From Spirochaetia bacterium (GTDB lineage: Bacteria > Spirochaetota > Spirochaetia > UBA9216), in NCBI GenBank assembly GCA_963677925.2, contig CAXXYH010000003.1, positions 608,001 to 672,000 of the forward strand: a DNA stretch of 64,000 nt. Direction: 5' to 3'. Of this stretch, positions 1 through 64,000 are shown piece after piece. Made by a program: the position numbers and the translations under genes. Under the pieces are notes generated by a model. It was not told the origin of the DNA, made no database searches, and was given only the letters and a program-made list of their open reading frames with translations. Every line of letters starts with the position of its first letter. Within the stretch, counting starts at the first letter, position 1.

Positions 1-2
1 CG

Positions 3-848
3 CACATTGACGGCAAGCCGGATCAGGGTGTTGACTACAGCAAAGACTTTTTCGGAAAACGTTCTGCTTTAACCGTTAGCGGACAGCTTGAGGCTGAGAT
101 ATTCGCATTATCGCATTCAAACGTTTATACATTCGGACCTACATTCCGTGCAGAAAATTCCAATACATCAAGACACCTCGCCGAGTTCTGGATGATAGAA
201 CCCGAAATGGCCTTCTGCGATTTAAACTGCGATATGGACACAGCCGAGGCATTCATTAAATACATTCTTAACTACATACTCTCGGAATGTTCCGAAGATA
301 TGGAATTCTTTAATAAATGGGTAGAAAAAGGCGTGGCTGAATCACTGCGTAAGGTTGCCGAGTCCTCATTCACAAGAATTACATATACCGAAGCAATGAA
401 GCAGCTTGAGAAGGCTGATGCAAAATTTGAATTTCAGCCGCACTGGGGAGCCGATCTACAGTCCGAACATGAGAAATACCTTACGGAAAAAGTCTTTAAC
501 GGTCCGGTGATCGTAACTGACTATCCTAAGGAAATAAAAGCCTTCTACATGAAGATGAATGATGATAATAAGACCGTACGGGCAATGGATGTTCTAGTTC
601 CAAGACTGGGTGAGATTATCGGAGGAAGCCAGCGTGAAGATAACCTTGATAAGCTTGAAAGAAGAATAGATGAGCTTGGACTTGTCAAGGATGATTACTG
701 GTGGTATCTGGATCTGAGACGATTCGGCTCAGTGCCGCATTCCGGATTCGGACTCGGATTCGAAAGACTCATTCAGTACATGACCGGAATGCAGAATATC
801 AGGGATGTAATACCATTTCCGAGAACTGTAAATAACGCTGATTTTTAA
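3..848 (+). CDS. asnS: Asparagine--tRNA ligase (5' end outside window)
   Basis: Frame is open from the window edge: [10 protein letters not shown], motif 2 [24 protein letters not shown], motif 3 [21 protein letters not shown]. Confidence 0.97.
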
Positions 849-868
849 CTTTCAAATTATGCCGGGAT

Positions 869-1327
869 TTATGTCCCGGCTTTTAGAAGCTTGGTCAGCT
901 CCCTGTCAAAGCAGTTTGCAAACTTCCCTACTTCCTTATTACTGAAACTGCTTTCTCTTTCCGGCATTATCCCCGCCTCACGAAAATCTTTCATCAGATC
1001 CCTTACAGAGAGCCGCTCACGGATATTCTCGGTTGTAAAAAGGTTACCCCTGTCATTTATTACAATAATATTCTGGTCTATAAGTCTTGCTGCGAGAGGA
1101 ATATCACGGGTAACTGCCAGATCCCCGGGAGTACAGTTTTCAACGATGTAATCATCGGCTACACCTTCCCCCTTATCCACTACAACCATCTCGATAAACT
1201 CGCTTTCAGGAAGCTTGAGTTTCACATTAGCTGCAAAGACAGTTTGAATTTCCTTCCGTACTGCAGCACGGCATATGATGTCTCTAATCTGCGGAGGGCA
1301 GGAATCTGCGTCTACAAATATCTTCAC
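869..1327 (-). CDS. YaiI/YqxD (DUF188) family protein
   Basis: IFVDADSCP, ADDYIV, DLAVTRDIPLAARL, F(A)NxFDR motifs. Confidence 0.9.
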   Translation of the reverse strand: MKIFVDADSCPPQIRDIICRAAVRKEIQTVFAANVKLKLPESEFIEMVVVDKGEGVADDYIVENCTPGDLAVTRDIPLAARLIDQNIIVINDRGNLFTTENIRERLSVRDLMKDFREAGIMPERESSFSNKEVGKFANCFDRELTKLLKAGT

Positions 1328-2577
1328 ACAGTTTCCTTTGCCGGAACCGATGCCCGATAAAACAATCCTTTTCCATTCAGATTAAGGCTTGTTCCATGCT
1401 CCGAGAAGGCAGTTTCACCGCGGGTTATCTGAATAGAACCTCCGGAACCATCTTTTATTTCCGCCTTTCCTTCAAGGCATATGAAAACAGAAGGCATTTC
1501 AGGTCCGTATGTGTGCCCGGAGATTTCATAGAAACCGTCAAGGTCTATTCTTGTCAGAATAAACTCAGGGGCTTCAGTTATATAGGCTGATTCATGCTCA
1601 TTGAGCTTAACAGGATGCAGTATTTCCGGACGTCCGGTGCTGAAAGTGAGTGTCGATATAAGCTCCTGAACATCAATATATTTAGGCGTGAGTCCGCCAC
1701 GCAGAACATTGTCTGAATTGGCCATAAGCTCCATTCCCAGTCCATGAAGATATGCATGCAGTTCGCCGGCCGGCAGATACATTGCCTCTCCTGGTTTAAG
1801 GACAACAACATTCAGGTACAGAGGGCTCACTATGCCGGTATCGCCGGGATACAATCCGGCAAAATCAAGAATCCATTTTGATTCAGGCAGCAAACCTGAC
1901 TCTGCAGCTTTCACGGCAAGCGAAAGCAGCCTTTCTCTTGCTTCATCTTTCAGGCTCATCAGTTCGGTGAAAAATATTTTTACTGCAGAGGCTGCGGCAT
2001 TATCTACTGATGCCGCACCTGAAACTGCGGGTGCTGCAGAGACTGTCTCAAGCATTGAAATAGAAGCTTCAAGCTCGGGTATCATTATCCTTCTGAAAGC
2101 AGCGGCTATTTCACCGGCAGGCCTGAACCCGCGCATGGCCGAGTACTCTGTAAGAGCACAGATGATTTCCGGTTTATGATTATCATCCTTATAGTTACGG
2201 TTAAATGCATCAAGCGGGATTCCGGCTTCATTTTCCCGCCGGAAACCGGCAGCTGCCTGCTTTAGATTCGGATGGGACTGGATTGAAAGAGGACTTCCGG
2301 CAGCAAGAACCTTGAAAAGAAAAGGAAGCCGCCGGCCGAACTGCTCCGAGATCCGCTTGCCGAGCACTCTATCTGAAGCAGAGCTTATGTAATCATCAAG
2401 TTTCTGCTGTATATTATCATCTTTTAAAATAACTGACGGAGCCTTCGGATGCGCACCCATCCAGAGCTCAGCCATCGGTTTGTTACCGGGATTTTCATAG
2501 CCTAAAAGCTCGGGAATGGCTGTTGAAGACCCCCATGCATAGGGCTGAATTGAATTTTTCATTTTATATACGGCCAT
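1324..2577 (-). CDS. manA: Mannose-6-phosphate isomerase, class I
   Basis: YAWGS, AELWMGAHP, LPFLFKVL, LSIQSHP, YKDDNHKPE, HAYLxG, ELMANSDNVLRGGLTPK. Confidence 0.96.
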   Translation of the reverse strand: MAVYKMKNSIQPYAWGSSTAIPELLGYENPGNKPMAELWMGAHPKAPSVILKDDNIQQKLDDYISSASDRVLGKRISEQFGRRLPFLFKVLAAGSPLSIQSHPNLKQAAAGFRRENEAGIPLDAFNRNYKDDNHKPEIICALTEYSAMRGFRPAGEIAAAFRRIMIPELEASISMLETVSAAPAVSGAASVDNAAASAVKIFFTELMSLKDEARERLLSLAVKAAESGLLPESKWILDFAGLYPGDTGIVSPLYLNVVVLKPGEAMYLPAGELHAYLHGLGMELMANSDNVLRGGLTPKYIDVQELISTLTFSTGRPEILHPVKLNEHESAYITEAPEFILTRIDLDGFYEISGHTYGPEMPSVFICLEGKAEIKDGSGGSIQITRGETAFSEHGTSLNLNGKGLFYRASVPAKETV

Positions 2578-2703
2578 GAGACTAGGCTATAATAAAACAG
2601 CACATTTTTCCACTATTTAATGCTTTTTCTTTCAAAAGCGGAATCTTGTTCCTTTCTGATATTTTTTGTATATTGCACTGTAAACTATAAAAGGAGTTAT
2701 TTT

Positions 2704-4359
2704 ATGAGTTATTCACCTCTTCAGAAGGAGCGTTATAACTATAAACCGCACCTTCCCGAGATTTTAAAAAAGAGTGTCGGATCTATAAACATCGAAAAGG
2801 GCGAACCTACACAGTCAGTTTCCGATCAGGATGAATTACAGAAACTTTTTAAATCAACCTATGGAATGCCGGTAGCTAAACTTGTTGAAGCCGCGAATGC
2901 TGATGCATCCAAAAAAATCAACGTCGGTGTTATCCTTTCCGGAGGTCAGGCCCCAGGCGGACATAATGTTATAGCCGGCCTGTTTGACGGAATCAAAGCC
3001 GGAAACAGTGAGTCAAAACTTTTCGGATTTCTCGGAGGCCCGTCCGGCCTTGTTGAAGATAAAAAATTAGAACTTACACCGGCAATTATCGATGAATACC
3101 GTAATACCGGCGGTTTCGATATCATCGGCTCTGGACGGACAAAGCTTGAAACTACAGAACAGTTCGATATAAGCCTTGAAGTATGCAGAAAGAATGATAT
3201 AACAGCCATTGTTATAATTGGCGGAGACGATTCAAACACTAATGCGGCAATGCTCGCAGAGTACTTTGCATCAAAGGATGCAGGGGTTCAGGTTATCGGC
3301 TGTCCAAAGACTATCGACGGCGATCTTAAAAATGAACATATTGAAACTTCTTTCGGTTTTGATACCGCTACAAAGACTTATGCTGAGCTTATCGGAAACA
3401 TCGAAAGAGACGCAAACTCAGCCAAGAAGTACTGGCATTTTATCAAACTGATGGGGCGTTCCGCTTCACATATAGCTCTTGAATGCGCACTTCAGACACA
3501 GCCCTCCTTCACCCTTATCTCGGAAGAGGTTGAGGAAAAGAAGATGAGCCTCAACCAGATAGTTGAAGACATCGCTGCTGTTGTTGTAAAACGTGCCGAG
3601 AATGGAGAAAACTTCGGTGTTGGTCTTATTCCCGAGGGACTGATTGAGTTTATTCCTGAAATCGGCGCACTCATAAGTGAACTAAACAACCTGCTTGCTG
3701 AAAAAGCCGATTACTATGATACACTCCACACGTTCGAAGATCAGGCTGAATGGATAAACAAAAATCTTTCAAAAGATTCTTCCTATGCCTTTTCTTCCCT
3801 GCCGTCAAACATTCAGAGACAGCTGCTTATGGACAGAGACCCGCACGGGAACGTTCAGGTTTCAAGAATTGAAACAGAACAGCTTCTTATCGAAATGGTA
3901 GAATCAAGACTCAAGGAACTTAAAAGTGAAGGCAAGTTCAAGGGCTCTTTCAGCCATCAGCACCACTTCTTCGGTTATGAAGGACGCTGTGCATTTCCGT
4001 CGAACTTCGATTCAGATTACTGCTACGCACTTGGATACACAGCCTTTGTACTTATAGCAAACGGCCTTACAGGATATATGTCATCTGTTAAGAATCTTTC
4101 CAAACCTGCAGCTGAATGGATTGCCGGAGGTATTCCTGTAACCATGATGATGAATCTTGAAAGACGGCATGGCAAGGATAAGCCTGTAATCAAGAAGGCT
4201 CTTGTGGAACTTGACGGTGCCCCTTTTAAGGAATTTGCATCCAAAAGAGACGAGTGGGCAGTGAAAACATCATTCAGATTCCCCGGTGCCATTCAGTACT
4301 ACGGACCCGATGAAGTATGCAACGCCCCTACTTTAACACTTACACTTGAACATAAATAA
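2704..4359 (+). CDS. pfp: Pyrophosphate-dependent phosphofructokinase (long clade)
   Basis: [34 protein letters not shown]; start moved to ATG 2704 behind an AGGAG RBS. Confidence 0.96.
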
Positions 4360-4380
4360 TCTTTTTTATATTATTTACAC

Positions 4381-4415
4381 AAATGCCGTCCGGACATCTG
4401 GACGGCATTTTTTTT
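4381..4415 (+). terminator. Intrinsic terminator after pfp
   Basis: AAATGCCGTCC ... GGACGGCATTT stem followed by a T-run. Confidence 0.9.
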
Positions 4416-4453
4416 ACCAGGATTATTCAGCGGCTCTGATATAAGTTTCTGAA

Positions 4454-4513
4454 TCATGCAAATATCATAAGCAGGAAGAAAAGAATAAGCAAAGTTCTGT
4501 TTTTTCTGAACAT
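4454..4513 (-). other. 19-aa small ORF resembling a lipoprotein signal peptide (remnant or small peptide)
   Basis: AGGAG RBS 8 nt before ATG; MFRKNRTLLILFFLLMIFA-TGA. Confidence 0.45.
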
Positions 4514-4658
4514 TAAACCGGCTCCTGTTATATATTATTTTACTAACAATGATTTATATCGGTTTTTACGCTGTTACGAAAATACCACTTTATGGTTATA
4601 TGTAAATTTTCTTGAAAGACCGGTATATTTCGACATATACTGTCAGCAGGAGTCATAG

Positions 4659-5150
4659 ATGTCTGAAACGGAATACAAAAGACCCAGCTGGGATGAATAC
4701 TTCATGGAAGTCGCGAACGCCATATCAAAAAGAGCCACCTGTGATCGCGGGCGCAGCGGCTGTGTTATAGCCAAAGAAAAACAGCTTCTTGTTACAGGCT
4801 ATGTGGGTTCCCCAACGGGACTGCCGCACTGTGATGAAGTCGGACATCAGATGAAGAAAGTAGTGCATGAGGACGGAAGCGTTACCCAGCACTGTGTGCG
4901 AACGGTGCACGCAGAACAGAATGCAATATGCCAGGCGGCAAGACGCGGAATAGCGATAGACGGAGCAACCCTTTACTGCAGGATGACTCCATGCCGGACC
5001 TGTGCGATGCTGATTATTAACTGCGGAATATCACGCGTTGTCTGTGAAAAAAAATATCACGCCGGCGAGGAATCGGAACAGATGTTCCGGGAAGCCGGAG
5101 TTTCACTGGAGTACGTTGAAGATGAAGTACTCCAGTACGAGAATCAGTAG
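4659..5150 (+). CDS. dCMP deaminase family protein
   Basis: RPSWDEYFM, HAEQNAI, PCxxC zinc motifs. Confidence 0.93.
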   Translation: MSETEYKRPSWDEYFMEVANAISKRATCDRGRSGCVIAKEKQLLVTGYVGSPTGLPHCDEVGHQMKKVVHEDGSVTQHCVRTVHAEQNAICQAARRGIAIDGATLYCRMTPCRTCAMLIINCGISRVVCEKKYHAGEESEQMFREAGVSLEYVEDEVLQYENQ

Positions 5151-5154
5151 TCTG

Positions 5155-5463
5155 CTATTTCTTTTTTACTGGTACTGAAATCTGCCGGTTCTCGGGATTT
5201 ACAGCTGTTTTATAGAGTATTGCTGTGTTTCCAATTACCCGAATCAATTCTGCATGTGTAAGCTCTGCAAGCTTTACAGATATTTCTTTCCGGCCGCTTT
5301 TAAAATCAACAAACTTAATCTTTACAAGCTCATTTAATTCCAGCACCTGCTCAGCCTGTTTTACAACAGCTTCTGTCAGACCCTTGGCTCCTATCATGAC
5401 CAGCGGTTTAATATCATGTGCAAGTTTTGTCAGATAACTTCTCTGATAACCTTTAAGTTCCAA
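5155..5463 (-). CDS. yhbY: YhbY/CRM-domain RNA-binding protein
   Basis: QRSYLxxLAHxIKPLVxIGxxG, ELVKIKF, IGNTAILY. Confidence 0.9.
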   Translation of the reverse strand: MELKGYQRSYLTKLAHDIKPLVMIGAKGLTEAVVKQAEQVLELNELVKIKFVDFKSGRKEISVKLAELTHAELIRVIGNTAILYKTAVNPENRQISVPVKKK

Positions 5464-6624
5464 TTAATATCCCTCCAAAAATGGAATCACTACCCAGTTT
5501 GCCGGATCTGACATGTCGGAAGCAATCTGTCCCAGTGCAACATCAGCTGTAGTCTCAGCAACCAGATATGCCTTATCCTTATATCTCATCCTGGCTCCGG
5601 GCCCCGGTACATCAGCAGTACCCATTGCGTGGCTGTGTACTGCCGAAACCATGACGACGGAATCAATACCATAATGATTTAACAGGATTGTGTAAAGCAG
5701 TGCACGGCTGTCGCAGTCACCGTCTTCAAAAGCGGCGGCATACAATGGACTGAGCAGGTCTGATCCGCCGGTTCTTGAATAATTAAAGCCCTGCAGCCAG
5801 TCAAGAAGACGGACTGCTGTGTTATAAGAATCATTACTGTCCGAAAGCCGCTCCTCGATCAGCGCTGCAGGATAATCGAGTTTTGAGTAACAATCGCGGT
5901 AGATCATCCTGTAAAAACGCTTCCATGCTTCAACTCCAGCTTCATCCTGAGGACGGTAGTCTGCCAATATCCTCGCTTCACGTTCAATCAGAGTCTGTGA
6001 AGTTTCAACAGCATGCATATCAACCTGCCAGATTACGGATTCGCCTTCGAATACGGTTGCAGCTGTTTTACGATCTTTCTCCGTGTATGAAGAGAGGTAA
6101 TAAGTGCTGACCGGCCCCGGCAGCTGACGTCCTCCTGTATTCAGTGAGAATGAATCAAGCGCAGAAACTATATAGTCATTTAGTTTTGTACTCTGTTCGG
6201 GTGAGCAGAATGAAATAACCGCCAGATCATAATCCAGACCGTCCGCAAAAATTCCGTAACCTCTGTACTGAAAATTACCGGATGCAAAATTGATAATTGC
6301 AAATATTGCCTGGCGCCCGTAGTAGTCAAACAGCTCCCCCTCTCCGGAGGCCTGCAGTTTTTTTCCCACTTCATCAAACATGGTCTCGGCACTTTCGTAG
6401 GTATCTCCGGGATAAACCTTAATCTGAAGAAAGGCATCCCCTGTAAAATCATTGAAAGTATACCTTGTTTCAGATACATCCATGACGTCCCAGCCAATTG
6501 GAAGATCAACTACAAAGCCTAGCTCTTCCATGTATATTTCTTCTGCAGAAATAAAATGAAGCGAAACAAAGAAAAGCACTGCAGCTGATGCAGTAAAAAT
6601 TACTTTTTTAGATATCCCTGTCAT
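5464..6624 (-). CDS. Exported protein with C-terminal transglutaminase-like domain
   Basis: Signal peptide; GDCDSRALLY...HAM...ETT catalytic-type motifs. Confidence 0.6.
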   Translation of the reverse strand: MTGISKKVIFTASAAVLFFVSLHFISAEEIYMEELGFVVDLPIGWDVMDVSETRYTFNDFTGDAFLQIKVYPGDTYESAETMFDEVGKKLQASGEGELFDYYGRQAIFAIINFASGNFQYRGYGIFADGLDYDLAVISFCSPEQSTKLNDYIVSALDSFSLNTGGRQLPGPVSTYYLSSYTEKDRKTAATVFEGESVIWQVDMHAVETSQTLIEREARILADYRPQDEAGVEAWKRFYRMIYRDCYSKLDYPAALIEERLSDSNDSYNTAVRLLDWLQGFNYSRTGGSDLLSPLYAAAFEDGDCDSRALLYTILLNHYGIDSVVMVSAVHSHAMGTADVPGPGARMRYKDKAYLVAETTADVALGQIASDMSDPANWVVIPFLEGY

Positions 6625-8330
6625 TATTTTACTGTGAACCTTTTAATCTTTTTTGTTGAAGACATCTCCATAGCCTCATCAAGAACCGTAATTCTGGCTA
6701 TTCTTTTATAGGGAAGAAGTGTCCGGTTTACTTCTGCAATGATCTCATTAAAGCGGACTTTCATCTCTTCAGCAGTTTTGTCTTTTGAATAGGTTTCGGA
6801 TGGATAAATATAAGCTTCAATCCCTTCGGTTTTCATCTTTTCATCAAGAATGTATCCCTTTACCATTATCTGTTCAATTTCATCATAGAGCTGGAACTCG
6901 TCCTCTATCTCTTCCGGGTATACATTTTTTCCGCCCTCAGTGACAATCATGTTCTTCTTTCGGCCTGTTAGATAAACATATCTATCATCATCAATATAAC
7001 CAACGTCACCGGTGAGCAGCCATCCGTCTTCAGTAAAAGCGGCCTTTGTAGCTTCCTCATTTTTAAAATATCCCTTCATGATATTGGGACCGGAAGCAAT
7101 AAGTTCACCGTTACCGTCTTCATCGGGGTCAATAACTTTCATCTCGACAAGGGGAATAATTTTCCCTATTGAGCTTTCACGATAGGCATATATCGGATTG
7201 AGGGTCAGTCCAGGCGCAGCTTCGGTCAGACCATATCCGACAACAAAATCAATTCCGAACTGATTAAAATATTTAAATGTTGAATCAGGGAGAGGACCTC
7301 CTCCGCATATGCAGATACGGTTGGTATCAAGTGAAACTTTTGAAAGTATCCCCTTAAAAAGTTTCTTGCCTATATTCACATTAAAAAGTTTTTTTACAAG
7401 TCCGCTGAACCCCATCAGAACTCTGATCACCGCATATACGACAATACCCTTCTCCCGTATCCCGTTCATAAGACCTTTAATTATCTTGTTATACAGCATC
7501 GGGATGCCGAGAAACATTGTTACACGGGCTTTTTTAAGATCCTTAAAAATCTGCTGGACAACTATCTTTTTGGCAAAAACAAGTTCTGCGCCTACAGAGA
7601 TCGCTTCAATAAATACTGCAAGCATGGTATATGAGTGATGAATCGGCAGCAGGGCATAAAAAACATCCGTATGGTAGATATTCATATTACCCTGAAACAT
7701 AAAGCAGTCGGAAACGAAATTTTTATGAGTAAGCATTGCACCCTTGGGATCACCTGTTGTTCCCGATGTAAACAGGATAGCCGCAATATCATCTTCACCG
7801 GCTTTCTCATGCTCAATTTTTTCAGAAAAATTGATATCCAGCACATAATTGTCTTTTTTAGGCGAAAGTGAAATTTTGACGAGTTTTCCTGACGGCGTTT
7901 TAGGCGTCAAACTGTCATATTTTTCTTCATCTGCAAAAATTACATTCACGTCTGCAAATTCAAGCAGACCTGAAACTTCATCGGTCTTTAATGCATAGTC
8001 AACCGGAACTACAGCAGCTCCGGTGCTTAAAATCGCCAGATAGGAGATTGCCCACTCGGGCGAATTTTTACCTGTCAGTCCTACTCTATCACCTTTTTTA
8101 ACACCGAGACTAAGCAGATAGTTACAGATGGTATCCACTTTTTCGGCGGCCTGGCTGTAGGTAAATACCATCTCAGCTGGATCGTAACAGGTGAAACACC
8201 TGCGATCAGGATAGCGCTCTACTGAAACAGCAAAAAGTTCCGGCAGGGTCGGAAACTCTCCGGTATAAAGTTTACCTTTCCACGGCAGAAGATTTTCCCA
8301 GGGTCTGGGGTTATCTTTTGTTCTGGCCAT
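6624..8330 (-). CDS. Long-chain fatty acid--CoA ligase (AMP-binding)
   Basis: FTSGTTGDPKG, GYGLTEA, GWLLTGD, GRKKNMIV, NVYPEEIE. Confidence 0.92.
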   Translation of the reverse strand: MARTKDNPRPWENLLPWKGKLYTGEFPTLPELFAVSVERYPDRRCFTCYDPAEMVFTYSQAAEKVDTICNYLLSLGVKKGDRVGLTGKNSPEWAISYLAILSTGAAVVPVDYALKTDEVSGLLEFADVNVIFADEEKYDSLTPKTPSGKLVKISLSPKKDNYVLDINFSEKIEHEKAGEDDIAAILFTSGTTGDPKGAMLTHKNFVSDCFMFQGNMNIYHTDVFYALLPIHHSYTMLAVFIEAISVGAELVFAKKIVVQQIFKDLKKARVTMFLGIPMLYNKIIKGLMNGIREKGIVVYAVIRVLMGFSGLVKKLFNVNIGKKLFKGILSKVSLDTNRICICGGGPLPDSTFKYFNQFGIDFVVGYGLTEAAPGLTLNPIYAYRESSIGKIIPLVEMKVIDPDEDGNGELIASGPNIMKGYFKNEEATKAAFTEDGWLLTGDVGYIDDDRYVYLTGRKKNMIVTEGGKNVYPEEIEDEFQLYDEIEQIMVKGYILDEKMKTEGIEAYIYPSETYSKDKTAEEMKVRFNEIIAEVNRTLLPYKRIARITVLDEAMEMSSTKKIKRFTVK

Positions 8331-8413
8331 ACAACACCTCTCATTAAATCATTTTGAACAACATAGTATATCATTTATCAGAGGTTTTAAAAATTATTTC
8401 CCGAAGGATATTT

Positions 8414-9742
8414 TCATTCCATTACTGAAAATGCAAAATAATCCTGCAGCTTATTATCGGCTCTGCTGTGAATGAGCATTTTATTAAATCCGCCATTTTG
8501 AGCATAAGTATCAAGATCCTTAAGCATAATATCCGTGCCGGTAAAAATCCCCAGAAGAATTCCTTCAATATCATCCTGGGGAATATTAACTGTAAAGATT
8601 TCAGAGGTACTCATATCAGCTGTATTGATACTGAGAAAGACCGTCTGAGAGTCTCGGATATCTACCTGCATCCATCCGCCGTAAGGAGTATATTGAGCCC
8701 TTGTTTCAAGCTTCGAGGAACTTCCACCGCTGTAAAGATAATTCTCTGTCGAAGCAGCAAGACTGTTTGTTCCGCTATCATACTCAAGAACACTTCTGGT
8801 GTAGGAAAATTCTCCGGTATTTTTTTTATAATCGATAAGCCGAAGCCTGCCTTCAGCATCCGGACCGATAAGACTTGATTTGGTATCAGTATTAAGGTCA
8901 ATACGCCATATATTAGATACACTTCCGCTGTATTCGGCAGAAAGTATTACAAGCCCGTCTTCAGAGAGAACCGGAGCCTCCCGCCCGGTCTGCTCGGAAT
9001 CGGCGTATGTATCAGTGGTTTTTGTGCTGATATTAAAAACAGTGTAATCCGCTGTATCATCAGAATAGATATTCCGAAACAGGATATATCCGCTGCTTAA
9101 GTATAGCCAGTAGTCGAAGTTCGCTGAAGTATCTGCCTTCATTGATTCAATAATGATTACCGAAGTATCCTGTAAATCGGAAACAGACAAAGCCCGGAGC
9201 GTGCCGTCTGAAAGATAGTAGATAACTCCGTCTGCGTACCCCTGTATTTCATCCAGGTCAGCATCAACATCACTAATCAAAGCTGGCAGCCCTGAGCTGA
9301 ATAAAATTAATTTCAGTATGCGGCTGCCGTCATTGTCAATACATTCTGCAAGTAATTCATCATTTAAGGAATCTGCATATACTCCCTTATAGTGCGGCAT
9401 TTTTATATATGGATACAGACAGCTGCCGTTTTCATTGTTTATAACTATAGTTTCCCCATCCGGCAAATCGGCTGAATCGTAGCCGTCATAAAGATCCCAT
9501 TTAACAAACTCGACCCCGGCAGAGGAATTAGCAGCAAACTGATACTCCACTGCGCCGGCACCGGTAATATGATAGTATTCACCCGCTTCCACTGTATCTG
9601 TAATATCATTGCCATCCGCTGTAATTGTCCCGAATTCAGCTCTGCTTACCAGAAGAGTCTGCTCATAGTATGTATCTAAAATACACGTGAACATCAGCAA
9701 AGCAGAAATAATAGCTGCTGCAATTTTCACTTTTTTTATCAT
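8414..9742 (-). CDS. Hypothetical acidic lipoprotein, probable beta-propeller
   Basis: Start moved to ATG 9742 (GGAG RBS): MIKKVKIAAAIISALLMFTC signal/lipobox; beta-rich acidic sequence. Confidence 0.7.
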   Translation of the reverse strand: MIKKVKIAAAIISALLMFTCILDTYYEQTLLVSRAEFGTITADGNDITDTVEAGEYYHITGAGAVEYQFAANSSAGVEFVKWDLYDGYDSADLPDGETIVINNENGSCLYPYIKMPHYKGVYADSLNDELLAECIDNDGSRILKLILFSSGLPALISDVDADLDEIQGYADGVIYYLSDGTLRALSVSDLQDTSVIIIESMKADTSANFDYWLYLSSGYILFRNIYSDDTADYTVFNISTKTTDTYADSEQTGREAPVLSEDGLVILSAEYSGSVSNIWRIDLNTDTKSSLIGPDAEGRLRLIDYKKNTGEFSYTRSVLEYDSGTNSLAASTENYLYSGGSSSKLETRAQYTPYGGWMQVDIRDSQTVFLSINTADMSTSEIFTVNIPQDDIEGILLGIFTGTDIMLKDLDTYAQNGGFNKMLIHSRADNKLQDYFAFSVME

Positions 9743-9755
9743 CTCTTTCTCTCCG

Positions 9756-10928
9756 TCAATGCATTGCCTGAAATGCAGTAATCCCGGTTTGATCCTGAAT
9801 AACAAGCAGATCTCCATAAGCGATTGTATTCACTTCATATCCGGAATTAAAAAAAGAAGAATCCTTTCCCATAACATATCCGGTTGCTGCCTCAATAAAT
9901 AGAATTTCATTCGATGTAATCAGGTAATCAACACCGTTTATTTCTGCCGGCGGAATGCTTAAGTCGGAAACGTAATCACTGGACGAATATTCAAAGCTCC
10001 ATTTAACGTCCTTATAGTATGAATCTATCTTATATAATGTATTTCCGCTTACTGCATTCAGCCAGTAGTCATCTGATGTATTCGAGCAGATACCGTACTC
10101 ACTGCGGGTAAAAAGCTCATCAGAGCTTGCCATAAGCAGGTCCAGTGCATAGTTATCGTAAAAGGCTGAATAATTTATATACTTTATTTCTGAATCAAAA
10201 TTCACGGGTATGTAGCAGTCAAGCCACTTAACAGTCAGCGAAGCACTGTCGGTATTGGGAAAGGATATCAGACTGGTCTTTGCACCTTCAGATGGTTCTG
10301 CAGTGTATTCATTTGCAAGAATATAAACGGTACCGGCTATGACTGCAGGCTCGGAATAGTCAGCCATGCCATATTCAGTGTCAATAACAGTTTTAATTTC
10401 AGCAGTGTAAGATGAGCCGGAGAGAAGTTCAACCGATTCAAGATCCAGCCTTATCAGAGCCTCTTCAGTACCGCCGGTTTTCCAGTAGAGGAAGCCGCCA
10501 ACTTCCCTAAAATTATAATTGCAGTAACTGTACTGCTCATCAACTTCAATTCTGCCGGTAAAATTTCCGGAAAGATCGGTAATCACGATGTACCAGAGAT
10601 CCGAAACCGGCATTGAAAGATAAATGCTGCCGTCATAAACAGCCATTGCGCTGCAGTCTTCAAGCTTTAATGTATTAATAATTTCATAATCTTCAAGGTT
10701 AATTGCATAAAGACAGTTATCGTAGTTATTGTAAAAAAAGAGACAGTTATCCTGCTGAATAATCAGGTTTCCGTAGGATGCGGCATCAATTTCTATTTTC
10801 CATTTCTGCTCCAAAGGAAACTCCGGAGCATTATCAGCATTCAGCCATGGGAAGCCTGCGATTATACAGGACTGGAATATAGAAACAAATAATAGAATAA
10901 TCAGAAATGGAACCGTACTTTTTTTCAA
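9756..10928 (-). CDS. Hypothetical lipoprotein, PQQ-like beta-propeller
   Basis: IFQSC lipobox; LYAINLE, VKWSFE, FIEAATG propeller-like blades. Confidence 0.7.
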   Translation of the reverse strand: MKKSTVPFLIILLFVSIFQSCIIAGFPWLNADNAPEFPLEQKWKIEIDAASYGNLIIQQDNCLFFYNNYDNCLYAINLEDYEIINTLKLEDCSAMAVYDGSIYLSMPVSDLWYIVITDLSGNFTGRIEVDEQYSYCNYNFREVGGFLYWKTGGTEEALIRLDLESVELLSGSSYTAEIKTVIDTEYGMADYSEPAVIAGTVYILANEYTAEPSEGAKTSLISFPNTDSASLTVKWLDCYIPVNFDSEIKYINYSAFYDNYALDLLMASSDELFTRSEYGICSNTSDDYWLNAVSGNTLYKIDSYYKDVKWSFEYSSSDYVSDLSIPPAEINGVDYLITSNEILFIEAATGYVMGKDSSFFNSGYEVNTIAYGDLLVIQDQTGITAFQAMH

Positions 10929-11015
10929 TAATGTCTCCGGTCATAAATACTTTTTTATATTAAAAATATAGCATCACAACCGGAGATTTTCCATAAAAAT
11001 GGACTGACTGAAAAA

Positions 11016-11645
11016 TTATAGAAAGGGGTTGGACCTCTTTTCACGGCCTATTCTTGTTGAATTGCCATGCCCCGGGTATACCTTTGTATCTTCCGGCAGG
11101 AACAGAAGCTTCTCTCTGATTGAGCTGAAAAGCTTTTCACCGTCGGAGGTTGGAAAGTCGTATCGGCCAACCGAGCCTTCAAAGAGTGTATCCCCCGAGA
11201 ACATCAGTCTTTCATCCTCGCAGTAAAGACAGATCCCCCCCGGACTGTGACCGGGAGTATGAATAACTTTGAAGGTACTGCCGCCGATTTCAAGCTTCTG
11301 ATCATCGGAAAGGATAAGCTCTGCTACAGGGGCAGTTATATTCATCCCCATCTGGGAGGACATGTTCAGTGACGCATCAGACAGAAATGCGGCTTCCTGG
11401 GAATGGATAGCCGATTTAATTCCAGGAAATGCTTTTACTACAGCCTCGCCGCCTGCAATATGATCAAGATGCGCGTGTGTATATATAAGCAGTTCAGGCT
11501 TCAAATCCTTAGCCTTTAAAGCCTCTATCATTGGTTCAGGCTCAAAACCGGCATCGATGATCCAGCAGTTTTTCTGACCTTCAGGATAAACTACGTATGA
11601 ATTAACCATCCATGCGCCCAGTGTAAATTGTTCAACTTTGATCAT
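11016..11645 (-). CDS. MBL-fold metallo-hydrolase (glyoxalase II-like)
   Basis: THAHLDH, TPGHSPG, FSGDTLF, YPGHG, E..SNPFL. Confidence 0.93.
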   Translation of the reverse strand: MIKVEQFTLGAWMVNSYVVYPEGQKNCWIIDAGFEPEPMIEALKAKDLKPELLIYTHAHLDHIAGGEAVVKAFPGIKSAIHSQEAAFLSDASLNMSSQMGMNITAPVAELILSDDQKLEIGGSTFKVIHTPGHSPGGICLYCEDERLMFSGDTLFEGSVGRYDFPTSDGEKLFSSIREKLLFLPEDTKVYPGHGNSTRIGREKRSNPFL

Positions 11646-11660
11646 TTTTCAGGTACTCCT

Positions 11661-12041
11661 TTAATCAAGCAGTTTTCTTGAGACTGCAACGCTCATTACG
11701 TTCATCAGAATATCATCGGACATATCAAGCGCATAGTCATTTACACCTTCACTGATATATTTGAGATCTTCATCGGCAATCAGTCCAGATTTTTCATCAT
11801 ATTCGCCCTCAAACAGATCCACCACTGCGGCAAGCAGGGTTAACAGACTGTCGGCTTTGGAACGGTCTTCAGATGCTGTATTAACTGATTCACCGAAACG
11901 GTTATAAATATCCCAGCACAGGTCTGCAGGGATATTATCCAGAAAACTGAACAGAATTGCTCTTAGTTTTTCCGGCTCAAGCCTGCCCTCTTTTTTTATT
12001 CCTCTTTCCGCCTGTCTTATAAAATCATCTGAATATGCCAT
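11661..12041 (-). CDS. Hypothetical protein
   Basis: 126-aa helical ORF with GAGG RBS, in operon between HAD and MBL genes. Confidence 0.75.
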   Translation of the reverse strand: MAYSDDFIRQAERGIKKEGRLEPEKLRAILFSFLDNIPADLCWDIYNRFGESVNTASEDRSKADSLLTLLAAVVDLFEGEYDEKSGLIADEDLKYISEGVNDYALDMSDDILMNVMSVAVSRKLLD

Positions 12042-12058
12042 CTGCGCTTAGATTCCTC

Positions 12059-12742
12059 TCAATAAATAATATCTCTCAGTTCGCTGAGTTTTTTTATAAT
12101 ATAATCCGGTTTTATTCCATCCTGCAGAGGTGCATCATCAGGATTGAACCAGCAGCTGTTAATTCCTGCGTTTATGGCTCCCTGAATATCCGAAGAAAGG
12201 CCGTCGCCAATCATAAGAATACTGTCCGGAGCGGTGATTCCGGCCTTTTCCATAAGGATTCTGAAAATTTCAGGATTGGGTTTTGCAACACCTACTTCAT
12301 CAGAAATGATAAGCGGATTAAATATATTCTTAAGGGGGGAATTAGCCAGTCTTGCTCTCTGAACATCTGAAATACCGTTTGTTACAGAGGCTATTCTGAA
12401 CTTTTCAGCGGTTTCAAAGACTATCTCTTCAGCCCCATCTATCATGAAACCGCCCCTTCCAAGATTTTCAAGGTATACCCGGCTTACAACCGCCGCATCC
12501 CAGTTTAAATTGTGCAGGCTTCCGAATGTTTCAAACCTTTCTATACGCAGCTGTTCTGAAGTAATCTCACCCTTTTCATACCGCTGCCATGTTGCCTCAT
12601 TTACAACACGGTAGGATTCCTTAATTGCCTCAGAACTTTCCAATTCAAAATGACGAAATGTTTCATCAAGTGCGAAATTCTCGGCCATATTATAGTCAAA
12701 AACAGTATTATCCAGATCAAAGATCAGGAGTTTGAATTTCAT
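12059..12742 (-). CDS. YjjG-like HAD nucleotidase
   Basis: FDLDNT, TNG, AKPNPEIF, MIGDGLSSDIQG. Confidence 0.9.
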   Translation of the reverse strand: MKFKLLIFDLDNTVFDYNMAENFALDETFRHFELESSEAIKESYRVVNEATWQRYEKGEITSEQLRIERFETFGSLHNLNWDAAVVSRVYLENLGRGGFMIDGAEEIVFETAEKFRIASVTNGISDVQRARLANSPLKNIFNPLIISDEVGVAKPNPEIFRILMEKAGITAPDSILMIGDGLSSDIQGAINAGINSCWFNPDDAPLQDGIKPDYIIKKLSELRDIIY

Positions 12743-12793
12743 TCCCAGCTCCCCGTTGATTTACAGACTTACTTTAGTATAATATCGCGCTTA

Positions 12794-14065
12794 ATGAAAG
12801 ACCACAAACATGAAGTCGGGAATTTTGTACTTAATACGGCCGGGATCTCTACGGTTGAATTTTTCTGGGGACTCGGGCTGCCTCTTGTTCTTGAATCTAC
12901 ATTTCTTCAGCTCTTTTTAAAAGAACTGGGTGCCAGCAGTTTTCTTATCTCCTTTGTTCCCGGGTTTTTCTTTATAGGTCAGGCATTCTTCGGTCTGGTC
13001 TCAGCCTACAGAACCAGAGCACTGATTAAAAAAAGGCGCTCGGTACTGCTTTATCATCTTTACCCTGCGATTTTCATTTCCGGTTTCGGATTTTTTCTAT
13101 TAGTGACATCCGGATTTTCAAAATATACTCTGCCTGTGTTTTTCATAAGCTACGGAGTTTTCAATTTCGGAATAGGAATGGTCCTTCCTGTCTGGCAGAA
13201 TTACCTGGTTAAACTTTTTTCAGATAAAACGGTCCTCCCGGCACTTTCGGTGATGTTTATTGCTCAGACAGCCGGAAGACTGATAAGCAGTTTCCTGCTG
13301 GCCGGATATTTCACAGATAAAGATGTTACACCTGAATCATCTACAATACTGTTTCTGCTATGCGGTGCTTTATTCTTTTTCGGTTCATTCGGATTTCTGC
13401 TTACAAAAGAACCTGAAACGGAGGGCTCCAACGAAACCGGTGAAGCGGTGGAAACAGGCTTTTTCAAATACATTCTTAACTCTATCAGGATTATTATTAA
13501 AGACCGTAACCTTCTGAAATTCCTTTTCGGGGACCTGGAGCTCTATGCCATTATCACCGTACTGTCATTCTATGCTAATTATGCTGTTCAGTACCATGGC
13601 ATCTCAGCCGCCGCGGCAGCAGGTGTCTTTGTTGGAGTCTATTTCCTTGGACAGATAATCTCGAACGTGTTGCTGGGAAGTTTCAATCTGCTCAGCCTGA
13701 AAAACAAATGCATACTTTCACGTTTTTTCAGTGTACCCGGAATAATAATATTGATCTTCTGCACAAATATTGCGGGATTTCTGGCTGCAAGTCTGTTTCT
13801 TGGATTAGCAAGATCTATCAGGAGTCTTATCTATGCTCCGGCAATCAAAATTATTTCAGGAAAGCCTGATGCGACAAGTCATTTTGCTGCAGCACCTGTG
13901 CTCATGCTTCCGCTCAGTCTTGGAATATCTGTACTAAGCGGTAAGATGCTTGATATTCTTTCATATACAGGAGCTGATTCATACAGGATATTATTCGGTA
14001 TTCTTGCAGGATTGGCGGCTCTAAGCCTCCTCTTTATCATCCGTACTGATTTTAGATCCAGCTGA
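12794..14065 (+). CDS. MFS transporter
   Basis: About 12 hydrophobic helices in two bundles; start moved to ATG 12794 because the upstream part overlaps the divergent gene. Confidence 0.8.
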   Translation: MKDHKHEVGNFVLNTAGISTVEFFWGLGLPLVLESTFLQLFLKELGASSFLISFVPGFFFIGQAFFGLVSAYRTRALIKKRRSVLLYHLYPAIFISGFGFFLLVTSGFSKYTLPVFFISYGVFNFGIGMVLPVWQNYLVKLFSDKTVLPALSVMFIAQTAGRLISSFLLAGYFTDKDVTPESSTILFLLCGALFFFGSFGFLLTKEPETEGSNETGEAVETGFFKYILNSIRIIIKDRNLLKFLFGDLELYAIITVLSFYANYAVQYHGISAAAAAGVFVGVYFLGQIISNVLLGSFNLLSLKNKCILSRFFSVPGIIILIFCTNIAGFLAASLFLGLARSIRSLIYAPAIKIISGKPDATSHFAAAPVLMLPLSLGISVLSGKMLDILSYTGADSYRILFGILAGLAALSLLFIIRTDFRSS

Positions 14066-14338
14066 CCATTTATATTTCTGAGTTTTCCAGGCGGAATTTT
14101 TTAAACTTATTAATTCCATAATCGGCGACCTGCTGATTACTCTTACCTGAGGATCTGTATTTTTTAGTTCCGAAGCACAGGCCTTGCACATGGAAGCCAT
14201 ATCCGATTTATCCTTCTTCTCATAGTAGCGGAAGGAATACTCGCCCCATTTGTATTCAATTTTTTCACCGCACTTAATACAGTGCTCTTCATTTTTATCA
14301 GGTCGCCAAGTATTTGATAATACAAGAGTTTTTTTCAT
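14021..14338 (-). CDS. Hypothetical protein with two CxxC motifs
   Basis: CIKC...CKAC; start overlaps the upstream stop (ATGA). Confidence 0.6.
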   Translation of the reverse strand: MKKTLVLSNTWRPDKNEEHCIKCGEKIEYKWGEYSFRYYEKKDKSDMASMCKACASELKNTDPQVRVISRSPIMELISLKNSAWKTQKYKWSAGSKISTDDKEEA

Positions 14339-15654
14339 TCTGCAGCATCCTCCTCAAAAGACTTGCGGTATTTTGCAACTTCACGGTTAAGCCGTATCGC
14401 CTCAATAAACACAAATCCTCCGTCAAAGCTTCTTTTAATCATATTTTCAAACTTTCCGGCTACAGCTGGATAATCTGCAAAAACAGGGGCAGGTTCTTTA
14501 TGTGAGTTCAGGATTGTTCCGGCAATATCATACCACTGCTCCGGCAGCCCGGTCTCTTCCGGCTCTGTTGCCAGTACATTTTTCAATGCATCAGCTCTTA
14601 CAGGTAATTTCCCTGTTTGAGAAGAAAGATAAATCTGCTGAGCCTCTTCGGTAAGCCAGTGTATAAAGATCCACGAAGAAAGCTGCTCTCCTGCCTCACC
14701 TTTCATAATCGCCGCGGTCAAGTCGGCATCAAGCACAAAGCTGTTTCCCAGACGTCTTGACGGAACAGGAACCGCCGACCAGCCAAGTTCAGGATTAACA
14801 GATTTCAGCACAGTATCGTAGTATTTTAATGCCTCTATTCCTGCAAGAGAACAGAGCATAGTTCCTGAAATAAATGATGTTTGATTCTCATAAGAAGCAG
14901 CAGGATAGAGTACTGCGTTTCTTTTTATAAGACTTTTAACCAGACTGACAGCACCAATAACGGTTGGATTGTTAAAACTGTATGCAGAGCGATTTGGGCG
15001 AAGGATAGAACCTCCCCTGCCGTTTATCAGCGATACATATGACTGTGCATTAAGTTCTATTCCGAAAGCCGGGAACCCGGTTAATCGGCTGACTTTTTTA
15101 ACAAGCCGGCTGAAGAAAAACCATGTTCCGGGGAATTTTCCATATCCGGATTCTGCCAGAAGATCTTCATTAATAACAAGCACCCCTGCGTCCATTAGTA
15201 TCGGCACAGAACTGATCTTTCTGCTCCAGTCCCAGTAATCGGTCTGTCCCCTGACAACAGCATAAAAAGCCATTCTGCCGAACGGTTCTCCCCAGAGGGG
15301 GTGATAAAAAAAGGGCGAAAGCTCAGAGGTTTTTCCAGCTTTCAGCAGTTTTTCAGATTCAGAGGCTGAAGTCAGAATAATATTTGAATCTTCAGGGGCC
15401 GTATATACCGACCGTTTTTTGAGAATAACACGAATTCCGTATTCATTCTCATTGTTAAACCTTCCGACCAGCACATCTAAAGCATCCAGTTCGCTGGAAT
15501 AAAGATCATGCAGTACGGTTACTGCATCTGTGGAGGGTGATGATTCAGATAAAAAAGAATAATCTGGAAAAATTATTCCCGGGCTGCCGTTACATGAAAA
15601 TATAAACAGCGGGAGAATAAAAAGCAGTATCAGCTTTCTGAAGTAACATCGCAT
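14335..15654 (-). CDS. Extracellular solute-binding lipoprotein (ABC type)
   Basis: IFSC lipobox; NEDLL..G...PxTW, FISG, SSWIFIHWLT..Q...TGKLP motifs. Confidence 0.75.
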   Translation of the reverse strand: MRCYFRKLILLFILPLFIFSCNGSPGIIFPDYSFLSESSPSTDAVTVLHDLYSSELDALDVLVGRFNNENEYGIRVILKKRSVYTAPEDSNIILTSASESEKLLKAGKTSELSPFFYHPLWGEPFGRMAFYAVVRGQTDYWDWSRKISSVPILMDAGVLVINEDLLAESGYGKFPGTWFFFSRLVKKVSRLTGFPAFGIELNAQSYVSLINGRGGSILRPNRSAYSFNNPTVIGAVSLVKSLIKRNAVLYPAASYENQTSFISGTMLCSLAGIEALKYYDTVLKSVNPELGWSAVPVPSRRLGNSFVLDADLTAAIMKGEAGEQLSSWIFIHWLTEEAQQIYLSSQTGKLPVRADALKNVLATEPEETGLPEQWYDIAGTILNSHKEPAPVFADYPAVAGKFENMIKRSFDGGFVFIEAIRLNREVAKYRKSFEEDAAE

Positions 15655-16091
15655 TCCAGGGCACCCGTAATATCCAGCAGTCCTGCGAAGGAAACAGGAA
15701 CACCTGATGAATCGCTGCCTGCGGCAGGATATACTGTTTCATATTCCGCCAGACTTACATCAATATAGACAGGAATATCTGTTTTACGAAACGGACAAAC
15801 TTCACCCGGTCTGAAACCAAGTATGTCATAAAGCTCCTGGGCATTTGCCATTCTTGTCTTTGTTCCTGTTAAAGTCTTCAGTTTTGCAGTAGAAATCTTC
15901 TTGTCTCCGGCACAGACGACTAAATAAAAGTTGCCGTCCTTGCCTTTGAATAATATTGATTTTGCTATCTGCCCTACTGTTACTTTCAGCATCGATGCAG
16001 CAGTTTCTGCTGTAGGTGTACTTCCTTCCTCGAATTCAATAGCCTTGAGTCCGTTTGCCGAAAGGAATTCTTTTATATCAGCTGGAATCAT
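15630..16091 (-). CDS. YbaK/EbsC/ProX aminoacyl-tRNA editing family protein
   Basis: GQIAKSILF, GFRPGEVCPF, YPAAG. Confidence 0.88.
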   Translation of the reverse strand: MIPADIKEFLSANGLKAIEFEEGSTPTAETAASMLKVTVGQIAKSILFKGKDGNFYLVVCAGDKKISTAKLKTLTGTKTRMANAQELYDILGFRPGEVCPFRKTDIPVYIDVSLAEYETVYPAAGSDSSGVPVSFAGLLDITGALECDVTSES

Positions 16092-16196
16092 GGGTCAGAT
16101 TATAAATTAAAAACCCGACAGTTCAAAGCACCTTTTTATTGCGCAAAGCAGATATTCTGTTTATGCTGTAATTATAAATCTTTCAGAGGAGACCTT

Positions 16197-16475
16197 ATGC
16201 CTGAAAAGGGTGATATTTTCGATCTCGGTACTAATGAATATGTAGAATTCCTTGAAAATTTTGACGATCTTCATGATCTGGTTGGACATTATACAAGGGA
16301 TCCGGAAAACGCGCTGAAAGAAGTCAGAATACTCACACTGGTTCCTGTAAATTCTCTGGACGGCGAATACCGTAAAATCGGGCCCAATGAAAGAGAACGG
16401 CTGATGCATGTTTACAGGAATGCTTATCAGAAAAAATCTCCTGAATTCGAACGGCTGACAGGAACAGAGAAATAA
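16197..16475 (+). CDS. Hypothetical protein
   Basis: 92-aa ORF with strong GAGGAG RBS. Confidence 0.7.
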   Translation: MPEKGDIFDLGTNEYVEFLENFDDLHDLVGHYTRDPENALKEVRILTLVPVNSLDGEYRKIGPNERERLMHVYRNAYQKKSPEFERLTGTEK

Positions 16476-16498
16476 AACTACCCTAAATTCAGAAGATT

Positions 16499-17323
16499 CT
16501 ACATCAGAATTCCGCTGTAGTCTTTCCTGAATCCTTTGAGGATAGGAAGCTGTTCCCTGTAGCTGTAGACCTTATCGGTGTTTATTTCCCTGATTAAAAT
16601 TCCCTCATCCTCATCCAGCGAATCCATAACCTCACCCCATGGATCAGTTATTAGAGAATTCCCCCATGAGAGATATCCGGCATCGTGATTTCGGGCGGGA
16701 GCGCATCCAGCCATAAAAACCTGATTATCCACTGCCCGTATACGGAATGTCAGCTCCCAGTGTGCAGGCCCGGTAGTCATATTGAATGCTCCGGGAACGA
16801 TGATTGTGTGAGCACCCTGGACCGCCATTTCTCTGAACATTTCTGCAAACCTGATATCAAAGCAGATCGCCACCCCGATTTTACCGAACTCGGTATCAAT
16901 TACAGTTACCCTGTTACCGGGACTGAGGGTTTCGGATTCATGAAAACTGATTCCGCCCTCAATATCAACATCAAAAAGATGGAGTTTCCTGTGCCTTTCA
17001 ATAAGATCTCCATCCTTGTTGAAGCAGAAGCATGTGTTGAATATTTTTCCGTCGGAAGCTTTCTCAGGTATGGATCCGCCGATAAGCACTATTTTATAGT
17101 CGCTTGCAAGCCGTGATAATCTTTTTACCGTTTTACCGTTATCGGTTTCTGCATAATCTGGAAAACAGCTGTTATCATAAGGGCAATTAAACATTTCAGG
17201 CAGGACTACCACATCGGCTCCGGATTCTACGGCTGAGTCTATCATCTTCTCTGCATGTTCGAGATTCTTATCCTTGGAAGTTTCTACAAGCATCTGTATA
17301 AGTGCAAGGTTGAAAACAGACAT
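16499..17323 (-). CDS. Carbon-nitrogen hydrolase (Nit/omega-amidase-like)
   Basis: LPEMFNCPY, HRKLHLFD, AICFDIRF (E-K-C triad), TTGPAHWE. Confidence 0.93.
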   Translation of the reverse strand: MSVFNLALIQMLVETSKDKNLEHAEKMIDSAVESGADVVVLPEMFNCPYDNSCFPDYAETDNGKTVKRLSRLASDYKIVLIGGSIPEKASDGKIFNTCFCFNKDGDLIERHRKLHLFDVDIEGGISFHESETLSPGNRVTVIDTEFGKIGVAICFDIRFAEMFREMAVQGAHTIIVPGAFNMTTGPAHWELTFRIRAVDNQVFMAGCAPARNHDAGYLSWGNSLITDPWGEVMDSLDEDEGILIREINTDKVYSYREQLPILKGFRKDYSGILM

Positions 17324-17332
17324 ATTTACTCC

Positions 17333-17947
17333 TTATTTGGAAGCTATGACGGTATAATCATTTGAAAGATATCCGCTTATTATTTTTACCGAACCGGCAA
17401 ATGATGATGCAAGCTTTTCTGCCTCGGAAGGTTCAAAGTAGAAATAATTCTCATCCCTGTCCGGAGATGCGGGGTCCAGCAGGTTGAAAACAAAGTATTT
17501 ATCTGCCAGCCCGGCCAGAACAGGAACTGCAGCCCTTAGAAAGGCTTCATTATTGCCGGCATTCAGATTAAAAATGCCGGATACAAAGGTAACATCAAAG
17601 GAGGATCTACCGATAACATCCTCTGACTTAAAACCCTCATCAAAAATATCAGCTGCTGCAAAAACAGTTTCCGGATGCAGTTCCGATGCCCTGTCAGTCA
17701 TTTTCTTCAGTATGTCAACACCGAAATAATCAGCATTGACATCAATGGATTTCAGCCAGTCCAGAAGGTCTCCGCAGCCGCAGCCTACATCGAGTATCGA
17801 TTTTCCGTTCAAATCAATATTATCAGTAAGAATACTGAACCTTGTTTTCTGAGCCTCAGGGCTCTCCCAGTCAAGGATTTTTGAGTTTTCATTGAATTTC
17901 TCGATTCTGGGTTCGTAATGTTTTTTAAGTATCTCAATTCTTCCCAT
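17333..17947 (-). CDS. Class I SAM-dependent methyltransferase
   Basis: SILDVGCGCG, GVD, SGIFN; start moved to ATG 17947. Confidence 0.88.
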   Translation of the reverse strand: MGRIEILKKHYEPRIEKFNENSKILDWESPEAQKTRFSILTDNIDLNGKSILDVGCGCGDLLDWLKSIDVNADYFGVDILKKMTDRASELHPETVFAAADIFDEGFKSEDVIGRSSFDVTFVSGIFNLNAGNNEAFLRAAVPVLAGLADKYFVFNLLDPASPDRDENYFYFEPSEAEKLASSFAGSVKIISGYLSNDYTVIASK

Positions 17948-18081
17948 GACGATTAGTATAGCTCTTATATATTTTTTTTTCGAGTAATACAGCACGTAAT
18001 TATCCAAAGCTCTTAATCTTTCTTTTTTTATCGACTTTGAAGTTTTTTTTGTATATATTCATAGAAACGAGGTTATGAACA

Positions 18082-19317
18082 TTGCTTAAAATATATAACA
18101 CCATGGCCAGGGAGCTTGAGGAATTCAGGCCGAGGAATGGGAAAAACGTAAAAATATTTACATGCGGACCATCAATTTATCAGAAAGCTCATCTTGGCAA
18201 CTACAGAACCTTTCTTTATGAAGATCTGCTGGTAAGGTATCTCAAGTTCAGCGGTTACCATGTTGAACGGGCGATGAACCTTACTGATATTGAAGATAAA
18301 ACCATCTCGGAAGCTAAAAAGAAAGGTGTTGCAGTTCACGAGCTTACGGGCGACGTGCTTGCTATATTCAGAGACAGTCTGAACGGCTTTGATTTTGTTA
18401 TGCCGGAACACCTCATTCCAGCAACAGAAAGCATTGACTCCACAGTAAAAATTATTAAAACCCTTGTTGAGAAGGGAATTGCCTATGAACTTGACGGTGA
18501 TTATTTTTTCGATCCATTGAAAGTAGATAATTTCGGAAAACTTTTTCAGCTTGATATGAAACGCTGGCCTAAAGAGAAAAGGCGTTTCCGTCGTGATACC
18601 TATAACGGCAATAGATGGAACCTTGGTGATTTCATCCTGTGGCATGCAGACGGAGAAGAATACGGACCTGTCTGGGACACAGAAATAGGAAAAGGGCGTC
18701 CGTCCTGGAATATTCAGGATCCGGCCATTGTAGTAATGAGTCTTGGAGATCAGGTAGATATAAACTGCGGAGGTATTGATAATATTTACCGCCACCACGA
18801 TTACAATATAGCAGTAATGGAGGGATATTCCGGTAAAGACTATGCAAACTACTACATGCACGGCGAACACCTGGTAGTTGACGGAATTTCCATGTCCAAG
18901 AGCCGGGGCAATATCGTTTACCCTGAAGATCTTGTAAAAAAGGGTCACTCCTGGAAAGAGATCCGTTTTTTCCTCACCTACCGGCATTACCGGAAGAAGC
19001 TGAATTATACCGAAGAGCATTTTAATAAGACGGTTAAAATCCTGCATGATTTCAGGAACTCAATCGACTCGGTTAATGGCAGAGGAAAAAAAGACAGCAC
19101 TGCAGCAGGAGAACTGATAGATAATATCAATCCCGCCTTTTCAGAACAGCTTGATAAAGATCTTTCACTGGGCAAGGGTTTTGATGCTGTATACACCATT
19201 GTTAAGAAGCTTGAGAAAATATCAAAGGCAGAGGCTTTGTCTGAAAATCAGTTAAAAAGCCTTAAATCTGAACTGAAAAAAATTGACAATGTACTTAATG
19301 TAATCTACCCTACCTGA
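18082..19317 (+). CDS. Cysteinyl-tRNA synthetase-like protein (truncated, divergent active site)
   Basis: TCGP, HLGN (HIGH), SMSKS, HYRKKLNY; GRPSWNIQD and HHDYN replace GRPGWHIEC and HHENE; no C-terminal anticodon domain. Confidence 0.9.
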   Translation: MLKIYNTMARELEEFRPRNGKNVKIFTCGPSIYQKAHLGNYRTFLYEDLLVRYLKFSGYHVERAMNLTDIEDKTISEAKKKGVAVHELTGDVLAIFRDSLNGFDFVMPEHLIPATESIDSTVKIIKTLVEKGIAYELDGDYFFDPLKVDNFGKLFQLDMKRWPKEKRRFRRDTYNGNRWNLGDFILWHADGEEYGPVWDTEIGKGRPSWNIQDPAIVVMSLGDQVDINCGGIDNIYRHHDYNIAVMEGYSGKDYANYYMHGEHLVVDGISMSKSRGNIVYPEDLVKKGHSWKEIRFFLTYRHYRKKLNYTEEHFNKTVKILHDFRNSIDSVNGRGKKDSTAAGELIDNINPAFSEQLDKDLSLGKGFDAVYTIVKKLEKISKAEALSENQLKSLKSELKKIDNVLNVIYPT

Positions 19318-19351
19318 TATACAGAAATATGAATGAAGTAAAGGAGTTAGA

Positions 19352-19717
19352 ATGAATCTTAGCTATAAAAACATCATCTCTTATGTATGGGCAAGAGATC
19401 CTGAAAAAACTATTAATTTTTATACTGCAATTTTAGGTTTCAAAAAAGCATTTGAATCTGACGGATGGACTGAACTTGCGGTTCCGGGAACAACCAACAC
19501 CTACCTTGCAGTTAACAAGTGGAGCAAGGAAGGAACCTACCCGGTCAACGAGTTTCTGACACTCGGTATAGAAGACCTAGATGCATTCAAGGCTCACCTT
19601 GTTGCCGAAGAAGTTACACTTTACGGTGATATAGTGGATTTCCCCGAGCAGGATATGCGGATGCTTAAGTTTTATGATCCTGACAAGAATGTACTGACAG
19701 TATCTGAGGTAAAGTAA
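19352..19717 (+). CDS. VOC/glyoxalase family protein
   Basis: FYTAILGF, W.EL, F.DPDKN.L. Confidence 0.88.
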   Translation: MNLSYKNIISYVWARDPEKTINFYTAILGFKKAFESDGWTELAVPGTTNTYLAVNKWSKEGTYPVNEFLTLGIEDLDAFKAHLVAEEVTLYGDIVDFPEQDMRMLKFYDPDKNVLTVSEVK

Positions 19718-19743
19718 CAACTGAAACTGTTTTTATTAAATAG

Positions 19744-19772
19744 AAAGCTGCCTTTTATCAGGCAGCTTTTTT
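19744..19772. terminator. Intrinsic terminator between convergent genes
   Basis: AAAGCTGCCT-tttatc-AGGCAGCTTT stem plus T-run. Confidence 0.85.
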
Positions 19773-19811
19773 CTTGCCAGGACAAAGTAGTGTTTGCTGG
19801 TTTGGGTACTG
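19746..19811. repeat. 66-bp imperfect direct repeat, left copy
   Basis: 54/66 identical to 24019-24084 by manual alignment, including 21 contiguous identical nt. Confidence 0.9.
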
Positions 19812-19820
19812 TAGAAGGTA

Positions 19821-21368
19821 TTAAAGCCCGTATTTACAAAGTCTCAGTTTTTCCAGTGAACCTCCAAGCAGCAGGATCTCATCTTCCAGAAGAAAAATTG
19901 CATCGATATCCGGATTACTAAAGCCGTCATCCCAGGGAAAAACAAGTCCTGTCCCGCCGAAAGTTTTGTCCAAATCTCCGTCAGGGGTGTAGCGGAAAAG
20001 ACCGCTTGTTTTATAATAAGCGTTAGATGTGCCAACAATGTAGTTGCCCGCATCATCCGTAATTAGCGCTGATAGGGAAAATCTGTAATCGTCTAAAATT
20101 TCTTCAACAATACCATTGCTGCCGAAGCTTGTATCGAAAACTCCAGCAGCAGTAAATCTTGCAAGAAAAATATCTTCATCAGTATTTTCATCAGCATGGA
20201 TAGTTCCACCCACCGTAATCGAACCGTCATCATGAAGCAACAGAGATACAGGACCGTAATAAAAGGTCTCATTGCCTTCAATTACGGCATATCCTGATGA
20301 ATCTGTTCCGAAGTCTGAATCAAGACTGCCATCGGTGTTGAACCTTGCAAGGATCAAATCCTTACCGGAATCACTTGAACGTACACCTGAACCAAGAGCG
20401 AGGATCTTACCGTCAGCCTGCTCGCCGAGCTTATAACCTGCGGTGCTTGTATAATCAGCATTACTGAAATATGCAGTCCCATCGCTGCCGAAACTGGAAT
20501 CTGTTCCGCCGTCTTCTTCACGGATGTTGATATATAAACGGTCCATCTCATTATAGTTTCTGGTTCCGATTGCTGCAAAACTTCCGGAAGCAAGAATTTC
20601 CAAATCTTCTATCGATATTGCATAAACAAGAGGCATGATTCCGTCACCGTTGAATGTTGCGTCCAGGTTTCCATCGGCGTCGTAGCGATATCCGACTGTT
20701 ACATCTGTAGGCGAAAGATCGCGAATTCCGCCGGCCAGTATTCTACCGTCAGCATAAACATCAAAACAACGGAGTTCTTCGGCATTGACAGAATCAGGGT
20801 AATAGGCGATTCCATCGCCCCCCCCGAAGCTTGTATCGGGTTCACCAGAAAGCAGAAGCCTGGTAACGATAAAATCAGTGTCATCCTCAGACCCCACTAA
20901 AATACTTGCTGAATCATATCTTACTGCATCATAAACCATCGAATAGGTGATACCAATCTCATCATTTATATCAACAACCACTACACCGTCTTCCCCATAC
21001 TCAGGGTCGATAGTACCGCATTGACTGACTTTCACCTCACACTCTTCCTGATAGTAGGAATCCTGACTGGATGTAGCGGTTATCACAGCAGTGCCTTCTG
21101 ACAGCGCTGTGACTGTAGTCTCTGTACCTGTATCAGCGACAGAGACTACCGAACTGTCAGAGCTTCTCCAGGTTACGCTGAAAGCATCGTCTCCGTCAAA
21201 AATTTTAACCGTAAGCTCACGCTCTTCACCCCTGAAAAGCTCCAGAGACGTATTGGAAAGCGACAGTCCCGTCACGGGATTAGACTCGCAGGAGGAAAGA
21301 AGTAGTACAAAAACAAAACTGAAACTAAAAAGATAAAATAGCGTCTTTCGAATGTTATACAATTTCAT
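19821..21368 (-). CDS. Lipoprotein with Ig-like (Big_2) domain and delta-60 repeats
   Basis: LLSSC lipobox; VTWRSSDSSVVSV...GTAVITAT; repeated ARFxxDGxLDxxFG and QADGKIL. Confidence 0.85.
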   Translation of the reverse strand: MKLYNIRKTLFYLFSFSFVFVLLLSSCESNPVTGLSLSNTSLELFRGEERELTVKIFDGDDAFSVTWRSSDSSVVSVADTGTETTVTALSEGTAVITATSSQDSYYQEECEVKVSQCGTIDPEYGEDGVVVVDINDEIGITYSMVYDAVRYDSASILVGSEDDTDFIVTRLLLSGEPDTSFGGGDGIAYYPDSVNAEELRCFDVYADGRILAGGIRDLSPTDVTVGYRYDADGNLDATFNGDGIMPLVYAISIEDLEILASGSFAAIGTRNYNEMDRLYINIREEDGGTDSSFGSDGTAYFSNADYTSTAGYKLGEQADGKILALGSGVRSSDSGKDLILARFNTDGSLDSDFGTDSSGYAVIEGNETFYYGPVSLLLHDDGSITVGGTIHADENTDEDIFLARFTAAGVFDTSFGSNGIVEEILDDYRFSLSALITDDAGNYIVGTSNAYYKTSGLFRYTPDGDLDKTFGGTGLVFPWDDGFSNPDIDAIFLLEDEILLLGGSLEKLRLCKYGL

Positions 21369-21382
21369 ACTAAGCTCCTCAA

Positions 21383-22423
21383 TTAGGGGGTGTATTTAAA
21401 CAGATACCCCGAAGAACTTCCCGGTAAGAACCCGTCACCGAATCCTGTCCACTGCCTTAAAAAATATGCATCCCCATCACATAAAACGAAAGAGCTGTTA
21501 CCGTAATCCATGAAATATCCCTCAGGGAAAGATGCAAGCTCTGTCCATTCTGTATCTCCGGGAGTCCATGAATACAGCTTATTCTCATCACCTAGAACAT
21601 AACCGGTTCCGTCTATAGAGAATCCTTTTTCCACTACTCCTGCAGATTCCGGCAGGGAAGGAATTGACACCCAGCTTCCATCGGCAGGATCAAATTCGCT
21701 GAACTCACGAACCGCATTAGTATCCACTCCATCATCGTCGGGGTCCTCGGAACTGTCAACAGGATATTTTCCACCGCCGGAATAGATCTTGTCTCCGATT
21801 GTAAAAAAAGCAGGGTTTCTATAACCGGAATAATCCGAATCGGACATTTGTCTTGTCACTACAGGATCTGCTGTATCGAAATACCAGCTGTAATAGACAT
21901 AATCATAACTATCAGAGGTTCCGAACAAAATGCAGCTGTCTGTCCACGCACAATCAAGACCACTGGCGGGTATATTACTGAAATCAAGTGTTGTAAGTGT
22001 TAAGGTGCCTGCATCAACATCATATTCCCAGACAGTATCATGATTCCAGCCTTCAACAACATAAACCTTTCCATCATGTTCATAAGTTGTACATGAGTCA
22101 TCATCCCTGGTTTCATGACCGCTTATTTCTATCTCTGTCCAGCTTTCGGATTCAGGATTATAAGTCCACATATCAAGCAATGGATTATCAGTGTCTTCAT
22201 GATGTCCAAGACCGTAGTAAACCAGCCCGTCACGTTCAAATAGAACTGCTTCTGCTCTTTTATCTCCAGGGAAGGTTGTCTTTCGCTCCCAGAAATCATG
22301 ATCAAGAGCATTGTCCCTGTCTGCTGCAAAGATTGCCGAATCAGCTGCTGATGGATCAAAGAGATCACAGGCAGTAAAAACAATAAGAGCCAGAATTATT
22401 AAACCTATCATTTTATTCTTCAT
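21383..22423 (-). CDS. Kelch-repeat lipoprotein
   Basis: FTAC lipobox; FPGxxR, YYGLG, DMWTYNP...W, IYSGGG, EFDP...W. Confidence 0.82.
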   Translation of the reverse strand: MKNKMIGLIILALIVFTACDLFDPSAADSAIFAADRDNALDHDFWERKTTFPGDKRAEAVLFERDGLVYYGLGHHEDTDNPLLDMWTYNPESESWTEIEISGHETRDDDSCTTYEHDGKVYVVEGWNHDTVWEYDVDAGTLTLTTLDFSNIPASGLDCAWTDSCILFGTSDSYDYVYYSWYFDTADPVVTRQMSDSDYSGYRNPAFFTIGDKIYSGGGKYPVDSSEDPDDDGVDTNAVREFSEFDPADGSWVSIPSLPESAGVVEKGFSIDGTGYVLGDENKLYSWTPGDTEWTELASFPEGYFMDYGNSSFVLCDGDAYFLRQWTGFGDGFLPGSSSGYLFKYTP

Positions 22424-23945
22424 TCAAGGCCCCCTGCAGTTTTTCAATCTTTCTTTCGATACTGGCTTCCCGGCCTGCCAGCAATACTGATATGAGTGTA
22501 AAGCCTGCGGCCGGCGCTCCTATATACAATGACGTATCACGAAACTCACGCCAGATAAAAATATTGTCTTCTTCAGCGGTTATTGCTGCACCCAGACGGT
22601 CCACTTCCGCCTGAGTAGTCGCAGCATCATACAGCGGTGCAAGCTCTGTCAGCTCATCTGTTGCCGACCATATCATATACTCTCCGGCAGCCGCGACTGA
22701 AGCACTCACGGCAGTTATCGAGCCGAAGATCCAGCTGCATCCCTTCCAGAATGCGGTAGATTTTTTTGCTCCTTCAAGCTTGAGACTAAGCTCAGCTATT
22801 TCTTCGCGTATTAAATATTCTTCTGTATATTCAAGTTCCTGTTCAATTCTTAATGTTTCATCACGGACTATCTCAACATCGATCACCGTATCTTTATAAT
22901 CCGGATGCGATACAGTTACTTTATAACTGCCTGCTGCCAAAGTGTTAGTAGAGTTGGCTTTTAGCTGAATAAGCTCACCATCCTTATTCACAGCTTTGGC
23001 AGCTGCGCCTTCAGTACCAAGTATTTCAAGATACCCGCCCGGTATAAGCTCAATAGTCAGGCGTGTTGTTACACCTGACTCTATTTCAACATCATCGATA
23101 TAGAACCATCCATCACCCTCGACATGAATTTGTTTGGTTCCTGCAGGAACAGCTTTGTTGAGCCCCTTCTTTGCGGAAAAATCTCCGATGGTTATTTCAT
23201 ATCCTGCGGCTTCTTTCGGAATAACCGTAAGAATTACGTTTCCAGTAAGCAGTTTGATATCAGCTTCAATTTCTACAATATCTTTGGATAGAATTGTTAT
23301 CTCTTTTGTAAAAACATTATCTTCTGACTTTACCTCTACCAGATGGCTGCCAAACACTACATTTTCAATAAGCAGTGGAGTAATCCCAACACTCTCACCG
23401 TCCAGAAATACTTCAAGTTCAAGATCATCGGGGGCAGTAACATAAATTTCACCGACGACTTCGAATGAAACTCCGGTTTCCGGATTGTAATCCAGCCCCG
23501 CCAGCTTGTATGAAGCCGAAAAAACCTGTTCCTGCATTTCATCAAGTGAGCTGAATGTTACAACTTCGGCTCCTACGGTTCTGCTTGTTCCTACATCAAT
23601 CATGCGGACAGCGAGGTTATATGTACTTCCAACAGCCGACAATTCTCCAAGCACAATAATTTCTGCGGCAAGAAGTTTACCGACTTCGATCGCACATGAA
23701 TCATCAGTACAGCCGGAAAGAGAAAAAGCCTGTGCTTCCAGAATCTCCTGCATGTCGTTGTAGCTTAAAACCGTGTACAGATCTGTTTTAAAAAGGGCTG
23801 TCTCTACAATACTCCGGCAGGCTGTGGCATCCGCTTCTGAAACACCGTTTGCAGTTATAGCTGTTACAGCAAGAAGCGGTTTACTCTGAGCATAAACACT
23901 CGCTGAACCTACTAATAAAAATAAACATATTATATATTTCCGCAT
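22413..23945 (-). CDS. Exported protein: CsgG/TolB-N-like domain, PEGA domains and C-terminal helical hairpin
   Basis: EQAFSLSGC.DDSCAIEVGKLL; VFLDGESVGITPL; GSYKVTVSHPDY; two hydrophobic C-terminal helices. Confidence 0.8.
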   Translation of the reverse strand: MRKYIICLFLLVGSASVYAQSKPLLAVTAITANGVSEADATACRSIVETALFKTDLYTVLSYNDMQEILEAQAFSLSGCTDDSCAIEVGKLLAAEIIVLGELSAVGSTYNLAVRMIDVGTSRTVGAEVVTFSSLDEMQEQVFSASYKLAGLDYNPETGVSFEVVGEIYVTAPDDLELEVFLDGESVGITPLLIENVVFGSHLVEVKSEDNVFTKEITILSKDIVEIEADIKLLTGNVILTVIPKEAAGYEITIGDFSAKKGLNKAVPAGTKQIHVEGDGWFYIDDVEIESGVTTRLTIELIPGGYLEILGTEGAAAKAVNKDGELIQLKANSTNTLAAGSYKVTVSHPDYKDTVIDVEIVRDETLRIEQELEYTEEYLIREEIAELSLKLEGAKKSTAFWKGCSWIFGSITAVSASVAAAGEYMIWSATDELTELAPLYDAATTQAEVDRLGAAITAEEDNIFIWREFRDTSLYIGAPAAGFTLISVLLAGREASIERKIEKLQGALNEE

Positions 23946-23950
23946 AAAAT

Positions 23951-23979
23951 ATTGTATGTTAGGTAAGTTTATGGGTCAA
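23951..23979 (-). promoter_or_regulatory. Sigma70 promoter directly before the ATG of the PEGA gene
   Basis: TTGACC-17 nt-TACAAT, 5 nt upstream of ATG 23945, no SD. Confidence 0.75.
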
Positions 23980-24018
23980 GGAATAAAAAATGTTACGGCC
24001 TGGTGGGACTTTTACAAC

Positions 24019-24084
24019 AGCAGCCTCTAATCAGGCAGCTTTTTTCTTGCAAGAACGAAATAATGTTTACTTGTTTGGATACGG
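24019..24084. repeat. 66-bp imperfect direct repeat, right copy
   Basis: Matches 19746-19811. Confidence 0.9.
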
Positions 24085-24140
24085 CCTTCAATAAAACAAT
24101 CATCAATATGCCTTATCTGTTTGATTTCAAAGTTTGTAAA
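24027..24140 (-). pseudogene. 3'-end remnant of a lost gene (possibly a SAM methyltransferase C-terminus)
   Basis: Reads TFTNFEIKQIRHIDDCFIEGRIQTSKHYFVLARKKLPD*; synonymous divergence from the left repeat copy supports past coding. Confidence 0.6.
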
Positions 24141-24179
24141 TGTCTTGCGATTTTCAGAGTTTACTGCATAATAGCTTGT

Positions 24180-24950
24180 ATGCATAATAACCAAACACCG
24201 ATCATAAAATTATTACTAATACTGTTTCTCTTTACATCTTTTTCAATTTTCGCAGATGATAAAAGCACGAATACAATAACAGTAGATTCATTTGACGGCC
24301 CCGGTTCTGGCGGATATTACGACGGCAGCAGAATAATCTGGAATGCAGTCGGCAGCAGATATGCTACCCGCTTTGAATCGGAAAACCCTGGCGCTCCTGA
24401 AAACTTTCCCAGACTGGCTTATGCAGACAGGAACGCAGCGCCTGATATTTTCGGAACTCTGCCGGAACCATCTGAAAACTCGGCAGTGCTTGGTATCTGG
24501 TCCAGATTCGATCGGCCCGGCTATAATTCATATGAAATACTTCCCGGAGAAACCAGCGAAGGAGAATGGATTTACCGTCCGATTGAACTGGTTCAAAAAG
24601 TAAAAAGTATAAGCTTTTTAGCCTGGGGATCAGATTTGGATTATGAGATTGAGATTCATATAATGGATACGAACGGCTTTGTGTATCAGCTTCGGCCTTT
24701 CAGGACGGATACTGCAAACGGGAAACATATTGAATCAAGCTTAAAGTATACAGGATGGGCAGAGTTCTCAGCTAAAATACCGGATTATATAATCCAGCGA
24801 GACGTTGCAGTATCAAACCGGTTCCCTCTGTATATAAGTAAATTTGTTGTCCGGACTATGCCCGAAGAAAAAATTTCTGAATGCCGGCTTTATCTGGACA
24901 GGCTTGAAGTGATTACCATCCCGGCAGAGACTCTCGACGGGCTCTTTTAG
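24180..24950 (+). CDS. flaA: FlaA-family flagellar filament outer-layer protein (divergent)
   Basis: Signal peptide; LGIWSRFDRPGYN, PIEL..KVKSISF.AWGS, L.YTGW....KIP, LYLD.L; start ATG 24180. Confidence 0.75.
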   Translation: MHNNQTPIIKLLLILFLFTSFSIFADDKSTNTITVDSFDGPGSGGYYDGSRIIWNAVGSRYATRFESENPGAPENFPRLAYADRNAAPDIFGTLPEPSENSAVLGIWSRFDRPGYNSYEILPGETSEGEWIYRPIELVQKVKSISFLAWGSDLDYEIEIHIMDTNGFVYQLRPFRTDTANGKHIESSLKYTGWAEFSAKIPDYIIQRDVAVSNRFPLYISKFVVRTMPEEKISECRLYLDRLEVITIPAETLDGLF

Positions 24951-25843
24951 TCCCCCCGTCTCTGAAGGACTCTTTCTCCGGCAGGGATATCCCTTGTAAT
25001 CCAGACGTTACCGCCTATTTCTGCGCCCTTCCCGATGGTTACACGGCCCAGAACTGTGGCACCTGCATAAACTATCACATCATCTTCAACTATCGGATGG
25101 CGGGGAATGTTTTTAATGGGGTTACCGTCTTCATCTTTGGGAAAGCTCTTTGCTCCCAGAGTTACCCCCTGGTAGATCCTTACGTTCCGTCCGATTATTG
25201 AGGTTTCTCCTATTACGGTTCCTGTTCCATGGTCAATAAAGAACCGCTCGCCTATTGTTGCACCGGGATGAATGTCTATTCCCGCTTCGGAGTGAGCCAT
25301 TTCACTTATCAGTCTGGGGATAATTGGAACACCAAGCTTGTACAGCTCATGGGCAATACGGTGATTTGTAAGCGCCCGGATGCTCGGATAGCAGAATATA
25401 GCCTCACCTATGCTTCGGGCTGCCGGGTCGCCCTCATAGGCAGCTTCGGCATCGGTTACCAGCATATGGCGGATATAGGGCAGCTTTTCAAACAGGCCTT
25501 TTACAGCTTTCTGTGAACTTGTTTCACAGACTGAGCATACAGAATCACTTATACAGGAAAAACAGAATCCGCGGCGAAGCTGTTCAGCAAGAATAGAGTA
25601 ACACTTATCAAGAGTTGCACCGATGTAGAAATCCATTGTATCTTCCCGCAGTTCGGTATGTATGTAATATCCTGGAAAAAGAACAGAACGAAGCAGCTCA
25701 ACAGCCTTCTTAAGCTCTTCAACATCAGGCATATGCATGTCGTGATGATGTGATTTAAAGAATACTCTTTTATATGATTCAGGCTGACACAGTTCTGAAA
25801 CAACTTTCTGTAAATCAAGTTTTATGTCTTGTGATTCTGACAT
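24947..25843 (-). CDS. cysE: Serine O-acetyltransferase (long type)
   Basis: GDPAA, YPSI...HRIAH, DIHPGA, FFIDHGTG, YQGVTLGA, PRHP. Confidence 0.93.
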   Translation of the reverse strand: MSESQDIKLDLQKVVSELCQPESYKRVFFKSHHHDMHMPDVEELKKAVELLRSVLFPGYYIHTELREDTMDFYIGATLDKCYSILAEQLRRGFCFSCISDSVCSVCETSSQKAVKGLFEKLPYIRHMLVTDAEAAYEGDPAARSIGEAIFCYPSIRALTNHRIAHELYKLGVPIIPRLISEMAHSEAGIDIHPGATIGERFFIDHGTGTVIGETSIIGRNVRIYQGVTLGAKSFPKDEDGNPIKNIPRHPIVEDDVIVYAGATVLGRVTIGKGAEIGGNVWITRDIPAGERVLQRRGD

Positions 25844-25864
25844 TCTGACTCCTGTGGTGTGAGT

Positions 25865-26800
25865 TTATTCTGTAAAAAGTCCGGAAGAAAGATATCTTTC
25901 ACCGGTATCAGGGACTATGAATACAATTGTTTTATCTTTATTTTCAGGAAGCGATGCAGTTTGAAAAGCTGCATATGCAGCAGCACCTGCTGATATCCCG
26001 CAGAAGATGCCCTCTTCTTTCATCAGTCTTCTTGAGAAATCCATGGCATCATTGTCTTTCACTTTTATAACACTGTCTACAATGGAGAGGTCAAGGTTAT
26101 CAGGAATAAATCCGGCACCTATTCCCTGAATTTTATGACTGCCGGGCTTCAGCACTTTACCTTCCAGCTTCTGAGTAATTACCGGAGAGGTTTCCGGCTC
26201 TACAGCAATAACTTCAAGATCGGGATTAAGCTCCTTAATACCCTTTGCAGTACCGCTGAGGGTTCCTCCGGTTCCTACACAGGCAATAAGAATATCAACA
26301 AGACCGTTGCTGTCTTTCCAGATTTCAGCTGCAGTAGTCCGGTAATGCATATCAGGATTGGAAGGATTAATAAACTGACCCGGGATAAAGGAGGATTCAC
26401 TTTCAGAAGCAATCTGCTCAGCTCTATTGATAGCACCCTTCATGCCTTCTGTTCCGGGCGTAAGCACAAGTTCTGCGCCGAAGCCGGCAAGAACCTGTCT
26501 TCGTTCAATACTCATTGTTTCAGGCATGGTTAGAACAAGCCGGTAGCCCCGGACAGCACAGACCATTGCAAGGCCTATTCCTGTGTTGCCGCTTGTCGGC
26601 TCTACTATAACCGTATTTTCTTTTATAAGTCCGCGCTTTTCAGCGTCCTCTATTAGAGCCAGGGCAATTCTGTCTTTTACAGAACTGCCCGGATTAAAAT
26701 ATTCGAGTTTAGCAAGAACCTCGGCATTGCTGCCGCAGACACGGTTTATACGAACAAGTGGTGTATTACCGATTAGTCCGGCGACATTATCAGCCCTCAT
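25865..26800 (-). CDS. cysK: Cysteine synthase A
   Basis: IGNTPL, NPGSSVKDR, EPTSGNTG, GTGGT, HKIQGIG, PDTGERYLS. Confidence 0.96.
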   Translation of the reverse strand: MRADNVAGLIGNTPLVRINRVCGSNAEVLAKLEYFNPGSSVKDRIALALIEDAEKRGLIKENTVIVEPTSGNTGIGLAMVCAVRGYRLVLTMPETMSIERRQVLAGFGAELVLTPGTEGMKGAINRAEQIASESESSFIPGQFINPSNPDMHYRTTAAEIWKDSNGLVDILIACVGTGGTLSGTAKGIKELNPDLEVIAVEPETSPVITQKLEGKVLKPGSHKIQGIGAGFIPDNLDLSIVDSVIKVKDNDAMDFSRRLMKEEGIFCGISAGAAAYAAFQTASLPENKDKTIVFIVPDTGERYLSSGLFTE

Positions 26801-27762
26801 AATATATGAACCTTGATTGATTTATCTACCTTGTTTTTAAGAGTATCGCTAATCGCCTCAAAAGTACCGGTTCTGCTTGCTGCACAGCCTGCGCATGCAC
26901 CCTTGTACCTTATGAAAATATTAGTAAAATCATCTTCGTCTTTCATATCAACGACTTCAACGCTTCCGCCGTCGGCATTAAGGATTGGCAGAATTGACTC
27001 TTCTATTGCCTTTTCTACAGCCTTATGCTTCTGTATCAGAGTAAGCTCTGAAAAAGCCTTGTCTTCAGGACCGGCGTTGAGTCTGTCCTTCTCCATCTCA
27101 GCCCTTGTATCACGAAGGATGTCCTCAAGATGAAATTTTCTCTCTTCATGGCCGCCCGGTTTCACACAGGACTTGCAGAAAGCACCGGCCTTTGTATACT
27201 GGGTTATCTCTTCCACAGTCTTGAGATCATTGAGTTTAATAACCTCTTTAATAGTACTGAGTGATACCCTTGCACATTCACAGACAATCTCTTCCTCTTC
27301 GAAAACAGACATATCAACGTTCTTGTACAATGATGCGGCTTTCTTGATTACATCATAGGCCATAACCGAACAATGCATTTTCTGGGGAGGAACCGCAGGA
27401 GTATCAGGTGAATCACGCAGATTCTTTTCAACATCAAGGTTAGTAATTTTTACTGCTTCATCAACAGTAAGCCCTATACACATCTCTGCCATAACATCGC
27501 TTGATGCAATAGCTGTTCCGCAGCCGAAACTCTTAAATCTTGCGTCAAGGATTTTATCGGTAGCTGTATCAACCATCCAGTACAGACGAACAGCGTCGCC
27601 GCAGGCATCAGCTCCGTAATCCGCAACTATCAGCTTAGCATTTTTTGCAGCAGCCTCTGCCTCGGTAATTTCACCCATGTATTTAGGCTCATTCATTCTG
27701 CTGCTTACTTTATCTGAATACTGTTCCCAGAGGGAACCTCCAATTAAATCTTTCTTTCCCAT
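26797..27762 (-). CDS. nifU: NifU Fe-S scaffold, epsilonproteobacterial type (IscU, BFD-like and Nfu domains)
   Basis: ACGDAVRLYW, FGCGTAIASS, PPQKMHCSVM, VCEC, GAFCKSC, GACAGC. Confidence 0.95.
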   Translation of the reverse strand: MGKKDLIGGSLWEQYSDKVSSRMNEPKYMGEITEAEAAAKNAKLIVADYGADACGDAVRLYWMVDTATDKILDARFKSFGCGTAIASSDVMAEMCIGLTVDEAVKITNLDVEKNLRDSPDTPAVPPQKMHCSVMAYDVIKKAASLYKNVDMSVFEEEEIVCECARVSLSTIKEVIKLNDLKTVEEITQYTKAGAFCKSCVKPGGHEERKFHLEDILRDTRAEMEKDRLNAGPEDKAFSELTLIQKHKAVEKAIEESILPILNADGGSVEVVDMKDEDDFTNIFIRYKGACAGCAASRTGTFEAISDTLKNKVDKSIKVHIL

Positions 27763-27776
27763 TGATAGTCTCCGGA

Positions 27777-28955
27777 TTAAATATATTCTTTGCTGCTGGT
27801 GGAGGAAATTCCCCGAAGTCTGGCAACAGCTTTTTTAATAATATCGATAGTATAGTCAATCTCTTCCTCAGTTGTGAATCTCGAAAGACTGAACCTCATA
27901 CCGGTGTGGGCAAGGTCCTGCGCAATATTCATGGCAACGAAGGTTGGGTTTGACTCAAGTGATTCTGAAGCGCATGCGCTTCCCGTAGATGCTGCAATAC
28001 CGTTCTGATTAAGATCCCAGAGAAAGGCTTCGCCTTCAATGCCCCTGAAGCTGGCAAGGATGGTATTAGGTGTACGGATGTCCCTGCTGCCGATAACCTC
28101 TGAATCTTCTATTGAAAGAATTGCATCTTCAAGCTTGTCCCTTAGACGTCTGACTTGCTTATTCTCAAATTCAAGATTCTGTGTGGCAAGTTCCATTGCA
28201 TAACCCATTCCAATAAAAGACTGAACGTTGATTGTTCCCGCTCTTAAGCCGGCCATCTGCTCACCGCCGTGAAAAAGCGGAACAAGCGGAGCGCCTTCAC
28301 GTACATACAAGCCGCCGATACCCTTGGGGCCGTGAAACTTGTGTGCACTGAAGGTAATATAATCAGCCTTTACCTTCTGCATGTCTACAGGAAGCTTGCC
28401 GATTGCCTGTACCGCATCAAGGTGAAGAGGTACGCCGTTTTCGCGGCAAATCTCACCATAAGCTTCAACCGGGTTAATTATTCCAGTCTCATTATTTGCC
28501 CATATTATCGATACAAGGGCAGTGTTATCGGGATCGATCGTGTCTTTGAGAACCTGGGGATCTACAATTCCTTCGGTATTTACCGGAAGCCATTTAATTT
28601 CCATACCGAGCTTGTGAAGAAATTCACAGGTTTCTGATACCGCCGGGTGTTCAATGCTGCTGGTAATAATCTGTTTCTTTCCTGAATTAAGCATGTAGTT
28701 GAAATATGCTGTCTTCAAAACCGTATTATTACCCTCTGTGGCACAGCTGGTGATAAGTATATCATCATCATCGCCTGCATTGATTCCGTCATAAAGTCTG
28801 TCCAGAGCTATTTTCATATAAGGATGGACTTCTGTACCGAAACTGTGCAGTGAATTCGGATTACCGTACATCTGACAGGCAAAGGGCTCCATCGCATCCT
28901 TGACTGCCGGGTCTACTATAGTTGTAGCATTATTATCTAGATAAATTCTTTCCAT
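27777..28955 (-). CDS. nifS: Cysteine desulfurase NifS
   Basis: YLDNNATT, SAHKFHGPKG, STGSACAS, RFSLSRFTT. Confidence 0.95.
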   Translation of the reverse strand: MERIYLDNNATTIVDPAVKDAMEPFACQMYGNPNSLHSFGTEVHPYMKIALDRLYDGINAGDDDDILITSCATEGNNTVLKTAYFNYMLNSGKKQIITSSIEHPAVSETCEFLHKLGMEIKWLPVNTEGIVDPQVLKDTIDPDNTALVSIIWANNETGIINPVEAYGEICRENGVPLHLDAVQAIGKLPVDMQKVKADYITFSAHKFHGPKGIGGLYVREGAPLVPLFHGGEQMAGLRAGTINVQSFIGMGYAMELATQNLEFENKQVRRLRDKLEDAILSIEDSEVIGSRDIRTPNTILASFRGIEGEAFLWDLNQNGIAASTGSACASESLESNPTFVAMNIAQDLAHTGMRFSLSRFTTEEEIDYTIDIIKKAVARLRGISSTSSKEYI

Positions 28956-28999
28956 ATACTATAGAAATATAGCTATAAAAATTGATAAAGACAACTATT

Positions 29000-29647
29000 T
29001 TACCCCTCTTCGAAGTCTTTCGAACTTCCTTTGAAACCGGGAATTCGTTTTACCTTCGGAAGTGAAAGGCCGGTCTTCATAGCAAGCAGCCTGAACACTG
29101 TGGTTAAGGCAAAAGCGGTAAAAATGGAGAGGTCCGGAGACATTCCAATATGTGCCGAGAGGATGTAGACCCCTGCTCCGGCAAAGGAAGCTGTTGCATA
29201 AAAATCACGGCTGATAACGCCTGGGATTTCACGGACAAGCACATCTCGCAGCATCCCGCCGCCGGTAGCAGTGAGTGCTCCGGTAAGAAGTATTCCTACT
29301 ATGCCGAGATCAAAGGCGGCGCCCTTCGCTGCGCCTATGGCCGTGAATACGCCAAGCCCTACAGCATCGAGCACTTTTACGAGTTTCCATATTTTTGCTA
29401 TTCGCGGGGCAAGAAGGGCTGTAAGAATACCTGTGGCAATACAGGCGATAAAATATGTTTCATTACGGAAGGCTGCCGGCGGGGTATCACCCAGAAGCAG
29501 GTCGCGGAAAATTCCCCCTCCTACTCCGGTGATAAGTGAAAGTACACAGACGCCCAGGATATCAAGCTCATGCCGGATAGCCTTAAAGGCGCCAGTTATT
29601 GCAAAAATTACAGTACCGAAAATATCAAGATAGTAGAGAACTACCAT
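29000..29647 (-). CDS. TRIC/YadS (UPF0126) membrane protein
   Basis: GT..FAITGA, GGGIFRD, DAVGLG, GGGMLRDVL. Confidence 0.9.
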   Translation of the reverse strand: MVVLYYLDIFGTVIFAITGAFKAIRHELDILGVCVLSLITGVGGGIFRDLLLGDTPPAAFRNETYFIACIATGILTALLAPRIAKIWKLVKVLDAVGLGVFTAIGAAKGAAFDLGIVGILLTGALTATGGGMLRDVLVREIPGVISRDFYATASFAGAGVYILSAHIGMSPDLSIFTAFALTTVFRLLAMKTGLSLPKVKRIPGFKGSSKDFEEG

Positions 29648-29665
29648 GGCGGTACCTCTGTTTAA

Positions 29666-31297
29666 TCAGATATGAAGGCCGTGATGACCATGCCACATTG
29701 AGTCGCGGAGGTTTCTGACATCCTCGCTTGCAAGGTACTCGTCAAACGGCATCATCCGGTCAATTATACCCTCGGGAGTGAACTCTATAATCCTGTTGGC
29801 TATAGAATGAACAAACTGGTGGTCATGAGAGTTGAACATTAAAACTCCCGGAAACTTGATAAGCGCATTGTTTAGTGCTGTGATAGATTCAAGGTCCAGA
29901 TGGTTTGTCGGTTCATCCATAATAAGGCCGTTGGCGCCCTTGAGCATCATCATTGAGAGCATACAGCGGACCTTCTCGCCTCCGGAAAGAACCTTAACCT
30001 TTTTAAGCGACTCTTCACCGCTGAAAAGCATCCGGCCCAGAAAGCTTCTGACATCGGTTTCATCATCAATCTTGTACTGGGTCAGCCAGTCTACGATCGA
30101 CATATCGACATCAAAGAAATCTGAATTATCTTTTGGAAAGTATGAAGTTGTGATTGTAACTCCCCAGCTGAATTCACCTGAATCAGCTTCGATATTGCCT
30201 GAAAGTATATCGAACAGCGCGGTCTTTGTGCTATGCATAGGGCCAACAAAGGCAATTTTATCATCACGGTTCATGGTAAGACTGAAATCTTTAAGGACAT
30301 GCTCACCATCGACAGTCTTGTTAAGGCCTTCGATAGTCAGAATATTGTTTCCGGGTTCACGATCCGGCTTGAACTCGACATAGGGAAACTTTCTGGAGGA
30401 AGGTTCAATATCATCTATTGTCAGTTTATCAATCAGTTTTTTTCGGCTGGTTGCCTGCTTTGCCTTTGAAGCGTTGGAACTGAACCGCTGAATAAATTCC
30501 TTAAGTTCGGCAACCTTATCTTCACGTCGCTTTTTATCATCCTTCATCTGCTTCAAAGCGAGCTGACTTGCAAGGTACCAGAAGTCATAGTTTCCGACAA
30601 AGAGTTTAATCTTGCCGAAATCAACATCGGCAATATGAGTACAAACCCTGTTAAGAAAGTGTCTGTCGTGAGAAACAACAATAACGGTATTCTCGAACTT
30701 GTACAGAAACTCTTCGAGCCATGCAATTGATTCAAGATCAAGGTTGTTGGTTGGCTCATCAAGAAGAAGGATATCGGGATTTCCGAAAAGAGCCTGAGCC
30801 AGAAGAACACGAACCTTCTGGTTACTTTCAAGGTCTTTCATATCCTTGTAGTGGAGATCCTCGGGGATTCCAAGCTGGCTTAGAAGAATCGCCGCTTCAC
30901 TTTCCGCTTCCCAGCCGTTCATTTCAGCAAATTCACCTTCAAGTTCAGCGGCGCGAAGTCCGTCTTCTTCGGTAAAATCAGCCTTTTCATAGATGGCATC
31001 TTTTTCAGTCATAACTTCATAGAGTTTCTGATGACCCATTATAACAGTATGAAGCAGTGAATATTCATCAAAGGCGAACTGGTCCTGCTTAAGAACAGCC
31101 ATTCGTTCTCCTGGACCTATAATAATATCTCCCTTGTCAGCTTCAAGCTCACCTGAGAGGATTTTAAGAAAAGTCGATTTACCGGCGCCGTTTGCCCCGA
31201 TAACACCATAACAGTTTCCCGGCAGAAATTTGATATTTACGTCTTTAAAAAGAGCCCTTTCGCCGAAAGAAAGGGAGACATCGCTAACAGTTAACAT
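29666..31297 (-). CDS. ABC-F family ATPase (YbiT/YkpA-like)
   Basis: Two ABC domains without TM segments; GNCYGVIGANGAGKST, DEPTNNLD, SKAKQATSR. Confidence 0.93.
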   Translation of the reverse strand: MLTVSDVSLSFGERALFKDVNIKFLPGNCYGVIGANGAGKSTFLKILSGELEADKGDIIIGPGERMAVLKQDQFAFDEYSLLHTVIMGHQKLYEVMTEKDAIYEKADFTEEDGLRAAELEGEFAEMNGWEAESEAAILLSQLGIPEDLHYKDMKDLESNQKVRVLLAQALFGNPDILLLDEPTNNLDLESIAWLEEFLYKFENTVIVVSHDRHFLNRVCTHIADVDFGKIKLFVGNYDFWYLASQLALKQMKDDKKRREDKVAELKEFIQRFSSNASKAKQATSRKKLIDKLTIDDIEPSSRKFPYVEFKPDREPGNNILTIEGLNKTVDGEHVLKDFSLTMNRDDKIAFVGPMHSTKTALFDILSGNIEADSGEFSWGVTITTSYFPKDNSDFFDVDMSIVDWLTQYKIDDETDVRSFLGRMLFSGEESLKKVKVLSGGEKVRCMLSMMMLKGANGLIMDEPTNHLDLESITALNNALIKFPGVLMFNSHDHQFVHSIANRIIEFTPEGIIDRMMPFDEYLASEDVRNLRDSMWHGHHGLHI

Positions 31298-31351
31298 GGC
31301 TTGACCATACCGGAAAAAGGGTAAAAAAACAACCCTGATGAAGTTCGGGAA

Positions 31352-32266
31352 CTAAAGTTTAAATTCGATTGTTACCTCGGTACCACCGTTGCGAACGATG
31401 CTGTAAGTGCCGTCCAGCTGCTGAACAAGAGCTTCTATAAGCGTCATGCCGAATCCTGAAGAGTTATTTTTATTAAGTTCTTTCTGAATTCCCTTGCCGT
31501 TATCATGAACAGACAGTACGGCCTTATCACCGGAAATACGGGATTTTATCACTATCTCAGGTTCTTTTGTTTTTCCAAAAGCATACTTCATCGTATTGGT
31601 AAGTATCTCATTGATCAGAATAGCAAGAGTCTGTATCCTTCGGGCATCGAGATTGATACTCTCCAGTTCCTTTTTGACAGTTACAGCATCAGAACCGGGA
31701 AAACTTGAAATGATTTCATCTGCGAGCAATCCGATATATTCGCTGATATCAGCGTCATAGAAGTTTTCAGACCGGTAAAGTTTGTCGTAGAGCAGCGTCA
31801 TACTTTCAACACGGGCCCTTGCATCATCAAGCGCTTCAACAGCCACCGGGTCTTTAAGAGGTGCCGCCTGCAGCGACAAAAGACTGCTTATTGTACTCAT
31901 GTTGTTTTTAATTCTGTGATGTACTTCTTTCAATAAAAGCTGCTTCTCTTCAAGCAGTTTTTTGATATCTTTTTCGATCTTAAGATGCTCCATAAAAAGG
32001 ACACCTATACCGCGAAGGCCGAAAAACATAAGTGTCGATATGATTATTCCAAGTATTTCATTTGAGAGAGCTATCTTGTACTCGGGATCTGAAAGCAGAT
32101 AATAAAGAGGGGCTATTCTTCGAACAATCATAAGGACAAGACCTGCTGAAATGAGAAGCCAGAATACTCTGTAATCGGTTAGCCTGATAAAACGGATTGC
32201 AAGGACTACAGCAGCAAACTGGATGATTATTGACAATATCAGTGCGATAAATGCCGCTAAATTCAA
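31352..32266 (-). CDS. Membrane sensor histidine kinase (HisKA_2 type)
   Basis: 3 TM helices, LLKEVHHRIKNN, NEILTN..KYAF, DNGKG, GFG..L. Confidence 0.9.
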   Translation of the reverse strand: MNLAAFIALILSIIIQFAAVVLAIRFIRLTDYRVFWLLISAGLVLMIVRRIAPLYYLLSDPEYKIALSNEILGIIISTLMFFGLRGIGVLFMEHLKIEKDIKKLLEEKQLLLKEVHHRIKNNMSTISSLLSLQAAPLKDPVAVEALDDARARVESMTLLYDKLYRSENFYDADISEYIGLLADEIISSFPGSDAVTVKKELESINLDARRIQTLAILINEILTNTMKYAFGKTKEPEIVIKSRISGDKAVLSVHDNGKGIQKELNKNNSSGFGMTLIEALVQQLDGTYSIVRNGGTEVTIEFKL

Positions 32267-32383
32267 TTTATCTGCTCTCCCGTCTAATTATCGAAATAAA
32301 ATACCATAAAATTTACTAATAACTTGAAATAGATATTTTGTTACCTATACTTAAATCAGTAATAAAACTATTGGAGGAAAAAT

Positions 32384-32605
32384 ATGGCCGATTGTGAATG
32401 CCTTCCAGGATGTCCGTTTTTCAATGACAAAATGGGAGATATGCCTTCTACAGCAAATCTGATGAAGAAAACCTACTGTCAGGGGAACTGGTCAACCTGT
32501 GCACGTCATATTGTATTTGAAAAATTGGGAAGAGATGCGGTTCCTAATACCCTGTATCCGAACATGAAAGATAAGGCTATGGAGATTCTGACGAAATCAG
32601 CCTGA
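32384..32605 (+). CDS. Small Cys-rich hypothetical protein
   Basis: GGAGG RBS; CECLPGCPFF...YC.G....CAR...P..LYPN. Confidence 0.8.
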   Translation: MADCECLPGCPFFNDKMGDMPSTANLMKKTYCQGNWSTCARHIVFEKLGRDAVPNTLYPNMKDKAMEILTKSA

Positions 32606-32644
32606 TGCTTTAGCGCTCAATTTAAGCTCTCAGCTTAAGCATCA
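32603..32644. terminator. Inverted repeat between convergent genes
   Basis: TGATGCTTTAGC ... GCTTAAGCATCA (11/12 complementary). Confidence 0.5.
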
Positions 32645-32660
32645 AACTCAAACCTGAAGT

Positions 32661-33965
32661 TTACAGCTCCCGCTTATCAATAACACGTCTGATCTTGCCG
32701 CCGGAAGACCGCCCAAGGCTTCCCGGTTCGGTCAGCGTTATACGGGCATGCATTCCAGCCGACACCCGCAATTCCTCTCTTACACGCTCCTTGAAGCTCT
32801 CTATATGTTTGACCTCATCAAGTGAAGGAAAATCAGGACTTACTTCAATCTTCAGTTCGATACTGTCTTTTCCCTCATCCCGATCAAGCACTATCTGAAA
32901 ATGCGGCTCAACACCCTCTATGTCTATAAGTATGGCTTCTATTTGTGATGGAAACAGGTTATTACCTTCAACAATGATCATATCATCAATTCTGCCGCCG
33001 ATACGTTCAATTCTTGCTGTAGTTCTTCCGCAGGAGCATGCTTCCCGGTTGATTTTTGAAATGTCTCCGGTGCGATATCTGATAAGCGGAAAGGCCTGTT
33101 TGGTAAGTGTGGTAAAAACCAGTTCCCCCTTCTCTCCGTCGGGAAGAACTTCCAGTGTTTCGGGATCAATAATTTCAGCTATAAAATGATCCTCATTCAC
33201 GTGCATTCCGCAATACTCTTCACATTCAAATGCAACGCCGGGACCGATAATTTCACTGAGCCCGTAATTATCAAAAGTTTTAATCTTAAGCCGGGCCTCA
33301 ATCTCATCACGAAGTTTTTCACTCCAGGGCTCAGAGCCGAGTATTGCAGTCGAAAGGTTGAGTTCCTGGGAGTTTATTCCCCTTCTTTCGAGCTCTGACA
33401 GAAGATGCAGTGCATACCCTGGTGTTGAAACAAGGATCGATGAGCGGTAGTCCTTCATTATCTTAATCTGCCGTAGAATCTCTTCCCCTGAAGCGGGTAT
33501 TACTGAAGCGCCTAGTTTCTCTGCACCATAATGAAAGCCAAGGCCTCCGGTTGACTGCGAATAATCGAAGGCTATCTGTACAAGATCTGTTCCGCTCACA
33601 CCTGCAGCAGTCAGTACACGGGCAACAAGAGCTGACCAGATTGCAATATCGTTTCTTGTATACCCGACAACAACAGGAACACCCTTTGTACCGGAGGTAG
33701 AATGTATCCTGACAATATCACGCAGAGGAACAGCAAAGGCTTCATAGGGATAGCTTTTTGTAAGATCCGCCCGGGTGGTGAACGGAAGCTTCTGAAAATC
33801 ATTCATTGATTTTACTGATGTCGGATCGATGCCGGAGGAATCAAACTGATTTTTATAGAAGGAAACGTTTCTATAAACATGGTTCAGTGCAATTTGAAGA
33901 CGTTCAAGCTGAAGTTCAAGGAGGTCCTCCCTGTGCATGGATTCATATTCTCGTGAGTAAATCAT
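32661..33965 (-). CDS. paaK: Phenylacetate--CoA ligase family
   Basis: RIHSTSGT.G, YGLSEIIGPGV, PLIRYRTGD, GRIDDMII, GK..RVID.R. Confidence 0.88.
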   Translation of the reverse strand: MIYSREYESMHREDLLELQLERLQIALNHVYRNVSFYKNQFDSSGIDPTSVKSMNDFQKLPFTTRADLTKSYPYEAFAVPLRDIVRIHSTSGTKGVPVVVGYTRNDIAIWSALVARVLTAAGVSGTDLVQIAFDYSQSTGGLGFHYGAEKLGASVIPASGEEILRQIKIMKDYRSSILVSTPGYALHLLSELERRGINSQELNLSTAILGSEPWSEKLRDEIEARLKIKTFDNYGLSEIIGPGVAFECEEYCGMHVNEDHFIAEIIDPETLEVLPDGEKGELVFTTLTKQAFPLIRYRTGDISKINREACSCGRTTARIERIGGRIDDMIIVEGNNLFPSQIEAILIDIEGVEPHFQIVLDRDEGKDSIELKIEVSPDFPSLDEVKHIESFKERVREELRVSAGMHARITLTEPGSLGRSSGGKIRRVIDKREL

Positions 33966-33966
33966 T

Positions 33967-34716
33967 TCATTCCTCCTCATCAGTAAATGAACGGTAATCC
34001 TTTCCCAGATAAGCCCGCTTCACCTCATTGTTATCAAGCAGTTCTGAAGCTGTTCCTTCAAGCATAAGCATTCCGGTTTCCATCACATATCCCCGGTCCG
34101 CAATCTCGAGAACCGCTCTGGCATTCTGCTCTACTATTAAAATGGTTTTACCCTGCTCTCTAAGGTTTTCTACAACTTTGAAAATATCCTTTACGATAAG
34201 CGGTGCAAGCCCCATGGAGGGTTCATCCATAAGCAGAAGTTCAGGCTCGGACATCAAGGCACGTCCAATGGCAACCATCTGCTGTTCGCCGCCCGACAGG
34301 GTCCCGGCAAGCTGACCTGCGCGTTTCTCAAGAACAGGAAAGAGTTCGTAAATTTCCTTAAGCGTGTTCATTACCCTGTCCTTCTTACCGCTTCTGATGA
34401 GAGTGTACCCGCCGAGTATAAGGTTTTCATATACTGTCATTGCCGGATAAAGCTGGCGGCCTTCAGGTACCAGAGCGCATCCTCCTTTCACAACGACGTG
34501 AGGTTCAGCCTTCGTAACATCGGCACCTGCAAGTTTTATTTCACCTGAAAATGGTCTAATCAGTGCCGAAACAGTGTTCAGGAGAGTTGATTTGCCTGCG
34601 CCGTTTGCACCGATGATAGTGACTATCTCACCGCTGTTAACATGAAGGCTGATGCCCTTGAGAACTTTAAGCTTACCGTAGCCTGCTTCAAGATTTTTAA
34701 TTTTAAGCATAGTCAC
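33967..34716 (-). CDS. livF: LIV-type ABC transporter ATPase
   Basis: GANGAGKST, VPEGRQ, LSGGEQQM, DEPSMGLAP. Confidence 0.9.
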   Translation of the reverse strand: MTMLKIKNLEAGYGKLKVLKGISLHVNSGEIVTIIGANGAGKSTLLNTVSALIRPFSGEIKLAGADVTKAEPHVVVKGGCALVPEGRQLYPAMTVYENLILGGYTLIRSGKKDRVMNTLKEIYELFPVLEKRAGQLAGTLSGGEQQMVAIGRALMSEPELLLMDEPSMGLAPLIVKDIFKVVENLREQGKTILIVEQNARAVLEIADRGYVMETGMLMLEGTASELLDNNEVKRAYLGKDYRSFTDEEE

Positions 34717-35479
34717 CGCCCAGATATATCCTGATCACATCCTCGTTCTGCTGAATTTCAGAAGGCCTGCCCTCAGCTATTTTCTGACCGAAGTTCAGAA
34801 CTACTATCTCATCAGAGATATCCATTACCAGGCTCATGTCATGCTCAACAATCAGAATTGTTCTGCCCTGCACTCTTAAGTCCTGAAGCTGCCCGGCAAG
34901 CTCTTCTGTTTCATGCATATTCAATCCGGCGGCAGGTTCATCAAGCAGAAGTACTGCCGGATCCGGAGCGAGCGCCCTTGCTAGCTCGACAGCCCTCTGA
35001 TTTCCGAATGAGAGGCTTCCGGTTTCCTCATCTTTAAATTTATCTATGCCCAGCCATTCAAGCAGAGGCATTACCGCATCGACAGCGTCTTTCTCTTCTT
35101 TACGTGAAGCTTTTGCAGAAAGCATTCCTGACAGAAATCCCGCCTTTGTTCTTGTATGATATCCAAGCAGAACATTATCCAGGACACTTAGATTGCTGCT
35201 GAGTTTTAAATTCTGAAATGTCCTTAGTATACCTTCGGATGCAATATCATGGGGCTTTTTACCTGTTACATTCTTTCCCCGGAAGAGTACTTCACCATTA
35301 TCCGGTGATATATATCCTGCAAGCATGTTGAACAGAGTTGTTTTCCCTGCCCCGTTGGGGCCAATAACAGCCTTGATTGTGGACTGCTCAACATTGAAAC
35401 TTACTTCATCAACAGCATGAAGACCGCCGAAACTTTTATCTATTCCGTTAACAGAGAGGAAATGAGTATTTTCAGCCAT
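34703..35479 (-). CDS. livG: LIV-type ABC transporter ATPase
   Basis: GPNGAGKTT, RTFQN, LDEPAAG, VEHDM, YLG. Confidence 0.9.
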   Translation of the reverse strand: MAENTHFLSVNGIDKSFGGLHAVDEVSFNVEQSTIKAVIGPNGAGKTTLFNMLAGYISPDNGEVLFRGKNVTGKKPHDIASEGILRTFQNLKLSSNLSVLDNVLLGYHTRTKAGFLSGMLSAKASRKEEKDAVDAVMPLLEWLGIDKFKDEETGSLSFGNQRAVELARALAPDPAVLLLDEPAAGLNMHETEELAGQLQDLRVQGRTILIVEHDMSLVMDISDEIVVLNFGQKIAEGRPSEIQQNEDVIRIYLGGDYA

Positions 35480-36500
35480 TCTTTTTCCTCCTGCGTATTA
35501 TCCCTTTTGGCATGAACATCATCATCAGTACAAGTACTACTCCGAAAACTGCATCATCAAAATGTCCGAAAACACCGCGCAGCGAGAGGAAGTTCAGAAC
35601 CAGGCCCATTACCAGTGTTCCCCAGATATTCGCCATTCCGCCCACCGCGACTATAGCCACGTAACGGACCGACTTGGCAACAGATGCTTCCGAAGGGCCT
35701 ATACCGCCGTTGTAATGCGTCAGGAAAAAACCCGCAGCGGCGGCAAATACGGCACCTATAACAAAGACTCTCACCTTATATTTGGCAGTATCAACACCCA
35801 TGGCTTCAGCAGCTTCTTCACCGCTGTGAAGCGATCTCAGTGCACGGCCTGTACGTGAGTTTATGAGGTTAACAAGCAGCAGTACCGCAATAAGCACAAT
35901 AGCCCAGGCTATATAGTAATTTGATATGCGGCTCTGAAAATCTCCGCTGACAGAAAGCCCCGGAATAATTTTAAACGGCGGCACATTGGTAATCCCATCC
36001 GCTTCGCCGAAGGCCTTGGTTCCAAGAACTATCCGGTAGATTATTATTCCAAATCCCATTGTTGCCATTGCCAGATAGTGACCTTTGAGCTTTAATACCG
36101 GTACACCGATTGCAAAAGCTGCGGCTGCAGAGAGCAGCAATGCGGCAATCAAAGATACCCAGGGAGTGATGTGGACAATCGTATCTCCGTACAGTGATTC
36201 TCTTGAAACAAGGATTCCTACTTTAAGTAGAGTTTCAGCTGCGGCGCTCTCTGCAACTGCTGAAAAATCTATTGTGGTTAAAAAGGCAGTAAGGTATCCG
36301 CCTATAGCAAAAAACCCGGCCTGCCCCAGTGAGATCTGGCCTGCATATCCCATAACCATGCATAGGCCGAGGGCTGTAAGAACATAGTAGGCAGACATTG
36401 TCAGCTGAGTCAGAAGGTAGGCCGTCCCGGTTATTGCCGTAAGAATCTGTATTATTACGGCGGCTCCGGCCAGTATGAAAACCGGCAGATATCTTTTCAT
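35472..36500 (-). CDS. livM: LIV-type ABC transporter permease
   Basis: GYAGQISLGQAGFF, LKGHYLAMAT, SRTGRAL. Confidence 0.88.
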   Translation of the reverse strand: MKRYLPVFILAGAAVIIQILTAITGTAYLLTQLTMSAYYVLTALGLCMVMGYAGQISLGQAGFFAIGGYLTAFLTTIDFSAVAESAAAETLLKVGILVSRESLYGDTIVHITPWVSLIAALLLSAAAAFAIGVPVLKLKGHYLAMATMGFGIIIYRIVLGTKAFGEADGITNVPPFKIIPGLSVSGDFQSRISNYYIAWAIVLIAVLLLVNLINSRTGRALRSLHSGEEAAEAMGVDTAKYKVRVFVIGAVFAAAAGFFLTHYNGGIGPSEASVAKSVRYVAIVAVGGMANIWGTLVMGLVLNFLSLRGVFGHFDDAVFGVVLVLMMMFMPKGIIRRRKKNG

Positions 36501-37391
36501 TTAATAGTCCTTGAGTGAACCGGCAGCCCTTGAGCCGAAGAGCCCGCCGGGACGTACTACCAGAATAATAAGCAGAATAATTATTGAAACAACATCCTTA
36601 TATGCCATGGGCATTAGACTGATGCAGAAACTTTCTATTATGCCGAGAAGCAGACCGGCGGCTACTGCGGCAATCGGATTACCCAGCCCGCCGAGTATTG
36701 CAACAGTAAACCCCTTTACTGCCAGATCACTGCCCATTGCGTAGTGAGTCTGGGTCAGCGGAGAGACCACACATCCGCCGAGAGCACCGATTCCGGCGGA
36801 GACCATAAATGACAGATTTATCATCCTTGAGGTTCTGATGCCGCAGAGATTAGCAGCCCTGGCATTCTCGGAGCAGGCCCGTAATGCCTGACCTGTAAGT
36901 GTGTACTTCAAAAAAAGATACAGCCCTGTAACAACAACAGCTGTAATTCCAAGAACCCACAGAACCTGCGGAGAAATACGCGCGCCAAAAATGCTGACAG
37001 ATGAAATTTCATTTCCTGTAAAGAACCTTAAAGCTCTTATCTTTTCATCCCATATATAAAGAGCGGCCTCCCTGATAAGTATGGAAATTCCAATGGTTAT
37101 TACAATCATTCCAAGTACCGAGGATTCCTTCATCCTTCTGATAAAGACATTCTCGATAAGCCCGCCGATAAGCGAAGTAATAAGGATTGCCAGAGCTATT
37201 GCTGCAGGCAGAGGCATTACCGCTGAGAAGCTGAAAGCAATCATCCCCCCGAGCATAACAAACTCACCCTGGGCAAAGTTTATGATTCCGGTGGCGTTAT
37301 AAATAATGTTGTAACCTATAGCGACCAGTGCATAGATGCTGCCTACGGTTATTCCTGAAAATATGTATTGAAGTATCTGCTGTAATGACAT
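36501..37391 (-). CDS. livH: LIV-type ABC transporter permease
   Basis: GSIYALVAIG, INFAQGEF, KGF...ILGGLG, RPGGLFG. Confidence 0.88.
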   Translation of the reverse strand: MSLQQILQYIFSGITVGSIYALVAIGYNIIYNATGIINFAQGEFVMLGGMIAFSFSAVMPLPAAIALAILITSLIGGLIENVFIRRMKESSVLGMIVITIGISILIREAALYIWDEKIRALRFFTGNEISSVSIFGARISPQVLWVLGITAVVVTGLYLFLKYTLTGQALRACSENARAANLCGIRTSRMINLSFMVSAGIGALGGCVVSPLTQTHYAMGSDLAVKGFTVAILGGLGNPIAAVAAGLLLGIIESFCISLMPMAYKDVVSIIILLIILVVRPGGLFGSRAAGSLKDY

Positions 37392-37412
37392 TGCTTACCC
37401 GGTGGAAAAATC

Positions 37413-37433
37413 AGGGGAGCCATAGACTCCCCT
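37413..37433 (-). terminator. Intra-operon hairpin after the substrate-binding gene
   Basis: AGGGGAG-7 nt-CTCCCCT followed on the minus strand by GATTTTT. Confidence 0.6.
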
Positions 37434-37441
37434 CTTTCAAT

Positions 37442-38593
37442 TTATGGATTTAAAAGATCAAACTGACCGTTTCTGACAGTGAGCATTTCCAGTGAATCTA
37501 TATCCAGGCCGTTGTGATCGGCAGCAGTCATTTTAAAGATTCCGCCTGTACCTGCAAAACCGTTGATTTTTTCAATTGCAGCCCGCAGTCCGTCACGGTC
37601 AGTTGCGCCGGAGGCTTTAAGCGCTTCGATAATCAGCATAATGGAATCATACGCATGTCCTCCGAAGGTACTTACATCTTCATTGTATTTGCTTTCATAT
37701 GCAGACTTGTAGGCAACAAGGTTTGCCTTCTGCGGATGACCTTCGGGAAGCTTTTCAGCAACAAGAAGTCTTCCTGCCGGAAATATGATGCCTTCTGCAG
37801 CTGCACCGGCAGCCTCAACATATTTTATATTTCCGAATCCGTGACTCTGAAAGAGAGGCATATCCATTCCAAGCTGCTTCATGTTCTTGGGTACAATTGA
37901 CTGGGCAGGCACGATGGACCAGTTTACAACAGCTTCTATATTCTGAGACTTCAGCTTTGTAAGAACAGCTGTAAGATCTGTGGCCGCACTATCGTATGTT
38001 TCTGATGCGGCAATATCAATCCCGTATTCAGGAGCATATTTTTCAAGCTGTGCCAGACCTGCGTTTCCGAACCCGGTGTTTGCACCAACAATACCGATTC
38101 TGCTTATCCCCATATCGTTCATAGTAGAGAATATCCATTCGGCTACGTAATTATCCTTCTGCGGTGTTTTAAACACATAGCTTGCAACAGGTTCAACAAT
38201 TGCTTCTGCTGCTGAACAGGAAAGCAGCGGAGTCTGGTATGACTGACAGAGATCCTTTATCTGCATAGTCTCACCGCTGGTTGATGGACCGATTATTGCG
38301 ATAACCCGGTCTTCTTCAATCAGCTGCTTTGCAAAGGAAATAGCCTTTTCAGGATTTCCTGCTGAATCCTTGATTATGAGCTCTATCATCTTTCCGTTAA
38401 TGCCTCCGGCTGCATTAACTTCCTCTGTGATCATCTCTGCAGTCTTAGCTTCCGGTGCGCCTAAAAATGAAGCACCTCCCGTGACTGCTAAAATAGCACC
38501 TATCTTTATTGTTCCTTCCTCTTTCTGACCTCCTGCAAAAAGTGAGGCCGTGCATAATCCTGCTATCAACAGGACAGCTGTTATTTTTCTCAT
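37442..38593 (-). CDS. LIV-type ABC substrate-binding protein
   Basis: Start ATG 38593 (GGAG RBS); IKIGAI, NAAGGINGK, IIGPSTSG, DHNGL. Confidence 0.9.
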   Translation of the reverse strand: MRKITAVLLIAGLCTASLFAGGQKEEGTIKIGAILAVTGGASFLGAPEAKTAEMITEEVNAAGGINGKMIELIIKDSAGNPEKAISFAKQLIEEDRVIAIIGPSTSGETMQIKDLCQSYQTPLLSCSAAEAIVEPVASYVFKTPQKDNYVAEWIFSTMNDMGISRIGIVGANTGFGNAGLAQLEKYAPEYGIDIAASETYDSAATDLTAVLTKLKSQNIEAVVNWSIVPAQSIVPKNMKQLGMDMPLFQSHGFGNIKYVEAAGAAAEGIIFPAGRLLVAEKLPEGHPQKANLVAYKSAYESKYNEDVSTFGGHAYDSIMLIIEALKASGATDRDGLRAAIEKINGFAGTGGIFKMTAADHNGLDIDSLEMLTVRNGQFDLLNP

Positions 38594-38624
38594 CTTCTCC
38601 TCCAGAATGACTGTACAGCACAAA

Positions 38625-38662
38625 ACTGACCCTATAGTCGGTTACTGACCGTACAGTCGGCT
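38625..38662. promoter_or_regulatory. Tandem palindromic operator upstream of the liv-paaK operon
   Basis: ACTGAC-cctata-GTCGGT and ACTGAC-cgtaca-GTCGGC with a 19-bp period. Confidence 0.65.
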
Positions 38663-38749
38663 ACTTACATTACAATACGCAATTGAATATTGCAAGAAAT
38701 ATTTTACTTTGGCACTTCAATTGAAATATATTTATAAGAGGGGACAATT

Positions 38750-39580
38750 ATGAAAGTAAGATTGGGAACATGTTCATGGAATTACCCTTCATGGTCGGGC
38801 ATTGTGTACAGCAGCAGGATGAGCAGGGCTGCAGACTACCTTCCTGAGTATTCAAAGCATTATAATACAGTTGAAATTGACAGCTGGTTTTATAAAATTC
38901 CCGATCCTTCAGAGGCAGAAGATTACGCTTCAAAAGTCGGTGAAGATTTTCAATTCACATGCAAGATTACCAACAGGCTTACCCTCACACACCTGAGGGG
39001 AACAAAGAACCGCCCGCCGGAAGAAAACCCCGAGTTTCTGTCACCTGAACTATTTATTGATTTCCTGAACAGCAGCGGACCTCTTCACTGTAAACTTGGA
39101 TGCATCATGTTTGAGTTTGAATACCTCAATAAACAGAAGATGAGTTCTTCCGGCATGTTTATTAAGAAAGCGGAAGCCTTTATCCGGCAGATTCCCAGGA
39201 ACATACCTGTAGCCTTCGAAATAAGAAACCCTAACTACCTTTCAAGCGAATATTTCAGCTTCCTGCGTGAATATAATATCGGGCATGTCTTTTCTGAGAA
39301 GATATACATGCCTCCTGTTACGGAGGTCTACAAAAGGTTCGGAAGCATTCTTACCCCTCATACAGTCATAAGGCTTCTGGGCGGTGAACGGCGGGACATC
39401 GAGCTGCTGACAAATAATACCTGGGACAGGATTGTCCAGCCCAAGGAAGAGCTTATAAACATTATACAGATGACGCAGGACCTCTACTCGGGAGGAAAGA
39501 AGATAACTATAAACGTGAATAATCACTATGAGGGCTGTGCACCGCTCACAATAAAAAAAATACAGGCGATGCTTAACTGA
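38750..39580 (+). CDS. DUF72 family protein
   Basis: GTCSWNY..W.G..Y, VEIDS.FY, FEIRN, NNHYEG.AP. Confidence 0.92.
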   Translation: MKVRLGTCSWNYPSWSGIVYSSRMSRAADYLPEYSKHYNTVEIDSWFYKIPDPSEAEDYASKVGEDFQFTCKITNRLTLTHLRGTKNRPPEENPEFLSPELFIDFLNSSGPLHCKLGCIMFEFEYLNKQKMSSSGMFIKKAEAFIRQIPRNIPVAFEIRNPNYLSSEYFSFLREYNIGHVFSEKIYMPPVTEVYKRFGSILTPHTVIRLLGGERRDIELLTNNTWDRIVQPKEELINIIQMTQDLYSGGKKITINVNNHYEGCAPLTIKKIQAMLN

Positions 39581-39640
39581 ATACCAATAACAGCTGAATA
39601 TTCGCCGTCTGAACCTGTAGATGATGATAGGGAGATTAAT

Positions 39641-41035
39641 ATGAAAAAAGCCTTACTGATAATTTTATCTGCAGCTCTGCTGCTCTCATGTTCCGCAAAA
39701 AAAGATCAGACTGCAGTGCCTTTGGATGCTGATAAAATAGCAGGTGAATGGTCCGGGACAATGAAGGCTGGAGGACAGGATCTTGAGCTTGCCTTTCACA
39801 TCAAAAATGACAGCGGCGATCTTACTGCAGTAATGGATAGTATAACCCAGGGTGTAAACGGCATAATAGCAGAGGATGTCGCTATCAATCAGACTGAATT
39901 GAAAATAAACTTTAAATCAATAAACGCAGTTTATACTGCATCACTAAGCGGAACCGATACCCTTGAAGGCTCATGGAAGCAGGGCCCCGGAAAGTACGAT
40001 CTTACATTACAGCGGAGAAGATCTGCTCTTACCGCACCCATGAGACCCCAGGATCCGTCTGAGCCCTATCCATACAAATCTGAGGATGTTACCTTCCGGA
40101 ACCTGAAACAGGATGCAGTGCTTGCAGGTACCCTGACCTATCCTGATTCGGGAAAGGCTGATTATGCTATTATTCTTATATCAGGCTCAGGCAGTCAGGA
40201 CCGTAACGAGGAGCTTATGAACCACCGGCCCTTCCTTGTGATTTCCGACTATCTGACCAGAGAAGGAATTGCGGTGCTGCGGTATGATGATCGTGGATTC
40301 GGGGAATCCACCGGTGATGCGGCTGATGCTACAAGTGCAGATTTGGCAACTGATGCAGATGCGGCGGTAAATTTCATGGCTCAGCAGGATTTTGTTCAGG
40401 TAGGAAAAATCGGCCTGGCCGGACACAGTGAAGGCGGACTCATTGCTCCGATTACGGCCAACAGCAATGAACTGGTTGACTTTGTCATACTGCTTGCCGG
40501 CCCCGGCGTACCGGGCGACAAGCTGTTGATGAGTCAGTCGGAGGCAATCATGAAGGCGGCCGGTGCCTCGGAAGCAGCAATTAAACAGACTTCAGAGATC
40601 AACAGGAAGGTTTACGACATTCTGCTGAATGAAACAGATGATGAAATAATTAAAAATCAGATTATTCCTCTGCTTCAGTCTGCGGGACTGTCAGAAGCTC
40701 AGGCAGAACAGCAGATGCAGCAGCTGACTTCACCATGGTTTAAATATTTTACCGCCTACAATCCTGAACAGGAATTAAGCAGACTGAGTATTCCGGTGCT
40801 GGCAGTTAACGGCTCACTCGATCTTCAGGTGCCGGCAGAGGAAAACCTGACAGCTATTAGAAAAATTCTTGAAAAATCCGAAAAATCTGATTTCACTATT
40901 AAAGAATTTGACGGCCTGAACCATCTTTTTCAGCCCGCAGTTAAGGGACTTCCCTCAGAGTACGGAAGCATTGAAAAGACAATTGCACCTGAAGTTCTTG
41001 AATATATCAGTTCATGGATAAAAACCGCTTTATAA
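39641..41035 (+). CDS. Alpha/beta hydrolase lipoprotein
   Basis: LLSC lipobox; SGSG.QDRNE, RYDDRG, GHSEGG nucleophile elbow, LNHLFQ. Confidence 0.92.
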   Translation: MKKALLIILSAALLLSCSAKKDQTAVPLDADKIAGEWSGTMKAGGQDLELAFHIKNDSGDLTAVMDSITQGVNGIIAEDVAINQTELKINFKSINAVYTASLSGTDTLEGSWKQGPGKYDLTLQRRRSALTAPMRPQDPSEPYPYKSEDVTFRNLKQDAVLAGTLTYPDSGKADYAIILISGSGSQDRNEELMNHRPFLVISDYLTREGIAVLRYDDRGFGESTGDAADATSADLATDADAAVNFMAQQDFVQVGKIGLAGHSEGGLIAPITANSNELVDFVILLAGPGVPGDKLLMSQSEAIMKAAGASEAAIKQTSEINRKVYDILLNETDDEIIKNQIIPLLQSAGLSEAQAEQQMQQLTSPWFKYFTAYNPEQELSRLSIPVLAVNGSLDLQVPAEENLTAIRKILEKSEKSDFTIKEFDGLNHLFQPAVKGLPSEYGSIEKTIAPEVLEYISSWIKTAL

Positions 41036-42164
41036 CTCCGTAGGCGAAGGCTTTATTACCGCGGCTGTCAAGCAGGTATGAATCCGGGTGCTGGATGTCA
41101 GTGCTGCCCTCTTTCAGTTTGAAGAAATAAACCTCTTCAACATCAAGAGAATCAAGGGTATGCATGTAGCCCGGAAGCCTGCTTGCCAGATCGAATTCAG
41201 TTGGATGCCCCAGTTCATCATAGAGCCTTTCGGGCCAGGGACCTCCGAATTCACTCACAATAACAGGAATGTTGTAATCAAGTCCTGAATTCTGAGCTGC
41301 TGTTCTGAAAGCCTGCAGATGCTTTGACCAGTCATCATTATCATCATAGAAATGGATATCAAGCATTTCGACATTCGTGTTCGAAAGTATATTCTCAACA
41401 CGGGCGGTCATCCTGTCCTCCGTCGGCAGGGCTGCGTACTCGGCTACCTGATCTTCAAAAACGGACTGTCCCTCAATGGTAACTTCGGTTACAAGTCCCT
41501 GATCATAGGCAAGCATATGTCTTGCTGAAAAACTTCCGAGAACTATAGTCGGAGTCGAACTGCTGTTTGCAGTACGGTAATTTGTTACTTCCTCTGATAG
41601 AATATTCGTGTATGAAATAAAAGCCTCTTCAGAACCATTTAGATAATCATCGATTTCCCAGTTCCACTCATTGCCAAGCTGAATACGGGCAACCTTGTCA
41701 CCGTAATCAGTAAGAAAATCTGCTATAAGCTGACGGAAGCTGGCAAGCGTGATGCTGTCGTCATGTTCAGAGTCATCGGGCAGCCAGTCCGGCCAGGAAT
41801 GGGTCTCAACAGTCAGAAGAACCTTTATTCCTGCATCGGCAAAGGCATTCAGCCTGTATTCAAGCGCATCCCAGGAATATGAATCCTCTGAGGGTTCCCG
41901 GAATGACCAGTCAAAGCCTATTCTGGCCCAGCTGGTCCCCAGATCGGTCATGGCGGTTATTGATTCCGACACATCGGACTCCGATCTCACATTCGGGAAG
42001 GCAATTCCAACGTCAAGAGAATCAAGGGTGTAATCATAGTCTTCATAAGGGAATTCCTGAGATGTACATGACAGACCTGACAAAACCGTCACAACGATAA
42101 TCAGAATTACGAAGCCTCTTAAAACAAAAGTAATTCTATTATTAATATTCAAATTAGGCTCCAT
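41007..42164 (-). CDS. Clan-A glycoside hydrolase-like lipoprotein
   Basis: LSC lipobox; W.R..FDW, GNEWN acid/base, DIHFY, VSEFG nucleophile; start uncertain (42164 or 42170). Confidence 0.7.
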   Translation of the reverse strand: MEPNLNINNRITFVLRGFVILIIVVTVLSGLSCTSQEFPYEDYDYTLDSLDVGIAFPNVRSESDVSESITAMTDLGTSWARIGFDWSFREPSEDSYSWDALEYRLNAFADAGIKVLLTVETHSWPDWLPDDSEHDDSITLASFRQLIADFLTDYGDKVARIQLGNEWNWEIDDYLNGSEEAFISYTNILSEEVTNYRTANSSSTPTIVLGSFSARHMLAYDQGLVTEVTIEGQSVFEDQVAEYAALPTEDRMTARVENILSNTNVEMLDIHFYDDNDDWSKHLQAFRTAAQNSGLDYNIPVIVSEFGGPWPERLYDELGHPTEFDLASRLPGYMHTLDSLDVEEVYFFKLKEGSTDIQHPDSYLLDSRGNKAFAYGVIKRFLSMN

Positions 42165-42263
42165 TTTCATTACAATAGTTATTGAGAATATAATACTTTT
42201 TGCTTGCAATATCTTACGTATTTTATAATCTTTTAAGAACAATCTTTTTTATGGAGAAAACAG

Positions 42264-43664
42264 ATGGGAAAAAATCTTTTCAATAAAGTATGGGACCTGC
42301 ATAAAATAAAAACACTTGATTCAGGAATGGATCAGCTTTTTATAGGGCTTCACCTTATTCATGAGGTAACCTCACCCCAGGCATTTGCGATGCTTGAAGA
42401 AAGGGGGCTTAAAGTAAAATATCCTGATCGAACATTTGCAACAGTCGACCATATAGTGCCGACAGACAATCAGGCAAGGCCCTTTGCCGATGAACTTGCA
42501 GAGAAAATGATGCAGGCGCTTGAAAAAAATACAAAGGATGCAGGAATACAGTTTTTCTCCCCGACTACAGAGAATCAGGGAATTGTACACATTATAGGAC
42601 CCGAACTTGGACTTACACAGCCGGGAATGACTATAGCCTGCGGAGATTCGCATACATCAACTCACGGAGCCTTCGGTGCAATCGCGTTCGGAGTTGGAAC
42701 CTCTCAGATCCGTGATATTCTTGCAACGCAGACAATGGCTATCACACGTCCGGGAGTAAAACTTATCTATGTAGACGGCAAACTGAAAGACGGTGTTTAT
42801 GCGAAAGACATTATCCTTAAAATAATCAGAGAGCTTGGTGTAAAGGGCGGGCTTGGACTTGCCTACGAATACGGAGGTCCTGCAATCCACGCGTTAAGCA
42901 TGGAAGAAAGAATGACAATATGCAACATGAGTATTGAAGGCGGAGCCAGAGCCGGCTATGTCAACCCGGACAGCATTACCTATGAGTACCTTAAAGGCAG
43001 AAAATATGCCCCGGATGCGGCAAGCTATGCAAAAGCAGAAGCTTACTGGGACAGCCTGAAATCTGATGCCGATGCAGAATATGACGAACGCTGGGATCTT
43101 GATGTTTCAGGGCTCGGCCCGATGGTTACCTGGGGAATAAATCCCGGTCAGAGTGTTGAAGTTGATGAAAAGATGCCGGCTCTCGATTCATTCTCTCCTG
43201 AAGAGCGTGATACAGCAAGGCAGGCTTATGCGCATATGGACTTTAAAGAGAACGAGCAGATACTCGGAAAGAAGATAGATGTAGCCTTTATAGGCTCCTG
43301 TACAAACGGACGAATATCAGATCTCCGTGAAGCAGCATCGGTTGTAAAGGGAAAGCGGGTCAATTCCGATGTAAAGGCTCTGGTTGTTCCAGGCTCCAAA
43401 CAGGTTGCAAAGCAGGCGGAAGCTGAGGGCCTTGACCGGATCTTTTCCGAAGCCGGCTTTCAGTGGAGAAATGCCGGATGTTCCATGTGTCTTGCAATGA
43501 ATGCCGACAAACTTTCCGGACGCCAGCTGTCGGCTTCCTCATCAAACCGTAACTTTATCGGCCGTCAGGGCTCCCCTACCGGAAGGACTCTGCTTATGAG
43601 CCCGGCAATGGTAGCAGCTGCCGCACTGAATGGAAAAGTTACTGATATCAGAGAATATAAATAA
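42264..43664 (+). CDS. leuC: 3-isopropylmalate dehydratase large subunit
   Basis: [42 protein letters not shown]. Confidence 0.97.
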
Positions 43665-43671
43665 GGGGAAG

Positions 43672-44286
43672 ATGATGGTTAACGAAGCAATGGTAATAAA
43701 AGAATTAAGCGGAAAAACCGTAACAGTCAGGGGCAACGATATCGACACCGACCGGATCATCCCTGCGCGTTTCATGAAAGTTGTAACCTTTGACGGACTT
43801 GGAGAATTTGCCTTTCAGGATGAGCGTTTTGATCAGGAAGGCAATAAAAAGAAGCACCCCTTCAATGAAGAAGCATATACCGATGCCGAAATACTCATAG
43901 TGAATAAAAATTTCGGCTGCGGTTCATCCCGAGAACATGCCCCTCAAGCTCTTAACCGCTGGGGAATAAAAGCCGTTGTCGGCGAATCATATGCCGAGAT
44001 ATTTGCAGGCAACTGCGGTTCCATGGGAATTCCTGCAGTTACAGCATCTGCAGAGGATATTGAAAAGCTGATGAAGATTTCGGAATCTAATCCTGATGCT
44101 TCAATTACAATCGATCTTGAGAATATGGAAATTACAGCAGGAGATTTGAAGATCAAAACAGGAATGCAGCCTGCGGCGAGATCCGCCTTTCTTGAAGGAA
44201 GCTGGGATTCAACAGCATCACTGCTTGTAAACATGGAGCTTATTGAAAAACGGGCTTCAGAACTTCCTTATATAGCCGGTTATTAA
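43672..44286 (+). CDS. leuD: 3-isopropylmalate dehydratase small subunit
   Basis: DIDTDRIIPARF, NFGCGSSREHAP, AEIF.GN; start ATG 43672. Confidence 0.96.
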   Translation: MMVNEAMVIKELSGKTVTVRGNDIDTDRIIPARFMKVVTFDGLGEFAFQDERFDQEGNKKKHPFNEEAYTDAEILIVNKNFGCGSSREHAPQALNRWGIKAVVGESYAEIFAGNCGSMGIPAVTASAEDIEKLMKISESNPDASITIDLENMEITAGDLKIKTGMQPAARSAFLEGSWDSTASLLVNMELIEKRASELPYIAGY

Positions 44287-44308
44287 ACCTGGGAGAGAAT
44301 TAAAACTT

Positions 44309-45481
44309 ATGATAAAACTGGTACTTAAAAAAGGCAGAGAAAAATCTGTCCTGAACCGCCACCCATGGCTGTTTTCCGGTGCTGTTTATGAAATCACCGG
44401 TTCACCCCGAAAAGGGGATATTGCAGCTGTGTATGACAGCAGTAATAATTTTGTAGGTACCGGTTTTATCAACCCGGGCAATTCACTGGTTGTACGCTTT
44501 CTGTCATTTACCGAGGAAGCCATTGACAGCGCCTTCTGGGAGAAACGTATAGACAGTGCGTTAAAGCTGCGTAAACAGCTAATCGGCGAAAAAACAGATT
44601 CATACCGGATAATTCATGGTGAAGGCGATATGATGCCCGGGCTTACAGTTGATAAATACGGTGATTATCTTGCTGTACAGGTTTCAACCAGCGGAATGGA
44701 AAAGGTCAAGGATGAGATTTTTAAAATTCTTCTGGAAAAGACCGGAGCCGCCGGGATCTATGAGAAAAACGATCTGCTTTCCAGAAAGCATGAAAAACTC
44801 CCGCTGTACGAGGCGGTATACTCCGGTGAAATTCCAGAGCAGATCACCATCACTGAAAACAGCTATAAATTCATGGTCAACGTCCGGACCGGGCAGAAGA
44901 CAGGGTTCTTCCTTGATCAGCGTGAAAACCGTAATTTTGTGAGGAAACTGTCAGAAGGCAGGAAGGTCCTTAATGCATGCTCCTACACTGGCGGATTCAC
45001 AGTTTATGCTGCAGCCGGCGGAGCAGAAGAAACCGTCAGTCTTGATATCTCTGCCGAAGCACTAAAGGCTGCGGAAGCCAATATGAAACTTAACGGATTT
45101 GATTCGGAGAATCACCGCTACCTGACCGGCGATGTCTTTGAAAGGCTTAAAACCTTCCGTGATGAGAACTTTGACATGATTATACTTGATCCTCCCGCCT
45201 TTGCGAAAAGCCGGGATGCAATCAAATCAGCGGCAAGAGGCTACAAGGAAATAAATCTGCAGGCTCTGCGGATAATTGCACCCGGAGGAATACTAGTAAC
45301 CTGCTCCTGCTCTCAGCACATTGATGCAGGCTTTTTCCAGAAGATCGTTCATGACGCGGCAAAGGATGCCGGGAGATATCTGAGAATAATTGAAATGCGT
45401 TCACAGGGCTTTGATCATCCGGTGAGCATCAATCATCCTGAAGGTGTGTACCTGAAGTGTCTTGCAGTTTATGTGGAATAA
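44309..45481 (+). CDS. rlmI: RlmI-like class I SAM rRNA methyltransferase (PUA domain)
   Basis: RHPWLFSG, GQKTGFFLDQRENR, YTGGF, LDPPAF, TCSCS. Confidence 0.85.
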   Translation: MIKLVLKKGREKSVLNRHPWLFSGAVYEITGSPRKGDIAAVYDSSNNFVGTGFINPGNSLVVRFLSFTEEAIDSAFWEKRIDSALKLRKQLIGEKTDSYRIIHGEGDMMPGLTVDKYGDYLAVQVSTSGMEKVKDEIFKILLEKTGAAGIYEKNDLLSRKHEKLPLYEAVYSGEIPEQITITENSYKFMVNVRTGQKTGFFLDQRENRNFVRKLSEGRKVLNACSYTGGFTVYAAAGGAEETVSLDISAEALKAAEANMKLNGFDSENHRYLTGDVFERLKTFRDENFDMIILDPPAFAKSRDAIKSAARGYKEINLQALRIIAPGGILVTCSCSQHIDAGFFQKIVHDAAKDAGRYLRIIEMRSQGFDHPVSINHPEGVYLKCLAVYVE

Positions 45482-45489
45482 AACAGTAA

Positions 45490-46293
45490 TCAGGGATTTA
45501 TAAGGGCATTGGTCCAGTCGACAAGCTGATGCCCGTCCGGCATGCTGATGCGTATTGATTTTAATCCGATTATATATTCGTCATCGTCTTCTTTAATAAG
45601 ATAAGTTGGTGTATTTGTAAATGTCTCTCCCCACGTACTGGATGAAACAGTACCAGAGAAAACAAGATCCTCACGCTCAATATCTGATGAATCAAGCCAG
45701 ATCATATCAACTTCATAATCACAGTCATTTAGGAAATCCGTGCTTCCGAAATACACGGTTGAATTAATTTCAATAGCGATTTCATTTGAAGCATCGGTCT
45801 CATCGCGAAATTCAATATCTACCATATCATTAAGGTACTTGAATCTGAAAATTGCTGAATTGTAGGAAAATTTAGTTCCTCCGGAAGGCAAAGTACCACC
45901 TGAGGTTATTCCGCCCGTGGTAACTTCGGGATATTCCTGAGTTTCAACAGGTTGGATATACAAAAGGCTGAGATTTACAGTAACTTTTTTCGAATCGACT
46001 ACAACCTCAGTCTCAAGAGAACCGCAGACAGAGTCTGCACTGTCGGTAGCTGTGCAGGTTAGATCATAAGTCCCGTATGGTACATCCTCAATGACATAAT
46101 TCGTTCCGGTCAATTCAACTTCCTCTTCATTGAAATTTAAAAGATAAGTGCGGCTGTCGCTTCCCGGGAAAAGGGTGGTCGAACCATCTTCGGCATAAAC
46201 AAAATTCAGATAAAGAGTACCAAGCAGAGGGGATTCACTGCTGCAGCTGAGAATAAGTAAGGTTGTAACTAATACCGCTAATAACTTTCTCAT
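45490..46293 (-). CDS. Hypothetical lipoprotein with N-terminal beta-sandwich
   Basis: ILSC lipobox; GTLYLNF...IEDVPYGTYDL. Confidence 0.75.
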   Translation of the reverse strand: MRKLLAVLVTTLLILSCSSESPLLGTLYLNFVYAEDGSTTLFPGSDSRTYLLNFNEEEVELTGTNYVIEDVPYGTYDLTCTATDSADSVCGSLETEVVVDSKKVTVNLSLLYIQPVETQEYPEVTTGGITSGGTLPSGGTKFSYNSAIFRFKYLNDMVDIEFRDETDASNEIAIEINSTVYFGSTDFLNDCDYEVDMIWLDSSDIEREDLVFSGTVSSSTWGETFTNTPTYLIKEDDDEYIIGLKSIRISMPDGHQLVDWTNALINP

Positions 46294-46533
46294 AGTACTA
46301 TCACATTCTTAACTATATTATTTTAAAGACTTTCTAGGATTAATTGCAAATACTATTATAAAAAAATTGCTTTTTTTTCGTACCCGGATACTGATTTATA
46401 ATATTTACATCTAAAAAGCTGTCGATTAAAATTGAAATATAAATTGATCATCAAGATGCACCTCAATGTGTTCTTCATTACTGCCGCGATTAACAGAAAA
46501 CTGAAGGCGGATACAGAAACACGGGAGACAAGC

Positions 46534-47892
46534 ATGAAAATTTATTTTATTAATTCAATCCTATTTTCAGTACTTTTAGTGATTTTCACCGGCAGCTGCA
46601 CCGAGGCACCGGCTGGTCCGGAGGAAGATGTTATAAGCATTGCCTTTGACGGAATCAGCCTGGAAGATTACGGGTCCTACGATTTCGGGGATGTTCCGGT
46701 ATACAGAACGAATACAGTATCAGTTTCTGTCACATACAATGGAGCAGGAATACTTCATATTACTGATGACATCGAAATTAACGGTACCGATGCAGATTTT
46801 TTTATGATATCCGGAGATTCTTCCGTTGAAATAGCTGCAGGCTCAACAGCAGAATTTACTTTATCCGGATACTCCGGTTCTGTTTATGGCATTAAAACAG
46901 CAGTGCTGACCATAAACAGCAGCTATGAGAGCAGTGAGACTTTTTCATGCAACCTAGAACTTAATTCAACACGCAGAGACTGGGTACAGGCTGAAACCGC
47001 CACCTCATGGGAGGGTAAAGTGCTTTCCGGCTGTATAGAGTTTAAGGATAAACTGTGGGTCCTGGGTGATTACACAGACTCAGTTTTTACAAATAACATA
47101 TACTTCAGCTCAGACGGTCAGACATGGGAGCAGGCGGAAGTCACAAGCAGTACCATGTGGGCCGCACGGTATAATTTCGGCTGTACCGTATTCGATGACA
47201 AATTATGGGTTATCGGAGGACAGAATGCAGATTCTACGACAAATTTAAACGATGTCTGGTACAGTGAAACAGGGACAGACTGGCAGGAAGCAGAACAGAC
47301 TTCCCGTGCAATGTGGTCTGTACGCTCCGGATTAGGCTGCGTCACATTTGACAATAAGTTATGGGTGATCGGCGGTTCTAATTCCGCAATCGGGGCGGCA
47401 TACAATGATGTCTGGTTCAGTTCAGACGGCAGCTACTGGACAGAGGCAGTCCCCTCTTCCGGAATAATCTGGGATGAAAGACAATCATTCGGCTGCTCAC
47501 CATTAAATGGCAAAATATATATAGCCGGAGGCATGGGTAGCTTTTCTCCTGGAAGTATGGCAACAACCTATTTCAGCGATGTCTGGTCCAGTGCTGACGG
47601 AATAACCTGGACTCGGCTGAACGCAGATAGTGAATGGGGCGCAAGAGCCTATCTTATGATGAAGCAATATTCCGCGAAATTATGGATAGCCGGAGGCGCC
47701 GGTGAGAATAATACCTCTGCACATAAAGATCTGTGGTACAGCTCAGACGGTATAAGCTGGTATGAATATGATACAGAAAATCACTGGGAAGCCCGGATTG
47801 GACAGTGCGGTACTGTCTATAAGGACAGGCTGTGGATAATGGGAGGATATAACACCGAGGGTAATATGTACACTGACATATGGTACTGGTAA
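46534..47892 (+). CDS. Lipoprotein with Ig-like (choice-of-anchor D-like) domain and Kelch-type repeats
   Basis: Start ATG 46534 (GGGAG RBS); FTGSC; YDFGDV; about six KLWVIGG...DVWxSxDGxxW repeats. Confidence 0.85.
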   Translation: MKIYFINSILFSVLLVIFTGSCTEAPAGPEEDVISIAFDGISLEDYGSYDFGDVPVYRTNTVSVSVTYNGAGILHITDDIEINGTDADFFMISGDSSVEIAAGSTAEFTLSGYSGSVYGIKTAVLTINSSYESSETFSCNLELNSTRRDWVQAETATSWEGKVLSGCIEFKDKLWVLGDYTDSVFTNNIYFSSDGQTWEQAEVTSSTMWAARYNFGCTVFDDKLWVIGGQNADSTTNLNDVWYSETGTDWQEAEQTSRAMWSVRSGLGCVTFDNKLWVIGGSNSAIGAAYNDVWFSSDGSYWTEAVPSSGIIWDERQSFGCSPLNGKIYIAGGMGSFSPGSMATTYFSDVWSSADGITWTRLNADSEWGARAYLMMKQYSAKLWIAGGAGENNTSAHKDLWYSSDGISWYEYDTENHWEARIGQCGTVYKDRLWIMGGYNTEGNMYTDIWYW

Positions 47893-47939
47893 AAACTGAA
47901 TATTGTTTATCTAAAACTCATTTTCGGATATTCTTATAG

Positions 47940-48221
47940 CACAGCTCGGGAATTAATTATACCTCAATACTCAGCGACGGTACGGTAACCGGCTGCAATA
48001 ACAACGGGCCGGCCTTTTACCAGGGGAATATAGCCGACCGTGATTTCAGTAAAATCCGTGAGAATAAATTCAAAATATACCGTTCTCCATTATGGAGAAA
48101 AAGCGGAATATGCACCGACTGTAAGGGATGGGTTTACTGTCTCGGCAACTCTGTTCACCTTCGCAACAGTGCAGATACCGAAGGCCCGGGTTTCTGCTAT
48201 CTGTACAGGATCAGTCCATAA
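47940..48221 (+). pseudogene. Radical SAM SPASM-domain fragment (N-terminus missing)
   Basis: 93 codons with no start: SGINYTSILSDGTVTGC...QGNI...CTDCKGWVYCLGN..HL...FC; in-frame TAG at 47937. Confidence 0.8.
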
Positions 48222-48858
48222 AGCTGCATTTATTTTTGAGCAGAACCTTATCACCTTTGACAGCCTGAAAAAGCTCCTCGCAGGTCCCGAAACCGCAGCT
48301 TCCGCAGTTTTTACCCGGCAGCGAAACTTCATTCCGTACCTCAGGAACAGCGAGTCCAGTCATCTGAGAGTTTGAAACCAGACGGTTCAGAATATAGCCT
48401 ATAGTAAATATTGCAGGAACCGTGAGGGCATACCGCAGGGCAGTAAACTGAAGGCCCAGAGATTTTAATTCCATAAAAAGCATTGGGATTTTTATTACAG
48501 CCCAGGAACTGATCAGGATAGTCAGATTACCTACTGAAGCTCCCTTCTTCTTAAGCGAAATACAGACCGGGAAGGCTGCATACACGGGACCCGCAGAGAG
48601 ACTTCCCAGGATGTAAGCAAAAAGAGCTCCTCTGAAACCTGAATCTTCACCAAGATGACGTTTAACAGTTTGTGCAGGAATCCATTCTCCAACAAGAGCA
48701 GAGAGTATAAGAACAAAGGGAAGAATCTGAACCATTTCTTTTAGAAATGAGAGAAGTATCAGAACGCCGCTCTGAGCTCGTTCCCGGTCAAAAATAATAA
48801 CAATAAGCCATAGAACAATTACTGTAATGGTTAGCGGATTGAGTTTTTTCTTTTTCAC
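48211..48858 (-). CDS. Permease (DUF318/ArsP-like half) with C-terminal 4Fe-4S domain
   Basis: GSLSAGPVYAAFP, KKGAS, WAVIKIPM..ME...LG..F...R; tail LPGKNCGSCGFGTC...C. Confidence 0.85.
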   Translation of the reverse strand: MKKKKLNPLTITVIVLWLIVIIFDRERAQSGVLILLSFLKEMVQILPFVLILSALVGEWIPAQTVKRHLGEDSGFRGALFAYILGSLSAGPVYAAFPVCISLKKKGASVGNLTILISSWAVIKIPMLFMELKSLGLQFTALRYALTVPAIFTIGYILNRLVSNSQMTGLAVPEVRNEVSLPGKNCGSCGFGTCEELFQAVKGDKVLLKNKCSFMD

Positions 48859-49331
48859 AGAATTACCCCCATTATGAGAGCTATGGAAATTGCAAAAATA
48901 AAACTGATGCTGTTTCTAAGTACAGTATACCTCAGACCGAAATGTCTTTTTTCAAGCGGTGACGTCGCAAGCCCTACCATAGTAAGTGTAGTTATAAACG
49001 CAGCTATAGCAGCCAGCGAGGCTCCTGAAACAACAAGCTGCTTTGCAAGAGGAAAGGCTATTACTCCGGGTAGTATAGTTACAGAGCCTATAACTGCACC
49101 ATAAACTGAAGCCAGCCAGCCCCTGCTGTTACCCAGATATTTTGCAATCTGTTCTTCGGGTAGATAGGCCAGGATAAGCGCAATTAAGGCAAGAAGAGAA
49201 AGCAGTTCAAGGCCCATCCCCTTTCCCATTTTCAGCGACATTTTCAGAGATTTTAACGTTCTGGGTTTTGATTTCAGAGCTGAGATAATCAACCCGATTA
49301 GTGTGAGTCCTATCAGAATATACAGGGTCAT
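48855..49331 (-). CDS. Permease partner subunit
   Basis: Start ATG 49331 (AGGAGG RBS); GSVTILPGVIAFPLA, FITTLTMVG..T.PLE...FG. Confidence 0.85.
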   Translation of the reverse strand: MTLYILIGLTLIGLIISALKSKPRTLKSLKMSLKMGKGMGLELLSLLALIALILAYLPEEQIAKYLGNSRGWLASVYGAVIGSVTILPGVIAFPLAKQLVVSGASLAAIAAFITTLTMVGLATSPLEKRHFGLRYTVLRNSISFIFAISIALIMGVIL

Positions 49332-49374
49332 TACAATCCTCCTGAAATAAATATACAGTTGAGTTATTTCTATA

Positions 49375-49394
49375 AGTGTAAGATATCTTACACT
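49375..49394. promoter_or_regulatory. Perfect 20-bp palindrome, Crp/Fnr (HcpR-like) binding site
   Basis: AGTGTAAGAT|ATCTTACACT between the divergent permease and regulator genes. Confidence 0.8.
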
Positions 49395-49422
49395 ATTTAA
49401 TTTTTCTGTTAAAATATTTGAT

Positions 49423-50097
49423 ATGGATAGAAACAAACAGCTTGAAAATATGGAACTATTTAAAAATATCAGAAAAAGCGATATCCATTCGATATTGTCC
49501 CATCACGGCTGGCATTCAAAAACCTATGATGAGGGAGAATCTATTCACTACCCGCATGAAAAACTGGAATCTCTTATAATACTTGTTTCAGGCGGTGTTG
49601 AAGGAATTGTAATTACCGAAAGCGGCAGAAGACTGACTCTTAACCGGCGAAAGGGTCCTGAGCTATTGGGACTTGCAATGATATTCAGTGATAAAAAGAC
49701 ACTGATGAATATCAAAGCCTTTGAGAAGAGTCAGGTATTAAAATTGAACCGGAATAATTTCATGGAACTGATGAAAAGATATCCGCTTCTGCTGGACAAT
49801 TTTTTACGAATATGTGCCAACCGTTTCAATTATCTTTCTAGCAGACTTGAAATTCTGAGCCTGCATACCATAAAAAAAAAGATTGCCCATTACCTTTTGG
49901 AACTTCACAGTATTCACGGCTGCTCATTCCGGCTTGACAGGACGATATCTGCACTAGCAGCTTATATGGGCGTGGAGCGGCCTTCTCTTTCCACAGCATT
50001 TCATGATATGAAAAAAAAAGGATATTTCGTTTATTCAAACGGGATGGTGAATATTTCTGATATATCTAAATTGGAAACAGAGCTTGAGTCAGATTAA
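49423..50097 (+). CDS. Crp/Fnr family transcriptional regulator (HcpR-like)
   Basis: cNMP-fold N-terminus; LS..TIKKKIAHYLL; HTH LAAYMGVERPSLS. Confidence 0.9.
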   Translation: MDRNKQLENMELFKNIRKSDIHSILSHHGWHSKTYDEGESIHYPHEKLESLIILVSGGVEGIVITESGRRLTLNRRKGPELLGLAMIFSDKKTLMNIKAFEKSQVLKLNRNNFMELMKRYPLLLDNFLRICANRFNYLSSRLEILSLHTIKKKIAHYLLELHSIHGCSFRLDRTISALAAYMGVERPSLSTAFHDMKKKGYFVYSNGMVNISDISKLETELESD

Positions 50098-50106
50098 ATT
50101 TTATAT

Positions 50107-51399
50107 CTATGAATGCTGAGAAGTATCATAAGGCAAAACTATCGTTGTGGTGGTTCCTACGCGGTTGGAGGACCTTTCATATGAATCAATATTCAAAGTA
50201 CCTCCAAGCTGTCCAACCAGCTCTTTAATAATTCCCATTCCCATACTTTTGCTGCGCTCATTTACTTTTACAGTTTTCCGCCCTACACCGTCATCAGACA
50301 CTATGAGTTTTAAAAATTCACCGTTGGAAGAGATTTCAATATCTATACGGCCACGCCGATCAGGGAAGGCATGTTTCAGTGAGTTTGTAGTCAGTTCGGT
50401 GACCAGCAATCCTATTGAAACAACGAGATCATTAGGCAGAGCAGCTGAAAAAGTATTCAGATTAATATCGATATTATCTGATTCAGCAAGATGGGAAGTA
50501 CATAGTGTTTCAACCAGATTGTTCAGATAATCATTAAGGTTTACCTTCAAAACACAATCACTGCAGTAAAGCTGACTCTGTGCAGAGGCCATTGCGTTTA
50601 TCCTGTCGCGGATATCATCAAGAACAGAGGTAACAGCTTTATCTTCGGAATAAATTTTCTGCAGTTCTATCATTGAAATTATCAACGAAAAATTATTCTT
50701 TGTTCTGTGAGACATTTCCCGTAATAAAAGGTCACGGTCACGAGCAGCCTGAGCAGCAACAAGTAGCATACAGCCGATTGCCCAGCCGATGCTAGTGAGA
50801 CCGGTAAGCAGCATTGATAATGATATAACACCAGAGTACTTCATAAACGAACCTGTAACCTGAAGAGAAACTGAAACCGGTATTCTGAAAAGCAGGCTGA
50901 GGGCACATATTAAAAAGCTCAATATAAGCGTTTTTTCTGACGGAGCGGAATAATGTGAATTCCTGATGAGAAACGTTGCAGTTAAAATGGCACCTGCAGC
51001 ACTCAATCCTGAAACTGTGATTATACGTATAATAAGAACCGGTTTAACAAGCCCGAACCAGTATTGCTCGGCAAAGGTAATTACAGCAAAAGCAATCACA
51101 GCTACTTTGACAGCTGTTGAGACTTTTTGACGATAGAAAAGCCGTAATGCCGCCGCTGGAAGGATGTAAGCGAAAACAATGAGGGTGTTGCTTAAAACAA
51201 CAGTAAATACAGGATGCAGCAGATCCTGAATTCCCATTCCAAGAGTTCCTAAAATAAGCGATAAAAGCGCGGCTAATATCAGATCTATACCTTTTCTGTT
51301 TTTTCTATGCTCTAGCCAGAGCACAAACAAAAAAACTTCTATGAAAAATAGAAGACCTGAATTGGTTAAAAATATAGTTCTAAGATCCAGATTGAAAAT
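50107..51399 (-). CDS. Multi-TM sensor histidine kinase (HisKA_2 type)
   Basis: About 7 TM helices; LLREMSHRTKNN, ELTTNSLKHAF, DDGVG; frame extends to an ATT at 51399 behind a GGAGAG RBS (start uncertain). Confidence 0.85.
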   Translation of the reverse strand: MFNLDLRTIFLTNSGLLFFIEVFLFVLWLEHRKNRKGIDLILAALLSLILGTLGMGIQDLLHPVFTVVLSNTLIVFAYILPAAALRLFYRQKVSTAVKVAVIAFAVITFAEQYWFGLVKPVLIIRIITVSGLSAAGAILTATFLIRNSHYSAPSEKTLILSFLICALSLLFRIPVSVSLQVTGSFMKYSGVISLSMLLTGLTSIGWAIGCMLLVAAQAARDRDLLLREMSHRTKNNFSLIISMIELQKIYSEDKAVTSVLDDIRDRINAMASAQSQLYCSDCVLKVNLNDYLNNLVETLCTSHLAESDNIDINLNTFSAALPNDLVVSIGLLVTELTTNSLKHAFPDRRGRIDIEISSNGEFLKLIVSDDGVGRKTVKVNERSKSMGMGIIKELVGQLGGTLNIDSYERSSNRVGTTTTIVLPYDTSQHS

Positions 51400-51464
51400 C
51401 GTTACTCTCCATGATTGCGGGTTTTATTATACACCTGAAAATAATTTTTGCTAAGAATTAACAA

Positions 51465-52316
51465 TTAAGATTTTTTGGCTGCCTTAATCAGTGCCTGCCA
51501 TTCATTCTCATCAGCAGGTTTAAATTTCATAAGGAATCCACCGTAATGGTTAAAGATCTGTTGTGCAGGTTCAGACTTAGACAGATCGATTAGATTATGA
51601 CCGAAATCAGTTCGATACAAAGTCATTGCACCGGGTATTTTATCATCAAAAGACAGAATCGCTGAAACTTCATGTTCATCTACCCATCGCCCGATAGCCG
51701 AGCGTAGAGGTGAAACAAGTTTGGAAGGCGGCTGTATAATGTAGCGCATTATATTCAATCCCTCTATACTTTCAATTTCTATATTGCCGTCTTCTTCAAG
51801 CCACAATACAGCCTCAGCTTTCAGTTGTTCGAATTCAATTTTATCACGCAGGCCTTCAATAAATATTCGAAGTACCGGCATGGGCTCATCAGAAAAACTT
51901 CTAAGAAGTATCCCCTGACTGAAGGTGAGGTAGTCGCGGCTCTCGTTTATGTGATCAAAATCATCGAGACTCATAGCGCCCCTTGTATCTACTTTTGATA
52001 CAAGCTCCATATATTTGTGCAAATCTGTATCTTTGAGATCAGGAAAAAATTCATTGAAGACCAGAAGACCGGCGCTGTTGCAGTCCCGGTCCTGATGATG
52101 GTCGTACATTTTCCTTGCACTGTCGAAAACCATTCCGCAGTCAATGAAATATGTGTTTTCTTCATAAGCTCCTTCACTTACCAGTTTCGCCGCTTCCTGT
52201 GAATCAATTCTCTGAACTTCTTCCGGTTCCTCATCAAGATGAAGAGCAAGCAGGGCTGAGGCAAGAAGCTCATCCATATGAGCTTTTCCGTCATGAGTAA
52301 TTATTTTATATGGCAT
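51465..52316 (-). CDS. MYG1/UPF0160-like DHH-fold protein
   Basis: ITHDGKAHMDE, IDCG, YDHHQ, S.VD..G. Confidence 0.7.
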   Translation of the reverse strand: MPYKIITHDGKAHMDELLASALLALHLDEEPEEVQRIDSQEAAKLVSEGAYEENTYFIDCGMVFDSARKMYDHHQDRDCNSAGLLVFNEFFPDLKDTDLHKYMELVSKVDTRGAMSLDDFDHINESRDYLTFSQGILLRSFSDEPMPVLRIFIEGLRDKIEFEQLKAEAVLWLEEDGNIEIESIEGLNIMRYIIQPPSKLVSPLRSAIGRWVDEHEVSAILSFDDKIPGAMTLYRTDFGHNLIDLSKSEPAQQIFNHYGGFLMKFKPADENEWQALIKAAKKS

Positions 52317-52421
52317 TGATAGTTCCTTATGTTAAATTTATTTTTACTTTTTTAACAGTCAGTTTCAATACGGATCATATGAATAAGTTATATCAAATGC
52401 AGGCGAAAGTTTCCACATAAC

Positions 52422-52451
52422 CTCTAATGTGTAACAGAATACACATTAGAG
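52422..52451. terminator. Perfect 12-bp hairpin downstream of the lipoprotein cluster
   Basis: CTCTAATGTGTA-acagaa-TACACATTAGAG. Confidence 0.6.
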
Positions 52452-52493
52452 AGCTTAACAAGCTTTAAATAGTAATATTTTACACATTAAACC

Positions 52494-54254
52494 TTACTGA
52501 TGAGCAGTACTGATACCTATTCCTGTAGCAAGATATATCTGCTGCTGCCGAACATCCACCGCTCTTATTACATTGGAGTTAAGGCCGTCCGAAGTAGTGA
52601 AATTCTCCCAGGAAACACCGCCGTCCTCTGACTTGCTAAGACCATATCCGTTCGTTCCGACCATAACACTATCTTCATCTACATACATCGAAAGACAGTA
52701 ATTTCCGCACATTCCGTCAAGCGTCGATATATGTGTCCAGGTATTGCCTCTGTCGGTAGACTTATTGAGCTGACTTGTAGTTGCTGTCCATATTGCATCG
52801 GTATCTGCAAAAACTGCACGGCATGAATTACTGCTCAGACCGTCAGAAGTATTTATATTTGTCCAGGTACTGCCATTATCTTCTGAATACGAAATACCTC
52901 CGCCGGTTGCAGCCCATACGGTTGAATCATCTTCTATATAAATATCATAGATATAATTACTTCCCAGGCCATCTACAGTGTTATAAGTTTTCCAGGTATT
53001 ACCGTCATCATCAGTTTTACTGAGACCGCCGCCGTTTGTACCAGCCCATACATTACCGGAAGCAGAATCAAAAGCTATTGAATAGATATAATTATTGCCC
53101 AGTCCCGAGGCTGTTGTATAAGTCGTCCAGGTGCTGCCGTTATCCATACTCTTTGATAAGCCGTTATTTGTACCTGCCCAGATTGCTGAACCCGATTTAC
53201 CAAGTGTCCTTATGTAATTTGATGGCAGGCCGTTTGAATTACTGAATCTTATCCAGCTTTGACCTCCATCATTGCTGAAATTCAGACCGCTTCCCCAGGT
53301 GGCAGCCCACAGTTCATCTTCATCGGTAAAAACATCATATATGCTGTTGCTGCTTAATCCTTCAGCCGTTGTGATTGAATTCCATAGAATACTCAAAGAT
53401 GCAGTGTCACTGACAGAAGCATCAAGTACCACAGTAGTAGTGTTCAGGCCAACCGAAGCCTCATCAGGAACTTTGCAGACTATCACCTTATTTGTCCAGG
53501 TGTAATAAGTTTCGACGTCAACTCCGCCTATCTGCAGAACTCCCGGGGCATCACTGAAACCGGTCCCAATAACAGACAGAACTTCACCAGCATGTGCAAC
53601 TGACGGCTGAATTGAATCTATGGAAGGATTGATAGAAAAATCAAGGCTGCCGGTAATATTATCATCAACATTTACATAAATCCCGCCGCTTTGCGCATCA
53701 TCAGGAACCACTGCAATTATTGTACTGCTGCTCCAAAGCCGGTATTCTTCTGCAGGATAATCTCCGAAATACACCTGACTGTCTTCCTGCGATGTTCCGA
53801 ACAAGTTTCCGGAAATGGTAACAAGCTCTCCTGCTTCCGCATTAGTCGGAAATACAGCAAGCAGAGAAAGCTCTACAGCATCTGAACTGCTCACTGAGAG
53901 GGTTTTAACATTGCTGCCGACTCCGTCAATCTCAACGCTTACATCAACGGCACTTGAGAAATCAGGGATTGTAACAACAATGGTACTGTCGCTCCAAAGA
54001 GAATATGTATCTGCCGCTGTCGTACCGAACAAAACCCTGTTTGTGCCCTGCTCATCACCGAAACCTGAACCTGTCAGAGTTAAAGAATCACCGGCTGTTG
54101 CCGCTTCAGGAAGCAGCTCATTCAAAGTAGTTGCAGACGGCTCAGCAACTTCATCGCTGCAGGAATAGAAACCGATCAATACCGGCATAACCATCAGAAT
54201 GACTGAAATAATCCTTGTAATGTTTAACTTATTCTTTTTAATAATCCTTTTCAC
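52494..54254 (-). CDS. Lipoprotein with 3 IPT/TIG domains and a BNR/regulator-propeller domain
   Basis: GTG start 54254; FYSC; three P......G....I.G..F...W....I...P units; repeated GLxSNxI...WAxTxxGLSxSxDxGxTW. Confidence 0.85.
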   Translation of the reverse strand: MKRIIKKNKLNITRIISVILMVMPVLIGFYSCSDEVAEPSATTLNELLPEAATAGDSLTLTGSGFGDEQGTNRVLFGTTAADTYSLWSDSTIVVTIPDFSSAVDVSVEIDGVGSNVKTLSVSSSDAVELSLLAVFPTNAEAGELVTISGNLFGTSQEDSQVYFGDYPAEEYRLWSSSTIIAVVPDDAQSGGIYVNVDDNITGSLDFSINPSIDSIQPSVAHAGEVLSVIGTGFSDAPGVLQIGGVDVETYYTWTNKVIVCKVPDEASVGLNTTTVVLDASVSDTASLSILWNSITTAEGLSSNSIYDVFTDEDELWAATWGSGLNFSNDGGQSWIRFSNSNGLPSNYIRTLGKSGSAIWAGTNNGLSKSMDNGSTWTTYTTASGLGNNYIYSIAFDSASGNVWAGTNGGGLSKTDDDGNTWKTYNTVDGLGSNYIYDIYIEDDSTVWAATGGGISYSEDNGSTWTNINTSDGLSSNSCRAVFADTDAIWTATTSQLNKSTDRGNTWTHISTLDGMCGNYCLSMYVDEDSVMVGTNGYGLSKSEDGGVSWENFTTSDGLNSNVIRAVDVRQQQIYLATGIGISTAHQ

Positions 54255-54403
54255 TTTTGTCCTAACCTTCTTTTTACTATAAAAACACAGAAATAAAGCA
54301 CAATTAGACATCCCGGGTGCTCAAACTATGCAGATTTCGGGGTTTTAATGTTTGTCGGTTAGTTGGCGCTTAATCTTCAATTTTTGGGAAGAGAGGGAAA
54401 CCA

Positions 54404-57253
54404 TTACTCGGCGGGGCCGCCGTCGGTTATTGTCCAGCCGTATGTATCTGTCAGTTCAGCCCTTGAGGAAACAGAAGCCGAACTGTATGTTGAATAACCG
54501 CCTGAAAAGGACACATCGGACTGCACAGTCTGAGCAGCCCAGCTTTGAAGAAGGGCATCGTAATTTTCAGTTGATAGAGTTACTCTTTCAAATATTTTAC
54601 GCATATCAGTCACTCTTGAAACATCCCAGCCGCTCAGATCCTGATCAAATGCGTAAGCGTAGGCAAACATCAATTCCATATCTTCTACATAACTGGTATC
54701 CCAGCTGCTGAGATCCTGATTAAAAGAATATGCACTAGCGAACATAGCGCTCATATCCGAGACTCTTGAAGTATCCCAGGCTCCAAGTGGCTGGTTGAAT
54801 GCTTCCGCATACCAAAACATTTTGTTCATATCCCGGACTCTTGAAGTATCCCAGGCCCCAAGTGGCTGGTTGAATGCTTCTGCATTATAAAACATATAGT
54901 GCATATAAAGTACATTGGAAGTATTCCAGCTGCCTATAGGCTGGTTAAAGGCTTCAGCATCAGAAAACATCCAGCTCATATTATTAACTCTTGATGTATC
55001 CCAGCCGTCTAAATTACCGTTAAAGGCAATAGCACAATAAAACATATAACTCATATCAGTTATATTTGACGTATCCCAGCCATCAAGATCCTGGTTAAAG
55101 GATTTTGCCCTAGCGAAGATACTATTCATATCTTTCACATTAGAGGTATCCCAACCACCGACAGGCTGATTAAAATCATCGGCATCATAGAACATACGGT
55201 ACATATTAGTAACATTCGATGTATCCCAGCCGCCTATGGGCTGGTTAAAACGGTCTGCACCGTAAAACATACGGCACATGGTAATTATATTGGAAGTATC
55301 CCAGCTGCCTATAGGTCCGTTAAAAGATTCCGCTCCCTCAAAGACATAGCTCAAATCAGTAACTTTGGAGATATCCCAACTGTCGAGATCCTGATTAAAT
55401 CCTGCAGCATAATAAAATATATAGGTTAAATCAGTCACATTTGAAGTGTCCCAGTCTCCGATAGGCTGATTAAAAACATCAGCCCCGGTGAACATACAGC
55501 TCATATCAGTAACATTTGATGTATTCCATTCACCTATCTCAGCGTTGAAGGAATCAGCACCGCTGAACATTCCCGCCATATCGGTTACAGCGGAAGTGTC
55601 CCAGCTGCCTATAGGCTGATTAAAACTTTCAGCATCACCGAACATATGATTCATATCTGTTACAGCAGATGTATCCCAGGCGCTGATATCCTGGTTGAAG
55701 GATTCAGCCCGGTAAAACATATGGCTCATATTCGTAACATTTGAAGTTTCCCAATCTCCCATTCCATAAACTGTTGTAAGTGAAAGATTATTCTCAAAAG
55801 CCCTGTAAAAACTTTGAACGGCGCCGGTATCAGGTGCATCCTTTGCTGATATAACGAGATTCTCTGCACCTGTGAACTGTCCCATTGTTTCGCCGAAAGC
55901 AAGAGGCCCCCAGGAGCTGATCAACGTTATTTTTTCTGCATCATTAAATCCAGTTTCCGAGCCGTCCGGGTTGAAGGACCAGCCCGTGATTTCCCCTGTA
56001 ATTCTGACAGTATACATCCCGGCTGACGGATATGTATGAACAAGCTCTTCATCATCATAGGCTGTTATCACCGAACTGCTCCCGTCACCCCAGCTCACTG
56101 TAAAATCATAGCTGCCTCCTGAAACCAGCGGCAGACTTATCTGATCAGAGTCAGAGACTCCTTCATTGTCAGTCTGCCATGTACTTACAAAGGCATATTC
56201 AGATGTAAATGAAAGGCTGACAGGTTCTGATTCTCCGCAGCTGTTATAGGAAACAAGATTAAAAGTATAGTTATCACCCTCGTTATAAACCGAATAACCC
56301 AAATCAGCCGATGTAATGGAAGTAATACCTGCCGCGGTTGCAGCCTCCGGGACACCGTCTGCATCTCCTTCATAAATTCTGAACCCGGATTCCGTGGAGG
56401 AGGAGTCTGTCCATAGAAGGGAAAAGCTGAGATCCTCGTTCTGCATTACGGAGAACCCGCTTGGTGCGGCGGGGGGCTGAAACAAATCCCCGGATTCAAG
56501 AACCAGCACAGAACTGCTTGTCAGGTTATCATATATAAGAACTATCTCTGAAAGCGGAGGATATTCAACCGGAAGATCAGGCCCGCCGGGATCATAACCG
56601 AATACAACAGACAGAAAATACTGACCGCTTGATAGCGTTTTGTATATAGAGAGGATGCCAGCGGTACTAAAATCACTATTATAATCGGCTCCCTCTGAAA
56701 GCTGGTATTCATCACCTCCGCCAATCGGCCAGGGATCTATATACACAGAAACACTGTCCACATCTTCATCCGGAAAATTTATTTTATAATCAATTATTCC
56801 GCTGCCCGTACCGCTGACCGGATAGAGAACTGCCGTGAGGCTGTTGCTTCCGTTTTCTATTAGAACAGGATTTCCAGTATCCGGTATTCCAGTACAGATA
56901 ATCTCAGCATCAGCATTAACTCCGCTGATAATGATATCCCAGGTTCCGGCATAGATATCAGGTATTGTGGTTCCGTCAGTATAGGATGAAACGGTAAAAT
57001 CAGCCTGACCTCCCGAATGATTGGAGAAGCTGATGGAATAGGAATCAACCAGGCTCTTTAAGTCGGATGCGGGGGCAATGGTTCGTGAGCCTGCTGAATC
57101 TCCAAAATAGAAAACAAGACACCCCTGTCCCGACGGTTTTCCATTAAGAAGGTCATCGTTGTCGATTGGATTAAGGCAGCCGGCAATCAGCAAATTTATC
57201 AAAATGACAGAGAGACTTAAAAAAATAGCCCGATATTTATTCACGTTTTTCAT
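54404..57253 (-). CDS. DUF285/BspA-type surface lipoprotein with 16 x 25-aa repeats
   Basis: IAGC lipobox; FN3-like and PKD-like domains (WGDGS); 16 WDTSxVxxMxxMFxxAxxFNQxxx units. Confidence 0.9.
54761..54885. repeat. Near-identical 75-bp-period tandem unit within the DUF285 array
   Basis: 54761-54810 vs 54836-54885 differ at 2 of 50 nt. Confidence 0.85.
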
Positions 57254-57254
57254 A

Positions 57255-58403
57255 TCAATACTGCTCTACTTTAAAAATAAAACTGTCTGAATACGGCATT
57301 TCATCAATCACAACAATAAGAGTGAGCGTATTCTGCCCTCTTTCAAACCAGTCAGGGTCAGCTTCGGTATCCAGTGATATAGATGAACCGGTGCCGCGGC
57401 TTATTCCGTTTATCAGCCAGTTATATGAGGAAATGCTTATCCCCTCATCAGCCGAAACAGCAATAGTCTGCTCTGTTGTTCCACCATCTATCTGCAGAAC
57501 AAATGATGAGGGATCCATACTGAATGAAGGATATTCAGGATTGTTTATAACGATACTTCCGGACGGCAAACTCCACTGCGCATAGAGATCCACATTTTCC
57601 GAACCCATTGAAAACTGAATGCCTGCAGTATAGTTAGCCCCCGTGCCGTCGGATAGGATATTCCAGGATTTAAAATTCATGCCTGACAGTACAAGATCTC
57701 CGGTATTTCCTATAACCGTTACTTTCGCATTTTCAAGGTAATAATTGCTGTCTACAGGGACTGAACCTGATTCGGCATCAGCGGCATGATAGGTCACTGT
57801 ATAAACGGGATCAGAGGTCCAGGCAGCATACAGATCCACATCGGTCTTTTCAATTATAAACTGAGAACCGCAGGTATATCCTGTTCCCAAACCGCTCTCT
57901 TTGGTATTCCATCCTATAAAGGACCAGCCGCTGCGGACAAGGCCGCCGGTATTGCCTGAAACAGTTACGGTTTCTCCTTCCAGGTAGTTGCCGGAATCAA
58001 CCGGAACAGAGCCCGATTCCGCATCCTCTGCATGGTAGGTGACTGAATAAACAGGGTCAGCCGTCCACTGAGCATATAGCCAGACATTGCTCTCCGGCAT
58101 TACCAGGCAGTCGCCGGACTGATAGCTTTCGCCCTCACCGTTTGCGAGAGTATTCCACCCGGTAAATGAATATCCGTTTTTAGTTAAGCTACCGGTATTT
58201 CTGCTTACTGTCACAGTATCACCGGGATAGCAGGTTATTCCGGAAGGGACCGCACCGCCATCGGCGCCGTTCTTACTGTAAATAACCATACAGGAATCAA
58301 TCAATTCCTCTGAAGGATTATCATCACAGCCTACAAGAATGGAAGTGAACATAGCAGAGAGTAAAACAAGCGGTGTAATAAACCGATATACTGATTTTTT
58401 CAT
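57255..58403 (-). CDS. InlB B-repeat (Listeria-Bacteroides repeat) lipoprotein
   Basis: Start ATG 58403; LVGC; 3 x VTY......GSVP...GYxFxGWNT...LYAxW; C-terminal Ig-like domain. Confidence 0.88.
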
Positions 58404-58420
58404 ATAATTCTCTTTTTCCA

Positions 58421-60427
58421 TCAATAAGCCAGTCCTGAATCGGTTATTTTCCATCCATATGTTTCTATTAAAACCGCTCTTGCCCATTCAGCATCGGAAC
58501 GGAATTTAGAATATCCTCCGCTGAAATAACATCCGGTTTTAACCGGCTGAACAGCCCAGCTTTTTAGAAGAGCATCGTAGTTATCAGTGGAAAGTTTTGC
58601 ATTATCCAAAAATTTTTTAAATGAAGTGACCTGTGAAACATCCCAGTCAGCAATATTTTGATCGAAATCTGAACTATACAACATATAACGCATATCAGTC
58701 ACTTTAGATGTATCCCAGCCTCCAAGATCCTGATTAAATGAATCAGCCGCACAAAACATATAACCCATATCAGTTACCGATGATGTATCCCATTTACTGA
58801 TATCCTGATTGAAGACCGTGGCAGCATAGAAAAGCCCCCTCATGGAAGTAACCTTTGAGGTATTCCAGTTACTGATATCCTCATTGAATTTTCTTGCCAA
58901 GTAAAACATATCAGTCATATCGGTAACATTTGATGTATCCCACTCATTCATTCTGTGGATAGAGCTGAGCGCAAAATTAAAGTAAAAAGCATTATTAAAG
59001 CTGGTTACATCACTTGTATCGGGGACATCCTTAGCTGTGATATCAAGATTTCTTGCATGATAGAATTGCCCTTTTGTATCACCGAAAGCGAACGGCCCCC
59101 AGGAACTTATTTCAAGTATCTTTTCCGCATCACCAAAAGACGAATAGGAAGCTTCAGGACTGAAAGACCAGCCGGAAATCTCACCATATATTCTAAGTGT
59201 ATAGCAGCCTGCCTCCGTATATGTATGAGTAACATCAGTATCATCATAAGAGGTTATTTCGGAGGTGCTGCCGTCTCCCCAGTAGATTGAAAAATCATAG
59301 GTTCCATTGGAAACAAGAGGAAGAGTTATCTGATTGTCTTCAGAGACGCCCTCATTATCAGTCTGCCAGGTACTTACAAATGAATACCCGGAAGAAAATG
59401 TTAGCCCGGCCGGTTCAGATTCACCGAAACGGTTATATGACACAATATAAAATGTGTATGTATCGCCTTCACTGTATTCCGTGAAACCAAGTTCCGCCGA
59501 TGTTATAGTGGTTACCCCTGCTTCGACTTCCGCCTCGGGTACACCGTCAACAGAGCCTTCATAGATTCTGAACCCGTCTTCATCAGAGGATTCATCATCC
59601 CAGAAAAGAATAAAGCTTAAATCCGACTCCTGTGCCTCACTGAAATCTGAGGGAGGCTCAGGAGGCTGGGTTAAATCCTCTGCCGAAATTTCCAGGCTTG
59701 AACTGGATGTAAGGTTGTTGAAGATCTGTACTATTTCAACAAGAGGCGGATATTCAACTGGAAGATCAGGGGCTCCCGGATCATTACCAAGTGTAACAGT
59801 CAGACAGTATTGCCCGCTCTGAAGAGAACAGTTAACTGCAAGTTCGCCTTCAGCTGTAAAATCACTGTTGTAATCTACGCCCGCATCAAGTTCATAATCA
59901 TCACCGCCGCCGATCGGCCAGGGGTCAACTGTTATGGTCACACTGTCAACATCCTCTGGCGGAAAGCTGATTGTATAATCAAGGATTCCAAAGCCTGAAC
60001 CGGCTATTCTGTCGACAGTTATTGATAAAGAGTTGTCTCCTTCAGTTATAAGGACGGGATTTCCGGATTCCGGCAGCCCGGTGCAGATTATGTTTCCCTC
60101 ACCATCCAGACCGTTTAATGTAATATCCCAGCTGCCTGTATATATATCTATTATTTTACTGCCCTCAATATAGGAATCTACAGTAAAATCAGGCTGACCT
60201 TCCGAATGATTTGAAAAATAAACTGAGTATGAATCTACAAGACTTTTCAAATCAGATACCGGGGAAATTGTACGTGAATCTGAGGTTTCATCAAGGCTGA
60301 AGACCAGCATCCCCCGGGGCATGGTATTATCAATCGTATCTTCTAAAGGATTTATGCACCCTGCTATTATTATATCTGATGCAATAACAGCTATGATTAT
60401 CAGTATATTCTGTATTCTTTTTTTCAT
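58421..60427 (-). CDS. DUF285/BspA-type surface lipoprotein with 5 repeats (paralogue of 54404-57253)
   Basis: Start ATG 60427; IAGC; same domain order; 5 WDTS-type units. Confidence 0.9.
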   Translation of the reverse strand: MKKRIQNILIIIAVIASDIIIAGCINPLEDTIDNTMPRGMLVFSLDETSDSRTISPVSDLKSLVDSYSVYFSNHSEGQPDFTVDSYIEGSKIIDIYTGSWDITLNGLDGEGNIICTGLPESGNPVLITEGDNSLSITVDRIAGSGFGILDYTISFPPEDVDSVTITVDPWPIGGGDDYELDAGVDYNSDFTAEGELAVNCSLQSGQYCLTVTLGNDPGAPDLPVEYPPLVEIVQIFNNLTSSSSLEISAEDLTQPPEPPSDFSEAQESDLSFILFWDDESSDEDGFRIYEGSVDGVPEAEVEAGVTTITSAELGFTEYSEGDTYTFYIVSYNRFGESEPAGLTFSSGYSFVSTWQTDNEGVSEDNQITLPLVSNGTYDFSIYWGDGSTSEITSYDDTDVTHTYTEAGCYTLRIYGEISGWSFSPEASYSSFGDAEKILEISSWGPFAFGDTKGQFYHARNLDITAKDVPDTSDVTSFNNAFYFNFALSSIHRMNEWDTSNVTDMTDMFYLARKFNEDISNWNTSKVTSMRGLFYAATVFNQDISKWDTSSVTDMGYMFCAADSFNQDLGGWDTSKVTDMRYMLYSSDFDQNIADWDVSQVTSFKKFLDNAKLSTDNYDALLKSWAVQPVKTGCYFSGGYSKFRSDAEWARAVLIETYGWKITDSGLAY

Positions 60428-60428
60428 A

Positions 60429-61562
60429 TCAGTACTGTTCCACAACAAAAATAAAGCTCTCGGAATACGGCGTTTCTTCAATTACAACTACAAGAGTCAG
60501 AGTATTTGGACCGGTAACAAACCAGTCAGGATTTGTCTCAGTATTCAGGGTCAGGGAAGAACCTGTTCCCCGCGATGTTCCGTTTATTAACCAGCTGCAG
60601 GAAGTGATATTGATTCCATCCCCGGCCGAGACAAAAATAGTCTGCTCCACAGTGCCTCCGCCTGTCTGCAGGGTAAGAGTTGAAGGACTTAAGCTGAATT
60701 GGGGATACTCAGGATTAACTATTACAATACTTCCTGAAGGAAAGCTCCATTGAGCATACAGATCAAGATCAACACAACCCATTGTGAGCTGGTCACCTGC
60801 ATTATAGGCAGTTCCCGAACCGTCATATTCAGTATTCCATCCGGTAAAAGTTCCTCCGGATATTGCAAGACCGCCTGTATTTCCCAGGACTGTTACTGTC
60901 ATATTTTCAAGATAATTATTGCTGTCAGAGGGAACAGAACCTGTGTCAGCGCTATCATCATGATAAGTTACAGTATAGGCAGGCTCCAAAGTCCAGACGG
61001 CAAAGAGTGCGACATCTGCCGTACCCATTAAAAACTCTGAACCTGATACATATTCCGTATCGGGGTCCTCTTCATCCGTGTTCCAGCCGATAAAAGTCCA
61101 GCCGTTTCGCGTAAGTCCTCCGGTATTGCCTAGAACAATCACCTTTTCATCTTCGAGATAAGAGTCTGAATCAACAGGGACAGAGCCGGATTCAGCAGTT
61201 TCCGCAGAGTATGTGACAGAGTATACCGGATAAGCATCCCACATTGCATAAAGACTGACACTGCTTTCCGGCATAAGTATGGTATCGCCCGGCTGATAGT
61301 CTTCGCCTTCTCCGCTTGAGAGTGTATTCCAGCCTATAAAAGAATTTCCTCTTCGGGAAAGAGTTCCTGTATTTTCACTTACAACAACAGAATCACCCGC
61401 ATAGAAGATTTCAGCGTCCGGAATACTTCCGGAATCAGCCCCGTTTGCAAAATATAAGAATTGATAGCCCGGCAGACTCTCAGTGCATCCTGACAGCAGG
61501 TAAAAAACAGACAGTGCTAATATGCCCCTCAGAAAAGACTGACGTGATAAGTAACGATGCAT
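60429..61562 (-). CDS. InlB B-repeat lipoprotein (paralogue of 57255-58403)
   Basis: LSGC; 3 B-repeats; same C-terminal domain ending FxVEQY. Confidence 0.88.
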   Translation of the reverse strand: MHRYLSRQSFLRGILALSVFYLLSGCTESLPGYQFLYFANGADSGSIPDAEIFYAGDSVVVSENTGTLSRRGNSFIGWNTLSSGEGEDYQPGDTILMPESSVSLYAMWDAYPVYSVTYSAETAESGSVPVDSDSYLEDEKVIVLGNTGGLTRNGWTFIGWNTDEEDPDTEYVSGSEFLMGTADVALFAVWTLEPAYTVTYHDDSADTGSVPSDSNNYLENMTVTVLGNTGGLAISGGTFTGWNTEYDGSGTAYNAGDQLTMGCVDLDLYAQWSFPSGSIVIVNPEYPQFSLSPSTLTLQTGGGTVEQTIFVSAGDGINITSCSWLINGTSRGTGSSLTLNTETNPDWFVTGPNTLTLVVVIEETPYSESFIFVVEQY

Positions 61563-61738
61563 GTATATCCCTTTTTAATTCTTTTATTACATGGTGTTTT
61601 AAGAAATAAATTCAGGTAAAATTATACATCCAAAGCCGTGAGTTTTAAACTGAATTTAATTAAATAAAGATTATTATCTGATATATTTTTTCCTTGCTTT
61701 AAACCAACCGGAGGACTTATGATAGTGATATCAGTAAC

Positions 61739-61809
61739 GCGGCTGTCGTATAATGGTAATACTCCAGCTTCCCAAGCTGGCCACGGGGGTTCGATTCCCC
61801 TCAGCCGCT
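61739..61809 (+). tRNA. tRNA-Gly (CCC)
   Basis: Acceptor GCGGCTG/CAGCCGC, anticodon arm CCAGC-TTCCCAA-GCTGG, T-loop GTTCGATTC; CCA not encoded. Confidence 0.96.
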
Positions 61810-61814
61810 GAACG

Positions 61815-62213
61815 TCACCTGTTAAGGAAAAATTCAGAATACTTCTTATCTTCGATAAGAATGTGTTCTTTAAACCATTTCTTTAATTCTGCAGTTAATG
61901 TCATCGATATTATGACCTTACCCTCAACAGCTTTTTGGCGGTATCCCTCTATCATACGTATAATCTGGGCATGCATCTGCTTTTGAGAATCAATCTCGGG
62001 ATAATGAATAGACTCCATGAAAGTTTCTTCCTGAGTAAAATGATAGTTTGTATATTCCAATACTTCATCAACAAGTATTTTTACATTCTCGGTCATGTCA
62101 TCATTATTAAGTTTCTCATAAAAATTGTTCAAAATCTCAAGCCATCTTTGATGCTGCTGATCCATATCGGGTATTCCTAATTCAAATTTTGTGCTCCATT
62201 CCATAAATTTCAT
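61815..62213 (-). CDS. Bacteriohemerythrin
   Basis: W....ELGI..MD.QH, HFTQEE, YP....Q...H, W...HI..ED. Confidence 0.92.
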   Translation of the reverse strand: MKFMEWSTKFELGIPDMDQQHQRWLEILNNFYEKLNNDDMTENVKILVDEVLEYTNYHFTQEETFMESIHYPEIDSQKQMHAQIIRMIEGYRQKAVEGKVIISMTLTAELKKWFKEHILIEDKKYSEFFLNR

Positions 62214-62373
62214 TTTTGTTTCTCCGGTTTTAATATGATCTAAATTGTTATATTAAAAGCATAATGTATTAGACCGGCAGATTCAAACTGGACGTTGTAA
62301 AATACTAAAACTGCAATTTGCAGATATAAACCATATTTTTTAACAATTATAAGATACTGATTGAATGATTTTC

Positions 62374-62388
62374 TGATAATAATTATCA
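62374..62388. promoter_or_regulatory. Fur-family box (7-1-7)
   Basis: Perfect TGATAAT-A-ATTATCA between the divergent hemerythrin and MCP genes. Confidence 0.75.
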
Positions 62389-62464
62389 TATTTCTAATTG
62401 AACTTTAACACTGAGGCTTATATTACCCTCATATAATTTAAATTAACTCAACAAAGAGGTATAT

Positions 62465-64000
62465 GTGAAAAAACTAATCATTGTACTGCCGATAATGGCA
62501 GTTTTAATAAACTTCCTTATGTTTGGGCTGGAACCGTTTTCCCAATACAGTTCAATTACCGCATACATTACAATTGTAGTTCTGTGCGCTGCATTCACTG
62601 TAGTCACATTCAGAGCCCATAAAAGAAACCAGTCGTATGATGATCTTATTTCAGACCGATTATGTTCAAATTGCAGAAATACCGGCTCCGTTTCAACAGT
62701 CACCTTACTTAAAGATCATATGAGCTCCTGTGAACAATCAAGAAACAGCATCAACGAAATAATAAAGGAAAACGAATCTGCATCACTGGAATTCAGTGAA
62801 GAATTAAGCCGCTCTGTATATCTGGTTACGTCAATAAACGGCAGCGTCAGAACAATAACTGAACGTATGGAACTGTTAAATAACAATCTTCTCAACTCAT
62901 CCTCAGCAATAGAACAGATTACACAGACTATGAACGAGTTCAGTTCGCAGATTGAAAACCAGTCCAGTTCGGTCATTCAGACCTCAGCAGCCATTGAAGA
63001 AATGGATGCATCTATCCACAACGTAAAGGGAATAACAGATTCAAAACGTGATACATCACTCAAGCTTCTTAACCAGACAACCCTTGGTCAGGAGCATATG
63101 GAAGATATGAACCGCCTGATATCTGAAGTAAACAACAGCGTTGATTCAATTCAGGAGATCATTTCTGTAATCAACAATATTGCAAGCCAGACTAATCTAT
63201 TATCCATGAATGCAGCAATAGAAGCGGCTCATGCCGGTGATGCGGGAAGAGGCTTTGCTGTTGTAGCTGAAGAAATACGCAAGCTTGCCGAATCTACAGC
63301 CAACAATTCAACCCTTGTAGCTGCTACACTTAAGAACATTATTGATAACATAGCCAGGGTTAAAACAGCTGGAAATGAAGCCCTTGATTCATATGAGCTT
63401 ATCGGGAATGAAACAAAGGAAATGGTTTCAGCATTTGATGAAATACTGCAGGCAACATCAGAGCTGAATGTAGGAAGTATGGAAATAGTTGACGCTACCC
63501 ACACATTGAATGAAGTGACTTCTATGATAAGAGACGGTGCAAAAGAAATCACCCACAGTTCTGCAGATATAAGAAATTCTATAAGTTTGATTGTAGAAGC
63601 CAGCCAGGAGAGTATGGAAAATATCAGCTCCATATCCAGAATATCACAGGATATCAATACTACATTTATGACCGTCTCCGGGTCTATCGTAAATTATGAA
63701 GAATATCTTGAAAAAATCCAGGAATTTCAGAACTGGGAATTCGGTTCGGATAAAAAAGCTTTTCAGCCTGTAAAAATTATTATTCAGCACCTGCTCTGGG
63801 TAATGCGGGCAAGAGCTGTTATAGACGGAAAACTAAAAATGGACAGCAGCAGAATCACTGATCATCACTCATGTGATTTAGGAAAATGGATCGACGGCAG
63901 CAGTTCGTCCAATGTTCATGATTACAAAGAATTTACAGAGATGCAGAAAGAACATGAAAAACTTCATAAGGAAGTAAACCATATAATTATCAATAAGGAT
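62465..64000 (+). CDS. Methyl-accepting chemotaxis protein with C-terminal CZB domain (3' end outside window; absent from ORF track)
   Basis: GTG after AGAGG; two TM helices; [38 protein letters not shown]; QHLLW...[10 protein letters not shown]...EHEKLH. Confidence 0.93.

Follow-up and report, generated by a model that had tools for sequence, protein, structure and literature searches.

Aminoacyl-tRNA synthetase paralogues that have left translation, among them MshC, GluQRS, CysRS*, PoxA and HisZ, have each opened new biochemistry. The 64-kb stretch of DNA analyzed here (the window) encodes a 411-aa protein that is colinear with cysteinyl-tRNA synthetase (CysRS) and has altered residues at the zinc site, which raises the question of whether this protein is the CysRS of the cell and, if it is not, which amino acid it activates and to what acceptor that amino acid is transferred. 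The protein is not the cell's CysRS. On the strength of sequence and model comparisons, it is predicted to be an accessory enzyme, one member of a widespread family split off from a lineage of short (~410 aa) CysRS proteins.

This family is large, crosses bacterial phyla and extends into the archaea, and is under strong selection, and it can be viewed as a natural experiment on the re-ligation of the CysRS zinc site. If its members are tRNA-independent cysteine ligases, they mark an undescribed cysteine conjugate in anaerobes; if they act on RNA, they represent a new non-canonical aminoacylation. On either reading, the cysS labels that databases attach to the family are wrong.

The gene and its product

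The reading frame is intact, and its TTG start codon is backed both by an AGG approximately 8 nt upstream and by the homologues, which start MLK[LI]YNT. The product matches the Pfam family tRNA-synt_1e (1.8e-70) and scores 301.6 bits against the TIGR00435 cysS model, below the curated cut-off of 340, with model positions 1-399 of 466 covered. Aligned with the 1li5 chain of E. coli CysRS, the query pairs its residues 1-407 with chain residues 1-393 of 461, and the motifs quoted in a preliminary description of the locus, made from the sequence alone, are found where that description placed them, which bears out its claim of colinearity. The AF2 model (pLDDT 91, pTM 0.90) has a CysRS (8qhp, TM 0.89) as its closest fold match, and canonical CysRS structures (8qhp, 1li5/1u0b; PF01406) share the same fold over all 411 residues, with TM scores of 0.83-0.89 and an identity of about 30%.

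The anticodon-binding domain, also described as absent, requires a more careful statement. The last C-terminal domain of CysRS, about 55-65 residues, is indeed missing (the canonical cysS product runs on for about 55 residues more), and the next ORF encodes a VOC protein. The alpha-helical bundle that precedes it in CysRS is retained, with helices at 311-405 in the AF2 model and a DALR_2 score of 13.9 bits, under the cut-off for that family. According to AARS Online (PMC11580382), this is the anticodon-binding helix bundle shared by CysRS and its relatives.

The VOC gene is probably co-transcribed with the CysRS paralogue, and the hairpin and T run beyond it are the likely end of a two-gene transcript (Table 1). 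Between positions 14000 and 22000 of the window, no Rfam family has a match at its gathering score.

Table 1. Positions in the window of the CysRS paralogue, its motifs and its flanking features.
Feature	Position	Strand	Remarks
Promoter-like site	18031..18059	+	In the 74-nt divergent intergenic region; consensus match alone, 8 sites found vs 6.3 expected
CysRS-derived paralogue, 411 aa	18082..19317	+	TTG start, TGA stop; intact ORF
Cys28, metal ligand kept	18163..18165	+	Within FTCGPSIY (18157-18180; residues 26-33); invariant in 25/25 family rows
HLGN, class I HIGH-type motif (residues 37-40)	18190..18201	+	H37, G39 and N40 invariant in the family
Rebuilt basic connective-peptide loop, WPKEKRRFRRDTYNGNRWNLGDFILWH	18565..18645	+	Strongly conserved in the family; lowest pLDDT of the AF2 model
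GRPSWNIQDP (residues 205-214)	18694..18723	+	Trp209 kept; in E. coli numbering His206->Asn, Glu208->Gln, Cys209->Asp213, Ser210->Pro
NCGGID	18763..18780	+	Asn replaces the His of canonical DIHGGG (in MshC, Gln does)
RHHDYNIA (residues 237-244)	18790..18813	+	His238 kept; Pro233->Arg, Asn237->Tyr, Glu238->Asn242
SMSKS (residues 270-274), KMSKS loop	18889..18903	+	First Lys relaxed; M271, S272 and K273 invariant in the family
C-terminal helical bundle, DALR-like (residues ~321-411)	19042..19314	+	Protein stops here without the last CysRS domain
VOC/glyoxalase-family gene (PF00903)	19352..19717	+	34 nt downstream of the CysRS paralogue
G+C-rich hairpin, then T run on the + strand	19744..19769		Likely end of two-gene transcript

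Active-site motifs and the metal site

The four zinc positions, which are Cys/Cys/His/Glu in CysRS, are Cys/Asp/His/Asn in the paralogue. In the 1li5 alignment, Cys28 is kept, Cys209 corresponds to Asp213, His234 is kept as His238, and Glu238 corresponds to Asn242, in agreement with the two ligand replacements named in the preliminary description. The pattern C-D-H-N/T/V is found in 128 complete rows, as against 121 rows with C-C-H-E, and the three-residue metal site of Cys28, Asp213 and His238 is invariant in the family. Cys28, Gly29, Thr68 and Trp209 are likewise invariant; in E. coli CysRS, their counterparts bind the cysteine substrate by its backbone and thiol. The canonical residues kept in the paralogue (Cys28, Gly29, Thr68, Trp205, His234 and His235 in E. 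coli numbering) are accompanied by the class I motifs, the stem-contact fold and the helix bundle. Since H-x-G-N is the commonest form of the HIGH motif among the canonical CysRS sequences sampled, HLGN is no deviation.

A comparison of 126 family and 95 canonical sequences identified 82 CysRS-conserved positions, of which 55 are kept in the family, 15 are switched to another conserved residue and 12 are relaxed. Relative to canonical CysRS, the family has Asp at 209, Asn, Thr or Val at 238, 13 further conserved switches, and a rebuilt basic connective-peptide loop; residues 140-200, searched alone, have no match in the PDB. Seven family-only switches lie near the Asp213 ligand (G204S, H206N, E208Q, C209D, S210P, F232Y and P233R), which might point to a different amino acid or a different metal.

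The proposal that the re-wired zinc site signals a different amino acid is not specifically supported. Asp at 209 also occurs in full-length proteins scoring 414-487 bits on the cysS model (5/5 tested), MshC has Ser at 238, and the four presumed cysteine-holding residues of the family do not vary. Neither Asp at 209 nor the loss of Glu238 alone excludes cysteine as the substrate, and cysteine is still plausible because the former is found in proteins above the cysS cut-off and MshC manages without the latter.

Size, spread and descent of the family

The family consists of ~410-aa proteins from Spirochaetota, Syntrophobacteraceae, other anaerobes and some archaea, in which the altered motifs are nearly invariant. 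At least 538 stretches encode a relative (538 of the 596 two-motif matches listed, with one genome per species and 185,579 species). Homologue length is about 410 aa, with a range of 350-446 and one row of 350 aa among the 120 near-length matches listed. No relative of 721-2055 aa was found at E <= 1e-60, which is weak evidence regarding fusions. Family proteins carry no annotation more specific than "class I tRNA ligase family protein" or the name "cysteinyl-tRNA synthetase", and a literature search found no paper on the family.

In the tree, the short forms and the family are set apart from the full-length forms with a support of 100/99. The family is nested with strong support inside the clade of short CysRS proteins with canonical ligands, with P0139 as its sister (support 97/88) and a stem of about 1 change per site, so the C-terminal loss preceded the change in the pocket. 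These short canonical-ligand proteins (P0139, P0140 and P0146, two of them named from DPANN archaea) have the same length and lack the same C-terminal domain; they keep Cys/Cys/His/Glu and pass the cysS cut-off with 354-393 bits. Of the 15 positions switched in the family, 13 are canonical in two or more of these three sequences, the exceptions being Ser31, which is common with the family, and position 237, which is Ala in two of the three.

A second cysS, selection and thiol genes

A canonical cysS (487.8 bits) is located in the same genome, ~14 kb before the start of the window, and two matches are present in all 18 family-bearing genomes among the 301 genomes of the phylum sampled. The dN/dS of the paralogue is 0.088 (dS 0.17) and 0.078; it is not decaying, and it is under selection. 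The earlier view of an intact, repurposed adenylating paralogue thus agrees with the intact frame, the conserved motif changes and both dN/dS values, and the competing idea of a decaying copy, raised in the same description, is answered by changes that are conserved across a large family and by a dN/dS below 0.1.

The genome is 99.6% complete, and at that completeness it contains no gshA (two types), no gshB above the cut-off, and no gshF, bshA, bshB, bshC or LmbE gene; for the LmbE/PIG-L deacetylase, both PF02585 and TIGR04001 are without a match. With none of these genes, the main thiol of this organism, if there is one beyond cysteine, is unaccounted for, and the lack of an LmbE-type deacetylase gene rules out, for this genome, an acceptor in the form of an amino sugar produced by such an enzyme. 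A role in this genome as a replacement for BshC, or in an MshC pathway, was considered and rejected: BshC, BshB1 and PIG-L are absent, and BshA-like matches are far under the cut-off.

Likeness to MshC and a predicted activity

MshC, the L-cysteine:GlcN-Ins ligase of mycothiol synthesis, activates cysteine independently of tRNA. Like the family, it is ~410 aa long and comprises a CysRS body without the last domain, and the AF2 model of the paralogue matches the MshC structures 3c8z/8hfm with TM scores of 0.80-0.82. Against the MshC model TIGR03447, the 411-aa protein scores 209.9 bits (model positions 18-382 of 411), compared with a cut-off of 485.1. Residues 196-260 include 30 positions that are conserved in CysRS; MshC departs at 8 and the family at 14, and 7 of the 8 MshC departures are common to both (hypergeometric P = 0.0099), in a comparison made by eye over 65 residues with one MshC sequence (8hfm/3c8z), where freely variable positions may change in any paralogue. 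Common features include Tyr at 237, the loss of Glu238 (Ser in MshC, Asn in the family), replacement of the DIHGGG His by an amide residue (Gln in MshC, Asn in the family), the loss of Gln241 and the change of Trp254 to Tyr. The short canonical-ligand CysRS proteins have not undergone these changes, although two of the three have Ala at 237.

At position 209 the two differ. MshC keeps Cys there (GRPGWHVEC in 8hfm/3c8z), as stated in the preliminary description, whereas the family has Asp surrounded by switches of its own. Given that the paralogue is closer to CysRS than to MshC, the likeness is convergent. The taxa differ as well, the family not belonging to Actinomycetota, and the MshC pathway has an LmbE/PIG-L deacetylase (MshB) that makes its amino-sugar acceptor, while this genome has none.

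The explanation preferred here, tentatively and with slightly less than even confidence, is that the paralogue works like MshC, as an ATP-dependent ligase that needs no tRNA and whose amino acid is probably cysteine; it would probably join cysteine or a similar amino acid to a non-tRNA acceptor. The class I apparatus for adenylation with ATP is kept (H-x-G-N and the M-S-K of KMSKS). A thiol amino acid, most probably L-cysteine, would be bound on a zinc ion, with the fourth coordination place, occupied by Glu238 in CysRS, left free as it is in MshC. An aminoacyl-adenylate would then be formed, and the aminoacyl group would pass to a nucleophile other than the 3' end of tRNA(Cys), producing an amide or ester in the manner of MshC. 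Because the rebuilt connective-peptide loop is strongly basic, it suggests that the acceptor is anionic. A more specific form of this proposal, in which the family adds cysteine to an as yet undescribed Cys-containing small molecule of anaerobes, such as a new low-molecular-weight thiol, having arisen from short CysRS independently of MshC with a convergent active site, is unlikely.

Alternative functions

An RNA acceptor, used without reading an anticodon, is a serious rival to a tRNA-independent ligase, if a less than probable one. The substrate might be a tRNA approached via its acceptor arm, the route proposed for CysRS*. Alternatively, it might be some other RNA or, as with GluQRS, a modified nucleoside; in either case, extra positive charge would offset the lost domain. 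The family is markedly basic compared with canonical CysRS (median pI 8.95 vs 5.83, net charge +7 vs -9), and this shift peaks in the connective-peptide loop, the part that in CysRS is turned towards the acceptor stem (residues 150-200 have a net charge of +4 in the paralogue vs -3 in canonical CysRS). CysRS-conserved stem-contact and helix-bundle residues (R295, H302, Y303, R304 and D360) are retained, and descent is from short canonical-ligand CysRS above the cysS cut-off. The basic charge, these retained residues and the naming of the nearest relatives as cysteine--tRNA ligase are all at least as compatible with an RNA acceptor as with a small molecule. Scattered neighbourhoods of a housekeeping kind, such as those of the family, are usual for the genes of synthetases and of enzymes that modify tRNA.

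There is also precedent for a CysRS that serves a special tRNA without an anticodon-binding domain. As described by Mukai et al. (PMC5389517), CysRS* of the Desulfobacterales is a second CysRS from deltaproteobacterial anaerobes that lacks this domain and has a changed CP1. Its gene is downstream of selB* and the selC* tRNA(Cys)UCA, whereas no such tRNA accompanies the paralogue. GluQRS (YadB), which glutamylates the queuosine of tRNA(Asp), is a truncated GluRS paralogue. It too is a class I synthetase paralogue without an anticodon-binding domain, and it stands alone in varied contexts (PMC9437257); it derives from another parent synthetase and offers an analogy only, as nothing here indicates a modified nucleoside as the target.

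The tRNA gene content argues against an RNA acceptor of this kind. The genome has 46 ordinary tRNA genes, with one tRNA-Cys(GCA), and no tRNA-Sec, second tRNA-Cys or unusual tRNA. A tRNA-Gly gene, 42 kb from the paralogue, is the sole tRNA gene in the window, and a tRNA gene is found within 8 kb in only one of 80 related loci (also a tRNA-Gly), leaving 79 with none beside the gene. Canonical residues also given up by MshC are changed, and neither the first Lys of KMSKS nor the Lys of L-W-K is kept in the family.

It is quite improbable that the paralogue is a stress or metal-sparing CysRS isoenzyme that charges ordinary tRNA(Cys) when the zinc enzyme fails, through zinc scarcity, sulfide or oxidants, like the second CysRS that Zur regulates in proteobacteria. 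Regulons for zinc starvation are documented to include second CysRS genes (PMC2770081, PMC10882993), one thiolate ligand has been replaced by a carboxylate, the family is found among anaerobes, some with sulfate-reducing lineage names, and stress genes occur among the neighbours (an OsmC fusion, HSP20, ClpA/ClpS). However, the Zur-linked paralogues are reported to keep their zinc-binding residues, whereas two of the four ligands are changed in the family. No zinc-uptake (znu), Zur or COG0523 gene is present among the annotated neighbour families, 15 conserved switches and a stem of this length exceed what a metal swap would need, and the lost anticodon-reading domain would impair the selection of tRNA(Cys).

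A non-catalytic remnant, either a copy in decay or a protein that senses a ligand or regulates without forming an adenylate, is very unlikely, since the score under the cysS cut-off and the unconserved first Lys of KMSKS are opposed by a dN/dS below 0.1, by the invariance of H37, G39, N40, M271, S272 and K273, by an intact frame and a uniform ~410 aa in the homologues listed except for one 350-aa row, and by a confident AF2 model.

Gene neighbourhoods and leader regions

Neighbourhoods were counted at 73 loci, with 8 of 81 sources omitted where the target gene was not recovered by crude ORF calling and clustering, and the neighbours annotated were families present in at least 4 loci together with adjacent same-strand genes. 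No partner gene is conserved across these 73 loci. Six lineage-specific arrangements were observed, here written with "gene" for the family member and a slash at a marked boundary: methyltransferase / gene-VOC; OsmC-hydrolase, HPF-CSD, CorC, gene; AMP-ligase, DHO_dh-like, gene, GFO oxidoreductase; START, patatin, gene, ABC; MORN, GlmS, Rpe, gene; and ClpA, ClpS / gene. Carbonyl and sugar metabolism may form a loose theme among the neighbours (VOC, aldo-keto reductase, class II aldolase and Rpe).

The divergent methyltransferase adjoins the gene in 9 of the 73 loci, and a VOC gene is downstream on the same strand in 7. These two neighbours had been put forward as possibly related, and they are not general partners, since neither was found in any of the other 17 genomes with a family member. 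The methyltransferase was considered as a partner because of NmbA, with an N-methylated thiol in mind, and was rejected; its relatives are present in 67 of 301 genomes of the phylum and in 0/17 of those other family-bearing genomes. The VOC protein of the window, used as a query, was found in one genome of the 301, namely this one, and is therefore lineage-specific and rejected as a family-wide partner.

In the leader regions, a T-box core motif, sought up to 400 nt upstream with a regular expression, was found at 0 of 72 loci, and Rfam identified no riboswitch for the gene at 10 loci with long upstream gaps. A TPP riboswitch at locus L027 belongs to the gene on the opposite strand.

A CysRS-derived paralogue with an altered zinc site

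The CysRS-derived ORF of the window encodes an intact, selected and accessory CysRS derivative (P0001, the paralogue), in which the adenylation motifs and the Cys/Asp/His triad are invariant across the family. The preliminary description of an intact CysRS-like gene holds: every motif quoted for it is found in place, Pfam tRNA-synt_1e is matched at 1.8e-70, and an AGG lies ~8 nt 5' of the start codon, at a start position (MLK[LI]YNT) that homologues share. The match to the NCBIfam cysS model TIGR00435 covers positions 1-399 of its 466 and, at 301.6 bits, falls short of the cut-off (340), and the MshC model TIGR03447 scores 209.9 bits (cut-off 485.1). Alignment with E. coli CysRS (1li5) pairs residues 1-407 with chain residues 1-393 of 461 and bears out the proposed zinc-site changes: two ligands, Cys28 and His234 (His238 here), are unchanged, and the other two are replaced, Cys209 by Asp213 and Glu238 by Asn242. 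The HLGN sequence is no deviation, since the HIGH motif of the sampled canonical CysRS reads H-x-G-N more often than anything else.

Only the final C-terminal domain is absent. The earlier claim that there is no anticodon-binding domain therefore stands for that domain but not for the helix bundle, which is kept (helices 311-405 of the model); AARS Online treats it as the anticodon-binding bundle shared by CysRS and its relatives (PMC11580382). The AlphaFold2 model built with the family alignment has a pLDDT of 91.0 and a pTM of 0.90, and is least certain in the CP loop and near residues 230-240. The top Foldseek match is CysRS (8qhp, TM 0.89, rmsd 2.3 A; 1u0b, 0.86), with MshC close behind (0.80-0.82).

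Of the 8000 candidates scored in a word-indexed search, 2582 proved to be relatives. The top 120 have lengths of 350-446 aa and 49-96% identity, and their labels, where any exist, are 'class I tRNA ligase family protein', 'cysteinyl-tRNA synthetase' and one 'hypothetical protein'. The substitutions are conserved in homologues, a point on which the preliminary description had made its reading depend: the zinc positions of 272 aligned proteins read C-D-H-N in 123, C-D-H-T in 2, C-D-H-V in 3 and C-C-H-E in 121, in a tally that also includes N-terminally incomplete rows besides the complete C-D-H-N/T/V ones. Among 25 diverse family members, C28, G29, P30, H37, G39, N40, T68, D69, W209, N210, Q212, D213, R237, H238, H239, D240, Y241, M271, S272 and K273 are invariant. 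Main-text passages on CysRS paralogues and look-alikes, on Zur-linked copies and on relatives of MshC (PMC2922099, PMC9437257, PMC5389517, PMC10882993, PMC2770081, PMC10957091, PMC11580382) do not describe a CysRS-derived Cys/Asp/His/Asn family.

The genome (G000; 5.04 Mb, 4 contigs, 99.6% complete) has a canonical cysS elsewhere, so the paralogue does not serve as the CysRS of the cell. That protein contains a GHLTGDADDG insertion after NITDV, which the family is without.

Residues changed in the family and in MshC

When 126 family members are compared at the 82 positions that are >=85% conserved in 95 canonical CysRS, 55 positions are kept, 15 have switched to another conserved residue and 12 are relaxed, among them the Gln that follows E-I-A and the leading Lys of KMSKS. 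The switches (paralogue numbering) are Y26F, T31S, Y142F, Y151F, K178R, K188H, H210N, E212Q, C213D, S214P, H228N, F236Y, P237R, N241Y and E242N. The connective-peptide loop has been rebuilt (WPKEKRRFRRDTYNGNRWNLGDFILWH), and a PDB search with this loop alone returned no match. The family has a median pI of 8.95 and a net charge of +7, versus 5.83 and -9 in canonical CysRS, with the greatest shift in residues 150-200 (+4 versus -3); the paralogue itself has a pI of 7.3, versus 5.5 for the genome's own cysS.

A PDB search with paralogue residues 196-262 provided an alignment with M. smegmatis MshC (8hfm/3c8z). MshC does keep the Cys ligand, as previously stated (GRPGWHVEC), but has PHHEYSAAH and DIQGGG where CysRS has PHHENEIAQ and DIHGGG. 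Thus Ser replaces Glu238 and Tyr occupies 237 in a zinc enzyme that activates cysteine, and Tyr241 and Asn242 of the family fall where MshC has Tyr237 and Ser238 (E. coli numbering). At 30 CysRS-conserved positions in the central stretch, MshC departs at 8 and the family at 14, with 7 in common; this overlap of 7/8 has a hypergeometric P of 0.0099, with the MshC residues taken by visual reading of a single sequence. The seven departures found only in the family (G204S, H206N, E208Q, C209D, S210P, F232Y and P233R, E. coli numbering) lie around the Asp ligand. Because HMM and PDB scores put the family nearer to CysRS than to MshC, its resemblance to the latter is convergent.

Distribution and ancestry

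Scanning one genome per species for a pattern of the family's motifs gave at least 596 matching stretches, and 538 of those listed encode a relative; the best 80 belong to Spirochaetota, Leptospirales, Syntrophobacteraceae, Desulfobacteraceae, Acidobacteriota and a few archaea-labelled records. In an even sampling of the window's phylum (301 genomes), the family is present in 18, at 594.6-681.5 bits, and the next-best scores (<=403 bits) are canonical cysS. All 18 genomes have two matches, which makes the gene an accessory paralogue of patchy distribution. Members on loci L070 (CP070751.1, a 5.16-Mb chromosome), L069 and L076 are labelled Thermoplasmata, Bathyarchaeia and Methanocellales, with 48-50% identity to the spirochaete protein; these reflect either inter-domain transfer or mislabelled bins.

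In a 43-row maximum-likelihood tree (IQ-TREE, LG+C20+F+G4 PMSF, ultrafast bootstrap/SH-aLRT), with which a 78-row quick tree agrees, the family is monophyletic (100/100), and its stem measures 0.97 changes per site. P0139, a 411-aa protein that keeps the canonical ligands, is sister to the family (97/88) and is one of four short CysRS (~405-413 aa; also P0140, P0146 and P0157) without the C-terminal domain. The family and these four proteins split from the other 27 (26 full-length and one of 407 aa) at 100/99. Three of the four are labelled Micrarchaeota or 'ainarchaeum', three exceed the cysS model cut-off (354-393 bits), and three keep the canonical ligands; P0157, with C-C-H-T and WNVQ, looks intermediate. 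At 13 of the 15 switch positions, two or all of the three cysS-scoring proteins have the canonical residue, and the C-terminal domain was therefore lost first and the pocket changed second. Asp at 209 (GRPGWHIEDT) also occurs in seven rows, mostly full-length CysRS (P0152, P0213, P0224, P0250, P0255, P0267 and P0253), of which five were tested and reach 414-487 bits with the cysS model, well above its cut-off. This clade branches within the full-length group, apart from the family, and thus the Cys-to-Asp change arose at least twice.

Possible function

Judging from sequence comparisons, the paralogue would still bind a metal together with a thiol amino acid, of which cysteine is the likeliest, because each ligand change occurs alone in cysteine-activating MshC or in CysRS-scoring proteins, and because the residues with which CysRS holds its substrate are invariant in the family. 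Less firmly, the second half-reaction may be MshC-like, the most probable of the readings, because canonical residues lost in MshC are lost in the family too, and the short CysRS sisters keep them. An MshC- or BshC-type amino-sugar route is excluded in this genome by the absence of BshA, BshB, BshC and PIG-L/LmbE genes. Neither gshA (TIGR01434, PF04107) nor gshF was detected there, and gshB is represented only by a 73-bit ATP-grasp match. The family may make another cysteine conjugate.

The main rival, less probable but serious, is an RNA acceptor reached without anticodon reading; it fits the basic charge, the ancestry and the conserved residues kept in the stem-contact region and the bundle. 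The genome has 46 ordinary tRNAs, including one tRNA-Cys(GCA), and no tRNA-Sec; just one of 80 family loci holds any tRNA. Less probable still is an isoenzyme for tRNA(Cys) that serves under stress or spares metal. Such an enzyme would differ from the Zur-linked CysRS paralogues, in which, according to PMC2770081, the zinc residues are kept. Decay or a non-catalytic role is very improbable, with a dN/dS of 0.088 (dS 0.17) against the nearest relative (L005, 97% identity) and of 0.078 against L006 showing no decay.

Genomic context

Features at the paralogue locus and elsewhere (window coordinates unless a contig or locus is named)
Feature	Position	Strand	Details
92-aa ORF	16197-16475	+	between YbaK-like and C-N hydrolase genes; no Pfam/NCBIfam match
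C-N hydrolase	16499-17323	-	best NCBIfam match deaminated glutathione amidase, 162 bits, far below cut-off 500
CysRS-derived ORF	18082-19317	+	411 codons, TTG start
VOC-family gene	34 nt downstream of paralogue		121 aa
Hairpin and T run after VOC gene	19744-19769
Three probable exported proteins in a row	19821-23945	-	Big_2 + DUF5122 beta-propeller, 515 aa; Kelch-repeat, 346 aa; PEGA/CsgG-like, 510 aa
Canonical cysS (locus L001)	C3:592628-594022	-	487.8 bits, 465 aa, ~14 kb before window start
TPP riboswitch	L027:7737-7847	-	75.2 bits

The paralogue and the VOC gene are probably co-transcribed. The paralogue and a class I SAM methyltransferase gene are divergently oriented; upstream of the methyltransferase gene are the C-N hydrolase and a YbaK-like tRNA_edit protein. 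The suggestion that such neighbours might be related did not survive for the methyltransferase and VOC genes: no general neighbour was found across the 73 loci at which the ORF caller recovered the paralogue gene (8/81 sources were dropped), the methyltransferase adjoins in 9/73 and the VOC gene in 7/73, all spirochaete relatives, and each is present in 0/17 of the other family-bearing genomes of the phylum sample. Neighbours in other lineages include CorC, HPF-CSD and OsmC-hydrolase; AMP-ligase, a DHO_dh-like protein and a GFO oxidoreductase; START, patatin and an ABC ATPase; GlmS and Rpe; ClpA and ClpS; and an aldo-keto reductase with a class II aldolase. Searches of the family detected no longer fused form, no T-box motif at its loci and no Rfam leader for its gene.

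The C-N hydrolase has its weak match to deaminated glutathione amidase in a genome without recognisable glutathione synthesis genes. The 92-aa ORF keeps its position in 6 sources (the window and 5 related spirochaete loci; cluster 20). The TPP riboswitch at family locus L027 faces away from the family gene and belongs to the divergent upstream gene.

Follow-up and report, generated by a model that had tools for sequence, protein, structure and literature searches.

Here, we describe a new and conserved connector module made of two lipoproteins, which occurs as a tandem duplicate in the window, by which we mean the whole 64,000-nucleotide stretch of DNA analysed. How spirochaetes display large adhesin-like surface proteins is little known, and the module brings with it a new, unannotated N-terminal lipoprotein domain, the receiver, as well as a rarer partner domain, the connector. 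We propose that in protein A a lipid-anchored stalk built of Ig-like repeats is tipped by a beta-sandwich connector of ~100 residues, and that protein B is a lipoprotein in which a pilin-like double-sandwich receiver is followed by FN3-like and PKD-like domains and then by variable cargo, at this locus adhesin-type repeats of the PARCEL/DUF285 kind. The connector may bind the receiver, so that A and B would form one surface complex. Taken as a whole, this explanation (a duplicated two-gene module, conserved in Spirochaetia, whose lipoproteins join via matched domains, most readily by strand complementation) is a tentative one, to which we give slightly less than an even chance. If the binding is true, connector and receiver would act as a portable 'plug and socket' with which many stalks carry many cargos (PARCEL repeats, beta-helices and beta-propellers have been seen); if strand complementation is true, the logic of the type V pilus would reach beyond Bacteroidota.

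Tandem duplication of a two-lipoprotein unit

The four ORFs, all of the minus strand, follow one another as A1-B1-A2-B2, their coordinates unchanged from the original prediction.

60429..61562, minus strand: A1, 377 aa; lipoprotein (Cys26) whose three InlB-type B-repeats (Flg_new) precede a C-terminal connector
58421..60427, minus strand: B1, 668 aa from its ATG; lipoprotein (Cys24) with receiver, FN3-like and PKD-like domains and PARCEL/DUF285 repeats
57255..58421 or 57255..58406, minus strand: A2, 388 or 383 aa; lipoprotein in which a connector follows three B-repeats
54404..57253, minus strand: B2, 949 aa; lipoprotein (Cys26) with receiver, FN3-like and PKD-like domains and 12 PARCEL repeats

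Both A-to-B junctions read GAA/GAG CAG TAC/TAT TGA T ATG, with the ATG of B 1 nt past the stop of A. The start of A2 is either 58421 (MEKENY, overlapping the B1 stop) or 58406 (MKKS); with the former the B1-to-A2 junction is tight (TGATG), and otherwise it measures 17 nt. Identity is 58% between A1 and A2 (384 columns) and 56% between B1 and B2 (645 columns); the tandem duplication is thus genuine, and chance is ruled out. The claim of a twice-occurring unit, B-repeat lipoprotein followed by DUF285 lipoprotein with the same 1-nt TGA-T-ATG junction, therefore stands on ORFs, junctions and identities alike. Equally confirmed in the sequence are the lipid-Cys, the motifs SRTIAP in B2 and SRTISP in B1, the PYSxSFIFxVEQY ends of the A proteins and the Arg codons at 57083-57085 (B2 Arg57) and 60272-60274 (B1 Arg52). 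The lipoboxes are LSGC in A1, IAGC in B1, LVGC in A2 and IAGC in B2. A tblastn search of the source genome with the C-terminal domain of A and the N-terminal module of B returned these two copies and one weak match; within the window the connector is absent from the B proteins and the receiver from the A proteins. The domains and elements discussed below are as follows.

60432..60743, minus strand: A1 connector, the last 104 aa, with terminus PYSESFIFVVEQY; 69% identical to the A2 connector
57258..57569, minus strand: A2 connector, 104 aa; 8-strand beta-sandwich in the model
57543..57563, minus strand: first strand SGSIVIN of the A2 connector (residues 3-9), predicted to do the strand pairing
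57261..57281, minus strand: last strand FIFKVEQ of the A2 connector (residues 97-103), the donor in the original prediction
59663..60358, minus strand: B1 receiver, ~residues 24-255, with beta1 GMLVFSL and then SDSRTISP; aligned with B2
56468..57178, minus strand: B2 receiver, residues 26-262; two beta-sandwiches
57098..57127, minus strand: B2 beta1 strand, module residues 18-27; a DSSP strand in the model
57083..57085, minus strand: B2 Arg57 codon in SRTIAP, module residue 32
54539..55816 (approximate limits), minus strand: B2 PARCEL/DUF285 region, from Pfam DUF285 and TIGR02167

The stalk repeats of A1 and A2 match Pfam Flg_new (InlB B-repeat; PF09479) in three stretches each, scoring 70.6 and 80.1 bits where the cut-off is 27 (E = 1.2e-19 for A1), and the A protein of a sister genome has about nine such repeats. 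The connector family comprises 14 proteins, in every one of which it forms the extreme C-terminus; the A2 connector matched no Pfam family, and its conservation peaks at P92, Y93 and S94. Modelled alone it has a pLDDT of 76 (four sequences).

In B2 the receiver precedes an FN3-like domain (263-345) and a PKD-like domain (378-421). DUF285 (Pfam PF03382) is matched by B1 at 2.8e-54 and by B2 at 8.2e-175 in five stretches, and the NCBIfam PARCEL model TIGR02167 by B1 in three stretches and by B2 in 12 (2.5e-82), while matches of both to NF045896 stay below its cut-off; both proteins belong to the PARCEL/DUF285 class, since they are lipoproteins with tandem repeats of ~26 residues. The B2 receiver matched no Pfam family at E<=1, and the receiver also has no NCBIfam family. 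Its AlphaFold model is a double beta-sandwich with a pLDDT of 92.5 and a pTM of 0.83.

Conserved adjacency of connector and receiver genes

The connector, taken as the last ~100 residues of A, and the receiver, taken as the first ~235 mature residues of B, are encoded side by side, in tightly coupled genes, in 20 units; these come from 15 genomes of Spirochaetia spanning 12 coded families, a total that comprises loci at E<=1e-8, weaker matches and an independent sample. At E<=1e-8 the 401 genomes of the class hold ten connector loci; the receiver gene lies directly downstream in nine (one pair is decayed and another has a frameshifted B), and the tenth locus stops at a contig end. The A-to-B junctions range from a 1-nt overlap to ~10 nt. 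Connector and receiver are the only constant parts of the units, the remaining domains being swapped: the stalks of A carry Flg_new, Big_13, Big_2 or Y_Y_Y domains, with FN3-like domains also seen, and the cargos of B are PARCEL, Chlam_PMP, DUF1565, GLUG or LVIVD. No third conserved gene, protease genes included, was found among 22 flanking ORFs. The pairing of connector and receiver is real and wider than the original prediction knew, and the view that A and B are a functional pair is upheld by this adjacency, which persists despite differing other domains, and by the complex model described below, which beats its controls.

The pairing is asymmetric. At E<=1e-8, a receiver was found in 138 of the 401 genomes sampled from Spirochaetia, and the lipobox Cys is aligned in 69 of 73 relatives. 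Downstream of a connector gene there is nearly always a receiver gene; conversely, of the 40 further places with the best receiver scores, only four have a connector gene upstream. A connector that is rarely alone and a receiver that often is would fit an accessory protein docking onto a common module.

Receiver-type lipoprotein genes often stand in tandem, with three in a row in genome G003 and several pairs elsewhere. There are also small lipoproteins of ~330-360 aa in which a single chain holds a receiver together with a weak connector-like domain.

Predicted complex of connector and receiver

For the complex, the B2 receiver was supplied as residues 33-237, that is, with its first strand removed, together with the A2 connector, so that an open gap was offered to the model. 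The original prediction held that the partner's C-terminal domain would join B truncated after the Arg, and the model agrees with this: the ipSAE was 0.86, 0.87 and 0.87, against 0.00 for the best of three controls. The complex has 137-139 contacts, its partner pLDDT is 91-92 (19 sequences), and the runs agree in at least 96% of contacts. Of 157 solved complexes, 116 attain the score mark, as opposed to two of 215 mismatched pairs; as our own alignments were used for the complex, these counts apply to it roughly.

In the model, connector residues 1-13 all lie in the interface, where they contact two unbroken runs of the receiver, residues 107-120 and 68-77, as well as the alternate residues 47, 49, 82 and 84. 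The lowest-error pairs join A5-9 to B114-117 and A3-5 to B72 and B112, with indices that rise together. This pattern suggests the slot that the missing first strand of a transthyretin-like sandwich would occupy and the direction in which it would run, and strand complementation between connector and receiver is plausible on these grounds. The connector strand SGSIVINN would then replace the first strand of B between receiver strands 71-76 and 110-120, and the conserved PYS loop would rest on the second sandwich of the receiver. With SGSIVINN in the place of beta1, the first strand of B must be displaced or cut off. Moreover, since both proteins keep their lipoboxes, the far C-terminus of A must reach back to the membrane-proximal module of B if B stays lipidated.

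A rigid docking, in which the connector binds the intact, lipidated receiver via the PYS loop and the second sandwich, beta1 is kept and a heterodimer of lipid-anchored proteins results, was also considered. Some of the lowest-error contacts (B212 with A92-94 and A85; B186/188/214 with A85/92) do fall on the second sandwich, away from the beta1 slot, and they involve the most conserved connector residues; the Arg after the first strand is not conserved, as detailed below, and no conserved protease gene accompanies the module. However, the largest contact runs, those of A1-13 with B68-77 and B107-120, would clash with beta1 if it were seated there, and the distal end of A would have to fold back to the base of B. 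We consider rigid docking unlikely.

Two comparisons bear on the predicted complex. Interface positions showed no extra conservation in 13 partnered receivers relative to unpartnered ones (-0.096 versus -0.137, sd 0.143; 76 of 200 as high). The beta1 segments of B resemble connector first strands (mean 14.6 versus 11.85 when shuffled, sd 0.76, 200 shuffles); the likeness is not pair-specific (4514 of 20000 permutations) and may perhaps be that of generic first strands of Ig-like domains. It could be argued from the former result, from the tandem arrays of receiver-type genes and from the small lipoproteins that hold both domains in one chain that A and B are independent operon-mates, their adjacency being a habit of a tandemly amplifying lipoprotein family. 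Yet the A-then-B order is strict and the junctions are coupled in 20 units while the other domains swap, in the window neither protein carries the domain of the other, and the complex model stands well above its controls, which makes such independence distinctly improbable. Even less probable is that A acts as a dedicated chaperone or export partner, which would hold the receiver in transport and be absent from the final structure. A invariably precedes B, with translational coupling, and in the predicted complex its contact is with the part of B first to emerge, but its long, variable Ig-like repeat arrays and its own lipid anchor are a better fit to a structural stalk.

Relation to type V pili and other surface systems

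The type V pili of Bacteroidia, as outlined in PMC13655056 and PMC5789003, consist of FimA/Mfa1 stalks, FimB/Mfa2 anchors and Mfa3-5 tips; their subunits are lipoprotein precursors with two transthyretin-like beta-sandwiches and an Arg/Lys site after the first strand, the C-terminal strand of a neighbour fills the vacated groove, and the anchor has the pilin fold without the cleavage site. The present module shares with them a lipoprotein with a (here predicted) double-sandwich module, a loop after the first strand (with Arg in B1/B2), and a partner predicted in the first-strand position, A being donor-only and anchor-like and B acceptor-only and tip-like with an adhesin domain. Nevertheless, there are several differences. 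The receiver has no sequence-family match and its fold match is middling; its Arg varies among relatives; instead of a C-terminal tail, the donor is predicted to be strand 1 of a C-terminal domain in its own right, parallel to strand 110-120; and the locus, in another phylum (Spirochaetota), lacks a polymerising stalk subunit.

The fold comparison covered 48,161 chains. The FimA-superfamily chains gave VIA Z scores of 8.0 (3liu), 7.9 (5cag), 6.8 (Mfa3), 6.7 (Mfa4), 6.6 (FimA1) and 6.3 (Mfa2), with 164-202 residues aligned at an rmsd of 5.7-8.0, values below 8 being common for VIA. As foreseen for the N-terminal domain, many of the two-domain matches are FimA/Mfa pilins; the scores, on the other hand, are middling throughout and tied with immunoglobulin domains (shark VNAR, Z 7.5). 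Fimbrillin Pfam families were absent from B1 and B2 at E<=0.01 and from 12 receiver modules at E<=1, one of the 12 matching DUF4493 (3.5e-7).

The Arg column of the receiver family holds R in 37, K in three, S in 14, Q in 10 and A in four of 73 representatives, beside motif columns with T in 67 and P in 69 of the 73; among partnered receivers, 11 of 19 have R/K and eight Q, S, N or A. A conserved Arg protease site, as in cleaved type V subunits, is thus not found. Nor is the motif confined to proteins with an A-type partner, as 33 of 40 family members have the first strand and xT[IV]xP and no partner. A cut after Arg57/Arg52 is possible in the source genome and cannot be a general rule. The genome does encode, well away from the window, a homologue of Peptidase_C25 (E 6.3e-9).

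These data bear on the type V-like mechanism first put forward, whereby B would be cut after Arg57/Arg52 and the C-terminal strand of A would fill the groove, with A as lipidated anchor and B as tip. The order of first strand, loop and Arg in both window copies, the pilin-like receiver shape, the peptidase homologue and a head-to-tail logic, with partner-binding domains at the distal end of A and the proximal end of B, speak for it. In addition to the variable Arg column, however, A has no pilin fold: it consists of Flg_new repeats and a single ~100-residue sandwich, with no receiver-type module and no FimA/Mfa or other type V Pfam family. The proposed donor PYSxxFxFxV, moreover, stays in the fold of A, strand 97-103 being part of its own sandwich in the A2 connector model, and in the complex residues 98 and 102 alone of that strand contact B, residues 1-13 pairing instead. 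We consider this mechanism highly improbable. A broader form of strand complementation, in which Spirochaetia own a chaperone-free system where the donor-only stalk A plugs its first connector strand into the acceptor-only adhesin B, is possible, if rather doubtful. It would extend a type V-like principle outside Bacteroidota with another donor element and no fixed Arg site, and single chains with receiver and connector-like domains could build longer fibres.

In chaperone-usher pili, too, an Ig-like sandwich is completed by a strand of another chain. Here, by contrast, there is no chaperone or usher gene, both partners are lipoproteins and the acceptor starts with its own first strand. The best two-domain structural match of the receiver was BT_0210, an LRR lipoprotein of Bacteroides thetaiotaomicron (VIA Z 9.8, rmsd 17.7, 189 residues aligned, 14% identity; Foldseek E 2.6e-8 to PDB 4ecn), which likewise has two N-terminal Ig-like domains and then a repeat domain, although the domain angle differs, as the rmsd reflects, and the cargo is LRR rather than PARCEL. 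We know of no partner protein for BT_0210. Surface lipoproteins with PARCEL/DUF285 repeats, the Mbov_0838 family, are described in Mollicutes (PMC2996958); B1 and B2 are lipoproteins with the same repeat, but, relative to the family as outlined there, spirochaete B adds the receiver, FN3-like and PKD-like domains before the repeats, as well as a partner gene. A1 and A2, with three repeats each, belong with the Listeria-Bacteroides repeat (Flg_new, InlB B-repeat) proteins, whereas the connector lies outside that family and elsewhere sits on Big_2, Big_13 and FN3-like stalks.

Organization of the tandem lipoprotein genes

The two-lipoprotein connector module is real, conserved and undescribed, and it is tandemly duplicated here, with PARCEL adhesin-type repeats. 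We found no described equivalent in the literature on spirochaete type V pili and the FimA superfamily, donor-strand lipoproteins or Treponema DUF285 proteins. The genes lie in the order A1–B1–A2–B2, where A denotes the upstream lipoprotein and B the downstream DUF285 lipoprotein of each pair (unit):

Genes of the duplicated module (window coordinates)
60429–61562, minus strand: A1, 377 aa
58421–60427, minus strand: B1, 668 aa counted from ATG
57255–58406 or 57255–58421, minus strand: A2, two alternative starts
54404–57253, minus strand: B2, 949 aa

The sequence agrees with the original prediction in its descriptive part: the A-to-B junction is identical in both units (TGA stop, a single T, ATG), all four proteins carry a lipobox (4/4), in line with their being lipoproteins, and the Arg codons lie where it placed them, as does the PYSxSFIFxVEQY strand that ends the A proteins. 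The B1-to-A2 junction reads TGATG, provided that A2 begins at MEKENY. The two A proteins are 58% identical and the two B proteins 56%. Searches against Pfam and NCBIfam assign three Listeria–Bacteroides repeats (InlB B-repeat, Flg_new) to each A protein and, to B1 and B2, DUF285/PARCEL repeats preceded by weak matches to FN3 and PKD. The same libraries hold no family for the last ~104 residues of A (the connector), nor for the stretch of ~235 residues with which mature B begins (the receiver).

B2 is followed, 92 nt further downstream and also on the minus strand (52494–54311), by the gene for a 605-aa protein with three IPT/TIG domains, BNR/Reg_prop-type propeller repeats and a possible lipobox (FYSC), which may represent another surface protein within the A/B transcription unit. 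A tRNA-Gly(CCC) gene (61739–61809, plus strand) lies 177 nt upstream of A1. A public metagenome run labelled as plastisphere contains 45% of the sampled words from 54404–61562; the public runs listed for this stretch include none of RNA.

Distribution and pairing of connector and receiver

Within this genome, each domain is confined to the two copies described here, apart from one weak match. Searched exhaustively, the B2 receiver yielded 76 cluster representatives, in which it stands directly behind the lipobox almost without exception; of 401 genomes sampled from the class, 138 gave a profile match to the receiver at E ≤ 1e-8. The connector is far less common: its profile retrieved 14 proteins from a collection of 5.8 billion, forming the extreme C-terminus in all 14, preceded by arrays of Flg_new, Big_2, FN3-like or other Ig-like domains. 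No relative was confirmed by searching genome contigs with a single receiver protein or metagenome contigs with the connector alignment. DUF4493 matched one of 12 receivers tested; it has no match anywhere in this genome, and we found no literature on it. Receiver-type lipoproteins frequently read C-x-N-P-[F/L] from the lipid Cys onward (B2, 57163–57178; B1, 60343–60358), a pattern that may serve spirochaete lipoproteins as a sorting or tether motif; in a 73-row alignment, 40 rows have N at +2, 46 have P at +3 and 45 have F/L at +4.

The pairing of A with B extends well beyond this genome. In a sister species, a single A gene, whose 791-aa product has about nine B-repeats and the same connector, abuts a single B gene; the neighbours of that pair are different, and the module therefore has no conserved chromosomal place. 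Connector matches at E ≤ 1e-8 occur at ten loci in the class sample, nine of which have a receiver gene immediately downstream, the tenth being interrupted by a contig end. Among the nine pairs, that of G234 (L048, G234:C5) is decayed, with both genes fragmented, and that of G023 (L010) has a frameshift inside the receiver of the B gene. Weaker connector matches add pairs in G046, G054 and G185:C16, a third unit in G365 and two tandem units in G018, where the unit is likewise duplicated as A–B–A'–B' (L057, G018:C3:383000–394000). The total is 20 A–B units in 15 genomes and 12 coded families, a count that leaves out the weaker connector matches in G128, G359, G057, G175, G185:C102, G146, G360, G269 and G365:C1. 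The spacing of the two genes ranges between an overlap of one base and a gap of about ten, and both the A stalk (Flg_new, Big_13, Big_2 or Y_Y_Y) and the B cargo (PARCEL, Chlamydia-PMP or DUF1565 beta-helices, GLUG or LVIVD) vary by unit. A scan of 22 flanking ORFs revealed nothing in common and no conserved protease.

We also ran the reverse test, on the 40 receiver places with the highest scores among those not used for training. A connector-ending gene lies just upstream in four (G185:C20, G379, G373 and G046), a weak connector-like domain lies within the same ORF in three, and neither occurs in 33, including one place that abuts a contig end. A receiver gene lies downstream of the connector in nearly every case, whereas the receiver only sometimes has a connector gene upstream; this asymmetry fits an accessory protein docking on a common lipoprotein module. 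Partnered receivers group together in a quick tree built from 68 receiver modules (seven changes versus a shuffled mean of 17.4), and none of 500 shuffles was as low, although kinship inflates this figure.

Some receiver loci have other arrangements. At L008 (G003:C115), three successive large lipoprotein genes (open frames of 836, 1066 and 1553 aa) all start with a receiver module, with no connector gene. Small lipoproteins of about 330–360 aa at L054 (G199), L051 (G037) and L092 (G267) combine a strong receiver match with a weak, partial connector-like one, and proteins of this type often stand in tandem with another receiver gene. They would be candidates for subunits that combine an acceptor with a donor part, although the connector match is too weak to say.

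Predicted folds and complex

The B2 receiver was modelled confidently, with a pLDDT of 92.5 and a pTM of 0.83 as two beta-sandwiches (module residues 18–120 and 126–226). Foldseek ranks the Bacteroides LRR protein BT_0210 first (2.6e-8) and matches several FimA-superfamily structures, including Mfa2, with a probability of 1.00 but a TM of only 0.29–0.41. Against 48,161 chains, the Z scores were 9.8 for BT_0210, 9.0 for DUF4876 (limited to the first sandwich), 8.0 for 3liu, 7.9 for 5cag and 6.3–6.8 for FimA1, Mfa2, Mfa3 and Mfa4. Matches spanning both sandwiches are mostly pilin-kind lipoproteins of Bacteroidales; single immunoglobulin and FN3 domains reach equal Z values, and by the aligner's own yardstick scores of this size may indicate no more than a widespread arrangement. 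Searching the sequences of solved structures with the receiver profile returned tenascin FN3 alone (E = 0.0026), and the same search with the connector returned nothing at E ≤ 1. Modelled alone from four sequences (pLDDT 76), the connector is an eight-strand sandwich with its last strand (97–103) part of its own fold. Foldseek gave this fold no PDB match at E ≤ 0.001, and the top VIA wide Z was only 5.6, with no clear structural match; a language-model search for look-alikes suggested, as a lead only, PKD-like domains, with which it shares 165 features at a score of 0.91.

The original prediction had the C-terminal domain of A engaging a B protein truncated after the Arg, and a complex of this kind was indeed predicted. 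The B2 receiver cut after the Arg (residues 33–237, 72-row alignment) and the A2 connector (19-row alignment) scored 0.86, 0.87 and 0.87, versus 0.00 in each of three controls, with 137–139 contacts, a partner pLDDT of 91–92 and at least 96% of contacts shared between runs. The mark for this score was attained by 116 of 157 solved complexes and two of 215 mismatched pairs, counts that are only roughly valid here because self-made alignments were used. Moreover, the model had a gap to fill, since the first strand of B was deleted before folding. The model supports connector–receiver binding without showing it, and taking the three binding readings together, we consider it quite probable that the two domains bind.

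The contacts in the model suggest a donor other than the last strand of A, of which (97–103) only residues 98 and 102 are predicted to touch B. Instead, connector residues 1–13 contact receiver residues 107–120 and 68–77 in consecutive runs, as well as the alternate residues 47, 49, 82 and 84; A3–5 contact both B72 and B112, and A5–9 are in register with B114–117. The conserved P92-Y93-S94 loop of the connector contacts B186–190 and B206–214 in the second sandwich. Judging from this contact list, the first connector strand would enter the first sandwich of B with the fourth strand on one side and the seventh, to which it would run parallel, on the other, and would face strands two and five on their core side, a position that would correspond to the deleted first-strand slot of a transthyretin-like sandwich. 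The first strands of B resemble the first connector strands of A (14.6 versus a shuffled 11.85, s.d. 0.76), in keeping with the A strand occupying that slot; the likeness is generic, pair-specificity not being significant (4514/20000 permutations). Conservation at the predicted interface positions is no different between partnered and unpartnered receivers. A mutual-information scan for neighbours of the receiver first strand (138 sequences) gave noise, its means being slightly highest at strands 71–76 (0.006) and 110–120 (0.005) and not usable. Binding by strand complementation in the first-strand slot of B is put forward tentatively, with a somewhat less than even chance; B may be cut, its first strand may only be displaced, or A may dock clear of that slot.

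The Arg site and relation to type V pili

The Arg site is described as conserved across Bacteroidia pilins. A cleavage site was proposed at Arg52 of B1 (SRTISP) and Arg57 of B2 (SRTIAP), behind the first receiver strand; in the receiver family the Arg is not conserved. The Arg57 column of 73 aligned receivers holds R in 37, S in 14, Q in ten, A in four and K in three, while the T next to it and the P of the motif are found in 67 and 69, respectively. The 19 receivers with an A partner have R in nine (one of them shifted by one position), N in three, K, Q and S in two each and A in one, so that R or K is present in 11. The strand-xT[IV]xP arrangement is also present in many partnerless members, such as the three tandem G003 genes and two further lipoproteins here. 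Because the Arg varies and partnerless members share the arrangement, an Arg-specific cut cannot be general to the receiver, and the T-[IV]-x-P element looks structural. Genome-wide, RT[ILV]xP within 90 residues of the lipobox Cys occurs in B1, B2, C4:894508 and C4:1731970. The last two are receiver-module lipoproteins with SRTVLP and SRTIIP (G000:C4:894508–895503 and G000:C4:1731970–1733862) and no A-type gene upstream, the one at 894508 (331 aa) ending in a third Ig-like domain with the terminal strand SVSHTFTVE. An Arg cut combined with the last strand of A as donor, the specific mechanism first proposed, is very improbable.

Two accounts (PMC13655056, PMC5789003) describe type V pilins as lipoproteins with two transthyretin-like sandwiches, in which a cut after an Arg in the loop behind the first strand removes that strand, the C-terminal donor strand of the next subunit occupies the vacated space and anchors are pilins left uncleaved. 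The A–B module shares the lipoprotein nature, but lacks fimbrillin family membership and the conserved Arg, its predicted donor is not the C-terminal strand, and the proposed pilin-type anchor is absent; for these reasons it falls outside the type V family. A related principle, relying on another donor element, may nevertheless be at work.

An open frame of 422 aa located 1.2 Mb from the window (L095, G000:C3:1841436–1842188) contains a homologue of Peptidase_C25, the gingipain family; the match scores 35.9 bits, where the cut-off is 23 (E = 6.3e-9).
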